Source: a virus (Duplodnaviria; Heunggongvirae; Uroviricota; Caudoviricetes). From it: 64,000 nucleotides of DNA. The position numbers and the translations under genes are program-made. This document shows positions 1 through 64,000 of this stretch, in pieces. Where the stretch lies: IMG/VR virus record IMGVR_UViG_3300028048_000107, positions 12,254-76,253 of that record. The stretch is one strand, 5' to 3'. How positions within the stretch are numbered: position 1 is the first letter of the stretch; each line of letters opens with the position of its first letter. The notes under the pieces were generated by a model. That model worked only from the letters and a program-made list of their open reading frames with translations. It did no database searches and was not told the origin of the DNA.

Positions 1-686
1 CCATAAGTAATTTGCTTATCTCCTGCCTTTCCCAACCCTCCGTGATCAAAAAAAGTTCCTTCTTTTGTTCTATAACAATTTGTACCGCTTTTATGATTGC
101 CATAAATTTTATCTGCAAGAGTAGCAGTAATCTCGTCTAAAATAATATTAGAAGGAAATCTACCTCCTGAATTATCGCCTAACTTATTAAGATGAATCCT
201 ACATGCACCAATATTAAATGCACCTGTACCCCATTTAATAACATTTTCAGCATAAGTCCTTTCAGAAATAGGTTTTTGTGCTACTACAATAACCTCTGTA
301 GCTGGTTTAAGCTGAGTATGAAAATCGTTATAATTATTAGATGTATCAGTAGTAAATTTAGATTTTATAGCCTTACCTATATTTTGACCGTGAGGCATAC
401 CAGTTCCGTAAATATAAAAAATTTCATCCTTAATAATAAATCCTGCATCTTCTATAGCACATACCATACGGTGTATATTCTTAGGACACCCAAAAGCTAA
501 AAGAAATCCACCAGGTTTTAAGACTCTATGACATTTTTCCCAAGTCGATATATTAAAAGCAATACCAGTACTATCCCACTTATTCCCCATAAATTTTAAT
601 TCATATGGAGGGTCAGTAACAATACTATCAATAAAATTAGTTTCAATAGTGTCCATATAAACTAAACAATCATTATTTATTATCAT
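1..686 (-). CDS. DNA methyltransferase (amino-MTase, DPPY motif), N-terminal part; ORF runs past window start
   Basis: Minus-strand frame open from ATG at 686 to position 1 (absent from ORF track because no stop in window). Translation MIINNDCLVYMDTIETNFIDSIVTDPPYEL...VLKPGGFLLAFG...GGRFPSNIIL: motif IV DPPY and typical MTase segments. Start overlaps stop of 683..940 (ATGA). Confidence 0.6.
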   Translation of the reverse strand, partial: MIINNDCLVYMDTIETNFIDSIVTDPPYELKFMGNKWDSTGIAFNISTWEKCHRVLKPGGFLLAFGCPKNIHRMVCAIEDAGFIIKDEIFYIYGTGMPHGQNIGKAIKSKFTTDTSNNYNDFHTQLKPATEVIVVAQKPISERTYAENVIKWGTGAFNIGACRIHLNKLGDNSGGRFPSNIILDEITATLADKIYGNHKSGTNCYRTKEGTFFDHGGLGKAGDKQITY

Positions 687-940
687 AAGCTGTCCTCTCC
701 AATATACTTAGCCCAATATTGTAGAAAAACAATGTCTTCAGTAGTATCAACTTTATTAAGCCAATGTCCATGATCTAATGCAATCTGCCCAAATCCTGTA
801 GTATTGCCATATTTAGGATTTTCCTCAAATAATATTTTATACCATGAAAGCTTATCATATTCTTCTTGTAATTTCTGCCAATGTTTCCAAATATTATTTC
901 TTGCTCTTTCCCTTAATACTTCAAGTTGGTAAGTCATCAC
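683..940 (-). CDS. hypothetical protein, member of tandem 4-gene paralog family
   Basis: Shares WxxxQxEYDKLxWYK core and aromatic C-terminal (YWAKY) motif with 921..1268, 1261..1470 and 1457..1804. Confidence 0.4.
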   Translation of the reverse strand: MMTYQLEVLRERARNNIWKHWQKLQEEYDKLSWYKILFEENPKYGNTTGFGQIALDHGHWLNKVDTTEDIVFLQYWAKYIGEDSL

Positions 941-1268
941 TACTCACCCCATTACTGTCAGGAGTATAATTAGCCCAGTATCTGATAAACTTATAATCTT
1001 CGATATCTAACCCAAAATAATCTGGGGACTCTAATGCACTTCTAACACCATTTAAGCTTTCTTTATAATTAGTACAAGCTAATAGGTTAGAGTGCAACTT
1101 CATATGTTTATCATTAAGAATGTTTACTCTTTGCCAAAATGTTAGTTTATCATACTCTTTTTGTAGTTTTGCTTCATACTCTATAATATTTTCTTTAGCT
1201 TTTTGATAATTATCTTCGATATATTTTCTTTCAAAAATAGTTGCAGGTCTAGGATCTTTTCTATACAT
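921..1268 (-). CDS. hypothetical protein, tandem paralog family
   Basis: KLQKEYDKLTFWQRV...FIRYWANY motif shared with neighbours; overlapping stop/start. Confidence 0.4.
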   Translation of the reverse strand: MYRKDPRPATIFERKYIEDNYQKAKENIIEYEAKLQKEYDKLTFWQRVNILNDKHMKLHSNLLACTNYKESLNGVRSALESPDYFGLDIEDYKFIRYWANYTPDSNGVSSDDLPT

Positions 1269-1470
1269 CTTCTGCCCACTCCATTACCAAGTCATAATCA
1301 TCTTTTGTTAGATTAACTAAATCTAAATTAGATAATTTCATCTTAATAATATTTAATTTTTCAAGATATATATTATCCCACCATGTTCTTCCGTACATTT
1401 TTATAGAATTACTTATGGCTTTTTCAATGTTAGCTTTAATATATTCTTCTTGCTCTTTAGTTACTATCAT
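1261..1470 (-). CDS. hypothetical protein, short member of tandem paralog family
   Basis: C-terminal DYDLVMEWAEDV matches DYDLVRWWAEYD of 1457..1804. Confidence 0.35.
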   Translation of the reverse strand: MIVTKEQEEYIKANIEKAISNSIKMYGRTWWDNIYLEKLNIIKMKLSNLDLVNLTKDDYDLVMEWAEDV

Positions 1471-1804
1471 ATTCAGCCCACCACCTAACTAAATCATAAT
1501 CGTCCATATCTAAACTTTTATTTGGATAGTATCCTTGAAAATACTTTTTAACATTAAGTAGCTTACCTTCTTCCATGGAATAACTGAAAAACATAGCACA
1601 ATTACTTAAACACAATTCATTTTCTTTTTGTTCATCAGTTATTTCATAAAAAGGGTTATCTCTAAACCACCTTTTATACCAAGGAAGGGCATCATATTCT
1701 TTTTGTGCTCTTTTCCAATCTTTATAGAAATTTTCTAAAGCTAGTTCTATGTGGTCTTTGGTATATTTTACATAGCGGTCTGGAAGTTCTATATGCTCAT
1801 GCAT
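1457..1804 (-). CDS. hypothetical protein, tandem paralog family
   Basis: DWKRAQKEYDALPWYKRWF...DYDLVRWWAEYD; paralog of the three genes downstream. Confidence 0.4.
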   Translation of the reverse strand: MHEHIELPDRYVKYTKDHIELALENFYKDWKRAQKEYDALPWYKRWFRDNPFYEITDEQKENELCLSNCAMFFSYSMEEGKLLNVKKYFQGYYPNKSLDMDDYDLVRWWAEYDSN

Positions 1805-1806
1805 AA

Positions 1807-2346
1807 TTAAGCCCCTTTATGAGTAAGCTCCATTAAACTCATACGTACAGAAAGAATCTTTTTAACACTGTCAATATATCTAGTAATAACATCTGCCTTA
1901 TTTTTAAGTAGTTTATATGCACGATTATATACAGTAGATACAACTTCTTCTTCTTTTGCAGCAAGTTCACTAAGCATTTGCCTGTTTGCAATCGTACCAG
2001 TACTATTTATATAGTTCTCACTATACTTAGTTTGACGCACCATTTCACTAATATCTGCACGAATACCTAATAATTCTTGCTTAGAAGTAATAAAATAACT
2101 ATAAGTACACAAAGTAATAAGAATCTTATTTAAATCTGTATCCGTAAGTTCATCTTCACTATTTACAAGAAAATCCTTAATCTTGTCAATATAGTTATCA
2201 AGTTCTCCTGTATATTTTGCTACTATTTTATTTACAATTCCTTCAAGCTGAATAGAATTATTTTCAACTTGATCCTGTATAGTTTTATTTACAAGCATTC
2301 TTCTTCCTCCAAAGGATCTACATAAAGTATAATTACTTTTTCCCAT
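1807..2346 (-). CDS. hypothetical protein
   Basis: 179-aa minus-strand ORF in tight operon; no recognisable motif. Confidence 0.4.
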   Translation of the reverse strand: MGKSNYTLCRSFGGRRMLVNKTIQDQVENNSIQLEGIVNKIVAKYTGELDNYIDKIKDFLVNSEDELTDTDLNKILITLCTYSYFITSKQELLGIRADISEMVRQTKYSENYINSTGTIANRQMLSELAAKEEEVVSTVYNRAYKLLKNKADVITRYIDSVKKILSVRMSLMELTHKGA

Positions 2347-2627
2347 GACTCATTAAGCTTAATTAAAAAATCTGCAAATTCTTTTTCATATCTTGTATCA
2401 TCTAAAGAAAGATGTACTCCTATTTCCTGCTCAAATATTTCCCAAGGTTCATTTTCATCTTGAACATACATTCCGTTTTCACCTATGTAAATATTAGTAA
2501 TTTGACAATATTTAGTATCTAATTTTCCCCAAGAATATTCATCTGATAATGTAAGACTTCCATTGTCTATTTGTACTAATACTTTTAAGTCTTTATTTGC
2601 GTCTAGTAATTTTGTTAAAGTAGACAT
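2289..2627 (-). CDS. hypothetical protein
   Basis: 112-aa ORF; start may be downstream of the track start, since it overlaps 1807..2346. Confidence 0.35.
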   Translation of the reverse strand: MSTLTKLLDANKDLKVLVQIDNGSLTLSDEYSWGKLDTKYCQITNIYIGENGMYVQDENEPWEIFEQEIGVHLSLDDTRYEKEFADFLIKLNESWEKVIILYVDPLEEEECL

Positions 2628-2633
2628 AGTTAT

Positions 2634-3089
2634 TTACCTCGCTTTTTTAAGCACAGACCAATCCCAAATGTTATACTTTTTTAATGCCTTTATCACAGGT
2701 ACTTCTATACCATTAGGATCTTTATAAGATACACTTTTCTTACCCTTTTCAATGAATAACTTATATAAATACTTAGTCTTAAACATTAAACATATAGATT
2801 TTTCATAAAACCAGATGATAGTATAAGCTTTAAGTCCTCTAATTTTAGAAGCTTCTGTCATACTTTGTAACTGATACTCAGAAATATTTTTATGACTCAT
2901 GGATGCACCGCTACAAGATTTTAGCTCACACATAATAAGTGATGGACGTAAAAATACAAAAAAATCACAAGGATTAGATATGCCTCTATAATCCATTATA
3001 TCATACAACCGAAATACAAATGAATCAGGAATCTGCTCTTTTACCTGCTCTTTAAAATACTTTTCAAATGTTTTACCTAATGAAGACAT
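2634..3089 (-). CDS. RecU-like Holliday junction resolvase (PD-(D/E)xK)
   Basis: ISNPCDFFVF...LIMCELKS...SEYQLQSM...AYTIIWF fits the RecU pattern NPxDF...G..E.KS...Q...L...G.a.ii.F. Confidence 0.45.
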   Translation of the reverse strand: MSSLGKTFEKYFKEQVKEQIPDSFVFRLYDIMDYRGISNPCDFFVFLRPSLIMCELKSCSGASMSHKNISEYQLQSMTEASKIRGLKAYTIIWFYEKSICLMFKTKYLYKLFIEKGKKSVSYKDPNGIEVPVIKALKKYNIWDWSVLKKAR

Positions 3090-3103
3090 AACTCCTTTCT
3101 CCT

Positions 3104-3331
3104 TTAATGCTGATTATGATTTCCTTTACCGAGGATTAAATCAACCCATTCACAAACATCTGTATCTGCATATTCACCTAAATTATCTTTAGATCTTACC
3201 CTATTAGTTAACGGTGCATATTCTACTACTTGTTTTGCAGTAGAGTAATCATATCCTCTACGCATTAATTCTTGAATACATCCTTCGTAGTAATAAGTAA
3301 AATTATCCATAATGATATTCACTCTCCCCAA
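3104..3331 (-). CDS. hypothetical protein
   Basis: 75-aa ORF, overlaps start of next gene by 29 nt. Confidence 0.3.
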   Translation of the reverse strand: MGRVNIIMDNFTYYYEGCIQELMRRGYDYSTAKQVVEYAPLTNRVRSKDNLGEYADTDVCEWVDLILGKGNHNQH

Positions 3332-4115
3332 TTTTATTACAAAACTTCCTATAAGAACAATAAGAACAAGTTGTCTTAGTTACATCTTGTGGTTTTGCTA
3401 CAATGATATTTTCTTTAGACTTATCTAGTACTTCATGACATTTATCTAATAAATTCTGTTTATCCTCTTTACTGGGCTTAAAGATAAATGGTTTAACTGT
3501 TGGCACATCTCTACAAATATATAAATATAATACTGTAGGTATATCTAATAATATTGAGTAAGCAATGCCTTGATTTTTATGTTTTTCCATAAACGAATCC
3601 ATTTTAAAGAATCCTGAACTGCCACAACTTTTTATTTCTAATATCATATATTTTCCAGATTCTTTATCTTGTAAAATACCATCAGCTAAAAATGAAACTA
3701 TTTTATTACCATCTTTATCTAACTTATATAAATGAGTTTCATAAATTCCCTTTTCAAAATCAGACTCTTGTCCAATTTCTAAATCTAATTTTTTATCTCT
3801 AACATAATCAGCTACTGAAATATACTTAAACTTATTTAAGCTTAAACAATGCCTCTGGGTAATCTCATGTATAGCAGATCCAATATCACATATATAAGAT
3901 AAAGAATATGTCTCTTTTTCCCCTTCTTTTGGTACGCCCAAAACTTTACAAGACATCTGTCGTTGACAATTTAGACTACTAGGAGATAGTGTACGTGAAG
4001 AAGGATGATCTTCACCGCTATTTTCTACTGTATATATAAAATCATTCTTAAATTTCTCAGCAATATCTTCAGTTTTAGCTGATTTAATCATTCCTATTAA
4101 AGATTTTCTAGCCAT
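3303..4115 (-). CDS. Cas4/RecB-like PD-(D/E)xK exonuclease with 4-Cys Fe-S motif
   Basis: MILEIKSCGS...LYLYICRD PD-(D/E)xK core; one N-terminal Cys plus C-terminal CSYCSYRKFC (CxxCx5C), the Cas4/AddB iron-sulfur arrangement. Confidence 0.55.
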   Translation of the reverse strand: MARKSLIGMIKSAKTEDIAEKFKNDFIYTVENSGEDHPSSRTLSPSSLNCQRQMSCKVLGVPKEGEKETYSLSYICDIGSAIHEITQRHCLSLNKFKYISVADYVRDKKLDLEIGQESDFEKGIYETHLYKLDKDGNKIVSFLADGILQDKESGKYMILEIKSCGSSGFFKMDSFMEKHKNQGIAYSILLDIPTVLYLYICRDVPTVKPFIFKPSKEDKQNLLDKCHEVLDKSKENIIVAKPQDVTKTTCSYCSYRKFCNKIGESEYHYG

Positions 4116-4173
4116 TATATTACCTCAATAGACAAATAAAGGCAAGGACATATGCCTTGCCTATTTAATTTTT

Positions 4174-4842
4174 TTACTTTTCAATAACTTTAACTTTAAA
4201 AAATATTTCTATGCCTTTAAGGAGATCTTCTTTAAATTCTTCTTGTTTTTTAATAAGGGTAAAAGAAATTGTACCTGCATTATTTCTACGTTCACTATTA
4301 TAGGATATAATCTCATCTTTATATTTATCCATAAGAACACGAGCAAGAAGATTAAGTTCAACAAAACATTTCTTTACATCAAAACCAATAGTAAAAACAT
4401 TTTTACCATGAATGACCACTACATCATGATCATTATTTACTACAGGCTTTTCTTCCTTTTTCTTCTTCTCATAAGTAAATCTAATAATACGAGAACCATT
4501 ATCATAAGTTCTATCTTCAGTAATATCAATATCATACTGTTTTTTAACTTCTGCTAAAGAGTTCTCTAACTCTTTAGCACTATCATCTGTACAACTAAGA
4601 GCACATTCAGTACCATCATCAGTAATTCTAAAGGATTTAATCTCTTTAAGAGCCTTTGCACCAACTTCTACAATGTAATACTTAGTAATAGCAGTACCAA
4701 AATCATCATATTCCATATCAAGAAGTTCTTCTGCTTTTTTCTCTGCTTCAGCAGTAGTATTAAATTCTACAAGTTTATCATTAAAATCATCAAAGTAACC
4801 AATACCACCAAATTCATCTGTATATTTCAGTAAATATGCCAT
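4174..4842 (-). CDS. hypothetical protein
   Basis: 222-aa ORF between clamp-like gene and nuclease; acidic. Confidence 0.4.
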   Translation of the reverse strand: MAYLLKYTDEFGGIGYFDDFNDKLVEFNTTAEAEKKAEELLDMEYDDFGTAITKYYIVEVGAKALKEIKSFRITDDGTECALSCTDDSAKELENSLAEVKKQYDIDITEDRTYDNGSRIIRFTYEKKKKEEKPVVNNDHDVVVIHGKNVFTIGFDVKKCFVELNLLARVLMDKYKDEIISYNSERRNNAGTISFTLIKKQEEFKEDLLKGIEIFFKVKVIEK

Positions 4843-4845
4843 TTC

Positions 4846-5886
4846 TTATTCCTCCTCGTCTATAAGTGATAATACATACAAGCTAAGATTATCTTCAAAT
4901 CCAATACATTTTTGTGAACCGTGAATCACAAATTCATTATTTACTTTTCGTAAAACAGTAAGCATTTCTTCAGCAGAAGTTACCATTCTACAAGGATTAC
5001 CTTTAAGTTTAACATCTATAGTTTCATTTACATCTTGATTCTCACCTAATAGTGTAACACTATTTTCAGTAAATGTCAAGATTACTTTTCCTTTTTGCCA
5101 AGGTTTAGTGAAAATACTAATCCGCTTTAAAGCGTTAACTAATTCTGACTTTTCTAAAGTAAAACTAAATTCAGCCCAATCTGTATTCATGAAAGGTCTT
5201 ATCATATCTACAGGATATTCCAAAGGGTCATCATACATGAAATACATTTGAAAAATATCAGAGTCAACTCTTGCTCCTTGTTCTGTTTTAGAAAATACTA
5301 TGGGCTTATCTAAAAAAGAAAGTTGTTTCATTAACTTAGCAGGAAGCAATTGTTGTGGCAATATTGCTTTAGTAGTACAGGCTTTAGCTACATCTGTTGT
5401 AAATACTTTACCATTTTCGCAATAATACTGCTTGAAGAAATCATAGTCATCACCATCATATAAGCAGATAGAATTGCGTGAAAATACTTCGTGTAGTGGC
5501 TCTATTTCACAATGAATTCCATTTTCCATTACAGGCATTCTTAAATTAAGCTGTACTTGAGTACCTGTTTCATCACATTGTATAGGTAATTTATAGTTAC
5601 CACAACCTTTAAGAGCTACATACTTATCCTTACGAATAAGCTTAATGTCTTCTTTATTAGTTAGTTTAAGTATTTTAAGCAACTGTTCACGATCTAAAAC
5701 TATATTATCCATATCATCAGTATCTAAAAGTGTAGCTACTAATTTTGAACTTCCATCAGTAGTTCCAATTCTAAATACTCCATCCGCACAAAACATTTCT
5801 ACAAATGAAGTTATAGGTCTTAGAGGTTGAATTTTATTTATTACTGCAAACATCTCTAAGATATACTTTAAGTCTTTAGTCTTCAA
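4846..5886 (-). CDS. putative DNA polymerase sliding clamp (DnaN/beta-like)
   Basis: 346 aa; N-terminus MKTKDLKYILEMFAVINKI...FRIGTTDGSSKL resembles the beta-clamp start (MKF.i....L...L..v / LtgTDlE); C-terminal ILTFTENSVTLLGEN...IGFE resembles clamp domain III. Confidence 0.4.
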   Translation of the reverse strand: MKTKDLKYILEMFAVINKIQPLRPITSFVEMFCADGVFRIGTTDGSSKLVATLLDTDDMDNIVLDREQLLKILKLTNKEDIKLIRKDKYVALKGCGNYKLPIQCDETGTQVQLNLRMPVMENGIHCEIEPLHEVFSRNSICLYDGDDYDFFKQYYCENGKVFTTDVAKACTTKAILPQQLLPAKLMKQLSFLDKPIVFSKTEQGARVDSDIFQMYFMYDDPLEYPVDMIRPFMNTDWAEFSFTLEKSELVNALKRISIFTKPWQKGKVILTFTENSVTLLGENQDVNETIDVKLKGNPCRMVTSAEEMLTVLRKVNNEFVIHGSQKCIGFEDNLSLYVLSLIDEEE

Positions 5887-6215
5887 GTATCATCATCTCG
5901 CTTTGTTGGGTCAAAATTAAATAGTCCATCATCTGTATCTTGACTAGAAAAACCTGTTACATTTAATACTGAACCTTCTGATGACCATTGATAAATTTCA
6001 TCTGCAAATTCTGACGATATAACTAATGGACAATATGGATTCTTAACTAAAGTAGTCTTAAAATCTACAAATTTTTTAACTAAAAGTTTAAGCTTAATAC
6101 TCTCAAAAAATCCTGCTTTTGATAACTTATTGTTGGCATTAAGTAATGCTCCATCTGCTCTAATTGCGTAATCAGTAAACATTTCTGGAAAAATTACTAC
6201 TTGTACATCATTCAT
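5883..6215 (-). CDS. hypothetical protein
   Basis: 110-aa ORF overlapping neighbours by 4 nt each side. Confidence 0.4.
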   Translation of the reverse strand: MNDVQVVIFPEMFTDYAIRADGALLNANNKLSKAGFFESIKLKLLVKKFVDFKTTLVKNPYCPLVISSEFADEIYQWSSEGSVLNVTGFSSQDTDDGLFNFDPTKRDDDT

Positions 6216-6621
6216 CTTCTTCTTCCTCTAAAATATCATGGGCTATACATGTCCAATCTAATCCTCGCTTATGACAAGGCCATGCCCTATCATCTATAAA
6301 TAATTCTACATACGGCTTGGGAGATATTGAAGATCTAGGGAACTTTTCTCGCCAATCTTTGATAGCTTTTGGTGTATCACTATTAATCGCATCGAATTCT
6401 AATCCATATTTCTTACAAGCGTCTATAGCTATTTGTAAATGCTCATCTGTTCGGCAGGTAAAGAGTATAATAATACCTCCACGTTTCTTATACTCTTTAA
6501 GTACCGAAAATGCTTGACGATTAACATCCTTTGGTTCATAGTAAGGATATAAGTTAGGATTACTAAATATTAAGGTGTTATCATAATCAACAGCTATAGA
6601 CTTAATTTTAAGTCTACTCAT
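6208..6621 (-). CDS. HAD-superfamily phosphatase/nucleotidase-like protein
   Basis: VDYDNTL (DxDxT motif I) near N-terminus and ELFIDDR motif IV-like. Confidence 0.45.
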   Translation of the reverse strand: MSRLKIKSIAVDYDNTLIFSNPNLYPYYEPKDVNRQAFSVLKEYKKRGGIIILFTCRTDEHLQIAIDACKKYGLEFDAINSDTPKAIKDWREKFPRSSISPKPYVELFIDDRAWPCHKRGLDWTCIAHDILEEEEDE

Positions 6622-6827
6622 ATCTTACCTCTTTTAGCTATTTCTTCTTCGATCATTCTTTTTGACTCTCGATCAATAGCTAAGAAATCTTTATCTGTAA
6701 TTTCACTACGATAATCACTTAATTCCTGTAGCCATAAAAGAATCTGATATAGATGTACTTTATCTAATTCATTATCAACAGTTTCTACCATTTCTTGAAT
6801 ATATGCAATCATTCCATCTAACATCAT
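6618..6827 (-). CDS. hypothetical protein
   Basis: 69-aa ORF. Confidence 0.35.
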   Translation of the reverse strand: MMLDGMIAYIQEMVETVDNELDKVHLYQILLWLQELSDYRSEITDKDFLAIDRESKRMIEEEIAKRGKI

Positions 6828-6849
6828 TTTAGATCAGCCCTTTCTATGA

Positions 6850-7209
6850 TTAGAGTGTAATTTCTTCTCCATTATGCCATAATTTCTTTGCTCCCAATAA
6901 GTCTGCCCAAGTTAATAATTCTTTTGTGAAATGCTTACCATCATATCCTACAATATAGTCTTCCCCAACTGCTACAATAGTATATGTAGTAATAATATGT
7001 TCCGTTGGAAGGTACTGAACTTCTTCTAATGCAATTACATCTCCAACATGAAAATAAGAGCTTAACTTAATTTCCTGTAATAATTGTTGCTGTTTAGTAA
7101 GTAATGTATCTTTCTCTAGTCCTTGCTTCTTCTCAAGCTCTTTTAATTCCTGTTCTTGTTGTACTTGCAATGCCTTAAAATTTTCTGCCAATTCTCTAAA
7201 AACTACCAA
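6850..7209 (-). CDS. hypothetical protein
   Basis: 119 aa; preceded by consensus promoter at 7240..7268. Confidence 0.4.
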   Translation of the reverse strand: MVVFRELAENFKALQVQQEQELKELEKKQGLEKDTLLTKQQQLLQEIKLSSYFHVGDVIALEEVQYLPTEHIITTYTIVAVGEDYIVGYDGKHFTKELLTWADLLGAKKLWHNGEEITL

Positions 7210-7239
7210 TATTCTCAGCCCCCTTCTGACTATACTATT

Positions 7240-7268
7240 ATTGTAGCACAGAATTTAGGGATTGTCAA
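7240..7268 (-). promoter_or_regulatory. sigma-A-type promoter (TTGACA-N17-TACAAT)
   Basis: Plus-strand tgtcaa 7263..7268 and attgta 7240..7245. Confidence 0.45.
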
Positions 7269-7602
7269 TACGTTCCGTTAGATTTTTTATTATTTCTTTC
7301 TTAAAATCCTCAAAAGTAAGACCAAATCCTTTGTAAAGCATAATAATAACAAGAATCATATTTTCCACAGATTTTGAAGAAGGAAAGGTTGTGAACTCCT
7401 TATAGGCAAGTCTCAAATCATTGTCATCTAGCTCGTAAGAATATTCAAATAATTTAGGCACAGCTATATTAGGTAGCATATCATTATCGCCACTATACTC
7501 AGCTAAACACATGAATACATTAACTAAGATATTAGGTTCATGAGTTTGATAGTAATAATTTAAACCATTTTTAAGATATTGTATATATTCTATTTTTGTC
7601 AT
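7255..7602 (-). CDS. hypothetical protein
   Basis: 115-aa ORF. Confidence 0.4.
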   Translation of the reverse strand: MTKIEYIQYLKNGLNYYYQTHEPNILVNVFMCLAEYSGDNDMLPNIAVPKLFEYSYELDDNDLRLAYKEFTTFPSSKSVENMILVIIMLYKGFGLTFEDFKKEIIKNLTERIDNP

Positions 7603-7859
7603 TTTAGATTACCAAACTTTTTCATTAAATCATTAAAATCAATCTTACTAAAATCAATATTCTTAGATTGCTCTTGCATTTGTTTTGTAAAATCCGCTGT
7701 AATAGATGATGTTTTAAGTGCTTGTGCATTAGCTAAAATAGAAAGTCTAAGATCCACTTCCTCCAAAATAATTTCAGCCTTATCTACATCATCTTCGGTT
7801 AAATATTCTTTAGCTAATTTTTCTGCTTCTTCATTAAGTTTATCTAAAAATTTATCCAT
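7599..7859 (-). CDS. hypothetical protein
   Basis: 86 aa, helical/acidic. Confidence 0.4.
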   Translation of the reverse strand: MDKFLDKLNEEAEKLAKEYLTEDDVDKAEIILEEVDLRLSILANAQALKTSSITADFTKQMQEQSKNIDFSKIDFNDLMKKFGNLK

Positions 7860-7864
7860 ATTTT

Positions 7865-8059
7865 TTACCTCTTTGCATTAAGTTTCCAATCTAATTTATA
7901 TTTGCCATGTCTAATTTGATCATAAGCGTCCTTAAATCCATGTAGTTGGCTATGTAAATGAAGTAACATATCTAAATGCTCTCCACATATTGTACATATA
8001 CCAGAATTATATCTAGGATCTTTGCTTAGTTTAAGTTTATTTAATGGATTATGTTCCAT
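7865..8059 (-). CDS. small zinc-finger protein
   Basis: CTICGEHLDMLLHLHSQLH Cys2-His2-like. Confidence 0.35.
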   Translation of the reverse strand: MEHNPLNKLKLSKDPRYNSGICTICGEHLDMLLHLHSQLHGFKDAYDQIRHGKYKLDWKLNAKR

Positions 8060-8279
8060 CTTTCATACTTAAAGTAGCATTATTAACCAAATGCCCACAC
8101 TTAGGACAAATATATAAATGAGGAACTTTCACATTTCCATTTTTACTAATCATAATGCTCTTTACCTCCGTACCAAAATCATTCTTCTCATACCATCTTT
8201 TTGTTGCTTGATACATTTCTTCTTCATTAAATGTACCGTCACAAAAACCACATATTAGTTTCAAACAATCACTTCCCAA
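8049..8279 (-). CDS. small zinc-ribbon protein
   Basis: CGFCDG...CPKCGH. Confidence 0.35.
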   Translation of the reverse strand: MGSDCLKLICGFCDGTFNEEEMYQATKRWYEKNDFGTEVKSIMISKNGNVKVPHLYICPKCGHLVNNATLSMKDGT

Positions 8280-8904
8280 TACGCTCTATAGCTTTAGCAT
8301 AATAATCACCATCTAACTCAAAGCCAATAAAATTTCTCTTGTTTTTTTTGCAGACAACAGCAGTTGTACCACTTCCACTAAAAGGATCTAGTACTAAGTC
8401 ACCAACATTAGAAGATGCTAAAACTAATTTTTCAATAAGTTCTTCTGGCTTTTGTGTTGGATGAATTTTATTCCTACCACAAGGATATCTAAATACAGTA
8501 TTTTTACAATGTTCATTGAAAGTTGCTTTAGGAAATTTGCCAAAAACACAAGCTTCAATACCACTAAGCCATATTTTATCTCCATTCATGGGAGAAGGAT
8601 TAGTTTTCTCCCAAATACAAAGCCTAGTTGACATCTTATTTTTAGTCATAGTCTCTCTAATAGTTGAAACTTGATTTATTCCGCAAAATATGTAAATAGA
8701 CCCTTTAGTTAATCTGCAAAGCTCATCCACAAGATCTGGCAGATTAAAATTTACAACATCAGCCTTATCTTTATCTAAATTTCTAAGTCCTGCTGATTTT
8801 CTATTGACTTCTCCGTAAGGAATATCTGTCACAGTTAAGTCTATTGACTTATCAGATAATTTAGACATAGCTTCAATACAATCTGCATTGACTAAGTTAA
8901 TCAT
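8269..8904 (-). CDS. DNA methyltransferase, beta-class (N6A/N4C)
   Basis: MINLVNADCIEAMSKLSDKSIDLTVTDIPYGE (motif IV D-I-P-Y) then DPFSGSGTTAVV (motif I) near C-terminus. Track ORF 8269..9015 has a 37-aa N-terminal extension overlapping the upstream gene; true start set at ATG 8904 directly after the promoter at 8905..8933. Confidence 0.7.
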   Translation of the reverse strand: MINLVNADCIEAMSKLSDKSIDLTVTDIPYGEVNRKSAGLRNLDKDKADVVNFNLPDLVDELCRLTKGSIYIFCGINQVSTIRETMTKNKMSTRLCIWEKTNPSPMNGDKIWLSGIEACVFGKFPKATFNEHCKNTVFRYPCGRNKIHPTQKPEELIEKLVLASSNVGDLVLDPFSGSGTTAVVCKKNKRNFIGFELDGDYYAKAIERIGK

Positions 8905-8933
8905 ATTATAGCACACTTCCTTTATTTTGTCAA
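8905..8933 (-). promoter_or_regulatory. consensus promoter (TTGACA-N17-TGcTATAAT) abutting the MTase ATG
   Basis: tgtcaa 8928..8933; attata 8905..8910; ATG 8904 immediately follows the -10. Confidence 0.45.
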
Positions 8934-9448
8934 GTGTTTTGAAATACAATTTGTTTTGGTAATACATCATGGCAAACATAAATACTTTGAAACATAGGAG
9001 ATGCTGAAAACCCATCAGATTCTCTAGTATACGCTGTACGACCTCTAATAATATAAAGTTCTACACCTTTATCTTTAAATAGATCAAAACGCTTACGATT
9101 ATCAAATAATCCTGCATAATTAGAAAGTAATGCAAAAGGTTTACCTAAATCATAACAACGCTCAAATACAGCATTACGCTTAGTAAATGGATAATTAGAT
9201 ACTATTGCATCGTAATCTTCTCGTGGTTCATATTCAAAGAAGTCTTGTCCTGTGTATATATGTGAATATAATACATTAAAACCACATTCTCTAAGTACTT
9301 GTACAAAAGCTGAAGATTCTAAATCAAATGGACACCAAATAGTTTTAAACTTCTTTAAGTATGGTACAAGTATTTCTACAACATGAGGGGGACTCAACCA
9401 ATTATCGGTTTCTCCCTTCTTTACTGTTTTCATCTTAAATTCTGACAT
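8930..9448 (-). CDS. putative DNA N6-adenine methyltransferase (phage Dam-like), tentative
   Basis: NWLSPPHVVEILV...WCPFDL...IVSNYPF loosely resembles T1-type Dam (WxTP...DLDPCA...NPPF). Confidence 0.3.
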   Translation of the reverse strand: MSEFKMKTVKKGETDNWLSPPHVVEILVPYLKKFKTIWCPFDLESSAFVQVLRECGFNVLYSHIYTGQDFFEYEPREDYDAIVSNYPFTKRNAVFERCYDLGKPFALLSNYAGLFDNRKRFDLFKDKGVELYIIRGRTAYTRESDGFSASPMFQSIYVCHDVLPKQIVFQNT

Positions 9449-9451
9449 GTA

Positions 9452-11212
9452 TTATTGCTCCTTATATGTTTTAACCCATTCTGTAATTCCACTACGATAT
9501 ACCTTACAAGCCTTCAAACAATCACCTAAGATATAATCCTCTATATTTTCTACATTATTATCTATAGCTTGTTTATAATATTCTGGATAATCTTGTTGTA
9601 AATTATCATAGGTAAACAACCTATCTCTATAGTACCAATAGTAATTAGGCTCAATTTGCTTATTCTCAATAAATCCTAAATTTGCGTATACATCACCAGA
9701 AAACCAATCATTATCAGAATATGCATATATAGTTATAGGGTGATATTCTTCATAAAAATATTCTAATAAAGGTCTAGCTAATCCATCCACATGTGCATCA
9801 AAATTAATACAATAACATTTTATCTTATAAGAATTATTTTCGGATGCACTAAAAGACATTGCTCCCATTAATTTTTCATTAACATATATACCATAATTTA
9901 TATCACCTATACCTATCCTATATCCAATATAAAATTCCGCACATAAATAGTCCACAACTTCTGATGATATCAATTTTATAGTATAATTATCTATAATCAT
10001 TGTCTTTTGTTTAATAAGCCAGCTAAGATACGATTTTATTTTAACATCATTATATTGCCAATCAACATCAAATATTGATATTAAATGTATATTCTGCTTC
10101 TTCGCCTGTAAAAATTTAAATTGATGATAATTACATTCTTTATCAGAAAAAACATTATTTAATGATGCATGAAATTTACTTCCATTATATTCAATACCTA
10201 ACAATATATTTTTCATATACATATCTATTTCCAGTCCACGATAACCATTATCTAAAATATGTAATCCACGAGATATAGACAATGAATTATCTAAAGTTAA
10301 TAGATAATCTTTAATTTCATTTTCTCCTGATGATCCAGCTTTAGCTATATCAGCACACCCACAAGAATACTGGCCACTATTTAATCCACAAACATCAATA
10401 TCTAATTCATTGCCACAATCACAACGACAATGCCACATAGTATGATACTTCCCCTTTATAGGATATAACATAGTAAGCATACCTTGACGTTCACCAGTTC
10501 TATCTCTATAATTAGGTGGATGTTTTTCATGTGCTTCACACCCACAGGATGTCTGCCCATGCTTTAAATAATAAGCAGCTACATCTAATTCCTTTCCACA
10601 ATCACATTTACAATGCCAATATGACCTACCATATTTAATTAGATGATAAGCTATAGACAGCTTACCGACTTTCTGCCCACTTAAATCCCCAAAATTGTGT
10701 GCATGTCCACGACATTCTCCACAAGTAGCCTTACCATTCTTCTTGAAGTTATATTTAACAGATTTTGCTAACATAATACGCTCATTACCACAATCACATC
10801 TAAATATCCAATACGCACCCTTTTTGCTATCCATATAATCAAACTTAATTGCTACCAATGAGCCAAATCGCTGACCAGTAATATCTGTATATTGTGGTGG
10901 TCTACAATTTGAACAATAATTTGTCTTACCACGCAACAAAGTTGAACCTAATATATCTTTCTCGTTACCGCAATCACACTTACAATGCCAATGATTTGAC
11001 GATGCTTTAAACATAACTAACCAATTACGTATCTTATCTCCAACATGAATACTCCCTTTAGGACATTTACCACAAGTTACCCTATCACCAGCAAGTAATC
11101 TATTTGTAGGATACCACCCTACATTCCCACATTCACATTGACACTGACACTTGGCTCCCTTTTCAGCAATAACTGTCAGCTTACCAAAAGTCTCCCCTAA
11201 CAAATTATTCAC
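9452..11212 (-). CDS. multi-zinc-ribbon repeat protein with Vsr/DUF559-like PD-(D/E)xK nuclease domain (candidate homing-type endonuclease)
   Basis: Five repeats of F/G.L.V...W.C.CDCGNE...L..G...CG.C (CQCQCECGN, HCKCDCGNE, RCDCGNE, HCKCDCGKE, HCRCDCGNE), then LGIEYNGSKFH resembling the Vsr/DUF559 core (IAIFVDGCFWH). Overlaps polA stop by 8 nt. Confidence 0.4.
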   Translation of the reverse strand: MNNLLGETFGKLTVIAEKGAKCQCQCECGNVGWYPTNRLLAGDRVTCGKCPKGSIHVGDKIRNWLVMFKASSNHWHCKCDCGNEKDILGSTLLRGKTNYCSNCRPPQYTDITGQRFGSLVAIKFDYMDSKKGAYWIFRCDCGNERIMLAKSVKYNFKKNGKATCGECRGHAHNFGDLSGQKVGKLSIAYHLIKYGRSYWHCKCDCGKELDVAAYYLKHGQTSCGCEAHEKHPPNYRDRTGERQGMLTMLYPIKGKYHTMWHCRCDCGNELDIDVCGLNSGQYSCGCADIAKAGSSGENEIKDYLLTLDNSLSISRGLHILDNGYRGLEIDMYMKNILLGIEYNGSKFHASLNNVFSDKECNYHQFKFLQAKKQNIHLISIFDVDWQYNDVKIKSYLSWLIKQKTMIIDNYTIKLISSEVVDYLCAEFYIGYRIGIGDINYGIYVNEKLMGAMSFSASENNSYKIKCYCINFDAHVDGLARPLLEYFYEEYHPITIYAYSDNDWFSGDVYANLGFIENKQIEPNYYWYYRDRLFTYDNLQQDYPEYYKQAIDNNVENIEDYILGDCLKACKVYRSGITEWVKTYKEQ

Positions 11213-13511
11213 CTAACTTTACTAAATTATGATATTCATCGAATCTATACTCATTACCATTCCAACTATCAAATACTGCAACATCAAATGCAGCAGGAAC
11301 ACTAAAACCTACACTACTTCCATCAATACAACATTGCTCTGCAATTTGACATACTTCATAAGCATTCTCAATAGGACAAGTAATGACTAATTCATCATGG
11401 ATGGTTAATACTATTTCAGTACCGAGTTCACGAAGTCTTTCATTATTATATATATTAAGCATCATACGCTTGTTACATATACTACCCTGCCCTTGAATAC
11501 GTGCATTCCAACACTCACGCTCTGCTTTGGCTATTTTCCCACCATTACAATAAATGATTATACCCTTCTTCTTAGCTTCAGCAACAACGCAATCCTCTTC
11601 CTTCCTTCCTCGACAATTATTTAATTTAGTAAAATATAAATTTTCATAATATTTACTAGCTTTTAAATCTTCTTTAAGATATGCAGGTAATTTAACTTCA
11701 TATTTAGGCAACAGTGCATCTGGAAGTCTACGTCTATAGCCATCCATTGTTTCCACATAGCCTTTAGTGTGCAAATCAGCATATGTTTGGTCTATAGCCT
11801 TTTTTAATGCAGGAAAAGATGTAAAAAACTTATCCACTAATTCTTGAGCTTTTTCAAAAGATATATTGACATCTTCACCTACAGCACGTACACCCTTTCC
11901 GTACATCAGCCCCAACAGTATGGCTTTCGCGTGTTTACGCCTAGTTTTACCATCTTTATTTGTCGTACCATCCTCATTAAACTCTAAGCAATCTTTATAC
12001 TCTACATCATATATTTGAGATGCTAAATATGAGTATACATCCAAGTTCTTTCTAAATGAATCCAACATATTTTCATCCTTAGCTGTTTCAGCTGCAATAA
12101 GAACTTCTTGTTTTTTTGCATCTAATGATATCATCACTCTCCCTTTACCAGGACTATACATATTACGTACATCATAAAATCCCGATGGGAGCTGCTGGTT
12201 GTTTGGGTCACTACTAGATATACGTCCAGTCCTCGCACCTAAACTATGGAAATTACAATGTACTTTACCATCATATCTAGCCATTTCAGGAAGTTTATCC
12301 ACAAAGCTACCTAAAACCTTATCATAAGCCTTAACATTAAATACTGCTTTAGCAATATTATATATAGGTTTATCTCTATATTTAGGATTATTTACAATCT
12401 CATTTATAACATGCTTGCCTGTACCACGAGGTTCTTTTTCAAATATGACACCACTATGCAATATATCATAAAATAAAATTTGTAATTGAACAGGACTATT
12501 ATAATTAACTGGATACTCTAACAAACTATTCGGATTAACTCTAATGTATTCTAGTATCTTATCTTTAACAATATCTACAGCTTCATTAAATACAACTACA
12601 GCGTCATCATGCAATTTCGCATATTTAATATGCAATTCTTGTGCCTTATTAAAATCTAACCAAATTCCACGCCAACGCATATCAGCAAAAACAGTAATGA
12701 TAGGTATTTCAATATTATGTAAAAGATCTACCACTTTTTCTAAATGACATTCATCGCATTCTGATGTACCTTTAGTTAAATAAGGTTTCTGGAATATATA
12801 TAAATCATAGCACATTCGCGAATCATGGGCAGCGTATTTTGAGCCTACAGATGGCTTTATATTGCAGAATGGTATGCCATCAAATAATTCTGCAAATTTA
12901 TGAATACCTGCTGATCCTTCCATAACATATTTATCATAAAGATATTTGAGTCCATGAGGCTCATTCTCATTTAATAAAACAGATGCTGGTAATGTATCCC
13001 AATATACTTTTACAAAATAACCTAACACAGCCCTCAATACGACTATATCATAATAAGCATTATGAAAAATAAATTTACACCCACCCTTAATCATAATATC
13101 AAACCCAAGCTTAATGGCTTCTTTTGATACTTGATGTGGGAGTAATTGTTCTGTAATATTACTTATATGCCCAATGGGTGCGTATGCTTCTATTTGATTA
13201 GGACTATAGATACATACACCGACTAACCCTTCAACTTGATCACGGAAATTTAAACCTGTACTTTCGGTATCCAGTGCAACATACTCACCTTCAACAGCTT
13301 TCTTGCAGTACTCAATCCATTTTTCATCTGAGTCTAATAAAATACAATGATAGTCTCCTAATGCTTCCTGAACTTGTGCCTCAATACTAGCCAGCTTATT
13401 TATTAGCGTTCCACTTTTTAATTTTATTTTTGGCTGTTGTATTTCTTGTGTTTTCTTAAGTATTGCTTGTGTAGACATTACTTGTCTTTTAGGAATATTA
13501 AATAATGCCAT
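11205..13511 (-). CDS. DNA polymerase, family A, with 3'-5' exonuclease domain
   Basis: Exo I DTESTGL; motif B RRKHAKAILLGLMYGKG; motif C LTIHDELV. Start placed at MALFNIPK (ATG 13511, RBS AAGGAG) rather than the track start at 13550. Confidence 0.85.
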   Translation of the reverse strand: MALFNIPKRQVMSTQAILKKTQEIQQPKIKLKSGTLINKLASIEAQVQEALGDYHCILLDSDEKWIEYCKKAVEGEYVALDTESTGLNFRDQVEGLVGVCIYSPNQIEAYAPIGHISNITEQLLPHQVSKEAIKLGFDIMIKGGCKFIFHNAYYDIVVLRAVLGYFVKVYWDTLPASVLLNENEPHGLKYLYDKYVMEGSAGIHKFAELFDGIPFCNIKPSVGSKYAAHDSRMCYDLYIFQKPYLTKGTSECDECHLEKVVDLLHNIEIPIITVFADMRWRGIWLDFNKAQELHIKYAKLHDDAVVVFNEAVDIVKDKILEYIRVNPNSLLEYPVNYNSPVQLQILFYDILHSGVIFEKEPRGTGKHVINEIVNNPKYRDKPIYNIAKAVFNVKAYDKVLGSFVDKLPEMARYDGKVHCNFHSLGARTGRISSSDPNNQQLPSGFYDVRNMYSPGKGRVMISLDAKKQEVLIAAETAKDENMLDSFRKNLDVYSYLASQIYDVEYKDCLEFNEDGTTNKDGKTRRKHAKAILLGLMYGKGVRAVGEDVNISFEKAQELVDKFFTSFPALKKAIDQTYADLHTKGYVETMDGYRRRLPDALLPKYEVKLPAYLKEDLKASKYYENLYFTKLNNCRGRKEEDCVVAEAKKKGIIIYCNGGKIAKAERECWNARIQGQGSICNKRMMLNIYNNERLRELGTEIVLTIHDELVITCPIENAYEVCQIAEQCCIDGSSVGFSVPAAFDVAVFDSWNGNEYRFDEYHNLVKLGE

Positions 13512-13524
13512 AACTTTTAACTCC

Positions 13525-13635
13525 TTAAAATGTATATAATTTTTTACCACATAGTTTACAAATACAAAGTAGATACAATTTTATTGGACTTTCCTTAACT
13601 ATAAATTCTCTACTTCCACAATTAGGGCATATCAT
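13525..13635 (-). CDS. small zinc-ribbon protein (36 aa), absent from ORF track
   Basis: ATG at 13635 after GGAG; MICPNCGSREFIV...CKLCGKKLYTF; stop just before the polA RBS. Confidence 0.3.
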   Translation of the reverse strand: MICPNCGSREFIVKESPIKLYLLCICKLCGKKLYTF

Positions 13636-13637
13636 AA

Positions 13638-13895
13638 TTATTTACTCCTTGACCATTTACTAATTTCATCAACCAGATTAAATGCTTCTTCTTTAGACGC
13701 TTCATTTATGTCAGTATTTACTTTTATGCTTATAAAATCACAATAAGCATGGGTATATCCTTGCGTTATATCTGAATCAACAAAAGGATCTATTTTTTTC
13801 TCTATAGTAATTTCAACTTCTGCATCTGTATTATTATACTTATTTAATAGTTCTAATAGTAACGATATTGGAATATTACTAATTTTACATTTCAA
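13638..13895 (-). CDS. hypothetical protein
   Basis: 85-aa ORF. Confidence 0.35.
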   Translation of the reverse strand: MKCKISNIPISLLLELLNKYNNTDAEVEITIEKKIDPFVDSDITQGYTHAYCDFISIKVNTDINEASKEEAFNLVDEISKWSRSK

Positions 13896-14125
13896 TCTCT
13901 ACACCCCCAATCATCATGTTTAGATTCCCAAACTATTGCTTCTAACTCATATTCAAGTTCTAAATCTTTCTTATATGTTGAAATAAATTTAGTAGCTTCT
14001 TGTTTGGTTCTACCCTTAAATACAACACCACAATATCTTTCAATATCATATATTATGTCTAACTGTTTTTGTGTTGGCTTTAATGCTTCTTCTAAAGTTA
14101 TACGCATTAATCTTCCTCCTAGCAA
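13892..14125 (-). CDS. hypothetical protein
   Basis: 77-aa ORF. Confidence 0.35.
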   Translation of the reverse strand: MLGGRLMRITLEEALKPTQKQLDIIYDIERYCGVVFKGRTKQEATKFISTYKKDLELEYELEAIVWESKHDDWGCRD

Positions 14126-14152
14126 AAAAGCAAGGACTTGCCTTGCTTAATA

Positions 14153-14368
14153 TTATATCCATTTTGCTGGTGCTGGTTTAAGACAATTAGGTACTTCTAT
14201 ATTATCTTCTAACCCCTCCGCAAACTCTATAAGTTCATCAAAAGAATATAATACTCTAGTACAATTTTCTTTAATAACATGAATGTGACCTAAAGAATCT
14301 GTATCATGTCTAATTAATATATCATAGCCTAATCTATGCAATTTAATAATAGCATCTTCTATCTCCAT
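14153..14368 (-). CDS. hypothetical protein
   Basis: 71-aa ORF. Confidence 0.35.
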   Translation of the reverse strand: MEIEDAIIKLHRLGYDILIRHDTDSLGHIHVIKENCTRVLYSFDELIEFAEGLEDNIEVPNCLKPAPAKWI

Positions 14369-14477
14369 TTGGTAATCTTCCTTTCTATCTTTTCTACTTT
14401 CCTTACCCTTTTATGCTCATTACAATTTGTAATAATCACAATAATACCAAATATTGCTAGTACAATAATAATGAAGA

Positions 14478-14852
14478 TTATTTGATCCACTTGTAGTACA
14501 CCCGTATGAATTCCTTTGCCCCAAAATTAACCTTAGTATTTGAATCTTTGAAAACTTGTTTTACAGTTTTAGCATTAATCTTATCTAATGCCTTTACTTT
14601 AGCTACAATTCCTGTATGACATTCTGCCCATTTAATGATTTCATTATCTTTATAATAGTGATAAGCAAAACATGCATATGCTTTTCGTTCTGTAGTGAAA
14701 CCATAGCCTTGAGCGTCATCTACTATTTCTCCTGTTTCTTTATCTACAAGAACGAATCTATCTTCATAATCAGAAGATAATGATGGACTTCTTACTGCTT
14801 TGGCTGTCCAAACTATCTTATCATTATGCCATTTCTTCTTTTTCTTTGCCAT
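14478..14852 (-). CDS. hypothetical protein
   Basis: 124 aa, lysine-rich N-terminus. Confidence 0.4.
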   Translation of the reverse strand: MAKKKKKWHNDKIVWTAKAVRSPSLSSDYEDRFVLVDKETGEIVDDAQGYGFTTERKAYACFAYHYYKDNEIIKWAECHTGIVAKVKALDKINAKTVKQVFKDSNTKVNFGAKEFIRVYYKWIK

Positions 14853-15147
14853 CTTTACCGCCTACTTCCACATATTTGGTAACTTCAACAACTTCTTTTT
14901 CTTCTCTAACTTCATAAGGCTGATCATAGAATTCATGTTCTTGAAACATACCATGATCTTCTATCCAACACAATGCAAAAAGTCTATCATCTACCTTAAA
15001 AATAGTAGTTACACTTTGATGACATTTGTAAACATCTGGATCTCTATCTTCATCCACAGTATAAAAATCATATAAAAGTTCGCTAAGTTCTTCTTCTGTA
15101 AACTTTTCTCCATTATCATATCTTGTTAAAAATTCTTTGTCTGTCAT
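14824..15147 (-). CDS. hypothetical protein
   Basis: 107 aa, acidic. Confidence 0.4.
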   Translation of the reverse strand: MTDKEFLTRYDNGEKFTEEELSELLYDFYTVDEDRDPDVYKCHQSVTTIFKVDDRLFALCWIEDHGMFQEHEFYDQPYEVREEKEVVEVTKYVEVGGKDGKEKEEMA

Positions 15148-15377
15148 AGTACCTTCCCTCTTAATTGTCCGATTGACCCATTATCTCTGTGAATATTACC
15201 AGGATTATGCACTCTGCAAAAACAATTTCCTGCTCGTTCACATAGAAGCTTTTGTGCAAACAATGCTACTTCAGTAGCACAACCTACACTATTCTTTTGT
15301 CTACTAATTTTTCTGATTTCTTCTTCTGGAAGTTCTTTAATTCTTCTACACTCTGCTATAAGTTCTTTACGGTTCAT
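15144..15377 (-). CDS. hypothetical protein
   Basis: 77-aa ORF. Confidence 0.35.
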   Translation of the reverse strand: MNRKELIAECRRIKELPEEEIRKISRQKNSVGCATEVALFAQKLLCERAGNCFCRVHNPGNIHRDNGSIGQLRGKVL

Positions 15378-15540
15378 ATGAGATTAATTGTCCCTTCTTC
15401 TACTAAATTTGATAACCTATGGTCAATAACATCATCCACAATATCAAAGGCTTCTATTACTTTTGCATGTTTAGTATGTACATATTCATCTCTAAACTTA
15501 TTTAATAGTACGTAAAGTTGTGTAATTTCACTCTGTTTCA

Positions 15541-15849
15541 TCATTTCACCCGCTTTAAATTTTTATTTCCTTTATGTTTTTTCTTTGGCTTTTCTTCTTC
15601 TACACTTAAAGCAACAAACTCTCCCAATAGAATATCTGCAAAATAAGATGCAAGCATAGATACCTCTAAAGCGTCTATATCTTCTTTTCTAGACTCAATA
15701 ATAAGATCTGCTACACCTTCTAATAATGCCATAGGATCTAGTCCATTTAGATGCCATTCCACATCATAACTCTCATCATTAAAAGTAGTTACTTTAAGTG
15801 ACATTTCGGTTTCCTGTAGTCTTTTACTCAATTTTCTTCCTCCCCTCAT
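15541..15849 (-). CDS. hypothetical protein
   Basis: First gene after terminator/promoter module at 15860..15925; likely starts at a TTG/ATG downstream of the RBS AGGGGAGGAAG. Confidence 0.4.
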   Translation of the reverse strand: MRGGRKLSKRLQETEMSLKVTTFNDESYDVEWHLNGLDPMALLEGVADLIIESRKEDIDALEVSMLASYFADILLGEFVALSVEEEKPKKKHKGNKNLKRVK

Positions 15850-15859
15850 TTACATAATA

Positions 15860-15888
15860 AGTATAACATATTTTTAAGCCTTTGTCAA
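15860..15888 (-). promoter_or_regulatory. sigma-A-type promoter (TTGACA-N17-TGtTATACT)
   Basis: tgtcaa 15883..15888; agtata 15860..15865. Confidence 0.5.
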
Positions 15889-15894
15889 GAAAAA

Positions 15895-15925
15895 AATAAG
15901 CCTGCCCATAAAGGGCAAGCCTATT
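15895..15925 (-). terminator. intrinsic terminator just upstream of promoter
   Basis: AGGCUUGCCCuuuauGGGCAGGCUU hairpin followed by UUAUUUUUUU on the minus strand. Confidence 0.5.
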
Positions 15926-15933
15926 TTCTCTAT

Positions 15934-16668
15934 TTAGAAACCATGATGATTACTTCTACGAGTTACCTGCTGTGGAGCTTCTTCTTTCTTTGCTGACATA
16001 TTAGCTTTTGTTGGATTCTGCTTAGTATTAAGGTAGAAGTCCATTTGCTCTGCTGTCCAAGTTTTAACAATACTATCTAAACGACCTACTGCATCATCGT
16101 CAAGAACTTCAAGATCAGCTTTAAGTTCTTCAATAGTTTTACCTGTGTCATATTTAGAAGGATCTACAGGAGGGAATAATGTGTATGTAGTTGAAGTACC
16201 TTGCCCACTACGACTTACTTCAATAGGCTCTGCCAAATTAAATCTTGCTCCATAAGGGCTAATGCTGTTAGTGTAGAAATTAACACTTCTAGTAAATAAT
16301 GCATAAGTCATCTCAGATTTTCCATTACGTTCAAGTACAACAAGAGGAATGATAAGTCTATCATGTGCAAAAGATACTGCACTATTTTGATTATCTACAT
16401 CCTGTGCTTTTGCTTCACAAAATGGACAACCATCACCCAAACAACTAACTTCTACAAAATATGGCTTACCTTGCTTACTATACATCTGAACTAAATGCGT
16501 TCTAACAACTGGGATTTCAGAAACATCAGATACAAGAAGCTGAATCACAGCCTTCTCTTTATCTTTCAAATAGAAATTATTTAAGTTTTTAAATTCTGTA
16601 CCTTGTCCATTTGCACGAGCTTCTGCTTTTTCTGCACGATCAATAGCGGATTGTAAACTGATTCTCAT
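15934..16668 (-). CDS. putative ssDNA-binding protein (zinc-binding, gp32-like), tentative
   Basis: H...C(x5)C(x2)C cluster (THLVQ...SCLGDGCPFC) resembling the T4 gp32 zinc site; own promoter at 16728..16758, RBS AAAGGAG. Confidence 0.25.
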   Translation of the reverse strand: MRISLQSAIDRAEKAEARANGQGTEFKNLNNFYLKDKEKAVIQLLVSDVSEIPVVRTHLVQMYSKQGKPYFVEVSCLGDGCPFCEAKAQDVDNQNSAVSFAHDRLIIPLVVLERNGKSEMTYALFTRSVNFYTNSISPYGARFNLAEPIEVSRSGQGTSTTYTLFPPVDPSKYDTGKTIEELKADLEVLDDDAVGRLDSIVKTWTAEQMDFYLNTKQNPTKANMSAKKEEAPQQVTRRSNHHGF

Positions 16669-16727
16669 AGTTTTCTAGTCTCCTTTGTCTTAAAAAATAC
16701 AAAATATTGTGTTTCAATTACATTACG

Positions 16728-16758
16728 TAGTATAGCATATTTTCTGAAATTTGTCAAG
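16728..16758 (-). promoter_or_regulatory. sigma-A-type promoter with extended -10 (TTGACA-N19-TGcTATACT)
   Basis: tgtcaa 16753..16758; agtata 16728..16733. Confidence 0.4.
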
Positions 16759-17785
16759 CTCTTTTTATAAAAAAGTGTGTATACATATCTATTATTTTAC
16801 TAAATGTTTCATCATCATATGCACCTAAGTCATTTATATCCTTCCCCTCTGGTAAATCTACAGTTTTAATAAATCCTGTATATTTTAATGCTTCTATTAG
16901 CTTATCACGCCCACGCATTCCTGATTGGTCTGGATCTAGAGCAAGACAAAAACACCTATACCCCAACTTTTTTATTTCTTCATATTGAGATTCTATACCT
17001 GTACCAAGCAATGCTATGGCGGGTACATGCATCTTTTGAGTTAATGTAATAGCATTAAGCATCGACTCACAAATATACACTTCTTTTGAATTCGGAAATA
17101 ACTTCTTAGCTTCATATATTCCAAAAACTGGCTTATTAACCCCTTGAGGGTAATGGTATATTTTCTTATGTATAGCTCGTTTAGCTACAAAAAGACAACC
17201 ACCTGTAATATCCTTTACTGGAAATGTTATACATTCACCTAAATTTGAGTCCTTACAATACCCTAAATCATAAGTTTCTATTGCCCAATCATTTAAATGT
17301 CTTTGATAGTGATACGAACAAGTATAGCGTAATTTATCTAATTCTTCTTCACTTACATATTCTATCTTTTTTGGTTTTGGCTTTTCTCGTGAAGGAATAT
17401 ATATTAACCCTTCTCTATTTTCTACTTCTATAGTACCAAAATGTTTAAGTATCCATTGAGTACCAAAATTTTCACCATAATATCCAAAACATCTTGATAC
17501 TAATGTTTCTAGTGTGCCTTTCTCATGACAAGTAAAACAATTAAAATATACTTTGCCAGTATCTCTATCTGCTCTTGTCATTATACCTGCTGATGGTCTA
17601 TTTTCATTACCGTTCTTATGAAAAGGACAAGTAAATACTATATCTTGTCCTGGTGATTTTGGCATCCACAGGTCTTTTAAAAGATTAATATTTTCCCTAT
17701 GTAATGTTTTTTGCAATAATAGCATAATGTCTTGAACACTAGCCATTACTGGTATATTATCTTTTCCTATGAATAACATAGGCAT
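16754..17785 (-). CDS. DNA primase (DnaG-type: CHC2 zinc finger + Toprim)
   Basis: CPFHKNGNENRPSAGI...YFNCFTCHEKG CHC2 finger; Toprim ICESMLNAITL...ALLGTG...LALDPDQSG. Confidence 0.7.
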   Translation of the reverse strand: MPMLFIGKDNIPVMASVQDIMLLLQKTLHRENINLLKDLWMPKSPGQDIVFTCPFHKNGNENRPSAGIMTRADRDTGKVYFNCFTCHEKGTLETLVSRCFGYYGENFGTQWILKHFGTIEVENREGLIYIPSREKPKPKKIEYVSEEELDKLRYTCSYHYQRHLNDWAIETYDLGYCKDSNLGECITFPVKDITGGCLFVAKRAIHKKIYHYPQGVNKPVFGIYEAKKLFPNSKEVYICESMLNAITLTQKMHVPAIALLGTGIESQYEEIKKLGYRCFCLALDPDQSGMRGRDKLIEALKYTGFIKTVDLPEGKDINDLGAYDDETFSKIIDMYTHFFIKRA

Positions 17786-17792
17786 TTACCTT

Positions 17793-18086
17793 TTACCAAA
17801 GAGCTAGGTTTAAGACCTCTTCTAAGCCTAATTCTATTACCTTATCTCTCTTAAAAATTCTGAAAACTTGCTTTGAAGGAACTACTTCAATGAATTTAGC
17901 ATATTCCCCATTATGTGTAATTTCTGTATAAATGGGAAGTTGTTTTAATACATTAATAGCTATTTCATCTATTTCTTCATATTCTTCACGCTCAATATCT
18001 TCAATTTTATAACGATACTTAGTCATTACTTGAGCCATCTTGTTCTTTGCTTCTTCTAACACGTTCATAGTAATCCTCCAATCCAA
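17793..18086 (-). CDS. hypothetical protein
   Basis: 97-aa ORF. Confidence 0.35.
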   Translation of the reverse strand: MDWRITMNVLEEAKNKMAQVMTKYRYKIEDIEREEYEEIDEIAINVLKQLPIYTEITHNGEYAKFIEVVPSKQVFRIFKRDKVIELGLEEVLNLALW

Positions 18087-18441
18087 AATTATTTACTTCT
18101 TTTAGTTCATATACACCACAATTCTTACATATTCTTAATTTAAATGAAGTGGTTCTTGTAGTACCTCTTGTAGCATTTCCGCATAAAGCAGTTAAGTCTA
18201 CATCTTTAATAACTGTTTCTGCAACTTGCTTGGAATCACAAAAGGGACATCGTTTTTTATTAGCTGGCTGTAAATCATATACATCCATTATTTTAAGCAC
18301 ATCTTCTAGTAGTTTTATATCTTCTAATTCTTCTGGAAACACCGCCTCTAACTTTAACCTATTTATTAATTTAGTTAAACCTACCTTAACACCTCTAAGT
18401 CTATAACGCATAGGTTTCCATCTATGATTTAATCTTGGCAT
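18019..18441 (-). CDS. hypothetical zinc-ribbon protein
   Basis: CPFCDSK...CKNCG. Confidence 0.35.
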   Translation of the reverse strand: MPRLNHRWKPMRYRLRGVKVGLTKLINRLKLEAVFPEELEDIKLLEDVLKIMDVYDLQPANKKRCPFCDSKQVAETVIKDVDLTALCGNATRGTTRTTSFKLRICKNCGVYELKEVNNFGLEDYYERVRRSKEQDGSSND

Positions 18442-18451
18442 GTTATCGCCC

Positions 18452-19735
18452 CTAAAATATATTAGCTACTGTCTTTTTTACTTCTTGTTGTTGTGTTTTT
18501 AAATCTTCATCTTTTTCTATATCTTCTAAATCTGGGATGTAATTAAATGTTAAGTGATCAAAATCATAAGCATATAAAAGTTTTTTATCTACTAAACCAT
18601 AACGATTCTTAGCTATACTTAATTGTAATGCTCCTGCTTTCTTTTGAATAGCAATAATTCTAGTAGACACTTGCGCTAAAGAATATGATCCACCAATGGA
18701 CTCTGCGTCCATATCCACCTGTTCATTACTCTTACTTTCATTTTGTCTACGTCTTGCTTGTACTACACCAACTACAGGTATTTTATATTGTGTAGACATT
18801 GAAAGTAACTCTGCACCAACTTCTCCTTCTATTTCAGCTTCTGTTTGCCCCTTTTTAGGATAGTCTTGACGAACATATTTAATACCATCAATAAAAACAA
18901 TATCACATTTAGTCTGCTGAATTAACTGCTCAATTTTACTTACAGTTATTTTTCTATTTAAATCAGTCATATCTACAACAAACAAATGCTTATCGCTTTT
19001 ATTCATGTCCTCAATATATTCTTTGTAGCCATTTATTTGTAAACCTTTTTGCATAGCCAAATTAGAGAAATTAGTGATGTAAGTATCTATACGATATTGA
19101 ATATCAAGCTTTGGCATTTCTGGACTAATAAATAAAACTCTGTCTCCATCCATACACGCTTTAGCAGCACTACTACAAAGTACTTGAGATTTTCCTGTAT
19201 TAGACTTACTAAGGTAAAGAAATAGATCTCCACCTCTCTGATAACCATATACATATTCATTTAATTCTTTAAATGGAGTTTCAATATATATCTCTGCTGG
19301 ATGTCTCTTTCTTTCTTCCCAAACCTCTAATCTTTCCTTATCATGCATCATATCAACGCAAGTTATTTCATTAGTAAGTTTTAACTCATCTACATGAGAT
19401 AAAAGATATCTAACACCATCATTAGCATCTTTTTCCATCATCTTCCCAGAAGATTGAATTAAAGTTACACAACGATTAAATAACCTAAATTCTCTAATAT
19501 CATCTAATACAGATTTAAAATTAGAAGGTAAGTCTGTAAAAGAAAAATTCGGACAATTCGCAATTAACTGTTCAGCTGTTGGTGTAGATTTATATTTTTC
19601 ATAATATTCTCTAACATAATTAAATGCATCTCTATGCTCAAAGAAATAAGACTCATCCAAGAAGTTACTAGTTAATACAGAATAGTCTTTATCTTTTATT
19701 ACTTTAGTTATTACTTGACTTTCTGAAAGGCTCAT
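18452..19735 (-). CDS. replicative DNA helicase (DnaB family)
   Basis: Walker A LSKSNTGKSQVL; FIDGIKYV; VQARRR (DnaB SQLNR region). Confidence 0.75.
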   Translation of the reverse strand: MSLSESQVITKVIKDKDYSVLTSNFLDESYFFEHRDAFNYVREYYEKYKSTPTAEQLIANCPNFSFTDLPSNFKSVLDDIREFRLFNRCVTLIQSSGKMMEKDANDGVRYLLSHVDELKLTNEITCVDMMHDKERLEVWEERKRHPAEIYIETPFKELNEYVYGYQRGGDLFLYLSKSNTGKSQVLCSSAAKACMDGDRVLFISPEMPKLDIQYRIDTYITNFSNLAMQKGLQINGYKEYIEDMNKSDKHLFVVDMTDLNRKITVSKIEQLIQQTKCDIVFIDGIKYVRQDYPKKGQTEAEIEGEVGAELLSMSTQYKIPVVGVVQARRRQNESKSNEQVDMDAESIGGSYSLAQVSTRIIAIQKKAGALQLSIAKNRYGLVDKKLLYAYDFDHLTFNYIPDLEDIEKDEDLKTQQQEVKKTVANIF

Positions 19736-20451
19736 TTAGATCTCTTCCTTCTGTATGTATTAGTTGACTCTCTATGCCCACCGCCTTTAATCTCCAATAC
19801 AATATCACTTAATATTCTATCAGAGGTTCTTGCTCCACATGAAGCTTCTAATTCCTGTGCATTTAAATTACTTGTAAATATAGTAGCTTTCTGATTTCGA
19901 TACCTACTATCAATAATGTCTGTGATAACAGTATCGTCATATTTAGTTGTATGTGTTGCAGACAAATCATCTAATATGAGAAGTTTTACATTCAATGCCT
20001 TTTGTATCACTTCTTGACGCTCTTCTGGATTCTCAAAGTTTTTAGCTTTAGCCAAAAAACTAGGAACATATACAAAATAAGCCACATTAGGATTAAAACC
20101 ATTACCTAAACTATTCATTGCTAAATATGTTAGCATAATTTTAATTGCCCAACTACTACGCCCTGCTCCTGGATAATGTCCCCAAATATATAAAAACCGT
20201 CCTTCATCCACAAAGGTATCTATATCAGTCTTTATATCATTTAAAGTATAAAATACATCTACGTCTTCATCAGAAGGTGTTAATAATATCTTATCATAAC
20301 TCTTGAACTTATCTGGAACTTCACTTGCAAAAAGCAAGTAATCAAATTCTCTACGCATTGCACAGAATTTATTACAACCTTTAGTCTTTTCTAAATGACA
20401 AGATCCGTTAAACCAACATTTATCCTCATAATGATACTCATATTCATTCAC
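19732..20451 (-). CDS. DnaC/IstB-like AAA+ helicase loader
   Basis: P-loop-like GHYPGAGRS, Walker B LLILDDL, sensor-1 IFTSN; N-terminal Cys cluster. Confidence 0.5.
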   Translation of the reverse strand: MNEYEYHYEDKCWFNGSCHLEKTKGCNKFCAMRREFDYLLFASEVPDKFKSYDKILLTPSDEDVDVFYTLNDIKTDIDTFVDEGRFLYIWGHYPGAGRSSWAIKIMLTYLAMNSLGNGFNPNVAYFVYVPSFLAKAKNFENPEERQEVIQKALNVKLLILDDLSATHTTKYDDTVITDIIDSRYRNQKATIFTSNLNAQELEASCGARTSDRILSDIVLEIKGGGHRESTNTYRRKRSK

Positions 20452-20452
20452 T

Positions 20453-20659
20453 TTACCACCCCCTCTTTTTCTCCCAACTATAACATCTTTTAAAATCTTT
20501 TTCTAAATTACAAGTACGAGTAAAGCTATTAAAATACTTACAAGAACTACATTTTGATTGCCTATAGCTTAATCTAACCACATTATTATTTTTACCTTCC
20601 TGATAAGTTTGAAAAAGCATAAGAACAATTATTATCCAACAAGATATTATAAGCCACAT
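20453..20659 (-). CDS. small membrane protein
   Basis: MWLIISCWIIIVLMLF TM helix; promoter at 20686..20714 with RBS. Confidence 0.35.
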   Translation of the reverse strand: MWLIISCWIIIVLMLFQTYQEGKNNNVVRLSYRQSKCSSCKYFNSFTRTCNLEKDFKRCYSWEKKRGW

Positions 20660-20685
20660 CTATCTATCCCCTTTCTGCACATATT

Positions 20686-20735
20686 ATCATAGCACAAAAA
20701 AGAGAAAATGTCAAGGGGAAATTGCTTTCCCCTTA
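20686..20735 (-). promoter_or_regulatory. promoter TTGACA-N17-TGcTATGAT overlapping a GGGGAAAgcaaTTTCCCC hairpin
   Basis: tgtcaa 20709..20714; atcata 20686..20691; hairpin 20715..20733. Confidence 0.45.
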
Positions 20736-20747
20736 CAAAAATATTTA

Positions 20748-20924
20748 GATAATTCTAACAAGGTCAATATCAATATCTACATCTGATAGCTGATAATCTA
20801 AATCACCAATATCTAAATTTGCTTCAATTTCTTCATAGATTTCTTCTTCTGTAGTATCATCTGGAACTACTATAGTTACTTTAGCTTTACCGTTTACATA
20901 GCAATTTGCAGTTACTTCTTTCAT
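20748..20924 (-). CDS. small acidic protein (58 aa), absent from ORF track
   Basis: ATG at 20924 overlaps stop of 20921..21565 (ATGA), RBS GGAGGG; MKEVTANCYVNGKAKVTIVVPDDTTEEEIYEEIEANLDIGDLDY... Confidence 0.25.
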
Positions 20925-21565
20925 TTTACCCTCCGCACATATTTTGGATAAACTTTCTTAGTATTAACTTTTTTACCTGCCTCATCTACTAATATTTTCT
21001 TACCACTAGGAGATTTTATTTCGTAGTATTTAGTTAAAGGTTCTTTACCACACTCTTGCATGAAATCATCAAACATATCTATACCATTTTGCTGTCTATA
21101 TAGATTAGACATAGCACACATTATATTTACATTAAAATTTAATATGTCACTATTATCATAACCCCATAGAATATCTTCTATCTTATCTTCTCCGATAAAA
21201 GAAAACATGTCCATAGACGAAAATTTTTCAATGGTACTGAAATAATCTATACACTCATATTTCTTGCCATCATATACTTTATTAGGAATAAATGTAATTA
21301 AAAATTCTTTTGGAGTTAACCTAGCTAAAAGTTGTGTTGTTTCTGTACCTGCTTGAAATATTAAATAACTATTATCTTCTAACTTACAAATACAATTAAA
21401 ATCTTTAACTAAGCATCTACAAAGTTTCATATATTGATATCTATCATATGGATCTAGATTTAACAAAATATCATCTATCATTGACTTATATTTCTCATGC
21501 CACCATTCAGTAGTTTTCTTTTTACCATCAATTAATTGAAAATTAGTAGATGTCACCGCTTTCAT
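20921..21565 (-). CDS. hypothetical protein
   Basis: 214-aa ORF. Confidence 0.4.
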   Translation of the reverse strand: MKAVTSTNFQLIDGKKKTTEWWHEKYKSMIDDILLNLDPYDRYQYMKLCRCLVKDFNCICKLEDNSYLIFQAGTETTQLLARLTPKEFLITFIPNKVYDGKKYECIDYFSTIEKFSSMDMFSFIGEDKIEDILWGYDNSDILNFNVNIMCAMSNLYRQQNGIDMFDDFMQECGKEPLTKYYEIKSPSGKKILVDEAGKKVNTKKVYPKYVRRVK

Positions 21566-21770
21566 AGTCTACTTCCTCGTATTCTACATTAGGCTTAAAA
21601 ATTTTATCCACCTTAAATAAAAGATAATCATCTGCATGATCATTATCATCTTCTAATATACACTGCTGAAAATCGTCTATATCTGCGAAAATAAAATCCT
21701 CTATTGTATATGTATGTAGTGGATTATATGAATAGAGTTTTCCTGTACTACGATTAACTGCAATAAACAT
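21543..21770 (-). CDS. hypothetical protein
   Basis: 75 aa, acidic. Confidence 0.35.
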   Translation of the reverse strand: MFIAVNRSTGKLYSYNPLHTYTIEDFIFADIDDFQQCILEDDNDHADDYLLFKVDKIFKPNVEYEEVDYESGDIY

Positions 21771-21956
21771 TATAGTTCTCCTTTTTTAATAACTTCCAAT
21801 AATTCTGAATCTTTTAAGTTGTATAACTTGCCACAATCAAGGTCTGCTGTACCATATTCTTCCATCAATATGTTATAAAGTAATTGCAAAAATCTTTGAT
21901 GAGGATACTTTGCATGTAACTTTATTAATTCTTGCCCTAATATTACTATATCTAAT

Positions 21957-22403
21957 TTACTTTCCACTAGAACCAACTCCACCAGTACGAATATCTGAAA
22001 GTGGTTTATCATCATCTGTAATATAATATGAAGAAAAGATGCCTTGAGCAATTCTATCATACTTCTTAATTTCTACAGACTCATCCCCATAATTATATAA
22101 TGCCACTAAAAGATTGCCATCGGTTTGGATATTGCTATAATAAGAGCTATCTATAATTCCTGTAATATTAGCAAGCATTAAATGTTTTTTAATTCCTATA
22201 GAGCTACGCACATGAATAGCCAAATATTCATTACAAGGCATATATGCTTTTACATCTGTCTTAAATACATGCATAGTATTAGGTGCTATAATAGCATCTT
22301 CATTACTATAAATATCATATCCTGCTGATCTTGAATCAGACCTTGTTGGTAATTTTACATCTTTACTAGCATCCTTTACTCTCTCAAATCCTCTGTATCG
22401 CAA
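21957..22403 (-). CDS. dut: dUTP diphosphatase (trimeric dUTPase)
   Basis: AGYDIYS, VRSSIG, GIIDSSYYS (motif III), C-terminal RTGGVGSSG (motif V). Confidence 0.8.
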   Translation of the reverse strand: MRYRGFERVKDASKDVKLPTRSDSRSAGYDIYSNEDAIIAPNTMHVFKTDVKAYMPCNEYLAIHVRSSIGIKKHLMLANITGIIDSSYYSNIQTDGNLLVALYNYGDESVEIKKYDRIAQGIFSSYYITDDDKPLSDIRTGGVGSSGK

Positions 22404-22591
22404 AATTCTTCCTCCTTTGGATCAATCTTCTTCATTAAACTAATTGCAACTTCAAGCTTTTTCATAGCTACTGATACTTCCAAAATTGCTACGTCAACAT
22501 ATTCCTTATCAACATAATTAAGATGATTTTCTGCAACTTCCAAATCAGAAATTGCTTCATCAATTAATTTCTTTACTTCTTCCTTGCTCAT
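22376..22591 (-). CDS. hypothetical protein
   Basis: 71 aa, helical. Confidence 0.35.
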   Translation of the reverse strand: MSKEEVKKLIDEAISDLEVAENHLNYVDKEYVDVAILEVSVAMKKLEVAISLMKKIDPKEEEFCDTEDLRE

Positions 22592-22935
22592 TAAAAAACC
22601 AAATCCTTTCTTATTTTACTTTCATCTTGCTTTTTCCTAGTTACAGACTCTTGTGGTCTATTATTATTTTGTTCATAAGCCATCTGCCTGTATCCGCACA
22701 TTACAGATCTATGAACCATTTGAACTCTTTCTATCTTAGGTATTTTTTCTAAGAGTTCACATTGAGCTATCCAGCTTATTTTAGTTGGATAGAATCGTTT
22801 TTGTCTACATACTTTTAGAAAATCTTTAATCTCTTTCATTAAAGCCCTATCATCTCCAAACTTAGATTCAGCAATTTCTAAAAGCGTTAGATTTTTCTTA
22901 GGCTTCTCCTGTTTAGGGATATTAAATAGACCCAT
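22591..22935 (-). CDS. hypothetical protein
   Basis: First gene after terminator/promoter module 22963..23032; RBS AAGGAGGA. Confidence 0.4.
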   Translation of the reverse strand: MGLFNIPKQEKPKKNLTLLEIAESKFGDDRALMKEIKDFLKVCRQKRFYPTKISWIAQCELLEKIPKIERVQMVHRSVMCGYRQMAYEQNNNRPQESVTRKKQDESKIRKDLVF

Positions 22936-22962
22936 ATTTGCTCCTCCTTAATTTCTATACAT

Positions 22963-22991
22963 AGTATATCACACTTCTAAAGATTTGTCAA
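22963..22991 (-). promoter_or_regulatory. sigma-A-type promoter (TTGACA-N17-TGaTATACT)
   Basis: tgtcaa 22986..22991; agtata 22963..22968. Confidence 0.5.
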
Positions 22992-22995
22992 GAAG

Positions 22996-23032
22996 AAAAA
23001 TAAAAAAGGACAGGAAAATTTTCTCCTGTCCT
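22996..23032 (-). terminator. intrinsic terminator just upstream of promoter
   Basis: GGACAGGAGAAAAUUUUCCUGUCC hairpin + UUUUUUAUUUUU on the minus strand. Confidence 0.55.
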
Positions 23033-23040
23033 TGGAATTT

Positions 23041-23466
23041 TTACATAGGATTATCGTTCATCAATCTTTGAGCTAAACTTTCTAACACCCATTTACCAAT
23101 ACGTTGTTTAAGGGCATCTACATCTGCAAGCTGTTTTTCACCTTGAGTTAGATTTACATAACCATTAAAAGAAATATTATTGCCTGCCACATTAAAAATC
23201 AAGGTGTCCTCTACTACTGCATCTGGATTATAGGCAAAAACATCAAATACTGGCCCTTGTGGTTTAATGTTGCCACGAATACGTACAATAGAAAGTGGCT
23301 CAATATAATCTTGACTTACTTCAACCTCTTCGATTGTAATTACATCATATTCACCAGTCTTTAAAAGATTAGCTTTAAGTGTACCAGCATTATCTTCTTG
23401 ATCACAAGCAGAAATAATTTGACCATTTCTACCATTTTTTAGTAGATATACATACATATGCATCAT
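23041..23466 (-). CDS. hypothetical protein (paralog of 23485..24036)
   Basis: MMHMYVYLLKNGRNGQIISACD... parallels MNVYILRNGLNRQFINAYD... of the upstream paralog. Confidence 0.4.
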   Translation of the reverse strand: MMHMYVYLLKNGRNGQIISACDQEDNAGTLKANLLKTGEYDVITIEEVEVSQDYIEPLSIVRIRGNIKPQGPVFDVFAYNPDAVVEDTLIFNVAGNNISFNGYVNLTQGEKQLADVDALKQRIGKWVLESLAQRLMNDNPM

Positions 23467-23484
23467 ACCTCCTTTATAATATTA

Positions 23485-24036
23485 TTAACCTTCTCCATCT
23501 CCCGTTTCTGTATCACCCTCAGTAGGTTCTGTACTTCCTCCTTCTCCACCAGTATCTGGGTCAGGATCTGAAGTTGGCTCTGGTTCAGGTTCAGGATCTG
23601 GTTGTGGATCTACCTGTTCAGGATTATCATTAACAAGACGTTCACTAAATAATCCTTCAATCCAACTTGTAAGTCTAGTTTTTAAAGATGTAATATCACT
23701 AGCACTAATTTCTGCCTCAGTTAATTTAGCATACCCAACAAAGCTAACAAGATTGGCAGTTACAGTAAATGTCATCTTATCTACTTCTGTTACTCCTTCT
23801 GGAATATTATATGGAGTAATAGTAAGTCTAGGGCCACCAGATGCAAAATATCCTTCTACTTTTACAGCAGATAATGCTGTTACTACATCAGAACTTACCT
23901 CAATAGTTTCTAGATCAATTTTACGATAAGATCCAACCTTTAAAAGATTACTACGTTCTGCAATGGCACTTGCTTCCGTGTCATATGCATTAATAAATTG
24001 TCTGTTAAGACCGTTTCTTAGAATATATACGTTCAA
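23485..24036 (-). CDS. hypothetical protein with acidic PEPEPEP/DPDPD tail (paralog of 23041..23466)
   Basis: Shared N-terminal domain; C-terminal low-complexity PQPDPEPEPEPTSDPDPDTGGEGG. Confidence 0.4.
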   Translation of the reverse strand: MNVYILRNGLNRQFINAYDTEASAIAERSNLLKVGSYRKIDLETIEVSSDVVTALSAVKVEGYFASGGPRLTITPYNIPEGVTEVDKMTFTVTANLVSFVGYAKLTEAEISASDITSLKTRLTSWIEGLFSERLVNDNPEQVDPQPDPEPEPEPTSDPDPDTGGEGGSTEPTEGDTETGDGEG

Positions 24037-24039
24037 AAC

Positions 24040-24522
24040 TCATCCCTCCAAATTTAATAAAACTACTTTATTACTATCTAAAGACGCTTTTACGTCTATT
24101 ATTCTTTGATTTGATGACCCTCTAAAAGCTAAATTTAAATCTCTTAACTCATCTACATATTTACCATCAACTAATACATCTATATAACGCAATATTTCTT
24201 TATCACACAATGTATCATAGGTATATCCAGTATATACCCAAATCTTTTTACTTAATTTTTTACACAAAGATAATACTGTATCATAATTTTCTGGTGTTAA
24301 TGGTTCTCCACCCAATATAGATACTCTATCAACATGTTTATTATTAGCCAATTCAATGAACTTATTTTCAATATCAGGAGTCCATTCCTTACCGCCATTA
24401 AAATCCCAAGTTACTTGATTAAAACAGTTCTTACAATGAAAATGGCATCCTTGTACATATAGTGCTATACCTATACCTATACCATTTGACACATCAAAAT
24501 TTCTTATACTTGCAAAATTCAT
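24040..24522 (-). CDS. nrdG: anaerobic ribonucleotide reductase activating protein (radical SAM)
   Basis: CHFHCKNC (CxxxCxxC) near N-terminus; directly downstream of nrdD. Confidence 0.75.
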   Translation of the reverse strand: MNFASIRNFDVSNGIGIGIALYVQGCHFHCKNCFNQVTWDFNGGKEWTPDIENKFIELANNKHVDRVSILGGEPLTPENYDTVLSLCKKLSKKIWVYTGYTYDTLCDKEILRYIDVLVDGKYVDELRDLNLAFRGSSNQRIIDVKASLDSNKVVLLNLEG

Positions 24523-24854
24523 TACAACGCCTCATGATTATCTAAATGCACATATCTCTCGTTTATTTCTTGTGTTCTTCCTTGGTTAAAGAAGTTAGAA
24601 CTTATATAACCACAAACTCTACGTCTTACAACCATAAGTCTATGATCTGTATTACCACAATTTGGACACTGCCAATCAAGCTTTCCATCTTTATCTATAA
24701 TCTTTATTTCACCTTGATATCCACATACCATACAAGCGTCAGATTTAGTATTTATTTCAGCATACATTATTGTATTATAAATATGCTTAACTATAGACAT
24801 TAGTGCATCCAAATTATTAGTAACGTCACAACTTTCTACATAACTTATTGCCAA
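24522..24854 (-). CDS. nrdD: anaerobic ribonucleoside-triphosphate reductase NrdD, exon 3 (C-terminal Zn ribbon + glycyl radical)
   Basis: YAEINTKSDACMVCGY...CPNCGN zinc ribbon and RVCGY glycyl-radical motif. The 5' boundary is approximate: the first ~10-30 codons of the track ORF may be intron. Confidence 0.7.
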   Translation of the reverse strand: MAISYVESCDVTNNLDALMSIVKHIYNTIMYAEINTKSDACMVCGYQGEIKIIDKDGKLDWQCPNCGNTDHRLMVVRRRVCGYISSNFFNQGRTQEINERYVHLDNHEAL

Positions 24855-25850
24855 AGTCCCTTTGCTTGTAATTTCTTAATTACAATGCTCTCTAGCTCAT
24901 CTTTTGTTTTTTGTGATAAATCTTTTGTAAACTCAAATTTTTTAGTTTGTTCATGTTCATTTGCAAAGTCACCAAAAACTAGTTTTTCTGCAAAATATCG
25001 TTTATACACAGCATCTTTAACTGACTTACAATATCCTAAATGACATCTAGTATTATTTATTCTAATCTCTGGATCATACCTATCACGGTCTGCCCTATAA
25101 GTTACACCTAAGAAACCACTGGTGTTATTACTCATAAATGCCTTATTCCTAACATTTTCTGACTGTTTACATATCCTAAGATTAGATAATCTATTATTTA
25201 AAGGATTGCCATCTATGTGGTCAACAACATATCCAGCTTCTATCTGCTCCTTAGTTATTCCTGTTATTAACCACGCCAAATCAATCTGAGTACCCCTTGC
25301 TGGCAATCCTGTCACAACATGTTTATGAGATAATCTCCATTTATGATATTTTACATCCTCTATAAAGTCAAAATCAATAATAAATTCAGCCACTTTAATA
25401 TTTTTCTGATTATACACATTAAAAATAACTGTTTTACCATCTTCACTTATTACATAGTCATTTAAATCAGCATTAGTTCTTTGAATATCGTCTAAAAATT
25501 CGCCATATTTTAGTAATTGGTGCATATGCTTACTACATAAACAATAACCATATAAACTTATCTTCTTCTTTAAGGGTCTTTTACAAACATCACAATAAAA
25601 CATTCTCCCCTCAACCTCCGACTATATCTTAGCGTAGCAGGAAACCACTGCTTCACACCGTATGCGCTTCAAACTAGTGCCTATCTCTAGTCTTACAATT
25701 AGTCTGTACACCTTCAATTAAGCTTGGCACGGTATTTCCAAATAGTGTCTACCGTTAGCACTCTTACGAGCACACCCTTTGGCAAGGTTCACATACTTTA
25801 AGGTGGCTTTTCGGCTATGTAGATTGTCCAAACCACCTGGACTTAGTGCT
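24830..25850 (-). ncRNA. group I self-splicing intron 2 in nrdD (core 5' of the HEG, sunY-like layout); boundaries approximate
   Basis: Minus strand carries R-like CAGACUAA (~25698..25709) and S element AAGAUAUAGUCGG (~25620..25632); P-like CCUUGCCAAAGGGUG near 25790; GC-rich structured sequence unlike flanking AT-rich DNA. Confidence 0.5.
24845..25603 (-). CDS. HNH homing endonuclease (HNH plus AP2-like domain), intron-encoded
   Basis: VVDHIDGNPLNNRLSNLR HNH motif; N-terminal CDVC...C Zn; lies between nrdD exons 2 and 3, immediately 3' of the group I R/S elements; RBS GGAGG. Confidence 0.7.
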   Translation of the reverse strand: MFYCDVCKRPLKKKISLYGYCLCSKHMHQLLKYGEFLDDIQRTNADLNDYVISEDGKTVIFNVYNQKNIKVAEFIIDFDFIEDVKYHKWRLSHKHVVTGLPARGTQIDLAWLITGITKEQIEAGYVVDHIDGNPLNNRLSNLRICKQSENVRNKAFMSNNTSGFLGVTYRADRDRYDPEIRINNTRCHLGYCKSVKDAVYKRYFAEKLVFGDFANEHEQTKKFEFTKDLSQKTKDELESIVIKKLQAKGLWQ

Positions 25851-26770
25851 TGATATTCAGCTTCTTTAGTAAGTTTAGTAAACGGATCTACTTCTTCCTT
25901 TACCCAATAATGATAACTATTAGTTATATAATCTCTATCAGTAATTCCTTCTATAATACCAAATCTTCTTTGCAATGCTTTTGCAAATTTATGCACACCT
26001 GTCTCCATAGGAGTTCCATATAAACTATATGAAATATTTTCAGCTTTACGCCACTCTGCACACTTAGCATTGAGGGCCTTCATAACTTCTAATCCAAATT
26101 GTTGTCCCTTGTCCCCATCCATATGAGAACAACCTGTCATATATTTAACACATTCAAATAAACCTGCATACCCAAGACTAGCAGTAGCTATATTATTATA
26201 AAACAGTTTATCAATCTTTTCATTATGTCCTAATCTTGCTAATGCCCCATCCATCCACATAATAGGTGCTTCATCAGCAATAGTATTACTCAAGTGTGCT
26301 ATGCGCTCTTTATGTGCTTTATGGCACAATTCTGCTCTTTCATCAAACAATTCCCAAAATAAATCATAGTCCCCTTTCGATGATAACGCTATATCCACAA
26401 GATTTAATGTAATTACGCCACAATTAAATCTTCCATAATATTTATGATTTATTGGATCTGGTGTAAGAAAACTTCTGCAACCCATGCATGGGTACACATC
26501 ACCTTTAAGTTCCCTCATCTTCTTTGCTGAAATGTAATCAGGAACCATCCTTTTAGCAGTACATTTAACAGCTAATTTAGTCAAATAGTAGTATTCACTA
26601 TCTTCATATATATTATTTTCATCCAGTGTATATAATAATTTGGGGAAAGCTGGTGTAATCCACTGTCCTGCCCTATTTTTCATTCCCTGTATACGCTGAT
26701 TTAAAAATTCTTCAATAAGCATTGCAGTTTCTTTTATATATTCTGGATCTTCATTTAAGTACATAAACAC
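25718..26770 (-). CDS. nrdD: NrdD exon 2 (central catalytic part); last ~30-45 codons of this ORF are probably intron read-through
   Basis: Lies between the N-terminal ATP-cone exon and the C-terminal glycyl-radical exon on the same strand; first M of the track ORF is not the real exon start. Confidence 0.55.
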   Translation of the reverse strand: MFMYLNEDPEYIKETAMLIEEFLNQRIQGMKNRAGQWITPAFPKLLYTLDENNIYEDSEYYYLTKLAVKCTAKRMVPDYISAKKMRELKGDVYPCMGCRSFLTPDPINHKYYGRFNCGVITLNLVDIALSSKGDYDLFWELFDERAELCHKAHKERIAHLSNTIADEAPIMWMDGALARLGHNEKIDKLFYNNIATASLGYAGLFECVKYMTGCSHMDGDKGQQFGLEVMKALNAKCAEWRKAENISYSLYGTPMETGVHKFAKALQRRFGIIEGITDRDYITNSYHYWVKEEVDPFTKLTKEAEYQALSPGGLDNLHSRKATLKYVNLAKGCARKSANGRHYLEIPCQA

Positions 26771-27842
26771 AGATACAAATGGAGATTGCGGAATCCATTA
26801 TTCCGTAGACTATATCTTTATCCAAAATTGGATAGATAGCACTTCCACACATTAAAGTGTGTACGAACAAAAGTTCTAGTCGTTGCACCTTCAGCATAAA
26901 CTGCTAGGCACAGGATTATCAAACAATTAATCTATATTACTTTCCAATGTATCCCATCACAAATACATTCACCATTATGTCTTTTTAAAGCATTATATAA
27001 TTTATAGTTGCTATTGCCTACAGCGTCAACAACTGAATTATACACAATATTATTAGTAACATCTAATAGCTTTATTCTTGTGGGATTTTTACTAACGTGG
27101 TCACTCTTTATCTTTTTTATTTCATCTATATTAGCAGGTATTCCATTATCTATAATATTACCGTTATCATTTAAATATCTAAAAGAATGTTTTTTATGTG
27201 TATACCTTGTGCCTCTACAAACAGCACAAACCTTGGAATGAGAAAACTGGGGATATCTTTTACACAAATCTACAACGCAAGAAAAAATTTCTCCTGTTTC
27301 TAGAATAATTACAGGTTTACTAGATGGATTAGCATCTCCAAACTTACCATACATATGGTTAAGCTCTCCCTTTTGAGCATTACCAATAGAATCTTTAACA
27401 CTCTGGGTTAAAAATGGTTTTGCTCCTCCTCCCTTAAGATTATACCCATGACTAGGATCTGTAGTCATGAAAAATCTTATCCAAAATGATTCTTTTAAAT
27501 CAAGCTCCTCATGAGAACTAGCATAATCTATAATTTTCCACTCAAAATTCTCACTACCATACTTTTTTAATGCACGTTTAAATAACGTACAACCGTGATG
27601 TTTGTAATTTACGCTCTCAATATGTTGCCTTTTTCTATCTGCTAATTTTTGTACTGTTTGACCAATATATCTTTTACCATTGACCACGTTAATCGCTTCA
27701 TATATAATCATTATTTGATTCCCCTGTCAGCATGGTTGTTAATTATCATTTACTATAATTACTAAACGTCAACCATACACCTTAAATAATAAGTTCACTA
27801 TCTTTTCACTATAACATTACTATTATAGGCAGCCAATACTTA
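26771..27842 (-). ncRNA. group I self-splicing intron 1 in nrdD (HEG inserted 5' of the P7 core); boundaries approximate
   Basis: Minus strand has R element GUGCAACGACUAGAA (26877..26888) and S element AAGAUAUAGUCUACGG (26807..26818) about 70 nt apart, followed by a P9-like hairpin GGAAUAAUGGAUUCC. Confidence 0.55.
26932..27711 (-). CDS. GIY-YIG homing endonuclease (I-TevI-like), intron-encoded
   Basis: IYEAINVVNGKRYIGQT (GIY-YIG), R..H, ESFWI; inside intron 1 with the R/S core downstream. Confidence 0.75.
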   Translation of the reverse strand: MIIYEAINVVNGKRYIGQTVQKLADRKRQHIESVNYKHHGCTLFKRALKKYGSENFEWKIIDYASSHEELDLKESFWIRFFMTTDPSHGYNLKGGGAKPFLTQSVKDSIGNAQKGELNHMYGKFGDANPSSKPVIILETGEIFSCVVDLCKRYPQFSHSKVCAVCRGTRYTHKKHSFRYLNDNGNIIDNGIPANIDEIKKIKSDHVSKNPTRIKLLDVTNNIVYNSVVDAVGNSNYKLYNALKRHNGECICDGIHWKVI

Positions 27843-28694
27843 ACCGTTAGAGTTACACATACTATTTATTTGATAGTTAAATGTTTGCACAGAATCAGCT
27901 ATTTCTTTTTTTAAGTCTTCTAATGCAAACTTCTTTACTAAACTATCATCTAGATCACGATTTTTATACTTATTTACATAATATTCATAGCTACTTCTTA
28001 CAAATGGAGCTAAATGAGTTAATGTAATAGTTGTACCACCATATTGACTTGAAGTAACTGATGTAATTACTTGTGTTGCTAATGTGGTTGCAGTTAATAT
28101 TCTATGTGGTTTATCTATATGAACTCCATTTATGTTTGTTCCATTCTGAAGCATATCTTCTAAATTAATTAGACAACAATTTGTTAAATGCTGAGCTGCA
28201 TAATCAAGATCATGTATCTTTATTATAGCTTCTTTATCTGCCTGTATAACATCAGGAGAAAAAATATGTTTTTTAGCCAAGTGTTTACTTACAATACCTG
28301 CCATATAATCACGCTTAGTTGTAACAACATCAGCGTCTTTATTTGAATTTTCTGTAGACCAATATTCATTTTGTCCAGAAAGCATAGAGGATAACTGAGA
28401 TTCTAACTCAGTATCCATATTACGTTGAAACTCCCTAATAGCCCTATACCCCTCATAAGCTCTAGCTACATCTTTTTTACCTCTAGCAATTAATTGATTA
28501 AATACTTCAATTTCTATGTCTGAAATATTAACTTCTTTGACATTCTTATGCAAATCTTTTATATATTCAGAAATATGTAATGCTACTTTTTTAGAGACAT
28601 TCCCACAAAATTTCATTGATTTCAGTATTGCCTTGTATATCTTTTCTGCATTAAAATCCTGTAAGCTCCCATCTCTTTTTCTAACCTTTACCAC
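27843..28694 (-). CDS. nrdD: NrdD exon 1 (ATP cone + N-terminal domain)
   Basis: VKVRKRDGSLQDFNAEKIYKAI ATP-cone start; IHDLD; likely GTG start at 28694 after RBS GAGGGTGAG; exon ends ...CNSNG near 27843. Confidence 0.7.
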
Positions 28695-28716
28695 ATAACT
28701 CACCCTCACTTTTTAC

Positions 28717-28745
28717 ATAAAACAAAAAGCAAGACATCTTGCCTT
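28717..28745 (-). terminator. intrinsic terminator-like hairpin + T-run downstream of tnpB #1 and its 3' structured RNA
   Basis: Plus strand aaaacaaaaaGCAAGAcaTCTTGCcttgc: on the minus strand a hairpin followed by UUUUUGUUUU. Confidence 0.35.
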
Positions 28746-28769
28746 GCATATTTGTTCTTTGAACACTTC

Positions 28770-30140
28770 CACCACCTATAGAGGCGGGGAATTCCTGATT
28801 CATTGACTAATGCGCCAAAACCTTGGTTTCAGTGTCTTACATAATCTCCAAAGGCGTAGAGGTTATATTTAACCTCAGTTCCCATATGACCTATGGTACT
28901 ATTTGTTTCTCATGCTATATCTTTTGCTTTTGCTAAGATATTTATTGCCGCATTTCTATCTCTATCATGATGTGCTCCACATACAGGACATGTCCAATCT
29001 CGCACAAATAGATTCTTTACTAGTGGATTTTTATAGCCACATTCATGACAAGTTTGACTTGATGGGTAGAATGTAGGTATTTTTACTACTACACCACCAT
29101 GTTCTTTTGCTTTATACTCTAATTTAATAAAGAACTTACCCCATGCTACATCACTTATTGCTTTCGCTAACTTGTGATTCTTTAACATGCCTTTAATATT
29201 TAGCTTCTCAATAGCTATAAAAGCATTATCTTCTGCTAAGTGATAAGTTAATTTATGCTGAAAATCATCTCGTACATTCTTTATTTTTTCATAAATACGA
29301 GCAACTTTTATCCTTTGCTTTTCATATTGTGCTGAACCCTTTTTCTTACGAGCTAATTTTCTTTGAGCACGAGCCAATTTCTTTGCAAATTTAGCAAGTA
29401 TCTTTGGATTCTTTACTACATTACCATTAGTATCTGCATAAAAATCTTTTACTCCTACATCAATACCTATTTCATGTCCATTATTAGAAAGCAATTCTAT
29501 TTCATATTTTACACAAATAGACACATAATATTTATTTGATGCTGTACGAGTAACTGTTGCGCTTACAATTTTTCCTACCAATTCACGAGAAAGCTTGATT
29601 TTCACTCTCCCAATCTTTGGTAATTGAATTGTATTGCCTACAAGTTTAATATTACTACCTACACACTGACTTCTATATTTCTGACAATGTGCATGTTTAG
29701 ATTTAAATTTAGGATACTTAGATATCTTTTTAAAGAATCTATCATATGCTACTTGTAAATCTCGAAGGGAATTTTGAAGTGCCGTACTATCAACTTCATT
29801 AAGCCAGCTATACTCATCATACTTTTTAAGGTCTGTAAGCATAGCATTTGTAGCACTATAATTAACACTTTTATGATTGAATTTCCATTCATCTCTACGA
29901 ATTTGCAAGAAATGATTATAAATAAATCGCTTACAACCAAGAGTTTTATTTATCAATACCCTTTGCTCTTTTGTAGGATAAATTCTATATTTCATACCAC
30001 GAGTAATTTCTACTACCAAAATTCTCACCTCCTAATTATATTGTAACATATGTAAGAAGTAATTGCAAGTAATTCATCTCCCCCCTTCGCTTCGCTTAGA
30101 GGATGGAGGCTTCTTGCCACATTCTGTTAAATAAATTGTC
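28770..30140 (-). mobile_element. TnpB-only IS200/IS605-family element #1 (no tnpA); ends approximate
   Basis: ~200-nt GC-richer structured region 3' of tnpB (28770..28910) with end-hairpin motif ACCTatagAGGcGGGG (28774..28789), related to the hairpins flanking the other two tnpB genes. Confidence 0.35.
28910..30028 (-). CDS. tnpB: TnpB (IS200/IS605 OrfB family RuvC-like nuclease with zinc finger)
   Basis: MKYRIYPTKEQRVLINKTLGCKRFIYN N-terminus; C-terminal CHECGYKNP...CPVCGAHHDRDRNAAINIL ZF + RuvC-III; probable TTG/ATG start a few codons inside the track ORF. Confidence 0.8.
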   Translation of the reverse strand: MRILVVEITRGMKYRIYPTKEQRVLINKTLGCKRFIYNHFLQIRRDEWKFNHKSVNYSATNAMLTDLKKYDEYSWLNEVDSTALQNSLRDLQVAYDRFFKKISKYPKFKSKHAHCQKYRSQCVGSNIKLVGNTIQLPKIGRVKIKLSRELVGKIVSATVTRTASNKYYVSICVKYEIELLSNNGHEIGIDVGVKDFYADTNGNVVKNPKILAKFAKKLARAQRKLARKKKGSAQYEKQRIKVARIYEKIKNVRDDFQHKLTYHLAEDNAFIAIEKLNIKGMLKNHKLAKAISDVAWGKFFIKLEYKAKEHGGVVVKIPTFYPSSQTCHECGYKNPLVKNLFVRDWTCPVCGAHHDRDRNAAINILAKAKDIA

Positions 30141-30354
30141 AATCCTCATTTGGAGTTAATGACTTAACAGTTTCTTCGGCCTGATCATCCACTAAAGCAT
30201 TTGCTCTTTCATAAAGACTAGCAATATAGTCATCTACATCTTCATCTTTAAGATCTTCAACATTAGCATCATAGCCAACCTCGAATTTATAGAATTCATC
30301 CTTAATTTTCATAGTTCTAGAACTAACACAATGTATAGAATTTACTTTTGGCAA
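30139..30354 (-). CDS. hypothetical protein
   Basis: 71 aa, acidic. Confidence 0.35.
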   Translation of the reverse strand: MPKVNSIHCVSSRTMKIKDEFYKFEVGYDANVEDLKDEDVDDYIASLYERANALVDDQAEETVKSLTPNED

Positions 30355-30594
30355 TTAATCCACCTTCTTATCCAAATATACAATTATTAAATTAAGTACA
30401 AATATTGACAATACAAAATCTATTATAGTACCAACAACAGCACAAAAAAGATTACCACTAAAATATGTTTCTACTAGCCAAAGAGTAGACATTGTAATTG
30501 TTGCTACTACTAATGCTATTACTGAAAATACTATAACTACTTGTCCAAGGACTTTAAGCATTTTTAATGTTTCTTTGTATGCATCTTTTATCAT
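30355..30594 (-). CDS. small membrane protein (2 TM)
   Basis: VIVFSVIALVVATITM and IIDFVLSIFVLNLIIVYL hydrophobic segments. Confidence 0.4.
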   Translation of the reverse strand: MIKDAYKETLKMLKVLGQVVIVFSVIALVVATITMSTLWLVETYFSGNLFCAVVGTIIDFVLSIFVLNLIIVYLDKKVD

Positions 30595-30938
30595 TTTTTA
30601 ACCTTCACAAATTTGACAGCCATAGTTTTTTTCTCAATAACACAATCTGCAAATTCAGCACCATCAATTTCACCTGTAGCAATAGAATCTTCCAAAGCTT
30701 CTTCATTTACTACCTCCTTCAGTAGCCATTTTGCATTTAGCTTTTTGACTACTTCTAAAGTTTTTTCTGGATCTAATTTTTGTGATACTCTTTCTTCTAC
30801 AATAGCTTTATATTCATTTCCTTCATATGAACCTACACCTTGAGATTTTACTTCTGCCTTTAACTTATCTACTTCTTTCTTTAAAGCTGTCAATTCAGCA
30901 TTTTTAATAGCAAGCAAGTCAATTTCATTTTCTGACAT
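30591..30938 (-). CDS. hypothetical coiled-coil protein
   Basis: 115 aa; RBS AAAGGAG. Confidence 0.4.
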   Translation of the reverse strand: MSENEIDLLAIKNAELTALKKEVDKLKAEVKSQGVGSYEGNEYKAIVEERVSQKLDPEKTLEVVKKLNAKWLLKEVVNEEALEDSIATGEIDGAEFADCVIEKKTMAVKFVKVKK

Positions 30939-31045
30939 ATATAGTGCTCCTTTAAAAAATCATATTGATTAGACATGGAATAATTCGATAAAGCAATAAT
31001 ATACTGAAAATTCCTAATATAGCTATGACAAGCATAGCCATAAAC

Positions 31046-31528
31046 CTATACAATTTCATACTCATTATCTCTTAATTGATCCTCTACTGATTTTTCATCT
31101 GAACTATATTTAAGTTTATACACTGGATACTTATCTGGTGGCATGTATGGAAATTCTACTGGAACTCTTGATTCTCTACAGGTAAATTTAACCCCATCTG
31201 GTTCAGCAAAAATTCTACCCTCTACATCATAACATTCTCCAGTTTCTCTATTTTTGAATACTGCTGAATATCTTTTATTTTGCCACGTATTACCATCAGG
31301 ATCTAATATGTCTGACCACTCACCATCTTCACCTGTTAATGGTGTTAATGGCTTCCAACTCCAAAGCCTATCTACAAGTGTAATTACAATAGAAGCTGAC
31401 ATATTAGTATGTCCTTGATCTACAAGTGTTTTAAGAACTTCTAATACAGCTTTGTTCATATCATCGCCATAAAAGTCAAAGTTATATCTTTTTAATTCAT
31501 CTTCTGCCCAAGTTAACATATCTGACAT
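31046..31528 (-). CDS. hypothetical protein
   Basis: 160-aa ORF. Confidence 0.4.
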   Translation of the reverse strand: MSDMLTWAEDELKRYNFDFYGDDMNKAVLEVLKTLVDQGHTNMSASIVITLVDRLWSWKPLTPLTGEDGEWSDILDPDGNTWQNKRYSAVFKNRETGECYDVEGRIFAEPDGVKFTCRESRVPVEFPYMPPDKYPVYKLKYSSDEKSVEDQLRDNEYEIV

Positions 31529-31538
31529 AATATATACC

Positions 31539-32423
31539 TCATTTTAAGAAATCAGCACCAAGAATAAATCCACCATTATTACCATTAACTTGTGGCAAAT
31601 TTCCAGACCACTTTTCTATTGCCCTTTGACGTAATACATTTTCGGTTAAAGATTCTTGCAATTTAGCATTGGCTTGTGCTTGTCCTTCTGCTTCAATAAT
31701 AGCAGCATCTGCCTTGCCTTTAGCAGTAACTCTAGCCTTTTCAGCTTCAACTTCTGCCTGTTCCTTCTCAATCTTAGCTTGCTGCAGTGCATTCTGAGCG
31801 TTTACTACATTTTGAATTGCAGTTGCAGTTGCTTCATCAGGAACTACATCTGAAAGATTAAAAGTTTCAATAACAATTCCGTATTCTTCCAAATCATTTC
31901 TAAACGCTTCAAATATCTTTTGATTAATTTCTGGGCGTTTATCTCCAACAAGTTCCATTAAACTATATTGAGAAGTGATATTATTGAGTGCTTCATACAT
32001 AGCATTTTTCATGTAGCCATTTTGAATTGACTCAATATTTTGCCCTCTGAACTTTGCATAAACAGCAGGTAGTTTTTCTACATCCATATGATAAGCATAA
32101 GTAACGGATACATTTACCTGCTTACCATCTTTAGTATTAACATTTACACTCTTATCTACCTTCTTATCATCCTTATCACTACCATCTACAGTATTTTTTG
32201 TATAATATACTGTTTCAGTAGAGATAGGATATTCACTTACATGTTTCCACGGAGCTACAATGTGAAATCCTTGTGATAAAGTTTCGTTTTCAATACCACC
32301 GTCCATATTGTAAACTACACCAGCATATCCAGGGCCAATTCTATTTACACAAGTGAACATACCTACTGAAAAAACAGCCATTCCTGCAAAAATTCCAATA
32401 GCACCAAGATTTTTAATTTCCAT
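31539..32423 (-). CDS. SPFH/band-7 (prohibitin/HflC-K-like) membrane protein
   Basis: N-terminal TM; GYAGVVYNMDGG...GFHIVAPW...NVNTKDGKQVNVSVTYAYHMD SPFH core; C-terminal Ala/Gln/Glu coiled coil. Confidence 0.6.
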   Translation of the reverse strand: MEIKNLGAIGIFAGMAVFSVGMFTCVNRIGPGYAGVVYNMDGGIENETLSQGFHIVAPWKHVSEYPISTETVYYTKNTVDGSDKDDKKVDKSVNVNTKDGKQVNVSVTYAYHMDVEKLPAVYAKFRGQNIESIQNGYMKNAMYEALNNITSQYSLMELVGDKRPEINQKIFEAFRNDLEEYGIVIETFNLSDVVPDEATATAIQNVVNAQNALQQAKIEKEQAEVEAEKARVTAKGKADAAIIEAEGQAQANAKLQESLTENVLRQRAIEKWSGNLPQVNGNNGGFILGADFLK

Positions 32424-32566
32424 GTTAAACTCCTTAAAAAATCTTATTGAAAAATTTCTTTATCTCTCTGCCTACTTCCTTACCATAATGAAAACATAGA
32501 TACGCCCAAATAACAATAAAAGCTATTAAGATACAAAAGAACATTGCTCTCATGTTTAATCAACTC

Positions 32567-33085
32567 TCAATCTAAAATCTCTATTGTAGCATATCGTACA
32601 CCAAATTCATTACATTCAGCTACAGAATTCATAAAAATATCTAATACTCCATCTGTAGCAACTCTGTCTTTTATAACATAAATCTGACCATTATACCGAA
32701 CTCTTGTCCCCAAAGGTAAACCGTTCATAGCTGCACACCCCACATAAGGAACTTCACCATTAGCCATAACACTATTAGGAGTTAAGCCATCATTAAGAGC
32801 GTATGCGCTTACCTTTACTTGCATTGTCCTATAGCTTAATTGTTGTGCCTTTTGTACCTGACCTTTTAACTCTGAAATTTCCTCATTCTTAGATTGAAGG
32901 TCAACTTTTAATTCATTTACATACTCAGCCTGTTTTTTAACAGAAATATCTAATACTTCTATTGCTTGACTTCTTGATTCTAATTTTACTTCTAGTTCTT
33001 TTGTGTGGTTATACCACAATACATTACTTCCAATTAGCATTCCTGCTAAGATTAAACTTCCTACAATTTTCTTTTTCTGAGTCAT
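32567..33085 (-). CDS. membrane-anchored 3D-domain protein (MltA/YocH-like, putative peptidoglycan hydrolase)
   Basis: Start placed at MTQKKKIVGSLILAG (ATG 33085): the track extension contains the -10 of the promoter at 33154..33182. Coiled coil, then C-terminal 3D domain (LPLGTRVRYNGQIYVIKDRVATDGVLDIFM). Confidence 0.5.
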   Translation of the reverse strand: MTQKKKIVGSLILAGMLIGSNVLWYNHTKELEVKLESRSQAIEVLDISVKKQAEYVNELKVDLQSKNEEISELKGQVQKAQQLSYRTMQVKVSAYALNDGLTPNSVMANGEVPYVGCAAMNGLPLGTRVRYNGQIYVIKDRVATDGVLDIFMNSVAECNEFGVRYATIEILD

Positions 33086-33153
33086 TCGCCCGCCAGTCGA
33101 GCAAGTCCTAATGGCTTGCTTTGCTGACTTCCCTCCTTTGATTTGATAAACAT

Positions 33154-33182
33154 AGTATAACACATTTTTAAGCCCCTGTCAA
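33154..33182 (-). promoter_or_regulatory. sigma-A-type promoter (TTGACA-N17-TGtTATACT)
   Basis: tgtcaa 33177..33182; agtata 33154..33159. Confidence 0.5.
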
Positions 33183-33199
33183 GACTTATTTTTAGAAAA

Positions 33200-33499
33200 C
33201 TATTCTTCCCAGCTGACAACCTTTCTCATTGCCTTTGGAAAGTCAGTTGTTTCCTTAACTACAACCTTGAAGTCATCATCCCCAACAATAATATGCCCAC
33301 ATACTGGACACACAAACTTGTTATTATAATTTTGAAGAGACTTTTGCAGGGAATTTACATCCAATCTATCTTCCAAAATATAAGTGAACACATCGTCCAT
33401 ATCAAAATATTTCTTACAGTTAGGACATCTAACCATAGCCCTTAATATTGGTTGAGGTGCATAACTTACAAGTAATTCTAACTTATCCATAAATACCAA
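33200..33499 (-). CDS. zinc-ribbon protein
   Basis: RCPNCKKYFD...CPVCGHII. Confidence 0.4.
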   Translation of the reverse strand: MVFMDKLELLVSYAPQPILRAMVRCPNCKKYFDMDDVFTYILEDRLDVNSLQKSLQNYNNKFVCPVCGHIIVGDDDFKVVVKETTDFPKAMRKVVSWEE

Positions 33500-34049
33500 A
33501 CCTTTCCATATATAAATGAAATTCTACAAATTCTGGGATTGAAATTTCAGACTTCTTTATTACTGCTCTTTCAAATGTATGTTTTGTATTATCTGGAAAT
33601 GTTATAGTAAATACTTGACTGGTTTCTTCCATAGGATAACCTAGTATATTAAAGTATTCTTTAAACATTTTTACTTTTTCTTTTGCTATTTCTTCATATT
33701 CTTTTTTCTTCCATCCTTTTTTCTTTACTAATCCTGCTCGTTTTTTAATAGCAAAAGGATGTGTCTGCCACAGGTCAAAATGTATCTTTATAGTTTTACC
33801 TTCAAGATGTGGAAATTTATCTATAAACTTTTGTGTAGGTTTATAAATCCATACCATTCCTTTTTCTTCACCTATGACTTCATCTAATATAAATTTTGCC
33901 ATTTTATTAGTATGAGAATCTTGTAGCCAAATTACATTTTCTTCTTGCGGATTTCCATAGAAAAGGCTGGGCTTTAAGTGACTAGTATAGCCAGTATAGC
34001 CATTTTTATGCTCTAGCATATGTTTACTGTTAATCACTCTTGATTTCAT
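33483..34049 (-). CDS. hypothetical protein
   Basis: 188 aa, lysine-rich. Confidence 0.4.
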   Translation of the reverse strand: MKSRVINSKHMLEHKNGYTGYTSHLKPSLFYGNPQEENVIWLQDSHTNKMAKFILDEVIGEEKGMVWIYKPTQKFIDKFPHLEGKTIKIHFDLWQTHPFAIKKRAGLVKKKGWKKKEYEEIAKEKVKMFKEYFNILGYPMEETSQVFTITFPDNTKHTFERAVIKKSEISIPEFVEFHLYMERFGIYG

Positions 34050-35766
34050 CTAGTTCTCCTTCCCCTGTTAATAGGAAATTTAATACTTTTTCATCTTTAA
34101 GATCATACTTATGATCCACTAACGCATCTCCAAGAGCACCCTTCCTTTTTACTATTGAGTGAATATTTTCATCTATAGTATGTTTGCAGACAAGTGTGAT
34201 TACAGTTACAGTTTCTGTCTGACCTATTCTATGACATCGATCTTCACACTGAAGTTTTTCGCTGGCACTCCATGATTCATCTAAAAATATTACATTAGAC
34301 GCTTTATTTAATGTCAGCCCAACGCCCATTGCCCCAACTGTACCAACTATAATATGACAATCATCATTTTCATTAAAATATTTAATTTGCCCTTCCCTAT
34401 CCTTTATTTTACCAGTTATTGCGGCTGAAGTCAGGTGATTGTCACTTAGAAATTTTCTGAAATTTGACACTACTGTTTCCCAACAAGAAAATACAATAAC
34501 AGATTCATTTCGTTCAATAATTTCTTGTATTAACTCTAGTGCTCTATCAAACTTAACGGATTCTTTTACAGTACTAGAAAGAATACTAGTATCAGCTGTT
34601 GCTTGTCTAAGTCTTATCATTTGACTAAGTGGATTTATACTTAATTTAATATTATCAATGTCTGCCACAATAGCATTTAAAACATCTTTATATATTTTCT
34701 TTTGCTTTACTGACATATCCAAAAACTCTTCCACATAAATTTTAGGTGGCAATTGTTTTAGTACATCAGCTTTTCTAAGCCTTTTAGACACTGATATAAG
34801 CTTTGCTTGTAATTCATCTAAATGTTTATGCCCCACCACTTGGTAATTTCCGAACCCTCCTAGTATATCATATCTAGACCTAAAATTACTGAAATTTCCT
34901 GTAAATGCTCCTGTAATCTTTAATGGAATATAAAGATCATCTGGTCTATTCATGAGTATAGTACCAGTAAGTAAGTACACATATTTAACATGATTAGTTA
35001 ATCTTAATAATGCCTTTGATTGTTGTGCAGAAGGTGAAACTATTTTATGACTTTCATCTACTACAATACAATTAAATACACCCTTATCCATTAACTTAAC
35101 TAACTTATCTGTAATAGTTTTCTCTCTAATTGACTCAATGTTAGTAACATAAATAGAAACATCATTCTCAAGATTATTTAAATCTTCTAATTTTTCTTTT
35201 GTACCTTTAGTAAGCCATATACCTTTGCTATTCTGTCTATTACCTAAAATTTTACACTTAACTCCTGTTGTATGCTTATTTACTTCATTTTCCCAAGTAT
35301 ACTTAAGCAGGTTCATTGCTGGTAGTATAAGTACTTTATTTATCTGCCCTAGCTCTATTCTTTTTAGTATTGTAGCTATTGTGCAATTAGTTTTTCCAAG
35401 TCCTTGGTCGAGATTATAAATATAACGATCAAAAGCCATTCCTTCATCAAAGGTTTCTTTTTGATATGGATATAATTTAGTAACTAATGCTTTAGGCAAC
35501 TCTATACTATGGTCTACTATTTTTTCTCCATATTTTTTAGGACTTATTGGATCACCGTAAACATCAAATTTCTCTTTTGGCAAAAGCTCTTTTAATTCAG
35601 ATAATGCAGAGTAGTCTAACTCCCACATCTTTTCTTCATTATGCCAATATCTTGGTGTTATTTTTCTTATTGCATCTACGATATTCTGCTTGTATCTAAA
35701 TGTCAAAAATAAACTTTGTTCTATTCCTTTTAATTTTTTTGGTTTTCCATATTTTGCATTAATCAT
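34030..35766 (-). CDS. SNF2-family (RAD54-like) helicase
   Basis: Motif I LDQGLGKTNCTIA, motif II DESHKI, motif III LLTGTILMNRPDDLY, motif VI QCEDRCHRIGQTETV. Confidence 0.75.
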   Translation of the reverse strand: MINAKYGKPKKLKGIEQSLFLTFRYKQNIVDAIRKITPRYWHNEEKMWELDYSALSELKELLPKEKFDVYGDPISPKKYGEKIVDHSIELPKALVTKLYPYQKETFDEGMAFDRYIYNLDQGLGKTNCTIATILKRIELGQINKVLILPAMNLLKYTWENEVNKHTTGVKCKILGNRQNSKGIWLTKGTKEKLEDLNNLENDVSIYVTNIESIREKTITDKLVKLMDKGVFNCIVVDESHKIVSPSAQQSKALLRLTNHVKYVYLLTGTILMNRPDDLYIPLKITGAFTGNFSNFRSRYDILGGFGNYQVVGHKHLDELQAKLISVSKRLRKADVLKQLPPKIYVEEFLDMSVKQKKIYKDVLNAIVADIDNIKLSINPLSQMIRLRQATADTSILSSTVKESVKFDRALELIQEIIERNESVIVFSCWETVVSNFRKFLSDNHLTSAAITGKIKDREGQIKYFNENDDCHIIVGTVGAMGVGLTLNKASNVIFLDESWSASEKLQCEDRCHRIGQTETVTVITLVCKHTIDENIHSIVKRKGALGDALVDHKYDLKDEKVLNFLLTGEGELDEIKSD

Positions 35767-35948
35767 AAATTAAACTTCCTTATCGCAATACTCATTATTC
35801 CTGCTACAAAAGCATTTACAAAAGAAAAATAATGTGTACTGAATATTGTGTCTATACCTAAAAGTAATATTGTTCCTTGTACAAATCCTACAATCATGCT
35901 TGCTATTACTGACGCGAATAATATTCTCATTTCTTTCTCCTCATACAA
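35763..35948 (-). CDS. small membrane protein
   Basis: 61 aa, two hydrophobic helices; RBS GAGGAG. Confidence 0.35.
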   Translation of the reverse strand: MYEEKEMRILFASVIASMIVGFVQGTILLLGIDTIFSTHYFSFVNAFVAGIMSIAIRKFNL

Positions 35949-36071
35949 TTAACACTAACATGTGAACTACTCCCACTTATAAAAGTGGGAGCTTCTAATT
36001 ATCATCGCTTCACTGTCTAAGTATAAAAACTTGTCCTATACGTAGATATATGTGATAACTCCCATTAGACT

Positions 36072-37511
36072 TTAGGACAAGTTCCTTGCCCTTTTTGAAC
36101 GCAAATTAGCTAAAGAAAACTTACTTTGCTTTTCCTCAAATAATTTAGGTTCAATCATAGATATTCCAATATCTCTAATATTCAAAGATGCATTATAATC
36201 TCTATATAGATGTTTACCACAACCGCCACAATCATACTCCTTAATAGCTAAATTTTTAGTCAATGCGTTTATATAACCGCACTCATGGCATTTTTGTGTA
36301 GATTTTTCAAACCTATTTATCTTTACAAAAATCATGCCTTTATGTTTTAGTTTATACTCTAACATTAACCTAAACATACCAAATCCATTGTCTAACAAGT
36401 TTTTAGCTATTTTAAGTGTTTGCGACATTGCTCTTAAATCAATATCTTCTACAGAAACTAGTGCAAATTGCTTTGCTATCCTAAAGGAAAGTACATGTAG
36501 TGCATTCTTCCTTATATTAGCTATCTTCCTATGAAGTTTTTGAATTCTTTTAAGCAACTTTAGGTACGCATTGCTTTGTTTTTCCTTCTTCGCAAGTTTT
36601 TTCTGTAATGCTTTAAGCTTACATTCATTTTTGCGATATGTCTTTTGAAAGGATGCTAATATATTATCTAATAAGGTTTTATCCTTACTGCTAGGAACAC
36701 ATCCACCTTGTTGTGCATAATCTAATCCAAGACATAATTCTTTATGTTCATTCAAATAATCTTTGACTTTACATAAAGTTTCTTTATCATGTTTTAATGT
36801 AACATACTCTTTAGTATATATTACAGTTAAAGACACAGTATATCTATCTTGACCTATTCGCTTAATAACTGCTTTGGTTATTCTGTAATTTTCTGGTAGG
36901 TCACGATGATACCTTAGTTTTATTGGATTCTTTAACTTAGGTATTACAAGCGTCATATACCTACTACTTTCTCCAAGATACTCTTCTAACCTTACTGTAC
37001 CTTTTTGATTATTGGTAGTAAAAGATTGTTCAGAAAAGAATTTAGCTGAAAATTTAGGCATACCTTTTAAATCTCTAAAAGTAAGCTCTTTGCCTATAGT
37101 CTTAACTTGTTTAAGAGCTTTCTTTTTATATTGATTACCTTTAGACACAAATTCATCATTATATTTCTTAATAGAGTTTACAAAATCTAGCCTTACCGCT
37201 GATAAAGCTAATGAATCTACTGCTTTCATATAAGAAAACTTTTCTTTTATAAATTTAACTGTAGGTAAATTCTTTACAAATTCTTTAGGAATATAGCCAC
37301 GCTTAAAATTTATACTTTCAAGATAATCATATAACTGAGCAACAAATATATTATGTAATTGACGTTTACAACCGCAATTTTTATGGATATACTGACATTG
37401 CTCAGTAGTTGGGTATATTTCATAGACATACCCAGCAGTAAACTCTTTTTCTAATTTTTCCAAGAATCCCAATCTTAAAAACTTGTCTTGTAGATTATGC
37501 ACAACATTCAC
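36072..37511 (-). CDS. tnpB: TnpB (IS200/IS605 OrfB family), 479 aa
   Basis: N-terminal YVYEIYPTTEQCQYIHKNCGCKRQLHN; C-terminal KCHECGYINA...CGGCGKHLYRDYNASLNI ZF + RuvC-III; own promoter TTGACA-N17-TAAAAT at 37525..37553 and RBS AAAGGAGG. Confidence 0.75.
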   Translation of the reverse strand: MNVVHNLQDKFLRLGFLEKLEKEFTAGYVYEIYPTTEQCQYIHKNCGCKRQLHNIFVAQLYDYLESINFKRGYIPKEFVKNLPTVKFIKEKFSYMKAVDSLALSAVRLDFVNSIKKYNDEFVSKGNQYKKKALKQVKTIGKELTFRDLKGMPKFSAKFFSEQSFTTNNQKGTVRLEEYLGESSRYMTLVIPKLKNPIKLRYHRDLPENYRITKAVIKRIGQDRYTVSLTVIYTKEYVTLKHDKETLCKVKDYLNEHKELCLGLDYAQQGGCVPSSKDKTLLDNILASFQKTYRKNECKLKALQKKLAKKEKQSNAYLKLLKRIQKLHRKIANIRKNALHVLSFRIAKQFALVSVEDIDLRAMSQTLKIAKNLLDNGFGMFRLMLEYKLKHKGMIFVKINRFEKSTQKCHECGYINALTKNLAIKEYDCGGCGKHLYRDYNASLNIRDIGISMIEPKLFEEKQSKFSLANLRSKRARNLS

Positions 37512-37524
37512 CTCCTTTATAGAT

Positions 37525-37553
37525 ATTTTAACATATCTTTAGGGTTTTGTCAA
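37525..37553 (-). promoter_or_regulatory. sigma-A-type promoter for tnpB #2 (TTGACA-N17-TAAAAT)
   Basis: Plus-strand tgtcaa 37548..37553 and atttta 37525..37530; RBS and ATG follow. Confidence 0.5.
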
Positions 37554-37702
37554 TCCTCACCTCTATAGGTAGGGGATTGACTTGCTGATAAATTTACTTC
37601 ATCAACTTCTTCTATAATTTTAATAATATCTTCTTTTGACATTTCTTCCAACCCTTAACGACAGTTTCTTTCCATTCTTGTGTCAACATAATTATCTCAT
37701 TT

Positions 37703-37795
37703 CTATACAACTAGTACAAATATATAAAATAAAAATTCTACTCCTAATACTGTTAATGCTCCGTACAAAAACCACTTAACACTATTTTCTGACAT
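37703..37795 (-). CDS. small hydrophobic peptide (30 aa), absent from ORF track
   Basis: ATG 37795 after GGGGAG; MSENSVKWFLYGALTVLGVEFLFYIFVLVV; immediately downstream of promoter 37831..37859. Confidence 0.25.
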   Translation of the reverse strand: MSENSVKWFLYGALTVLGVEFLFYIFVLVV

Positions 37796-37830
37796 TTCTC
37801 CCCAACTCTTTTCTTTTAATTTCTGTACAT

Positions 37831-37859
37831 AGTATAACATATTTTTGTCCCTTTGTCAA
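37831..37859 (-). promoter_or_regulatory. sigma-A-type promoter (TTGACA-N17-TATACT)
   Basis: tgtcaa 37854..37859, agtata 37831..37836 on plus strand; TGt extended -10. Confidence 0.5.
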
Positions 37860-37862
37860 GAA

Positions 37863-37890
37863 CAAAAAAGGCAGAAATTTATTTTCTGCC
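37863..37890 (-). terminator. intrinsic terminator immediately upstream of promoter
   Basis: GGCAGAAAtttatTTTCTGCC hairpin with a 7-nt T-run on the minus strand. Confidence 0.55.
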
Positions 37891-37893
37891 TTA

Positions 37894-38127
37894 AATTCCT
37901 TTACCTAATTTTTCTAATAATTTATTAAGATATTCTACTAAGTTACTTCTCAAAAAGTATAACCCGCCGATCATTGCAGTCATAGAAGCCCATTTACCTA
38001 AATCTTCCAATGAACCTAATGGGTCTAGTTTACTTCTTTCCTTTACATACCAATGTATAGATGCTGTTAACTGTTGTCCTAAAGTATATGTTAGGTTACT
38101 TGCTTGTTGTTGTACTACCTGAAACTC
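37894..38127 (-). CDS. 3' exon of IStron-interrupted gene (C-terminal ~77 codons, no start codon of its own)
   Basis: Minus-strand frame open for 77 codons from the element's right end (GEFQVVQQQASNLTYTLGQQ...LYFLRSNLVEYLNKLLEKLGKGI*); such a stop-free stretch is improbable by chance in AT-rich DNA. Confidence 0.4.
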
Positions 38128-38289
38128 CCCATAGCTGAAGCTAGAGGGTTCTTAGGTACTTGATAGCCTTTTCTTACTCTCGAAAGATACAAGTATCAAC
38201 TATCTTCCCTAAAACTTTTACAGACAAGTGCTCCACTGAACGCATTAGCGTCTGCATAAGGCCCGTTTCAAGACCTTTAATATTTTATG
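38127..38289 (-). ncRNA. candidate omega-RNA scaffold / IStron 3' region (tnpB stop to right-end hairpin)
   Basis: ~160-nt GC-richer segment (GAAACGGGCCUUAUGCAGACGCUAAUGCGUUCAGUGGAGCAC...) between tnpB stop and the right-end hairpin; by analogy to TnpB systems the guide would be the ~16-20 nt just beyond 38126. Confidence 0.3.
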
Positions 38290-39777
38290 TTAAATTCCTA
38301 CACTACTTAATAACTTTTTACCACTATCCTTAATAGAAACTAATCTTTCTATTTCTTTATTATGTAACTCTAAAAAGTTATTATATCTTTCATTACACTT
38401 TTCTAAATTAAAACTTGATAAATCTTCATTAACATTCATTATAAGAAATGCTGAATATAAATCACGTTGGACTTTGTTTCCTTCTATATTGTTCCAACGC
38501 TCATTTCGCTCCTTCTTCTTATATTCTCCAGTAACATGATTATATTGAGATGCTTTCGCTTCTCTTGTATTTATCTTTATCAACTCTTTCCCAAAATAAT
38601 GAAGCTTCCTATCTAAAATCTCTAAAAACATTGCTGGTGCTCTGTTTGCTATGGATTTTCCATAACGCTTCCTACTTAGATTCTTACCCTTCTTACTCTT
38701 CTTGGCTTCTTTTGCTTTCTTTGCTAAAGCCTTAAAATCCATATCTTCTACATAAAAGGTATCTCCTAAAGTAAGTAGATGGTTTGTAAGAAGTTCATGC
38801 TGATATTTTCTCAATACTCTCTGTTTTCTGTAAAGCTCTTTAAGCTTAAAGAGTATCTTCATATAATGATTACTTCTTACCCAATATTTTGCACCTTTCT
38901 TACAAGTTCCGTTAGCATTAAAATTATTTGGGTTAGTTGCTCTACGACTACGATCAAGCTTTCTTTGAAGTAAAAGTCTTTCTCTTTCATACCCTTGGGC
39001 TTTATCTGCAAGCTCTTTTAATGACACTTCAGTTTCAGAAGAATAGGCTATTGTAGATGTACCAATATCTATTCCTACATCCCCTTTACCTAACTTCTGA
39101 GTGAATTTACCATCAGATTTTCTTCTCTTTGCTGGACGTAAACCTTTAAATACTATCTGTAAATAATATTTACGTTTTCCTCTTATATATTTTCTGATTA
39201 CTCTGCAATAAGCAATTTCCATTGCTAAAGCTTCCACTTCATAAGAATTTTTCTCATCTATAATTACAGGAAAATTCAACCCTCCCCAAACACACATATT
39301 TTTATCTGACTTATACATAATAGCATTTTTATTATTCTTTCCTTCTAAAGACTCTACACTACCAAATTTCTTGAAGTGTATTTCTTCACCATCCTTATAA
39401 AAATACCTTACGTATGCGTCCCATACTCTATTAGCTATTGCTATAGCTATATGTGTGTTTACATGATTCTTAAAATGATATCTTAAAGATGTCATCATTC
39501 CTTGTAATCCATGTTTACTTAATCCAGTCTTTTCTCGTAAATCGTTGATTTGCCTATAAATTTCTTTATCATGTTCTGATTTATCATGCTTTAATTCTTT
39601 CATTAGGCTTCGATACTGCTTAGTCTTTTCAAGTTCTCGTAAAACTTTTAAACTCTTGTTTACCAAGGCATTATAAAGCTTTCGACCAGCTTCTATCCGC
39701 TTGTCGATAATATCTTCTTGCCACGATTCTGTTTTTAGTTTAAGTGTTAGTACAAATCTTGGTTCGTCTTTTGCCAT
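38290..39777 (-). CDS. tnpB: TnpB-like RuvC nuclease lacking the zinc finger (divergent IS200/IS605 OrfB)
   Basis: RuvC-I GIDIGTSTIA, RuvC-II YVEDMDF, RuvC-III QRDLYSAFLIMN; N-terminus RFVLTLKLKTESWQEDIIDKR...RKLYNAL parallels TnpB RLYPTxEQ...RxVYN; no Cys between RuvC-II and III. Promoter TTGACA-N17-TATAAT at 39800..39828, RBS AAGGAGG. Confidence 0.7.
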   Translation of the reverse strand: MAKDEPRFVLTLKLKTESWQEDIIDKRIEAGRKLYNALVNKSLKVLRELEKTKQYRSLMKELKHDKSEHDKEIYRQINDLREKTGLSKHGLQGMMTSLRYHFKNHVNTHIAIAIANRVWDAYVRYFYKDGEEIHFKKFGSVESLEGKNNKNAIMYKSDKNMCVWGGLNFPVIIDEKNSYEVEALAMEIAYCRVIRKYIRGKRKYYLQIVFKGLRPAKRRKSDGKFTQKLGKGDVGIDIGTSTIAYSSETEVSLKELADKAQGYERERLLLQRKLDRSRRATNPNNFNANGTCKKGAKYWVRSNHYMKILFKLKELYRKQRVLRKYQHELLTNHLLTLGDTFYVEDMDFKALAKKAKEAKKSKKGKNLSRKRYGKSIANRAPAMFLEILDRKLHYFGKELIKINTREAKASQYNHVTGEYKKKERNERWNNIEGNKVQRDLYSAFLIMNVNEDLSSFNLEKCNERYNNFLELHNKEIERLVSIKDSGKKLLSSVGI

Positions 39778-39799
39778 ATATCTCAGCCTCCTTGACTAT

Positions 39800-39828
39800 A
39801 TTATAGACCATAAAGGTCAAAATGTCAA
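39800..39828 (-). promoter_or_regulatory. sigma-A-type promoter for tnpB #3 inside the IStron
   Basis: tgtcaa 39823..39828; tataat (RC) ~39800..39805; 17-nt spacer. Confidence 0.5.
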
Positions 39829-39839
39829 GGGAAATTTTC

Positions 39840-40305
39840 ATAAAATATTAATTTTTTTAGAACCCTCTAACTTCGCGATTTGAGAGTTTGTCGTTCCCAC
39901 GGAAACGCTACCTTCCATGACGTTCTCTTATGAACTGCTTGACATTTCTGCCAAGCACAGACTATATCTTATCCATGTTACAAAATTAAATTTGTAATTT
40001 AGGTCTTATTTACTTCCCTAGTGCTTACTAGGTACTGCCCTCGTGAGGCATAGTCGTTGATCCTTTTTATTGGATGCTGATTGTCTATTTTCTACGATTA
40101 ATGTTTAGGATTTAACCTTGCATTATCCAAATCATTGTTTTTACTTTCATAACCTATTTATAGGTTGATTTGGCTTTAAGAGTTTCCAGCTATTCTAATA
40201 CTGCACTGCTTAACTTTCTCTTAAGTTAAGACTACATACAAGTTTCCCTATATGCTGATTGATTGTATTATGCTCCTATCCCCATAGCTGAAGCTAGGGG
40301 ATTGC
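39840..40305 (-). ncRNA. group I intron ribozyme core of the IStron (5' part of element)
   Basis: Minus strand: R element GAUCAACGACUAUGCC (plus 40051..40060 tagtcgttga) and S element GGAUAAGAUAUAGUCUG (plus 39959..39970 agactatatctt) ~80 nt apart; nearly identical to the R/S of nrdD intron 1; ~480 nt without any ORF. Confidence 0.55.
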
Positions 40306-40780
40306 GGAGCATGTTTAATCGGTCATGTACTCCATTTTTTAATGCTGTATTTATTACATCTTTTTGTGCATCTATATTTTTCTCTAATTCTTTATACCAT
40401 TGTTTTGCCTCATCTATATTTTTTGGCTCTACAAATGCATAAGAATTTACAATAGCTTTTGTAGTATCTGCTATTACTGTATTTACAGTTTCTTTTACTA
40501 TCTCTTTTGGTTTTTCTTTATTTTCTGTTGATAGCATTACTACTTCTTTACTTATTATTTGATCTATATCCACTACTTTTAATACAAAAGATTGTGTAGA
40601 AAAATCTTTCTTAGTTATAGTTACTGGTAATACTCCTACTTCTATTCCGCTTATTGAAGTATTTCCTAAATTATCAGTTGTTCTTTCTATTAAACCTTTT
40701 CCTTCTAAATTAAATACTACTGAAGCTTCTTTAACTGGCTCTCCTGTTAAATCTTTTGTTTGTATTTTAATTTGTGCCAT
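40306..40780 (-). CDS. 5' exon of IStron-interrupted gene
   Basis: Track ORF 40268..40780 reads through the element's left hairpin and stops 12 codons later; the real gene probably continues in 37894..38127 after splicing. Confidence 0.4.
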
Positions 40781-41135
40781 CTACAATTACCATCCTTTCT
40801 ATTATTGTATTTGCATCTTCTATTTCTACATGGGTTATCTGACCAAAAATATCAAAATCATATTTTCCTTCTCTTAACCCTGTAATAGTTATTATATTTC
40901 CCTCACCCTTTTTATATACTTTTCCTATATCTTCTATACAAAATCCAGCCTCCACATTTTGCAGAGGCTTTCCTTCTTTATTTATTACACAAAATTTTAC
41001 TGTAGCTCTATACTCACTATCTAAAAAATTAATTAATTTATTACTTAGTTTTTCTAAGTATTCATCACTATGTTTATCCATGAACCTTAATAGATACGGT
41101 ATTATTGCAGCTACTAAATTTGCTATGAATTGCAA
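40767..41135 (-). CDS. hypothetical protein
   Basis: 122-aa ORF after the holin. Confidence 0.4.
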   Translation of the reverse strand: MQFIANLVAAIIPYLLRFMDKHSDEYLEKLSNKLINFLDSEYRATVKFCVINKEGKPLQNVEAGFCIEDIGKVYKKGEGNIITITGLREGKYDFDIFGQITHVEIEDANTIIERMVIVDGTN

Positions 41136-41148
41136 CTAACTCACCTCT

Positions 41149-41487
41149 CTATTCCTCCTCCTTTAATTCATGTGGAATTTGTAATACTTTATTATATACA
41201 GAAGTTACTACCCCATTTCCACCTAAATTATGATATGCTATATACATATTACTTATATTTTCTAGTTCTTCTATTTGTATTTTTCCTATTCTACTAAAAT
41301 GATTATATGCTTGTAGTATTCGATCTCTAAGTACTGCTCTTATACCATTTTTAATAGCTTCTGATTCTTCTCGTTCTTTTTCTTTTTCTTCTTCCCTTTT
41401 CTTTAATTTAATTCCTACATACCCTACTATTATTGTCATTAGTCCTTGTAGTATTAAAGTTAAACTCATTTTATCACTTCCTGCCAA
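41149..41487 (-). CDS. putative holin (LL-H-like; single N-terminal TM)
   Basis: TM LTLILQGLMTIIVGYVGI, then charged KKREEEKEKEREE and a YHNLGGNG motif recalled from LL-H-family holins. Confidence 0.45.
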   Translation of the reverse strand: MAGSDKMSLTLILQGLMTIIVGYVGIKLKKREEEKEKEREESEAIKNGIRAVLRDRILQAYNHFSRIGKIQIEELENISNMYIAYHNLGGNGVVTSVYNKVLQIPHELKEEE

Positions 41488-43774
41488 AATGTACGCATAT
41501 TAATCTTAAGTTATCTACATAGATGGTTTCTAATGCTTTTTCTACAACATCCTCATTGTTAGTAGCATCACCATCTTCTACTATTCTTTCTGCTTCTTTG
41601 TTGGCTGGTGTTATTGAATATGTTACTCCATCATAATCTATATAAAACTCTCCACCTAAAAGGTTTACTGGATTCTTACTTAGCCTACTATCAGTTATTA
41701 CCTTTGGTAGTGGTCTATTTTTATCTAATAGTTCTATATCTACTTCTCTATCATTCTTTGTTAAGTAGTATTCCCCATACATATAATGCTTACCATCTAC
41801 TTCTTTTATTATTAATATCTCAAAATCTAAGTCTACTGGCTTTCTTATAGGCTCTACTATTGGTCTATACTCCTCATACACTTTAGGTTCAGGTTTAGGT
41901 ATAGGTTCTACTTTATTAAAGTTTATTGTTATAGGTACTGAATCTCCTATTTTTCCTTTTTCTTCATGCGAACCTGTATATGTTATGTTTATTGTTGAAC
42001 GAGGATTATTTATTTCTTGTATAAGACCTCTAACTGTATTCTTAGCATCATCTACATCTGCCCAACTATTACCATTATTTTCATGCCAACCTATTGCAAC
42101 ATATGGTTGGTCATAATTAGAATTATTATTAGGCTCATTAAATACATAACCAAATATTCCTTTTGGGTCTTTAGACCAAGCTGAATATGTATGTGTTATA
42201 CCTTCTCCTTCTCCTGTTGATGTAAAAAATATTACATCTTTAGATATTCCTGTATACCACTTAAATACTCTATTATCTTTAATGTTCTTACCTACTATAT
42301 CTGTTCTTCCACCGAGGAAATATTCATAACTTTTACCTTTTAGCATGGAAGTTACTCTCCAATTTTCTAGTGAATCAGTTATTGTAGCTAAATACTTATC
42401 ACCAACTGCATCTCCACCTTCAGTTCCTTCTTTTGCAGAATTAACTGCATTTACCCATATATTTAATATAGACTCTCTATTATCAGTACTATTATATGCA
42501 AATGTTGTTAATATATGTTTAGCTAGTTGTGTATATTGAGCATCAGTTAAATTATCAAAATCCGTAGCTTCAGTTAAACCATTTAACTTTACATTTGTAT
42601 TAAAATAAGCCTTTACTGCTTCTTGCTCATCAGTTGGTAAATGTCTATTATGATAACCTTTATATTCATCTAAGCATCTATCCCTAATAATAGCATATTC
42701 TTCACTAGTTAGATTTTCAAAGTCTTTATATACTATATTTTTTAGATAGTTTTCATAATAAAACTTAGCTAGACTTTTCATTGCAGGCTCATCTTTTACA
42801 TCGACCCCATGAGTGCTAACATTTTCATATATTTTATAAGAGTTTGCCGAATCTATATTTGAATGGAAAGTTATATTTTCTGTACCTATATCTAAAGTGC
42901 TGTTGTCTACGGCTACATTACCATAAAAGTTAATATCTTTTGCGCTTATATTACCTTTTCCACTAGGATAATTAAAATAAGTGCCAGTAGTTGATGCGTA
43001 GAATGTTAAATCTTTATCAGTAGCTATATTAGCACCTACGCTAATCATACCTTTATAATCTTTATCATAATCCGCGCCAAAAGTAAGATTTCCTGTAGAA
43101 GTTATAGGAGAATTTATATTTGTATCTACCTTAGATATTAAATTAGTATCTCCAGTAGATATAAAAGTACCATTTTCTAAATTTATATTTTCTCCTACAG
43201 CTGTAAAATTATTTACTTTTGTATCGCCTGTTATTAACACATCATCACTAGATTTTAGATAAATTTCGCCATCTTCGCCTAATTCTACTTTATCAGCCTT
43301 TATTATACCATCCATATTTATTATATTACCATGTTCATCAGGCTCAAAAGAAATTAATGGGTCAGTTGACATACTAAAATTAGCCATTATATCATCTGAA
43401 ATATTAGTTGTAGATGCTATAAATGCTCCAGTATCTATTTGGCAACCTTCACCAAAAAGAATACCATTAGGATTAATTAGTATGACTGTACCATCAGATT
43501 GTATTTTGCCAAAAATAGAGGATAGATTATTGCCTACCACTCTATTTAAGGCTATTCCACCATTTTGATTAAATCTTACTAATTCATTTCTATCTACATT
43601 AAAAGTATTCCAGTCAATAGCTACTCTATTAGTATTTTGTGTTATTACCATTGAGTTACCATCTCTAGCTATATCTGCGCTACCTGACCTAATATTTTCA
43701 CCAGTAGGTAGTGCAAAAGCAGTATTAAATGTTGCTAGTGAAGCTAAAGATATTGCTAAAGCTGAAAATTTCAA
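41474..43774 (-). CDS. secreted protein with TpsA/FhaB-type TPS domain (haemagglutinin-activity domain), 766 aa
   Basis: Sec signal MKFSALAISLASLATFNTAFA; then ITQNTNRVAIDWNTFNV...LVRFNQ...ALNRVVGNNLSSIFGKIQSDGTVILINPNGILFGEGCQIDTGAFIASTTNISDD, matching the PF05860 haemagg_act consensus (aLNRV.g...S.i.G...aNG.v.LiNPNGi.FG.ga.vd.g.lvAST.di). Confidence 0.65.
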   Translation of the reverse strand: MKFSALAISLASLATFNTAFALPTGENIRSGSADIARDGNSMVITQNTNRVAIDWNTFNVDRNELVRFNQNGGIALNRVVGNNLSSIFGKIQSDGTVILINPNGILFGEGCQIDTGAFIASTTNISDDIMANFSMSTDPLISFEPDEHGNIINMDGIIKADKVELGEDGEIYLKSSDDVLITGDTKVNNFTAVGENINLENGTFISTGDTNLISKVDTNINSPITSTGNLTFGADYDKDYKGMISVGANIATDKDLTFYASTTGTYFNYPSGKGNISAKDINFYGNVAVDNSTLDIGTENITFHSNIDSANSYKIYENVSTHGVDVKDEPAMKSLAKFYYENYLKNIVYKDFENLTSEEYAIIRDRCLDEYKGYHNRHLPTDEQEAVKAYFNTNVKLNGLTEATDFDNLTDAQYTQLAKHILTTFAYNSTDNRESILNIWVNAVNSAKEGTEGGDAVGDKYLATITDSLENWRVTSMLKGKSYEYFLGGRTDIVGKNIKDNRVFKWYTGISKDVIFFTSTGEGEGITHTYSAWSKDPKGIFGYVFNEPNNNSNYDQPYVAIGWHENNGNSWADVDDAKNTVRGLIQEINNPRSTINITYTGSHEEKGKIGDSVPITINFNKVEPIPKPEPKVYEEYRPIVEPIRKPVDLDFEILIIKEVDGKHYMYGEYYLTKNDREVDIELLDKNRPLPKVITDSRLSKNPVNLLGGEFYIDYDGVTYSITPANKEAERIVEDGDATNNEDVVEKALETIYVDNLRLICVHFGRK

Positions 43775-43791
43775 GTTATATCACCTCCAAA

Positions 43792-45108
43792 TTAACTATT
43801 TGAAGATATTGGATAGTTTATAATATAATCACCATTTGTTAGCAATCTTACTGACATAGTAGTTTTATTTGGATAATCCACATTATAATCAGTTCCATGT
43901 ACTGATTGAGTCCAGCTACCATCAATATCTACTACTGCACTTATCTCAGATAATTCTACTGAAGCATTTTCTGATGTTGCTATGAAACATTGCTTAAATG
44001 CTATACCATTTGATACATCTAATAATGCTAAAATTTCAGGTGTTAAAGCATTTATTTGTGCAATACTCATACCATCTTCTTCTATATTTGTTGATATTTT
44101 CCATGTAGAATTTGTTGCATCATATACTTTGTATGTAGTTAAATCTGTAGTTATTGCAAATTTAACTGTAACATCTGTTATTGTATTTGTTATATTTATA
44201 GATTGTACTGTTGATAATGCTCCTGTATTTATTAGTGAAGTTGGTGTTATTGTTTGTGTTTTGGGCTGACCTGTTACTTTTACATTTACTGAAGAAGCAT
44301 TATCTGTTAATACTCTAAATGGAGATATTGATGCTAAATCTTGTATAGATGGTATTTCAATACTAAATGATGGTACTAATGCTTCTTTTTCTGCGTTTGT
44401 AAGTCCACTCCAATTATTAGTTAAATTAGTTAATGATGTACCTGTATATAAATTGTTATTTGAAAGATATGCATAAAACGACATATCCAAATAACCAGTG
44501 GGAGGTGTAAAATCTTCTGTCCATAGTGCTTTTCCCTTAATCAGGCAGAAATCATCCAAATAACCTCTATACATATCAGATGATGAGGTTGTCGGCCCCC
44601 ATCCACCTAAACCAAAATAACTACTTCCACTACCAATATCTTCATTTATAGCACTTGAATATGTATATACTAATTCTCCATTATAAAAGCACCTTATTAT
44701 ATCATCTTTTCTTGTCATTGCTAAATGTACCCATGTATTAGTTGGTACATTTATAGCTAAATTTGCACGAAATATAGCACTACCAGAAGAATTCCAAATA
44801 CCAAAGTCAATTATTGCACCATTATCTAACCATGGAGCAATATACAATCCACTAACATCACCGGACGGAATAGCTCCACCTGTATTAGATATTGCATTAG
44901 CCCAATATGCCACTGTAAAATCTACACCAACAGGAATAACTAATGGACTCATAACAGTATACATTTGACCCGTATTAAATTTGAGCGAATAATCACCAAA
45001 TTTTGTTGTTGATGTATCTATAGCAACATTAGAAGTTGTCCACTCATTTCCAGCTAAATCTACTATACCATCTGCTGTTCCTCTTAATCTTACTAAAAAT
45101 TCTGCCAT
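43792..45108 (-). CDS. tail fibre/receptor-binding protein with LamG/ConA-like lectin domain
   Basis: LRGTADGIVDLAGNEWT...FTVAYWA...WVHLAMTRKDDIIRCFYNGELVY...GLGGWG...YRGYLDDFCLIKGKALWTEDFTPP (Laminin_G_3-like); same domain in 45112..46629 and 50810..54487. Confidence 0.5.
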   Translation of the reverse strand: MAEFLVRLRGTADGIVDLAGNEWTTSNVAIDTSTTKFGDYSLKFNTGQMYTVMSPLVIPVGVDFTVAYWANAISNTGGAIPSGDVSGLYIAPWLDNGAIIDFGIWNSSGSAIFRANLAINVPTNTWVHLAMTRKDDIIRCFYNGELVYTYSSAINEDIGSGSSYFGLGGWGPTTSSSDMYRGYLDDFCLIKGKALWTEDFTPPTGYLDMSFYAYLSNNNLYTGTSLTNLTNNWSGLTNAEKEALVPSFSIEIPSIQDLASISPFRVLTDNASSVNVKVTGQPKTQTITPTSLINTGALSTVQSINITNTITDVTVKFAITTDLTTYKVYDATNSTWKISTNIEEDGMSIAQINALTPEILALLDVSNGIAFKQCFIATSENASVELSEISAVVDIDGSWTQSVHGTDYNVDYPNKTTMSVRLLTNGDYIINYPISSNS

Positions 45109-45111
45109 ATA

Positions 45112-46629
45112 TTAATTCACCTCCAAAGAAGATATATTATAATTTACTTCTATACTATTTGGTAAGTAATCAGTTGGAGGTGTAAAGGTTTCTGTCCATA
45201 ATGCTTGTCCTCTGATTATACATACATCATCTAAATATCCTTTATATAATCTATTTGATGAAGTTGTTGTCCCCCATCCACCTAAACCAATAATGTTACT
45301 ATTTGCATAAACAGGCTCATTAACAGCGGTTGAATGTATGTACACCAATTCTCCATTATAGAAACACCTTACTATCCCATCTTTTCTTGTCATTGCTAAA
45401 TGATTCCACGTATTAAGTGATACAAGTGTAGTTATGTATTGCCCTACGGAAGAATTCAGTGCATAAAAAATTTTATTACTCTCTGACCACGGAGAAATGC
45501 TAATTCCATTATCTACATCATCTGCAATAGCATACCCAAAAACTGGACTTGAATATACTTTAGCCCAGAATGACACAGTAAAATCTGCATCTGCTGGAAT
45601 TACCATATTAGATGTTACATCTGTATACATCTGAGCAGAATTAAAGTTAAGAGAATTTCCACTAAATTTACCTGTTGACGTAGTTACACCAGCATTTGTC
45701 CATGTATTTCCTGCTAAATCATGTATTCCACTAGAATCTGCTCTAACTCTAATTATATAATCTAGTGGTGGAATTGGACTATAAAATTCATTAAAATCTA
45801 TTTCATCACTTACCCCAATATCTATAGTGGAAAGTGTTTGTGGAGTTATTGGATATTCTTTATAGTTATATAGTTTAGCTTTACTATTAACTATTTTTAG
45901 AAAATCACTTGTACCAGTATATGCTGATGGATTATTATAGTTTTCTAATGTTAATGTTACATTATCACTACCACCAGTTTTCTTTAATACATCTATTGGT
46001 GGCTTACAATAATTACTATCACCAACTTGTAATAGCATTTCATATGGAGCTACTACATTTGTTACTATTTTTTGTACATATGTACTTGTAGAATTAAAAT
46101 TAGTTCCTATTATATTCCATTCACTATCTACCCAAGTTGTTGAAGTTGTAGTATTAGCTTTATATAATACATTATCTTTTATTACTACATCTCCAGAAGA
46201 ATAACTTGTTCCGCTTGTCCATTCATCTATACTACCTCCACCACCAGCACTTATTTCCGTCCACTTAGTAGCATCAAAAGTGCTTATTGATGTGTGAACA
46301 GTACTGCATTTGTATATTTTATTATCGTAAACTACTTGGTCATTTAATGCATATGTTGTAGATGATGCCCAATAATCTATTCCACGTTTATCTAAATCTA
46401 CTCTAGTCCAAACACAAGTACCATCTGTATATGTACTTCCTACAGCTAATGATGATATACTTGGTTTTGTAGTATTTGTAGTTCCAGCAGTTGTACATTT
46501 AAGCGTGATACCATCATAATTTACTATATCATCTAATACATATGCAGTATTTCTTTGCAGAAGTTTTATATGTTCCGCAAGTTCTGCATGATATGCTTTT
46601 AGATTATCATTTGTTACTAACTTACTCAA
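45112..46629 (-). CDS. tail fibre protein: CBM5/12-like repeats + LamG/ConA-like domain
   Basis: N-terminal Y.GD.V.Y...IYKC.T.HTS repeats; C-terminal RVRADSSGIHDLAGNTW...WNHLAMTRKDGIVRCFYNGELVY...GYLDDVCIIRGQALWTETFTPP. Confidence 0.5.
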   Translation of the reverse strand: MSKLVTNDNLKAYHAELAEHIKLLQRNTAYVLDDIVNYDGITLKCTTAGTTNTTKPSISSLAVGSTYTDGTCVWTRVDLDKRGIDYWASSTTYALNDQVVYDNKIYKCSTVHTSISTFDATKWTEISAGGGGSIDEWTSGTSYSSGDVVIKDNVLYKANTTTSTTWVDSEWNIIGTNFNSTSTYVQKIVTNVVAPYEMLLQVGDSNYCKPPIDVLKKTGGSDNVTLTLENYNNPSAYTGTSDFLKIVNSKAKLYNYKEYPITPQTLSTIDIGVSDEIDFNEFYSPIPPLDYIIRVRADSSGIHDLAGNTWTNAGVTTSTGKFSGNSLNFNSAQMYTDVTSNMVIPADADFTVSFWAKVYSSPVFGYAIADDVDNGISISPWSESNKIFYALNSSVGQYITTLVSLNTWNHLAMTRKDGIVRCFYNGELVYIHSTAVNEPVYANSNIIGLGGWGTTTSSNRLYKGYLDDVCIIRGQALWTETFTPPTDYLPNSIEVNYNISSLEVN

Positions 46630-47825
46630 ACTCCTGCACCTCCAAATATATCTTCTATTAAATCTGTATCTTCTTCTGGTTCATATGTTAATTGTGTAAA
46701 TTTTGTATCATCAAATGTACTTGTACTTGTATGTGCAGTATCACACCTATAAATACAATCATTATATATTAAAACATCACCTACTTCATATTCAGTAGAT
46801 GCTTGCCATTCACTTATTCCATTTTCACTTGCACTTATTTCTTCCCATTTTGTAGTATCGAATGTAGAAGTAGCTGTATGAGCAGTTATACATTGATATA
46901 TATTTCCACTGTATATTACTATAGCTCCAACCTCATAACTTTCTCCAACTGTATAAAAATCTATACCTTTACTACCAATTAAATTCCACTTACTCTCATC
47001 AGCACTAAATGTGGTTGAAGTATGATTAGTATTACATTGATATATATTATTATCATGTATTACTAAATCACCTACAGAATATGTGGTTCCTGTAGCCCAA
47101 TCTGAAATAGTTGTTCCACTACTACCCCCACCACTTGAACTTCCTAAAGTTATACCATCTATACTTACTATCTTAAAATTATCTATAGTATATGCTTCTA
47201 AGAAATTAAATACAAATGTAGTAGCATCAGTTATTTCTCCTGTTACTACAATGTAATCTGTAGTTGATTCTTGATATGAAAAATCTTGTACTTCTCCTAC
47301 TACTGGAACTAATGCAAAAGTTTTATTCATTAGTACAGTACTTCCATCTTCACTATATGCTATTTTTACTATCAGAAAATCTTTTGTTAGCATTGAATCT
47401 GAAGTTGTTACTGTTAATATACTAGTATTAAATGTAGTTCCAGTATATAGATTTTCTTTTTCATAGCCAATACTTAAATTAGTCCATTTAGTATCATCAA
47501 AAGTAGTTGTAGAAGTATGTGCAGTTTTACATTGATATATTCCATTACCATATACTACTAAATCTCCTACACTATATGAAGTATTAGATGCCCAATTACT
47601 TATTCCAGAACCACTACCACCAACTAGGTCAAATTTTGTGACATCAAAAGTTGTAGTTGAAGTATGTTCAGTTTTGCATCTATAAAATTTTCCATCTTGT
47701 ATTATTGTGTATCCTACTTTATATTTTTTATTAGCTTGCCAATTATTTAATGGTAAGCCGTTTAATTTTAGATTATCATGGAATCTATCTAATCTATCTA
47801 AGTCTATTACTTTTTCATCTGCCAA
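46626..47825 (-). CDS. tail fibre protein with tandem CBM5/12-like repeats
   Basis: Repeats W...Y.VGD.V.Y...IY.C.TAHTST.TFD.TKW (at least 6 copies). Confidence 0.5.
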   Translation of the reverse strand: MADEKVIDLDRLDRFHDNLKLNGLPLNNWQANKKYKVGYTIIQDGKFYRCKTEHTSTTTFDVTKFDLVGGSGSGISNWASNTSYSVGDLVVYGNGIYQCKTAHTSTTTFDDTKWTNLSIGYEKENLYTGTTFNTSILTVTTSDSMLTKDFLIVKIAYSEDGSTVLMNKTFALVPVVGEVQDFSYQESTTDYIVVTGEITDATTFVFNFLEAYTIDNFKIVSIDGITLGSSSGGGSSGTTISDWATGTTYSVGDLVIHDNNIYQCNTNHTSTTFSADESKWNLIGSKGIDFYTVGESYEVGAIVIYSGNIYQCITAHTATSTFDTTKWEEISASENGISEWQASTEYEVGDVLIYNDCIYRCDTAHTSTSTFDDTKFTQLTYEPEEDTDLIEDIFGGAGV

Positions 47826-47842
47826 GTGAAATCACCTCACTT

Positions 47843-49162
47843 TTATGTTTTTGTATATTTAATTGTAGCCCAACCACCTTTAGATATATAATTAGTACCT
47901 ACCAACATATAAACGTCACTGGTGGTTTTATTAACCCAAAGTGTGATTCTATAAGAAGAAGAAGATTCATTATAATATAAAGGAACCATTCCGCTACTCC
48001 CATCAAAAATACATCCTTGTATATCAATTATTTTATCAATATTGTTAACTCCCATATTAAAAGTGGCAGTATCTACATTAGCTTGTGATGGAGTTGTAAA
48101 TATAAATGTTTTTTGATACAATTTTTTGCCATCTATCCATGTTCCTATTTCTTGTTCATCTATACTATAGTTATTTGGGTTATATAATTTTATACCATAT
48201 ATCCTTTTTAAGACAATCCCGTTGGTTGGTGTTGAACTAGTCCCCTTAAAACGTTTTACGTCACCAAAAAAACTAGTGCCGTTAATAAAATCTAAAGAAA
48301 ATGACAATCTATATATATCATTAACATTAGTAGATGATGCATAAAAGAAACCACTGGTAAAATATCTAATGTTACTATCTACTCCAAGTATCGTTGTATA
48401 ATTTTCATTACCTTTGACAGTAGTCCCATTGCCTGACCAATCACCATCAAACTCAAGAAAATCATAGTTTCTATAATTATCTAAAAGGGGAAGTGGACTT
48501 GATTCGGCTATATCTGATGTAACAACACCTTCCCACAGCAATGTTTTGCTGACATTTAATCCACTACCACCTGCACTTTTCCAAGTACCATCTCCACAAA
48601 GAAATTTTGATATATCAGAAGTTGTTGGCTGTGGTACTATACCTTCTTCACCATTATTAGAGCTTGTAGCTCCTGTAAAAGCACTTTCACCAATCTTTTG
48701 CCAATTAATTATAATAAACGTAGAATCACTATTAGCCATGATACATTGATATAATTTATCATTATATATAACTAAGTCTTTTACAGAATATGAAGTTCCT
48801 GATACCCAATCATTTATAGAAGTTCCTGCTTCACTTGCGCTTATTTCTTCCCATTTTGTACTATCAAATGTAGCTGTACTAATATATGCAGTTATACATC
48901 TATATATTTTATCATCATATATTACAATATCTCCAACATTATAAGAAGTATTAGCTTCATAATCAACTAAACCTTGACCAGTTCCACCTTGTTCTTCTTG
49001 TACTTCCCATACTACTGTACCATCAGTTATTGGTGAAGTTCCATCTAATATTAAAGGGTCTGTACTAGTTGTTCCTGCTGTTGTACATTTTAGTTTTATT
49101 CCGTATTTTGTGTTTACTATATTATTAACGCTATAAGCTGTATTTCTTTTTATGAGTGCCAA
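47843..49162 (-). CDS. tail fibre protein (CBM5/12-like repeats + C-terminal domain), TTG start
   Basis: RBS GGGAGGGAGG then TTG; repeats GDIVIYDDKIYRCITAYISTATFDSTKWEEIS and GDLVIYNDKLYQC; promoter at 49215..49243. Confidence 0.45.
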   Translation of the reverse strand: MALIKRNTAYSVNNIVNTKYGIKLKCTTAGTTSTDPLILDGTSPITDGTVVWEVQEEQGGTGQGLVDYEANTSYNVGDIVIYDDKIYRCITAYISTATFDSTKWEEISASEAGTSINDWVSGTSYSVKDLVIYNDKLYQCIMANSDSTFIIINWQKIGESAFTGATSSNNGEEGIVPQPTTSDISKFLCGDGTWKSAGGSGLNVSKTLLWEGVVTSDIAESSPLPLLDNYRNYDFLEFDGDWSGNGTTVKGNENYTTILGVDSNIRYFTSGFFYASSTNVNDIYRLSFSLDFINGTSFFGDVKRFKGTSSTPTNGIVLKRIYGIKLYNPNNYSIDEQEIGTWIDGKKLYQKTFIFTTPSQANVDTATFNMGVNNIDKIIDIQGCIFDGSSGMVPLYYNESSSSYRITLWVNKTTSDVYMLVGTNYISKGGWATIKYTKT

Positions 49163-49185
49163 TTTCCTCCCTCCCGTTTTTTACA

Positions 49186-49243
49186 TAAATAAAAAAGCCA
49201 AATTCATTACTATTAGTATAGCACAAATTTGGCCTCTTGTCAA
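49186..49243 (-). promoter_or_regulatory. promoter TTGACA-N17-TGcTATACT with its -10 inside the loop of a terminator-like hairpin (GGCCAAAUU...AAUUUGGC + U-run)
   Basis: tgtcaa 49238..49243; agtata 49215..49220; stem 49197..49204 / 49226..49233; A-run 49188..49196 on plus. Confidence 0.4.
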
Positions 49244-49246
49244 GTC

Positions 49247-49675
49247 TTAATTAAACATATCGTCAATATCCTGATTGTCAGCAATAGTAATATTATCACC
49301 AGTAATTCTTACCCAATTAGCACTATCATTGCTGAAATCACTAACATCTGATGTATGAGCAGTAATACATCTCCAAAGCGCATAATTAGCAAGCACTATA
49401 TCATCTACTTGATATTGAGTAGAACCTGCCCACTCTGTTATTACTACTCCACTATATGCATTGGAACTCAAAATCTCAAACTTGTCATTGTCAAAAACTG
49501 TATTTGCAGTATGTGCTACTGTGCATCTGTATAATTCACCATTATGAACTACAATATATCCAATTTTATATGCATTGCCCGTAGCCCAGTCATTTAATGG
49601 CAAGCCTTTCTGTTTTAAATTATCATGAAATCTTGCAAGCTTTACTTTATCAATAAGATCATCATATACTGCCAT
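49247..49675 (-). CDS. small fibre-associated protein with two CBM5/12-like repeats
   Basis: YIVVHNGELYRCTVAHTANTVFDNDKFEIL and DIVLANYALWRCITAHTSD. Confidence 0.4.
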   Translation of the reverse strand: MAVYDDLIDKVKLARFHDNLKQKGLPLNDWATGNAYKIGYIVVHNGELYRCTVAHTANTVFDNDKFEILSSNAYSGVVITEWAGSTQYQVDDIVLANYALWRCITAHTSDVSDFSNDSANWVRITGDNITIADNQDIDDMFN

Positions 49676-49688
49676 TTATTCCCCCTCC

Positions 49689-49886
49689 CTATTTGAATAT
49701 ATCATCAATTTCTTCATTTGTTGCTATGTCTGCAAAAGGTTCTAAATCTTCTCCATCCCTTATTGCATGTATATATGAATATGGAGTTACCAATTGCAGA
49801 TTATCTACTGCCTCTCTAACTATTATATATTCTTCTTTTACGTTTTTATACACGCTCCATCTATTACGAGGTTCCATGATCACCAC
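49689..49886 (-). CDS. hypothetical protein
   Basis: 65-aa ORF. Confidence 0.3.
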   Translation of the reverse strand: MVIMEPRNRWSVYKNVKEEYIIVREAVDNLQLVTPYSYIHAIRDGEDLEPFADIATNEEIDDIFK

Positions 49887-49891
49887 CCTCT

Positions 49892-50464
49892 TTACAAAAA
49901 CATAGCATCAATGTCATCATTACTAGCAATACTAATTTCTCCCATAGCTACATCTACTAATGTACTAAAGCTGATTTTGTAGTCTCCATTAGCTATAACA
50001 TTATATGTATTATTAGCTACCACAAAAAGACCCTTTATTTCTATCTCCTTATCTCTACGCATTTCTGATATATTTACAGCTATTCCTATATTTCCTTGCC
50101 AGTTTGTAAAATCTACTTCATTTAGTTTATTTAATGGCATTCCTCTTGCAAAATCTCTTAACATCACAAATTCACCATTTAAATAAACATAATAATGTTT
50201 AAGGTCATTAGTTAATGCAAATCTTACTTCTGCATTTAATTTATCTGAAATATTTTCTGTTACATTTAGTACATTTTGTCTTAAATACAACTTTCTAGGG
50301 AGAATTAAAAAATCATCATGTATACCTATTGATTTTACTCTATGCCCAAAGTTGTCATCAAAAGTTAAGGTTTTTATTGCTCCTAAATCTTCTAAAGAGT
50401 CAACTTCTATTTTTTCATATCCTCCACCAATAAGTACATCTTCTATTTCATCTGGCAAAACCAT
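49892..50464 (-). CDS. hypothetical virion-associated protein
   Basis: 190 aa; downstream of promoter + hairpin at 50490..50564. Confidence 0.4.
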   Translation of the reverse strand: MVLPDEIEDVLIGGGYEKIEVDSLEDLGAIKTLTFDDNFGHRVKSIGIHDDFLILPRKLYLRQNVLNVTENISDKLNAEVRFALTNDLKHYYVYLNGEFVMLRDFARGMPLNKLNEVDFTNWQGNIGIAVNISEMRRDKEIEIKGLFVVANNTYNVIANGDYKISFSTLVDVAMGEISIASNDDIDAMFL

Positions 50465-50479
50465 AGTGTTTCACCTCAT

Positions 50480-50516
50480 ATATAAATAAAAGCCCAACCA
50501 AAAGGTTAGGCTTATT
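50480..50516 (-). terminator. terminator-like hairpin in the 5' UTR downstream of promoter 50536..50564 (possible attenuator)
   Basis: AAGCCUAACCuuuugGUUGGGCUU + UUUAUUUAUAU on the minus strand, between the promoter and the RBS/ATG of 49892..50464. Confidence 0.4.
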
Positions 50517-50535
50517 TCCTGTCCCCTCTAATTAT

Positions 50536-50564
50536 ATTATACCATAATTAAGACATTTTGTCAA
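50536..50564 (-). promoter_or_regulatory. sigma-A-type promoter (TTGACA-N17-TGgTATAAT)
   Basis: tgtcaa 50559..50564; attata ~50536..50541. Confidence 0.45.
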
Positions 50565-50565
50565 A

Positions 50566-50835
50566 TTATTCTCCATCATCAGTAGGCTCTTCAGGATTTG
50601 TGATTGGTTCTTCTGGTTCAGTAGTAGGCTCTTCACTACCACCGCTACTTTCTGGTGTATACTCATAAGTATCATCACCAATTTTTACACCAGAACTATA
50701 TTTAGAAGTATTTACAGTATATTTACCTGTTAATACATCTTTTTCTACGTGTGCTTCTATTGCACCTTTGTAACTCTTTAAATCAGTTGCCATTGTTATC
50801 ATTCCTCCATTAATTAAACAAATTATCAATATCAC
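50566..50835 (-). CDS. hypothetical protein with acidic E/P-rich C-terminus
   Basis: TEPEEPITNPEEPTDDGE; start overlaps the end of the large fibre gene. Confidence 0.35.
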   Translation of the reverse strand: MILIICLINGGMITMATDLKSYKGAIEAHVEKDVLTGKYTVNTSKYSSGVKIGDDTYEYTPESSGGSEEPTTEPEEPITNPEEPTDDGE

Positions 50836-53800
50836 TATCAGTAGCGTAATCTATATCAACACTACCTCCAGAGCTTATATTTTCCCATTTATCACTATCA
50901 CCATAAACAGTAAAGTCAGCTAAATGTGCATTTGGTGAAGTTGATCCTGCATCTATGTTTACTGAGTCTACAGTTAATCTTATATATCTAGCGTCTACTG
51001 GTACACTATCCCAACCTGCATAATTAGTACCATCTTCACTAACTTCTATAGTGTACGTAAAACTCATATCTAAAGTAAACTCTGTATAGTCTATATCAGT
51101 TACTCTTTTTATTGAGCCTAAATCTATAGTTTCCGTATATGGTATAGTAGTAGTATCATCTACGTATATAACATTTCCTGATGCTTCATATAACTTAATA
51201 TTTATAGGTTCTTCTCCTACAGCACTTACATGTTGTGTCTTACATCTAAATAACCCATCATCATACTTAACAACTTCATCTACATAATATGGTATATTAG
51301 ATGCCCAAATATGAATAAAACAATTCTTATCTAATGGTGTCCACTTATCGAAATCACTGTTAAAATCACTTGTAGAAGTATGACTTGTTATACATCTATA
51401 TAATTGATTTTGATAAATAACAATATCATCTATGCTATAGTCTGTAGTTGAACTCCAATCTGGATACACTTCACTTTTACTTACCTCAATCCAATGTGAA
51501 GGTGTAAATACAACATCATTGTTATTTACTTTTGCTCTATATATTTTATCTTTATATACTACTAAATCATTAACTTTATATCCTTCATAATTTGGATTTG
51601 AGAATGCTTCTGTTTGGGGAATAAAATCATCTGGGTATCTATCTATATCTGAGATTCTAAGTTCATCCATTAAAATGTTATTACCATGTTGAGATACACC
51701 ATGATCACCATAAATATAAAACTTAGCATTTGCTGTAGGTCTTGTTATTGTTCCAACAGAAGTACCATTTATATAAGTTTTTACAGTAGTCCCTGAAATA
51801 ACTAATGCTATATGATAAGGTATGCCTTCAAAAAACTCATATACTTGTGTTCCATAAATACGAAAGGGCTTACCATTGTGATTATCTACATACCCTAATG
51901 TCGTAATTTTTCTAGAAGAACTTTCATGAACATTTACTGTATCGGCATCTTGAGTCCAAATATGATGTGAAGTAGAATAGTGCCACCACTCTACTGTATA
52001 TACTTCACTGCCTGTTGTAAATTCGTAATCAGGAGATTTAATACCTCCAATACTTTCTGTGGCTATTGCATAACCACTTCCACCCAAAGTCCATGTATTT
52101 ACATGGTTATATATACCATCATGTGTAGTACCCCTACCAAAACTTTCTCCATACTCATTCTTGTAAACTTCTTCGGTACTATCAAAATGCAATAAGGCTA
52201 ATGTATTTGGATCAGGTGCTCCTCTCCACATTTCAATATTACATTTATTTACTTTCTTCCACTTATCTTTTTCAAATGTTTCACTATTATTAGCTGTAGT
52301 ACATTTCCAAATTTCATTTTCATATAATATAGTATCTCCAACTTTATAGGTATTACCACTTACCCATTCTCTGATATTAGCAGATAATGTTTGCCAATTA
52401 TTCTTATCTAATTCATATGTAGTATCTGATACATGTGTAGTAGTACACTTTATTGGAGTATTATTATACAGCACAACTTCTCCAGCTATGTATAATGTGC
52501 TTGCTGTCCAATTTACAGCTTTCCATTTTGTATCTAAAGTTTGCCAGTTTGATATATCATTATTAAAATCATTACTATCAGATGTATGAGCAGTAGTACA
52601 TCTATATAGTTGTCCACCTCTCACAACCATATCTCCTACATTATAGCTAGTAGAAGTTTGCCAATTATCTATATCACTGCTACTTATCTCATGCCATTTA
52701 GTTGAATCAAAAGGATTAACAGATGTATGAGCTGTATCACAAACATATATTTTATCATTATATACAACCATATTTCCTTGCTGATATGCTTCTCCAGTTT
52801 TCCATGCGTCTATTCCACTAGCACCTATTAAGTCCCAATAAGCAATATCATTACTAAAAGAGGTTGAATCTGAAGTATGATCTGTATTACATCTATAAAG
52901 CTTATTATCCTGTATCACTAGTTGACCAATTTCATAATCAGTAGAAGGTGTCCATGTACTTATTTCGTTTATTGTTGGTGAAAGTTCTTCCCAATTTAGT
53001 TCTTCTGTAGCATCCCAAGTACTTCCAGAAGTGTGTGTGGTAGTACACCTAAAAATTTTAGCATCATGGGATACTAAATCTCCGATAACATAGTCCTTAT
53101 TTGCTTCCCAATTTGGTATTCTAGTAATACAAGCACTTATTTCATTCCACTTATCAGAATCAGCATTAAATGTTGCTCCAGATGTATGTGCAGTAATACA
53201 CTGATATATCTTATTTGCATATACTACTACATCTCCAACAATATAATCAGTATTTTGTTCCCACTGATCTAATCCACCGCCACTTACTTTTTGCCAATTA
53301 GAAATAGTAAAATTAGTATCATTATTTGCTGTAATACATTTATATAGAATACCATTATAATTTACATACTGACCTACTACATAATCACGACTACCTACCC
53401 AATCATTTATTGAGTCTGTAAGTAAATCCCATTTAGCAATAATAAATGAAGCATCATTATTTGCAGTATTACATCTATATAAATTTCCATTATATCTTAC
53501 TACTTGATTTTGATAATACTGTGTGTTTGAAGTCCAATTTCTAATAAATGCATTTGGATCATGCAACACATGCCACTTAGTAATATCAAAATTTACTCCA
53601 GATGTGTGATCAACAACACACTTATACAATAAATTATCGTAATGTACTATAGAATTTTCTACATAATATGTGTCTGATTTCCATAATGGAATACTTGCGG
53701 TTACTAATTCCCAGTTACTAGCATCAGTTTCTAAATCTGTAGTAGAAGTATGATCAGACAAAGCTCTATATATCTGACCGTTATGCGTAACTACTTCATC

Positions 53801-54487
53801 TTGATGATATACTTTATTTACTTCCCATTCATGCAATAAAGCAAGATTACCAACAAGCTCCCAATTACTTATATCCGCATTAAAATTTGTAGAAACATGG
53901 TCTATTAAACACTTATATATTAAATTACCTTGTAAAACTGTATCACCAATTTTATAGTACACAGAAACAGTAAATGGTCTTATACTAGCGTATATTTCTT
54001 GCCATTTACTAGCATCTGTAGAAAAAGATGAAGCTATGTGATCAATAGTACATCTATAAATAGACTTACCATATAATACAGCGTCACCTTTCTTATATTC
54101 ATAACCAGAAAGCCATATCTTAATTATGCCCCCATTATTATCATTCTGTTCTGTTAATGACCAAATTCTCCACACAACAGTACCATCATAAACTATATCC
54201 CCAGTTGTATAATTATTTATAGTATCTGTAGAACTAGTAGTTCCTGCTGTTATACACTCAGCATATTGGTGTGATTTCATTGCTGGCCATCTAACTACAT
54301 CTTTTCTAACATAATCTGTATTTGGCTCTCTAATTGTCCAATGTGCGCCAGAAGTTAAATGACTAATTCCTACTACTTTAATATCAATATCGTCTAAAAT
54401 AGCATTAAAAGTATCGTCTGCAAAATAATCTGTAGGGAGAACCTTTTTAATATGTAATTTTTCCGTTTCCAATCTATATTTCACCAC
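50810..54487 (-). CDS. large tail fibre/receptor-binding protein: ~16 CBM5/12-like repeats + LamG/ConA-like domain (1225 aa)
   Basis: Repeats IYRCTIDHIASSF, IYKCLIDHVSTNF, LYKCVVDHTSGVNF, IYQCITAHTSGATF, LYRCTTAHTSDSNDF and others, each W...GD.V.Y...Y.C...HTS...W; internal LamG-like domain (WTLGGSGYA...HIALVISGTTVKTYINGTSVG...ILMDELRISD). Confidence 0.55.
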   Translation of the reverse strand: MVKYRLETEKLHIKKVLPTDYFADDTFNAILDDIDIKVVGISHLTSGAHWTIREPNTDYVRKDVVRWPAMKSHQYAECITAGTTSSTDTINNYTTGDIVYDGTVVWRIWSLTEQNDNNGGIIKIWLSGYEYKKGDAVLYGKSIYRCTIDHIASSFSTDASKWQEIYASIRPFTVSVYYKIGDTVLQGNLIYKCLIDHVSTNFNADISNWELVGNLALLHEWEVNKVYHQDEVVTHNGQIYRALSDHTSTTDLETDASNWELVTASIPLWKSDTYYVENSIVHYDNLLYKCVVDHTSGVNFDITKWHVLHDPNAFIRNWTSNTQYYQNQVVRYNGNLYRCNTANNDASFIIAKWDLLTDSINDWVGSRDYVVGQYVNYNGILYKCITANNDTNFTISNWQKVSGGGLDQWEQNTDYIVGDVVVYANKIYQCITAHTSGATFNADSDKWNEISACITRIPNWEANKDYVIGDLVSHDAKIFRCTTTHTSGSTWDATEELNWEELSPTINEISTWTPSTDYEIGQLVIQDNKLYRCNTDHTSDSTSFSNDIAYWDLIGASGIDAWKTGEAYQQGNMVVYNDKIYVCDTAHTSVNPFDSTKWHEISSSDIDNWQTSTSYNVGDMVVRGGQLYRCTTAHTSDSNDFNNDISNWQTLDTKWKAVNWTASTLYIAGEVVLYNNTPIKCTTTHVSDTTYELDKNNWQTLSANIREWVSGNTYKVGDTILYENEIWKCTTANNSETFEKDKWKKVNKCNIEMWRGAPDPNTLALLHFDSTEEVYKNEYGESFGRGTTHDGIYNHVNTWTLGGSGYAIATESIGGIKSPDYEFTTGSEVYTVEWWHYSTSHHIWTQDADTVNVHESSSRKITTLGYVDNHNGKPFRIYGTQVYEFFEGIPYHIALVISGTTVKTYINGTSVGTITRPTANAKFYIYGDHGVSQHGNNILMDELRISDIDRYPDDFIPQTEAFSNPNYEGYKVNDLVVYKDKIYRAKVNNNDVVFTPSHWIEVSKSEVYPDWSSTTDYSIDDIVIYQNQLYRCITSHTSTSDFNSDFDKWTPLDKNCFIHIWASNIPYYVDEVVKYDDGLFRCKTQHVSAVGEEPINIKLYEASGNVIYVDDTTTIPYTETIDLGSIKRVTDIDYTEFTLDMSFTYTIEVSEDGTNYAGWDSVPVDARYIRLTVDSVNIDAGSTSPNAHLADFTVYGDSDKWENISSGGSVDIDYATDSDIDNLFN

Positions 54488-54493
54488 CTAATA

Positions 54494-57400
54494 TCAAACT
54501 GAGTATAGTGTAAATTCCAACCAACCAATTGAAGAACCTCTATACTTATAAGATTTTGACATACTGCTATCATTTGTAAACACAGAAGTAAATACAAAAT
54601 CTTCATCTATATCAATTTTTCTAATTATAGCATTACCATTAGAATCCTTACCATCAACTCTGTAACACTCATTGCTAGAAATATTATACCTATTACCATC
54701 TATGTTAAGAACATCAGAAGAATTATAACTAAGTGAACCAACAAAAATAATTGGACAATATGTATAATGAACAACTGTACTTGCATTATACGGAGATGCA
54801 GGAATAGTTAAGAAATCTGATGTAATCAAACTAGTAGCGTATGTAACAACTGCTGTAGATGTCGAAACTATTCCCAATAAAATAGGAGTTCTATAATTTA
54901 TAAATCTTTTATACTTATCATATGAATTTAAACCATTAGTTATATTTTTAGTATATAATTCAAAATTTACTTCATTTATTTCTTGTAGCCTATTACCAAG
55001 TTGTCTGCAAAAATCTACCCATTTGAATTTAAAATCTTCCACAAGATTTCCTAGAGTATCTTGTGAATCATATACATACTCTTTTGTATTATTAGTATCA
55101 GAAGTAATAGAAATAGCGTTTACAACACCATCTTCTGGCAAAACACTATTATCTTGCTGATGTAAAATACTAAAGGTATTAAACTTATTACGAGACTTAA
55201 ACTTAAAATTTATGTCTCCTGCAAATAATGCTGTAGTAGGATAATTATGTTGGTAATCAGTTTCTGTGCCTCTGTCTCCACCGAATGTCATATCTGCCAT
55301 AATAGAAGGAGATTCGCTTCTCCTTACAGTAGTATAGCTATCAACTTTTGTAATATCAAATTTTTGCATTACAGACATAGATTCAGATAATAATTCATAT
55401 TGCTCATTAGCAATACTACCTGCTGGACAAACATAAGCAGATTGTGTGACAGATAAACCAAAATTCAAGAAAAATACATATGAATTTGCATAATGTTCTT
55501 TTGGAAGTGTATCAAAAACTCCTCTTATTACACCCTTCAATCTAAAAGTACCATTATTCAAAGATTCAATTGTATCATAAGACATTATTTCTTTATCAAC
55601 TAAAATTAAATTCTGGCCACTCAAATTATTATAAGCTGTAGGATTTGATTGAACCAAAGTAACTCTATCACTAAAAGTATTAAAACTGTCATAACCAACA
55701 GGTACAACTATAAATCCTACTACATCATCCTCATAAGATTCTTCCATTAAATAATATAATCTACCAACCATAGACCATATTGTAGCACTTATAGAAGGAG
55801 CATAATTACCATTTATATATCTATAAACATACCATTTAACTGTATCCTCATCTGGACGAGAAGCATAAGCATAAACATAAGTATCTAAACTTCTTAACAT
55901 TTCATATGGATACTCAAAATAAGTATATACAACAATTGGTGATGGCTCAATAACAACATCTTCCCAACCAATTGTCCCTAATTCACCATATTCTGTTTTT
56001 TCAAATCCAAACACATCTTCTACAGCAGTAACACTTATTTTTCCGTCTGTAAGAGTACCATAATCAATATCTGTTATTCTAAATACCTGTCTAGATATAC
56101 CATACGGCTCCCATGATACTAATATAGGTTCACCTAAAGTTAAATCATAAGCATACCTACTAGACTCAAAGTTTATAGTTGCTAATGGATAAGCAGCTGA
56201 TAAAAGTTGGGCTTGTGCAAATGACCTTGCATTATCTTTTGTAGTAAAATAAGTTGCATCAGCATTTATTTCATTTATTGTATGAGTTATCTTAATATTA
56301 GCTAGATCAGATACGCTAACTGTACCTGTATCGTACTTAGCCCCCTCATCAGCAAATGTAAAACTTGCCACAACAGTACTAGACGTTTCAGACCAATCTA
56401 ATCTATTAAACTCCATATTAGAACAATTAGTCATATCAAATCTTTTAATCTTAGTAACATCATAATCTGCTCTAATGAGTAAAAATGTAAGTTTACCTGT
56501 AGTTGGATCATCATAGCAAGTACCATTTATATGATTTAGTATTTTATTTAAATATGAACTAACTTTATCAACTGCGTTTATATGACACGATATACCTAAA
56601 CCTTCTTCGGCACAAATATCTCCAAGTTTCATTAAGCTATCAATGTCTATTCTATCATCCTCATAATTACAGCCCCAATCTGGATTTTTTAATATTTCAT
56701 AAATTACTTCTGCTGGATTAGCATCATCTTTTAACCGTGACCAATCATTTTTTGATCTACCTCTAAGATCAGCTAATCTTGAAGGATAATTTACTACCTC
56801 AAACCACATTTCTGGTATCGTAGCTTGCTTACCTATATAAGCAGTATGAACAACACAAGTTAAAAACATTGGATATCTTGGAGTAAGTCCCTTTAAGTTT
56901 GCTGGAATATTTGGAGAACTTGCCATTTGATTTACCATCCAAGAATCTAAAGGTTGTGCATTTGTACCTAGATAAACATAAATATCTCCTACAAACCCAC
57001 CACCCTCGTCTACTCCTCCAAACATATCTTCATTATCTATTCTAGCAACTAAACCAGTGGGATTATCTTTTTTCCATGCTACATCTGGATCACTGCCCCA
57101 AACGCCCTGCTGAGTTGATTCTTTAACCTCAGAATCATAAACATTCATCCATATTTTCTTTAAACCTATATTATCTCCAGTCCAACATATAATATGTTGC
57201 CAACCCAAATAATATTTAAATCCTTTTTGAATGGTCGTTTTACCCATATGTCGTGTAAAAAGCCATAGAAGTATCTCCAATAATACTGTTACTATTATTT
57301 GAAGTATTGCTGCTCTCTTACTACCAGAATCAACTGTATGCGCTTCAGTAATTGTGCCTGAGTATGGCCCTGCTTGAACCGTACCAACTACTTTATCTGG

Positions 57401-57766
57401 CTGAGAAGCTAAAGCCAAAATTCCTAATACAATAGTAGGAATAATACTCCACCAAGGAAATTCAGTATGCATACCATATTCTTCTGTATATGCTCTATAA
57501 CTAAAATCTCCATAATATGATACAAGAGGATTTTTTACCATTGCTCTACCTATTACAACAGGTATTGCTGAACCTATTTGATTTGCATTTCCTCCAGTAA
57601 AATCAGATGGATCTTGTGTGCTTGAAGAGTCATCACTACTGGAATTTCTCATTAATAGCCATAATAATAAAGTACTAATTCCCCAACCAATAAACGATGA
57701 CCACATTGATTTATAAGGATTTCTCTGCCTATTTATAACCACACTATTATTAGAAGCCAAACACAC
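54494..57766 (-). CDS. large tail-tip/host-specificity-like protein (gpJ-like?), 1090 aa; possibly tape-measure-like
   Basis: Immediately follows a gpL-like Cys-cluster protein and precedes the fibre genes; N-terminal hydrophobic segments; no diagnostic motif seen. Confidence 0.3.
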   Translation of the reverse strand: MCLASNNSVVINRQRNPYKSMWSSFIGWGISTLLLWLLMRNSSSDDSSSTQDPSDFTGGNANQIGSAIPVVIGRAMVKNPLVSYYGDFSYRAYTEEYGMHTEFPWWSIIPTIVLGILALASQPDKVVGTVQAGPYSGTITEAHTVDSGSKRAAILQIIVTVLLEILLWLFTRHMGKTTIQKGFKYYLGWQHIICWTGDNIGLKKIWMNVYDSEVKESTQQGVWGSDPDVAWKKDNPTGLVARIDNEDMFGGVDEGGGFVGDIYVYLGTNAQPLDSWMVNQMASSPNIPANLKGLTPRYPMFLTCVVHTAYIGKQATIPEMWFEVVNYPSRLADLRGRSKNDWSRLKDDANPAEVIYEILKNPDWGCNYEDDRIDIDSLMKLGDICAEEGLGISCHINAVDKVSSYLNKILNHINGTCYDDPTTGKLTFLLIRADYDVTKIKRFDMTNCSNMEFNRLDWSETSSTVVASFTFADEGAKYDTGTVSVSDLANIKITHTINEINADATYFTTKDNARSFAQAQLLSAAYPLATINFESSRYAYDLTLGEPILVSWEPYGISRQVFRITDIDYGTLTDGKISVTAVEDVFGFEKTEYGELGTIGWEDVVIEPSPIVVYTYFEYPYEMLRSLDTYVYAYASRPDEDTVKWYVYRYINGNYAPSISATIWSMVGRLYYLMEESYEDDVVGFIVVPVGYDSFNTFSDRVTLVQSNPTAYNNLSGQNLILVDKEIMSYDTIESLNNGTFRLKGVIRGVFDTLPKEHYANSYVFFLNFGLSVTQSAYVCPAGSIANEQYELLSESMSVMQKFDITKVDSYTTVRRSESPSIMADMTFGGDRGTETDYQHNYPTTALFAGDINFKFKSRNKFNTFSILHQQDNSVLPEDGVVNAISITSDTNNTKEYVYDSQDTLGNLVEDFKFKWVDFCRQLGNRLQEINEVNFELYTKNITNGLNSYDKYKRFINYRTPILLGIVSTSTAVVTYATSLITSDFLTIPASPYNASTVVHYTYCPIIFVGSLSYNSSDVLNIDGNRYNISSNECYRVDGKDSNGNAIIRKIDIDEDFVFTSVFTNDSSMSKSYKYRGSSIGWLEFTLYSV

Positions 57767-57774
57767 TCACCACC

Positions 57775-58653
57775 TTATTCATATACTTTACCATTAGTAT
57801 CTCTTGCTATAACATCATCACGTATCCAATATGCTCCCTTACCAGCAGGATTTATAAAAGCATTATACGGCTCTATATAAGGAATACCACTAAAATTTGG
57901 AGTATTATTATACTTTAAAGCACATGTAGCAAACAACCCATCGCATCCAGGACATATAGTAAACATGCCTTCTTGATCTCTAGGAGCTATTGGATATTTA
58001 ATAGTTATAGTATTTCCAACATGAGATGCTACTTGTCTATATGCATTACCCATTTTTATATACCCACCATTAAAATAACCGTCATCATATGCACTCAATG
58101 TTGTTGAAGTAATAGTGAGTTTTTCAAACTTATTAGCTGATACCTTTATTGTATAAGCATTTTCATCTAATTGACACTTACTATCATAAATACAATTCTG
58201 ACAATAGTAACTCAATTTACCTCTCGGTAAACTCCTTGATAAAACATTTTCTATATTAACAGTTATCGTAGCATAACTCTCTGAAAATCTAACTTGAGAA
58301 ATTATACCGTCAACCAATCTAACATAATCATTACCAGTTTCATTATGTGTCCTAAAAATCTGCACTCTAACTGAATCTTCTTCTGGCGGTGCTCCCATAT
58401 ACAAAGTAGCTATTTCATTATTTCTTAAAACTGTTATATCACAAGATTCTTGACTACCTTGACTATTACCTAGCTTAAGACTTGGCCCCCTAGAAATAAT
58501 TGCAGGAGAAAATGTATAGCTATCACCATCAATAACTAGCTGTCTATCTCTTAAAGCACTAGTATAAGTATAATCTATGCCATTGTAGGTGAACATATAT
58601 AACTCTATAGGCATTGCTTTATCATAAGATAATTCATATGTCTCAAAACTCAT
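57775..58653 (-). CDS. tail tip assembly protein, lambda gpL/DUF2163-like (Cys cluster)
   Basis: CQNCIYDSKC and ICPGCDGLFATC Cys clusters as in Fe-S-binding gpL/BR0599 family; position upstream of the J-like gene. Confidence 0.35.
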   Translation of the reverse strand: MSFETYELSYDKAMPIELYMFTYNGIDYTYTSALRDRQLVIDGDSYTFSPAIISRGPSLKLGNSQGSQESCDITVLRNNEIATLYMGAPPEEDSVRVQIFRTHNETGNDYVRLVDGIISQVRFSESYATITVNIENVLSRSLPRGKLSYYCQNCIYDSKCQLDENAYTIKVSANKFEKLTITSTTLSAYDDGYFNGGYIKMGNAYRQVASHVGNTITIKYPIAPRDQEGMFTICPGCDGLFATCALKYNNTPNFSGIPYIEPYNAFINPAGKGAYWIRDDVIARDTNGKVYE

Positions 58654-59894
58654 TTATCATCCACCTCCGCAAAAGATAAATCAACACTAGCTGCTATATT
58701 AGATTCATAATTTATTTTTAAATCATCACTATCAAACCTAACTAAATTAAAGTATGAAATCATTAAAATTCTATCTAACGACATACTTTTTTTAGGAGGA
58801 GCTGTAAAAATAAGCTTACCCCTACGCTCATCATTTATTGTTTCAACAGTAACAGCAGATACTTCAACAATTTCACACTCCCAATCTTTTGAAAAAATAA
58901 TAATGTACTTTTTTCTACTAGTAACACCATAATATCTATATACATCAGCAGCATCTATGTAAATAAAGTTCCTCCCTCTAACTAAATTAGAAGTGGGAGT
59001 AAAATCATTTACCCATGATGGACAATAAAAAGATTTATATCTGCCTTTTATTAAATTAAAAAATAATATCATATTATTTATCATTTTCTTATTTCTCAAA
59101 AGAATAGTAAAACTAAAATTATCATAAGCAAAATCATTTTTTAAATCATAAGCAAAAATACCAGTATTTTGATCTACTCTATTTACGTTCTTTGAAATAG
59201 TTAACTTCAAATTATCATCATCAAAAAATTGTGGTGACATCGTAAGAATGTCTCTATCATTAAATTTTGTAGGAATATTAAACCTATTATACTGCTCAAT
59301 ATCAGTATAAAACTCAAAATACCCAGGATCTATATCAAATGAAGGTTTATACATTATATCTTCATAATTATATACAATATTTGTTCCATTAGAAAATATA
59401 TAGTTAAATGACTGATCCATAAGAATAGAACATTTAATTAATGGAACAACATAAGCATTTTTTGGATTCAAATGTCTATTTAAAACATTTTTTAATCTTA
59501 TTGTTTCACCTATATATGCCCTAACTTTCTTAACAGCATTTGCTCCTGTAGCATGATAAGCATCATCCTTAATAAAAATTTCAACCATATCACAATTATG
59601 AAATCCTAACATATATTCTGGTTGCATGTATATTGTATTACCACCAAAAAATTCTTCAGATAAATAAGCTATATCATGCCACATAGGAACATAATCATAA
59701 TTAGACTGTTTTTTCCTTGCCACATCCCGCATCCAATGTGCTTCTCTCACATTCATGGCAACATAGTCATAAGAAATTAATCTTCTTGGTTCTGATCTTA
59801 AACACCTACGTTGCTCTGACCCATCATAATTTTTCCATATGTCTGTTAAATACTGATATGTGACAGTGATCTTAGTATCTGACATAACTATCAC
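58650..59894 (-). CDS. hypothetical tail/baseplate protein
   Basis: 414 aa; ATGA overlap with downstream gpL-like gene. Confidence 0.35.
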   Translation of the reverse strand: MIVMSDTKITVTYQYLTDIWKNYDGSEQRRCLRSEPRRLISYDYVAMNVREAHWMRDVARKKQSNYDYVPMWHDIAYLSEEFFGGNTIYMQPEYMLGFHNCDMVEIFIKDDAYHATGANAVKKVRAYIGETIRLKNVLNRHLNPKNAYVVPLIKCSILMDQSFNYIFSNGTNIVYNYEDIMYKPSFDIDPGYFEFYTDIEQYNRFNIPTKFNDRDILTMSPQFFDDDNLKLTISKNVNRVDQNTGIFAYDLKNDFAYDNFSFTILLRNKKMINNMILFFNLIKGRYKSFYCPSWVNDFTPTSNLVRGRNFIYIDAADVYRYYGVTSRKKYIIIFSKDWECEIVEVSAVTVETINDERRGKLIFTAPPKKSMSLDRILMISYFNLVRFDSDDLKINYESNIAASVDLSFAEVDDK

Positions 59895-59900
59895 CTTCCA

Positions 59901-60860
59901 CTATGCCCACCAAGGAGACAAATCAAACGTAAACGCTTCAACATCTGACATATCTGGGTCTACTACAACATTAGAAGTTACAAACTCAAGTGTTTTCCAA
60001 ATTAACCAAGGCTCATATAAAGGTCTATTATTTGTCTGCTGATCAACTAATTGAATTGGTAAAAGTGCTGGAAACATGTCTATAGATAACTTAGGAATTA
60101 CAACATCATAATCTTGCTTTACCCCAAATATATCCCAATCTGGAATACGACTTTCTTTTGAATAGGGAATTATTGTATACATATCATTATTTATATTGAC
60201 ATTTGAATAATCTATCTCACTAAGCATAAACCCATACAAATCATCTATATCAACTAATTCCTCACTATCAACTACATCCGTACGTAATCCTAAATCAATA
60301 TTATGTAAATAAGCATAAACACCGCCAGATATTGGATTATCTATATCATCCACGCTATAAGGTCTTACTCTATCTGGAATCCAAAGATTATTTATACCAC
60401 TATCGCCTAAGTTTAATCTATCTGAATGATGAATACGCTTTCTCCATCTAACTGGTTTATAAAAACCAAGATTATAATCTCCAGGTAAATTATATATCTC
60501 AAATTGATGGCTTTTATGTACAGAAAAATCTATACAAAAATCATTTATACCAATTATTGTATTAGTAAATATTACAGTTCCTGAATCATCATAAATTTTA
60601 AATAATCTAGAACCAACATAATATCTATAAATATATCCAGGAATCAACGTATATATGGTGGTATAAGTATTTCCAGAATTAAAAATAAATCCTAATGATT
60701 CCCAAAATAATAAATCTATCTCATCCCCATAATATATACCTAACCCGTCTTTATCTAATGTATCACCATTTATGACCATTATATTATTAAAATAGGGGAT
60801 TGACGCACCTTGTATTATTTGAGGTTCAATAGTTTCTGATATATCTAAAATAGTTGTCAT
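59901..60860 (-). CDS. hypothetical virion structural protein
   Basis: 319-aa ORF in structural operon. Confidence 0.35.
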   Translation of the reverse strand: MTTILDISETIEPQIIQGASIPYFNNIMVINGDTLDKDGLGIYYGDEIDLLFWESLGFIFNSGNTYTTIYTLIPGYIYRYYVGSRLFKIYDDSGTVIFTNTIIGINDFCIDFSVHKSHQFEIYNLPGDYNLGFYKPVRWRKRIHHSDRLNLGDSGINNLWIPDRVRPYSVDDIDNPISGGVYAYLHNIDLGLRTDVVDSEELVDIDDLYGFMLSEIDYSNVNINNDMYTIIPYSKESRIPDWDIFGVKQDYDVVIPKLSIDMFPALLPIQLVDQQTNNRPLYEPWLIWKTLEFVTSNVVVDPDMSDVEAFTFDLSPWWA

Positions 60861-60883
60861 GATACTATACTCACCTCCAAATA

Positions 60884-62152
60884 TTACGGATCTGTATTAG
60901 TATCATCCTCAGAGTCACTTTCTTCACTACTGGAGTCTTGTTCTTGCTTAATACTTATACCATCAAACCCATATGTTCCTCTACGTTTTCCCATAGGAAA
61001 TATCTGACATATATCTATATTACTTGGATAATTTAATTTATATACTCCAGCTGTCTGCATATTTAAAGTACATACAAAATATACACCTAGAACTTGTCCA
61101 GCAGATGCATAAACATTTAATCCATCTGGGTCAACTTGGACAGCAAAATAAATAGGCAAGTTTATAGTTAAACAATTTAAAGTATTTATATTTCTACCCC
61201 AGTCAAACATATCTGCACTTTGCAAAACTGAATAATTAGGTATTTTACCATTAGTACTCCAACCTGGATCAGCATCTGGTGGAGCTTCAAGCCTTATCGG
61301 TAAAGACAATCTTTTACCTGTTAAATTATCTGCTCCACTTGATGCCCAAAATATAAATCCTCTAGCAGAAGTAGGAGCAGCATCTATATCCATTCTTAAA
61401 AACGTATTAGTTTTGTCACCGCTACACAACACAGGAAGAATAAATTTATCTGCGTCCATCTTATGAGTAAAGCATTCCCACGAAGTATTCTGCATATCTC
61501 TAGTTGCAGAGGCACTAAAAAATGCTCCTCCAGACCATTCTCCATAAGGCATTAACTGACCTATAATAATATGAGCACATTGCCTAAAAGTATCATTTTC
61601 TTTCATTATGGTAAAGACCAATGTATCAGCATTTTGACTAGTAACATTATTGCAATATAACGAGTAAGTAAAATTAGTAGGATTACCATCACTATCAGTA
61701 GTGGCAACAGGCATAAACCCGCCAAGGACTTCTATACCTTTATATGTCAATGGTACACCACCTTGATTATACCATCTAGCTACTGGAGAATAACCTTCAC
61801 TAACAATAACACCAATACCGTTTATAGTATCATCTTCTAATTTATTTGCTCCTGACATTGCAAGCTCATCTGTAGTACCAAAAATATTTACACCATTAGC
61901 ACTTCTTAATATATAAAAATACTCCATATTTCTACTACGAAAAACTAATTTCTTTCCATCAGAATCTGCTTGATCATATATATTAAGATCATCAACACAA
62001 TCAGCAACTATTGTATACCCCCTAGAAGCAATGTAAGTAGACATTACCTGAAGTACATCATTAGGAGTAGATAAATTACTGTATACTTGAAACGACACCA
62101 AAATCACCTCCCTCATACTTAGAAGTAAATTTGTATATATCAAAAACAACAC
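60884..62152 (-). CDS. hypothetical virion structural protein with acidic Ser/Glu/Asp C-terminus
   Basis: QEQDSSSEESDSEDDTNTDP tail; start probably internal (M at SMREVILVS) because of the 77-nt overlap with the upstream ORF. Confidence 0.35.
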   Translation of the reverse strand: MLFLIYTNLLLSMREVILVSFQVYSNLSTPNDVLQVMSTYIASRGYTIVADCVDDLNIYDQADSDGKKLVFRSRNMEYFYILRSANGVNIFGTTDELAMSGANKLEDDTINGIGVIVSEGYSPVARWYNQGGVPLTYKGIEVLGGFMPVATTDSDGNPTNFTYSLYCNNVTSQNADTLVFTIMKENDTFRQCAHIIIGQLMPYGEWSGGAFFSASATRDMQNTSWECFTHKMDADKFILPVLCSGDKTNTFLRMDIDAAPTSARGFIFWASSGADNLTGKRLSLPIRLEAPPDADPGWSTNGKIPNYSVLQSADMFDWGRNINTLNCLTINLPIYFAVQVDPDGLNVYASAGQVLGVYFVCTLNMQTAGVYKLNYPSNIDICQIFPMGKRRGTYGFDGISIKQEQDSSSEESDSEDDTNTDP

Positions 62153-63641
62153 AACTATATGTTATAGGAACCAACACGTTCCATAAGCCATTATAGAATG
62201 AAACAACTAAAGAAAAGCCATTATCATCTACTAAAGTATAATTACCCCCCTTTAAGGCAGCATCCACTAAATCTTGTTTAACAATCAATTTGCTAAATAC
62301 ATTATGTATATCTCCATAAAATATAGTGTATGTTGGAGAGTAAATAGCAATTATAATAGACCCCGTAGGGATACCATTATTATATGCACAATTAGGATTA
62401 AGCATTTTATTAGTTTCAACACCAAAAACATTGCTAGGCAATTCTGCTTCACAATTAAATGGTACTTTAATGTTACTCCCATCTGCAAGTATATCTGACG
62501 CACCAGCTTTCTCTAAATCTGTAGCTGAAAAATAAATTTGATCATTATTTAACATAGCCAAACCCTGATAGTAAATATTTAATCCTTTACCTGGACTTTT
62601 CATATAAGGTATATGTTTATCTAAAGCGCACAAAAACCACTTAGCACCTGTAGTTGGATAGTCTATTTTAACTGTAAACCACTTAGTAAAATGATAACTA
62701 CTACAATTTGCTAAATGTGGAATATGAGCAAAAAAGCCAAATAAATCTAAACTATCAACATCTCGTACAAATATATCTAAAGATTTTAAATTAGTTATAT
62801 CATTTAGGGTATTTACATTTCTTGGATGTGCTGTCACAGGATTATTAACAAAACTCAAATCATCTGGAACTAAACGAGTCAACTTAGTAATATCTGAGTC
62901 CTCTTCATCCTTAGTACCTAATCTATAAAGCTCTAAATCATTACTCAATCGACAATCATCAAAATTTACAATTTCAGTAGAATAAGTAAACGGAGCATAT
63001 ATAGGATCACCATCTTCAGTATACCCTACAACTAGGTTCATACTTATCTTGCCACGCCCAGATTTCATATTTATAAACAATTTATGATTATCATCATCAT
63101 GAAATGAATCAATATCTACAGGAAAACACATAAATATAGGAGAAAAAGGACTACAATCTAATAATCTAGTATCAAAATTTGGATTACCATTAAATGTTGC
63201 AGCATATACGTAAACATATGGTACAGAAACACCACTAGGATTAATAATACCTACAATCATAAAGGGGTATTGGATACGTGGCTCTATAAAACAAACATAA
63301 TCAGAACCAATAACAATAAAACACTCCTCCACACCCATAAAACCATGAGGCACTAAATAAGGATTTATCTCTATAGCGTCACCCATCGGACTTACACCAC
63401 CACGATTAGTCAACGCAGCTCTAGACATTGCCTTTACCCTATATTTAGGATTTAATAAATAATTATCAGATATCCATGATACCTTACTACCTGTTTTTTT
63501 AATATTTTCAAGTACATATTTTCGTAAATATTCATTTATATAAGTATTATCTGGGTCTATATTATCAAATATATATGTCAATAATGTGGATATATCATTT
63601 ATATCTTTCCAATCATCAGCACTAATACGAAATACTGCCAT
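62076..63641 (-). CDS. hypothetical virion structural protein
   Basis: 521-aa ORF. Confidence 0.35.
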   Translation of the reverse strand: MAVFRISADDWKDINDISTLLTYIFDNIDPDNTYINEYLRKYVLENIKKTGSKVSWISDNYLLNPKYRVKAMSRAALTNRGGVSPMGDAIEINPYLVPHGFMGVEECFIVIGSDYVCFIEPRIQYPFMIVGIINPSGVSVPYVYVYAATFNGNPNFDTRLLDCSPFSPIFMCFPVDIDSFHDDDNHKLFINMKSGRGKISMNLVVGYTEDGDPIYAPFTYSTEIVNFDDCRLSNDLELYRLGTKDEEDSDITKLTRLVPDDLSFVNNPVTAHPRNVNTLNDITNLKSLDIFVRDVDSLDLFGFFAHIPHLANCSSYHFTKWFTVKIDYPTTGAKWFLCALDKHIPYMKSPGKGLNIYYQGLAMLNNDQIYFSATDLEKAGASDILADGSNIKVPFNCEAELPSNVFGVETNKMLNPNCAYNNGIPTGSIIIAIYSPTYTIFYGDIHNVFSKLIVKQDLVDAALKGGNYTLVDDNGFSLVVSFYNGLWNVLVPITYSCVVFDIYKFTSKYEGGDFGVVSSIQ

Positions 63642-63642
63642 A

Positions 63643-63993
63643 CTAACCTTCTCCTAAATATATACATAAAACATTATTTAAACTGTATGTAGAAATCCCA
63701 CCAGTAGCATCTTCCATACCAAATTCTTTACGGACACAACTATTTGGAAGAACTAAATAGCGTGAATATTTATTTTTATAACCAACGACATCAATAATGG
63801 TACAATTATTTGATAAATTATAAAAAGTATTTTTTGTACTGGAAGACTTATCAACATTCCACGACAAATTATAAACAATACCTCTTGTTAAATCAAAATC
63901 TATATCTAAAGAATATTTAAAAGCTCTATTTAAAGAATTTTTATGCCATGTAGTTGTATATTGATTATTACCGTCAGTAAAAATAATATCCAA
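63643..63993 (-). CDS. hypothetical protein
   Basis: 116-aa ORF near window end. Confidence 0.3.
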   Translation of the reverse strand: MDIIFTDGNNQYTTTWHKNSLNRAFKYSLDIDFDLTRGIVYNLSWNVDKSSSTKNTFYNLSNNCTIIDVVGYKNKYSRYLVLPNSCVRKEFGMEDATGGISTYSLNNVLCIYLGEG

Positions 63994-64000
63994 TTTATCA

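Follow-up and report, generated by a model that had tools for sequence, protein, structure and literature searches.

An IStron splits a phage gene

The window, the 64,000-nt stretch of viral DNA that was analysed, contains a phage gene split by a 2,203-bp IStron (40321..38119, minus strand). Its predicted parts run from the left end and a group I intron, through a promoter and the tnpB-like ORF, to an omegaRNA and the right end. The element and the gene that it interrupts are placed as follows.

40322..40780, minus strand: exon 1 of the interrupted phage gene, from uninterrupted homologs and empty-site DNA
38119..40321, minus strand: IStron (whole element), 2,203 bp, with ends shared by loci in different genes
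37891..38118, minus strand: exon 2 of the host gene, with a TAA stop at 37893..37891

Conservation begins at 40321 and ends at 38119 in loci inserted in different genes, and these same ends are common to four close loci and to three loci of ~60 % identity, each in a different gene. The right terminus reads ...GAGTTTCAG at 38119, with the boundary ...GGGGAGTTTCAG/ (a slash marks an element boundary) given by four insertion sites, ~60 loci of the family and the empty site. IStron-free alleles fix the junction within the host gene at ...CATGAY/GTAGT..., and the flanks show no target duplication. Joining the flanks in silico restores the reading frame and reproduces the empty allele L088; the joined exons share 95 % identity with uninterrupted 228-aa homologs, which read NGVH-D-VVQQQ over the junction, and agree with empty-site DNA as well. 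A left boundary at 40324 (T/GACC), suggested by conservation and reading frame, was discarded because the uninterrupted homologs have an extra residue D and the empty-site DNA places the boundary at 40321, with TGAC as the flank. The 170-aa ORF called for exon 1 extends into the element to a stop at 40268, while exon 2 has no start codon of its own. The identification of the element as an IStron in the initial annotation is borne out by its shared ends, the homology of its group I intron and the match of the junction to empty-site DNA.

The host gene belongs to the structural region of the phage, and close copies of the IStron were found in other phage structural genes. Members of the same IStron clade also occur in bacterial chromosomes, for example in Mitsuokella. 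DNA-pattern scans of IMG/VR and a metagenome collection for further copies of the left end recovered only an intron-less element of the L007 type, and megablast against phages gave no match. A Y1 tnpA lies directly upstream in ~30 of 86 related loci. Judged from the sequences of these relatives, the element appears to be of the type with a Y1 TnpA, subterminal hairpins and no target duplication, the copy in the window being one without tnpA. No tnpA is present anywhere in the window, so that mobility would rely on a transposase supplied in trans.

A TnpB-family protein without the C4 zinc finger

38290..39777, minus strand: TnpB-family protein of 495 aa without C4 zinc finger; candidate catalytic residues D237, E344 and D439

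The RuvC-I, -II and -III motifs that had initially been noticed in this ORF, GIDIGTSTIA (D237), YVEDMDF (E344) and QRDLYSAF (D439), are present, and the D-E-D triad is invariant in 139 of 139 distinct homologs (37-100 % identity) and also in alignments A1 and A8. The segment between E344 and D439 of the 495-aa protein contains no cysteine, as the initial annotation had stated, and a CxxC between RuvC-II and RuvC-III was found in none of the 139 distinct homologs; loss of the zinc finger, as judged from these sequences, holds family-wide. In an alignment read by eye the cysteine positions of the finger fall on the polar residues N413, T416, N429 and E432. The two other TnpB genes of the window (36072..37511 and 28910..30028), to which a zinc finger had been ascribed, matched Pfam OrfB_IS605 together with the zinc-ribbon TNB model. 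Loss of the finger could impair cleavage.

Searches with Pfam matched no model to the 495-aa protein, PF07282 included, and the matches of its relatives to OrfB_IS605 and HTH_OrfB were sub-threshold. The NCBIfam model guided_TnpB (NF040570) was matched over residues 11-448 with E = 4e-20 and 72 bits, against a cut-off of 100, and PHROG_506 with E = 2e-42, while a sequence profile search of the PDB gave a best E of only 0.047. The AF2 model (pLDDT 86, pTM 0.73) was compared with the PDB by Foldseek, which returned the TnpB structures 8iaz, 8h1j and 8exa at the top, then Fanzor2 and Cas12; the top set comprised TnpB, Cas12p, Fanzor2, TranC, Cas12m and Cas12f at E values of 1e-11 to 1e-8. As modelled, the protein has a WED-REC-RuvC fold and groups with TnpB, Fanzor and Cas12, although it exceeds canonical TnpB by ~100 aa and its helical N-terminal half is enlarged. 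The HMM comparison suggested at the outset thus favoured the TnpB-like identity through guided_TnpB and PHROG_506 but left the former below its cut-off and Pfam unmatched; the identity itself stands on these two profile matches, on Foldseek and on the Y1 TnpA beside the relatives. At 50 % identity the family falls into 734 clusters, most of which bear the label hypothetical, and it is missed by Pfam and PGAP annotation.

A conserved structured RNA at the right end

38119..38276, minus strand: conserved structured RNA of 158 nt, the predicted omegaRNA scaffold; coincides with the right end
38265..38270, minus strand: first hairpin loop UGAAAC, 5′ half of the pseudoknot; pairs with 38125..38120
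38127..38148, minus strand: right-end subterminal hairpin CCCTCTAGCttcaGCTATGGGG, also the last omegaRNA stem; covaries family-wide (helix 8)
38120..38125, minus strand: 3′ tail GUUUCA, 3′ half of the pseudoknot; pairs with the first hairpin loop
38099..38118, minus strand: GTAGTACAACAACAAGCAAG, predicted as the guide or as its match in the DNA; the 20 nt with which exon 2 opens, placed from the right-end boundary

The predicted omegaRNA comprises five stem regions and a pseudoknot. An alignment of 35 homologous loci revealed compensatory changes in 33 of the 43 consensus pairs, with 94.4 % of cells paired compared with ~41 % (32-44 %) in slid controls, and several G.U pairs were invariant. 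In the pseudoknot 99 % of cells are paired and the middle position alternates between AU (13), CG (11) and UA (11). The structured region was detectable 3′ of ~60 homologs, intron-less ones included. Folding of the single sequence of the 3′ region was weak (MFE z = -1.68) and not significant, so that the case for the RNA rests on covariation; the ~160 nt of structure initially reported after the stop codon is therefore weak in the sequence taken alone and strong across the 35 loci. Sequence comparison supports the presence of a conserved omegaRNA-like scaffold in the 3′ UTR and right end. Zedaveinyte et al. (10.1101/2023.11.20.567912) describe omegaRNAs as stem-loops of the tnpB 3′ UTR with a pseudoknot between the nexus and the 3′ end, and the architecture predicted here matches that description.

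The hairpin at 38148..38127, at which the initial annotation had ended the element, is the right-end hairpin, and a near-copy of it is found at the left end (40300..40280), but the element continues 7-8 nt beyond it to 38119. The G at 38119 is the final base of the element and at the same time the predicted 3′ splice-site G. As the element ends at 38119 and not at the hairpin, GUUUCAG belongs to the scaffold, its first six bases being the pseudoknot tail and its last base the predicted 3′ splice-site G. The pseudoknot tail is next to the guide position and, with the right end at 38119, the guide would start at 38118 (GUAGUACAACAACAAG...); the guide formerly proposed at 38107..38126 is replaced on this boundary evidence by one whose start lies 7-8 nt further downstream.

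Left end, group I intron and promoter-like site

40262..40321, minus strand: left end, with subterminal hairpin CCCCTAGCttcaGCTATGGGG at 40300..40280
40255..40264, minus strand: predicted internal guide sequence AAUCAAUCAG (MFE fold), invariant in all IStron copies
39891..40261, minus strand: catalytic core of the group I intron, with P/Q/R/S elements and GAACGA (39896..39891) as its end
39859..39869, minus strand: 5′ arm TAGAGGGTTCT of a long-range inverted repeat enclosing the ORF, complementary to 38152..38142
39800..39828, minus strand: promoter-like site TTGACA-17-TATAAT (12/12 matches), directly upstream of the ORF
38142..38152, minus strand: 3′ arm AGAACCCTCTA of the long-range inverted repeat, overlapping omegaRNA stem 4 and the terminal hairpin

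The left-end hairpin is enclosed by an AUGCUCC/GGAGCAU stem which covaries, reading CGCGGC/GCCGCG in L090 and CGCGCC/GGCGCG in L092, and 58 nt of the left end are common to the intron-less relative L007. Following the landmark rule of Tourasse 2014 (PMC4227781), the IS module starts after the GAACGA motif (39896..39891). The Rfam group I model RF00028 covers 40261..39938 over its full length with 28.4 bits (E = 2.2e-5), short of the gathering score of 50. This match surfaced only with 481 nt searched; there was no intron match at the gathering threshold in the whole window or at the E-value threshold in 2.7 kb. A profile of the intron matched the CdISt1-like IStron L093 with 245 bits, and the P7/S element is present in many phage introns (BLAST). 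By these sequence matches the intron at the 5′ end and the one in a CdISt1-like IStron are homologous. A search around the two other TnpB genes of the window yielded no intron.

The internal guide sequence would pair through AUCA with exon UGAC, so that C(-1) faces an A, and through AAUC with intron GAUU; at the corresponding site of L093 GUCAG lies opposite UUGAU. The last exon base is C and not U. Group I introns normally need a U as the last exon base, the U.G wobble at the splice site being near-universal, so that the efficiency of splicing here is uncertain. The long-range inverted repeat is found in all IStron copies with 0-2 mismatches. As its 3′ arm overlaps omegaRNA stems, the intron fold and the omegaRNA fold would be mutually exclusive in that region. 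The promoter-like site is kept in L001 and L003.

Target flank and IStron-free alleles

40322..40325, minus strand: left-flank target TGAC, the predicted TAM; the last four exon bases, predicted to pair with the internal guide sequence (P1)

TGAC was found at the left end in seven of seven independent insertions (WIN, L001, L003, L007, L090, L091 and L092), the extended flank being (A/G/C)TGAC in all seven copies, while TnpA-bearing relatives have the left flank TTAC. A reading in which the guide tetranucleotides of the transposase covary with TTAC or TGAC was dropped, as only two classes were available and the register was uncertain.

IStron-free alleles of the host gene, to which the guide had been expected to correspond, do circulate, with 86-95 % identity. 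All seven that were read (three distinct sequences) have TGAT or TGAA and not TGAC, however, and, over the 16 nt that open the guide match, carry 1-2 mismatches, which makes cleavage of those particular alleles doubtful.

Proposed mechanism and alternative readings

We consider it probable that the element is a non-autonomous IS200/IS605-type IStron combining a splicing intron with a zinc-finger-less TnpB and an omegaRNA, which together cut sites made up of TGAC plus the guide sequence and so reinstate the element. From the features above we infer splicing, transcription and processing of the RNA, nuclease activity, the identity of the TAM and any homing. The group I intron would remove the whole 2.2-kb element from the host mRNA, with a 5′ splice site after TGAC and a 3′ splice site after the terminal G of ...UCAG, which would give back the 228-aa protein. 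The element's own promoter would serve the 495-aa TnpB-family protein, and the 158-nt RNA that follows the tnpB-like ORF would fold into the omegaRNA scaffold, its first hairpin loop and 3′ tail forming the pseudoknot, with read-through into exon 2 appending the guide (GUAGUACAACAACAAG...). Cleavage by the resulting TnpB-omegaRNA complex would fall on DNA in which TGAC is followed by a guide-matching sequence, be it the site rejoined when a Y1 TnpA acting in trans excises the element or, on a co-infecting genome, an identical allele free of the IStron, and the occupied copy would template recombinational repair by which the element is regained. Since the 10-11 bp over which the intron side pairs with the right end overlap omegaRNA stems, splicing and formation of the guide RNA should compete.

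The nuclease may instead act mainly in competition between phages, cutting IStron-free alleles in co-infecting phages in a form of non-restorative homing or exclusion, a concept discussed in PMC13565253, and not in re-insertion after excision. We regard this as possible but doubtful. The element lies in a phage gene, with close copies in other phage structural genes and IStron-free alleles of 86-95 % identity in circulation, and the window contains no tnpA, so that excision may be rare. Against such a main role, all seven IStron-free alleles combine TGAT or TGAA with guide mismatches, albeit in a small sample whose divergence is like that of neighbouring sequence, and the IStron clade is also found in bacterial chromosomes (Mitsuokella). 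A wider scenario that we offer only tentatively joins several of these elements: an IA2 intron would have been co-opted separately by a zinc-finger-less TnpB lineage, the transposase target, the TAM and the 5′ splice-site helix would all fall on TGAC and thereby force a C.A pair, the product would be a homing or exclusion endonuclease in phages, and the TGAT and TGAA alleles would be TAM-escape variants.

It is unlikely that the protein binds RNA and no longer cuts DNA, working instead as an RNA-guided DNA binder or repressor or regulating splicing or transposition, with loss of the zinc finger marking the change. TldR and derivatives of the Cas12m/Cas12k type are models for such a non-cutting role. 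It would fit the family-wide absence of a C4 finger that most TnpBs keep, the ~100 aa of extra length with the enlarged helical N-terminal half and, according to Zedaveinyte et al. (10.1101/2023.11.20.567912), the modulation of splicing by the CboIStron TnpB bound to omegaRNA. Unlike in inactivated derivatives, however, D237, E344 and D439 are invariant in the 139 distinct sequences, and the family has not lost its mobility: its members occupy many sites, have TnpA partners and retain conserved ends together with TAM-like flanks. The finger is also lacking in Cas12a and further active relatives.

That the conserved 3′ structure is no guide RNA and merely a single-stranded DNA right end read by TnpA, or a 3′ domain of the intron, is very improbable: the terminal hairpin does resemble the left-end hairpin, as expected of TnpA binding sites, and the intron-side repeat does pair with the right end, but TnpA requires only a subterminal hairpin and a cleavage site, beyond which four further helices and a pseudoknot covary, the invariant G.U pairs fit an RNA of the tnpB sense strand, and the structure is also found in relatives without the intron.

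The reading of the locus as an IStron with a guided, cutting TnpB makes it a known element type in a new variant, in which an intron of the self-splicing type, a zinc-finger-free TnpB and a conserved guide RNA (functions predicted) are combined, and not a new kind of system. If the nuclease is active, the C4 finger would be dispensable for a DED-intact, transposon-borne TnpB, a natural test of its need, and the zinc-finger-less family provides an omegaRNA model ready for use, together with a predicted TAM. Two unrelated TnpB lineages share one IA2 intron lineage, which supports the published view that ribozymes have been co-opted repeatedly. If the predictions hold, TnpA target, TAM and P1 helix are all constrained by TGAC, and under this shared constraint a group I intron has apparently come to use a 5′ splice site without U, a rarity among group I introns.

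Comparison with known systems

Group A IStrons (CdISt1 of Clostridioides difficile; PMC4227781; 10.1101/2023.11.20.567912) share with the element described here a 5′ IA2-type group I intron followed by GAACGA and an IS200/IS605 module, an ORF enclosed by an inverted-repeat stem, which is 6-10 bp long in Group A, a 3′ terminus TCAG with a variable 3′ flank and no target duplication, element boundaries that coincide with splice junctions (predicted here) and an omegaRNA in the tnpB 3′ UTR. Homology also links the intron to the one in the CdISt1-like IStron of Clostridioides phage ES-S-0173-01. The CdISt1-like IStron L093 encodes a 369-aa canonical zinc-finger TnpB with a strong PF07282 match, whereas the nuclease here is of another TnpB lineage, barely alignable with that 369-aa protein (BLASTP E = 0.002); ORF B of Group A is of the ISBth17-like canonical TnpB type, which the present ORF, judged against the TnpB of L093, is not. 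The targets also differ, being TTGAT, ATTAT or TTTAT with U at the 5′ splice site in Group A and TGAC with C as the last exon base here, as do the hairpins of the left and right ends.

The same zinc-finger-less OrfB family is encoded, at 43-48 % identity, by ISCbt1 of Clostridium phage c-st (CST007/CST008) and by elements of Geobacillus virus E3 and phage phiCD211, all of them phage-borne. Their right ends resemble the one described here, with a conserved structured RNA ending in GAGNNTCAG, whereas these elements have a Y1 tnpA, no intron and the left flank TTAC. The RIIIr-4 clade of TnpB (Altae-Tran et al. 2023, PMC10691335) is large, lacks the C4 finger and is well represented in viruses; in it His replaces the RuvC-III Asp, and a RHH/MazE-like gene is often linked (PMC10691335). 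Membership of this clade was ruled out by the RuvC-III Asp (QRD, D439), which is kept in 139 of 139 sequences.

The CboIStron (IS607 family, group B; Zedaveinyte et al.) likewise unites TnpB and omegaRNA in an IStron, with splicing in competition with guide-RNA formation, but it has a serine-recombinase TnpA, a TGGG TAM, a CGG end and no subterminal hairpins. Assignment of the present element to IS607 or group B, prompted by ATGGGG at both ends, was rejected because the GGGG runs form part of the hairpins and do not constitute a GG core, the boundaries read TGAC/ and TCAG/, and the relatives have a Y1 TnpA.

In comparison with the TnpBs of ISDra2 and ISFba1 (8h1j, 8exa, 8iaz), sequence identity is 14-15 %, the protein described here lacks the C4 finger and has a larger helical REC, and the predicted TAM is TGAC in place of TTGAT. 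The overall fold (Foldseek E ~1e-11) and the RuvC D-E-D are nevertheless shared, and ISDra2 and ISFba1 have a guide RNA derived from the right end, a pseudoknot beside the guide and a TAM identical to the left-end transposase target, as is predicted for the IStron described here.

Zinc-finger-less TnpB of the IStron

We annotated the following features of the IStron and of the other TnpB genes in the window.

40321..38119, minus strand: IStron, 2,203 bp
39777..38290, minus strand: tnpB-like ORF, 495 aa, with motifs GIDIGTSTIA, YVEDMDF and QRDLYSAF
40255..40264: predicted internal guide sequence, with A opposite the last exon base at the 40322/40321 junction
38276 to 38119, minus strand: predicted omegaRNA scaffold, 158 nt (nhmmer and covariation)
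36072..37511, minus strand: canonical TnpB gene, 479 aa, neighbour of the finger-less ORF; Pfam OrfB_IS605, HTH and zinc-ribbon TNB
28910..30028, minus strand: canonical TnpB gene, 372 aa; Pfam OrfB_IS605, HTH and zinc-ribbon TNB

Translation of the 495-aa ORF showed no cysteine between YVEDMDF and QRDLYSAF, and a Pfam search of the protein returned no domains. Residues 11-448 matched NCBIfam guided_TnpB (E = 4e-20; 72 bits, below the cut-off of 100), and the protein matched PHROG_506 'transposase' (E = 2e-42). The best PDB matches of its AlphaFold2 model (pLDDT 86, pTM 0.73) were ISFba1 TnpB, ISDra2 TnpB, Cas12p, Fanzor2, TranC, Cas12m and Cas12f, with E-values between 1e-11 and 1e-8 and sequence identities of 9-15%.

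By a word-indexed search the protein has at least 2,872 relatives; they carry no Pfam domain, and the few with a name are labelled 'hypothetical'. When 1.84 billion cluster representatives were searched exhaustively with phmmer, 734 matched at E ≤ 1e-30 and 2,557 passed a limit of E ≤ 1e-3. D237, E344 and D439 are invariant in the family alignments, in which the canonical SQxCxxCG...CxxC...DRD becomes SQ(F/Y)NH...RWN..G..QRD; among 139 distinct homologs from phage and bacterial loci (37-100% identity) all keep D-E-D and none has a CxxC between RuvC-II and RuvC-III. Relatives at 43-48% identity in phage c-st (ISCbt1, CST008), Geobacillus virus E3 and phiCD211 are annotated as OrfB or transposase and have an IS200-type Y1 transposase gene directly upstream. 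A full-length tnpA lies immediately upstream in ~30 of 86 fetched loci, with fragments in several more. In species-representative genomes the family occupies at least 576 loci, the hosts being nearly all Bacillota, plus Fusobacterium. Membership of RIIIr-4, the named finger-less TnpB clade of Altae-Tran et al. (PMC10691335), was ruled out, since its RuvC-III Asp is replaced by His and the window family retains Asp. Because of the homolog motifs, the fold matches and the adjoining Y1 tnpA genes, the window protein is a bona fide member of the IS200/IS605 TnpB lineage that has lost its zinc finger. The initial annotation of a TnpB-like protein with RuvC motifs and a cysteine-free II-III segment is borne out by the ORF, the motifs and the family alignments.

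Element boundaries and insertion site

Three close homologs (82-92% identity) sit in other phage genes. Alignment of the DNA flanking close homologs placed the left edge, where identity starts, near GACCGATTAAAC and the right edge, where it stops sharply, at ...GGGGAGTTTCAG|. The host ORF (40780..40268) is truncated, with no start codon in its frame downstream of the element. At the junction, homologs of 228 aa that lack the interruption (up to 95% identity) have NGVH-D-VVQQQ, and the IStron-free allele L088 has the empty-site DNA ...GGAGTACATGAT|GTAGTTCAACAACAGG...; this puts the end of exon 1 at 40322, with GAC as its last codon, and gives the element a span of 40321..38119. The same D residue and empty site ruled out a CAT|GTA join of the exons.

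TGAC forms the left flank in all seven independent insertions (window, L001, L003, L090, L091, L092 and the intron-less relative L007). In TnpA-bearing relatives, as in IS608, the corresponding bases are TTAC, unlike the window's TGAC. The right end reads GAG-N-N-TCAG across ~60 family loci, with unrelated sequence beyond. One IStron copy, L091, has lost its left-end hairpin (~965..1005) and kept the TGAC flank, intron, ORF and right end; TnpA can probably no longer act on this copy.

Group I intron and splice site

Searches of Rfam at the gathering threshold, and by E-value with a 2.7-kb query, returned no intron. With a 481-nt query the whole RF00028 model matched 40261..39938, including the P, Q, R and S elements, at 28.4 bits (E = 2.2e-5), which falls short of the gathering score, 50. 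Shuffled versions of the 5′ region fold much less stably than the region itself (z = -6.2), and GAACGA, which precedes the IS module in all IStrons (Tourasse 2014, PMC4227781), occurs at 39896..39891. No group I intron was detected beside either canonical TnpB gene. About 5.6 kb downstream of its IStron, where the fetched locus ends, L002 has a second stretch resembling the intron 5′ part (7306..7511, 50 bits).

A profile of the window intron scored 245 bits on the IStron of Clostridioides phage ES-S-0173-01 (L093), which is CdISt1-like, since TTGAT precedes its insertion point and its TnpB is a canonical zinc-finger protein of 369 aa. The introns are thus homologous, whereas the nucleases hardly align (E = 0.002). 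In a set of 174 loci, the intron is confined to a sub-branch at least 59% identical to the window protein, including Mitsuokella copies that split a UvrD-like gene and a cyclase gene; L007, at 58%, has the left end and TGAC flank of the window IStron without the intron. By this profile homology and restricted distribution, one finger-less branch acquired an intron of CdISt1's lineage, in agreement with a statement in Zedaveinyte et al. (10.1101/2023.11.20.567912) that numerous tnpB clades independently became intron-associated.

The predicted internal guide sequence would pair exon UGAC with AUCA of the conserved AAUCAAUCAG, and intron GAUU with AAUC. All copies of the window clade have C as their last exon base, giving C.A at the splice site, whereas in L093 (2820..2885) exon UUGAU lies opposite GUCAG, giving U.G. 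From sequence, both partners appear to have changed together, from U.G to C.A, in connection with the TGAC target. Background from work on Tetrahymena is that C.A can partly stand in for U.G.

Right-end RNA and predicted guide

The 158-nt right-end region was found by nhmmer downstream of ~60 homologs, most of them intron-less. In an alignment of 35 sequences the consensus has 43 pairs, 33 with compensatory changes and several as invariant G.U; 94.4% of cells are paired, versus 32-44% in slid controls, and the covariation score is 0.56 versus about 0.1. None of 500 shuffles matched it on any of these measures. The first hairpin loop, UGAAAC, matches as its complement the 3′ tail GUUUCA, which immediately precedes the final base (paired in 99% of cells), and one pseudoknot position is AU in 13 sequences, CG in 11 and UA in 11. 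The fold of the window sequence alone is not significant (z = -1.68), and it is the family covariation and pseudoknot that make the predicted omegaRNA scaffold well supported.

The structured RNA proposed initially after the stop codon thus stands. The element's right end, initially placed at the hairpin, lies 8 nt further, at 38119, and the predicted guide shifts to the exon-2 bases from 38118 (GUAGUACAACAACAAG...) in place of GUUUCAGGUAG....

A promoter-like site within the ORF 3′ end (38407..38380, minus strand, 10/12 matches), ~100 nt upstream of the scaffold, could give a separate omegaRNA transcript. Directly after the exon 2 stop codon lies a strong terminator-like hairpin (37868..37892), so IStron read-through would end ~230 nt past the right end. 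A 42-nt motif, D6, occurs in four copies (15860, 22963, 33154 and 37831) and reads TTGACA...TATACT on the minus strand; the copy at 37859..37831 matches 11/12 and has TG, and D6 is probably a phage promoter family. Diverged direct repeats of 45, 104 and 122 nt at 46100..53600, within several large minus-strand ORFs, probably encode recurring domains of tail or fibre-like proteins.

Proposed mechanism and known systems

By analogy with work on ISDra2, GstIS/IS605 and CboIStron, transcription of tnpB would start from a perfect sigma-70-like promoter match at 39828..39800 and continue across the right end, and the TnpB-family protein would form a complex with the scaffold. This complex would cleave DNA carrying TGAC, the predicted target-adjacent motif (TAM), with a guide match, a combination expected only at sites free of the element. 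At the element's own right end, the DNA that matches the guide follows TCAG instead of TGAC, which would protect that end. Excision would need a transposase from elsewhere, since no Y1 tnpA was found anywhere in the 64-kb window.

The homing or exclusion proposed initially invoked IStron-free alleles matching the guide. Such alleles of the host gene exist (L088 and L174-L179; seven, with three distinct sequences), but all seven have TGAT or TGAA for TGAC and differ from the first 16 nt of the predicted guide by 1-2 synonymous mismatches. These changes may be ordinary divergence or TAM escape, between which seven alleles cannot distinguish. The initial observations were mostly right and their interpretation right in kind, with the guide position corrected.

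An 11-nt inverted repeat (39869..39859 and 38152..38142) encloses the ORF in all IStron copies, and its pairing would close the intron around the ORF. Its 3′ arm shares bases with stem 4 and the terminal hairpin of the omegaRNA, so the intron and omegaRNA folds should be mutually exclusive, and the transcript is predicted to switch in structure between splicing and forming the guide RNA. This conflict was shown experimentally for CboIStron, whereas here it is predicted from the overlap. Zedaveinyte et al. describe, for omegaRNAs of IS605 and IS607 TnpBs, stem-loops in the tnpB 3′ UTR and a nexus-to-3′-end pseudoknot abutting the guide, as in the window right-end RNA. The window element fits the known IStron/TnpB framework and is a variant within it, not a new kind of system.
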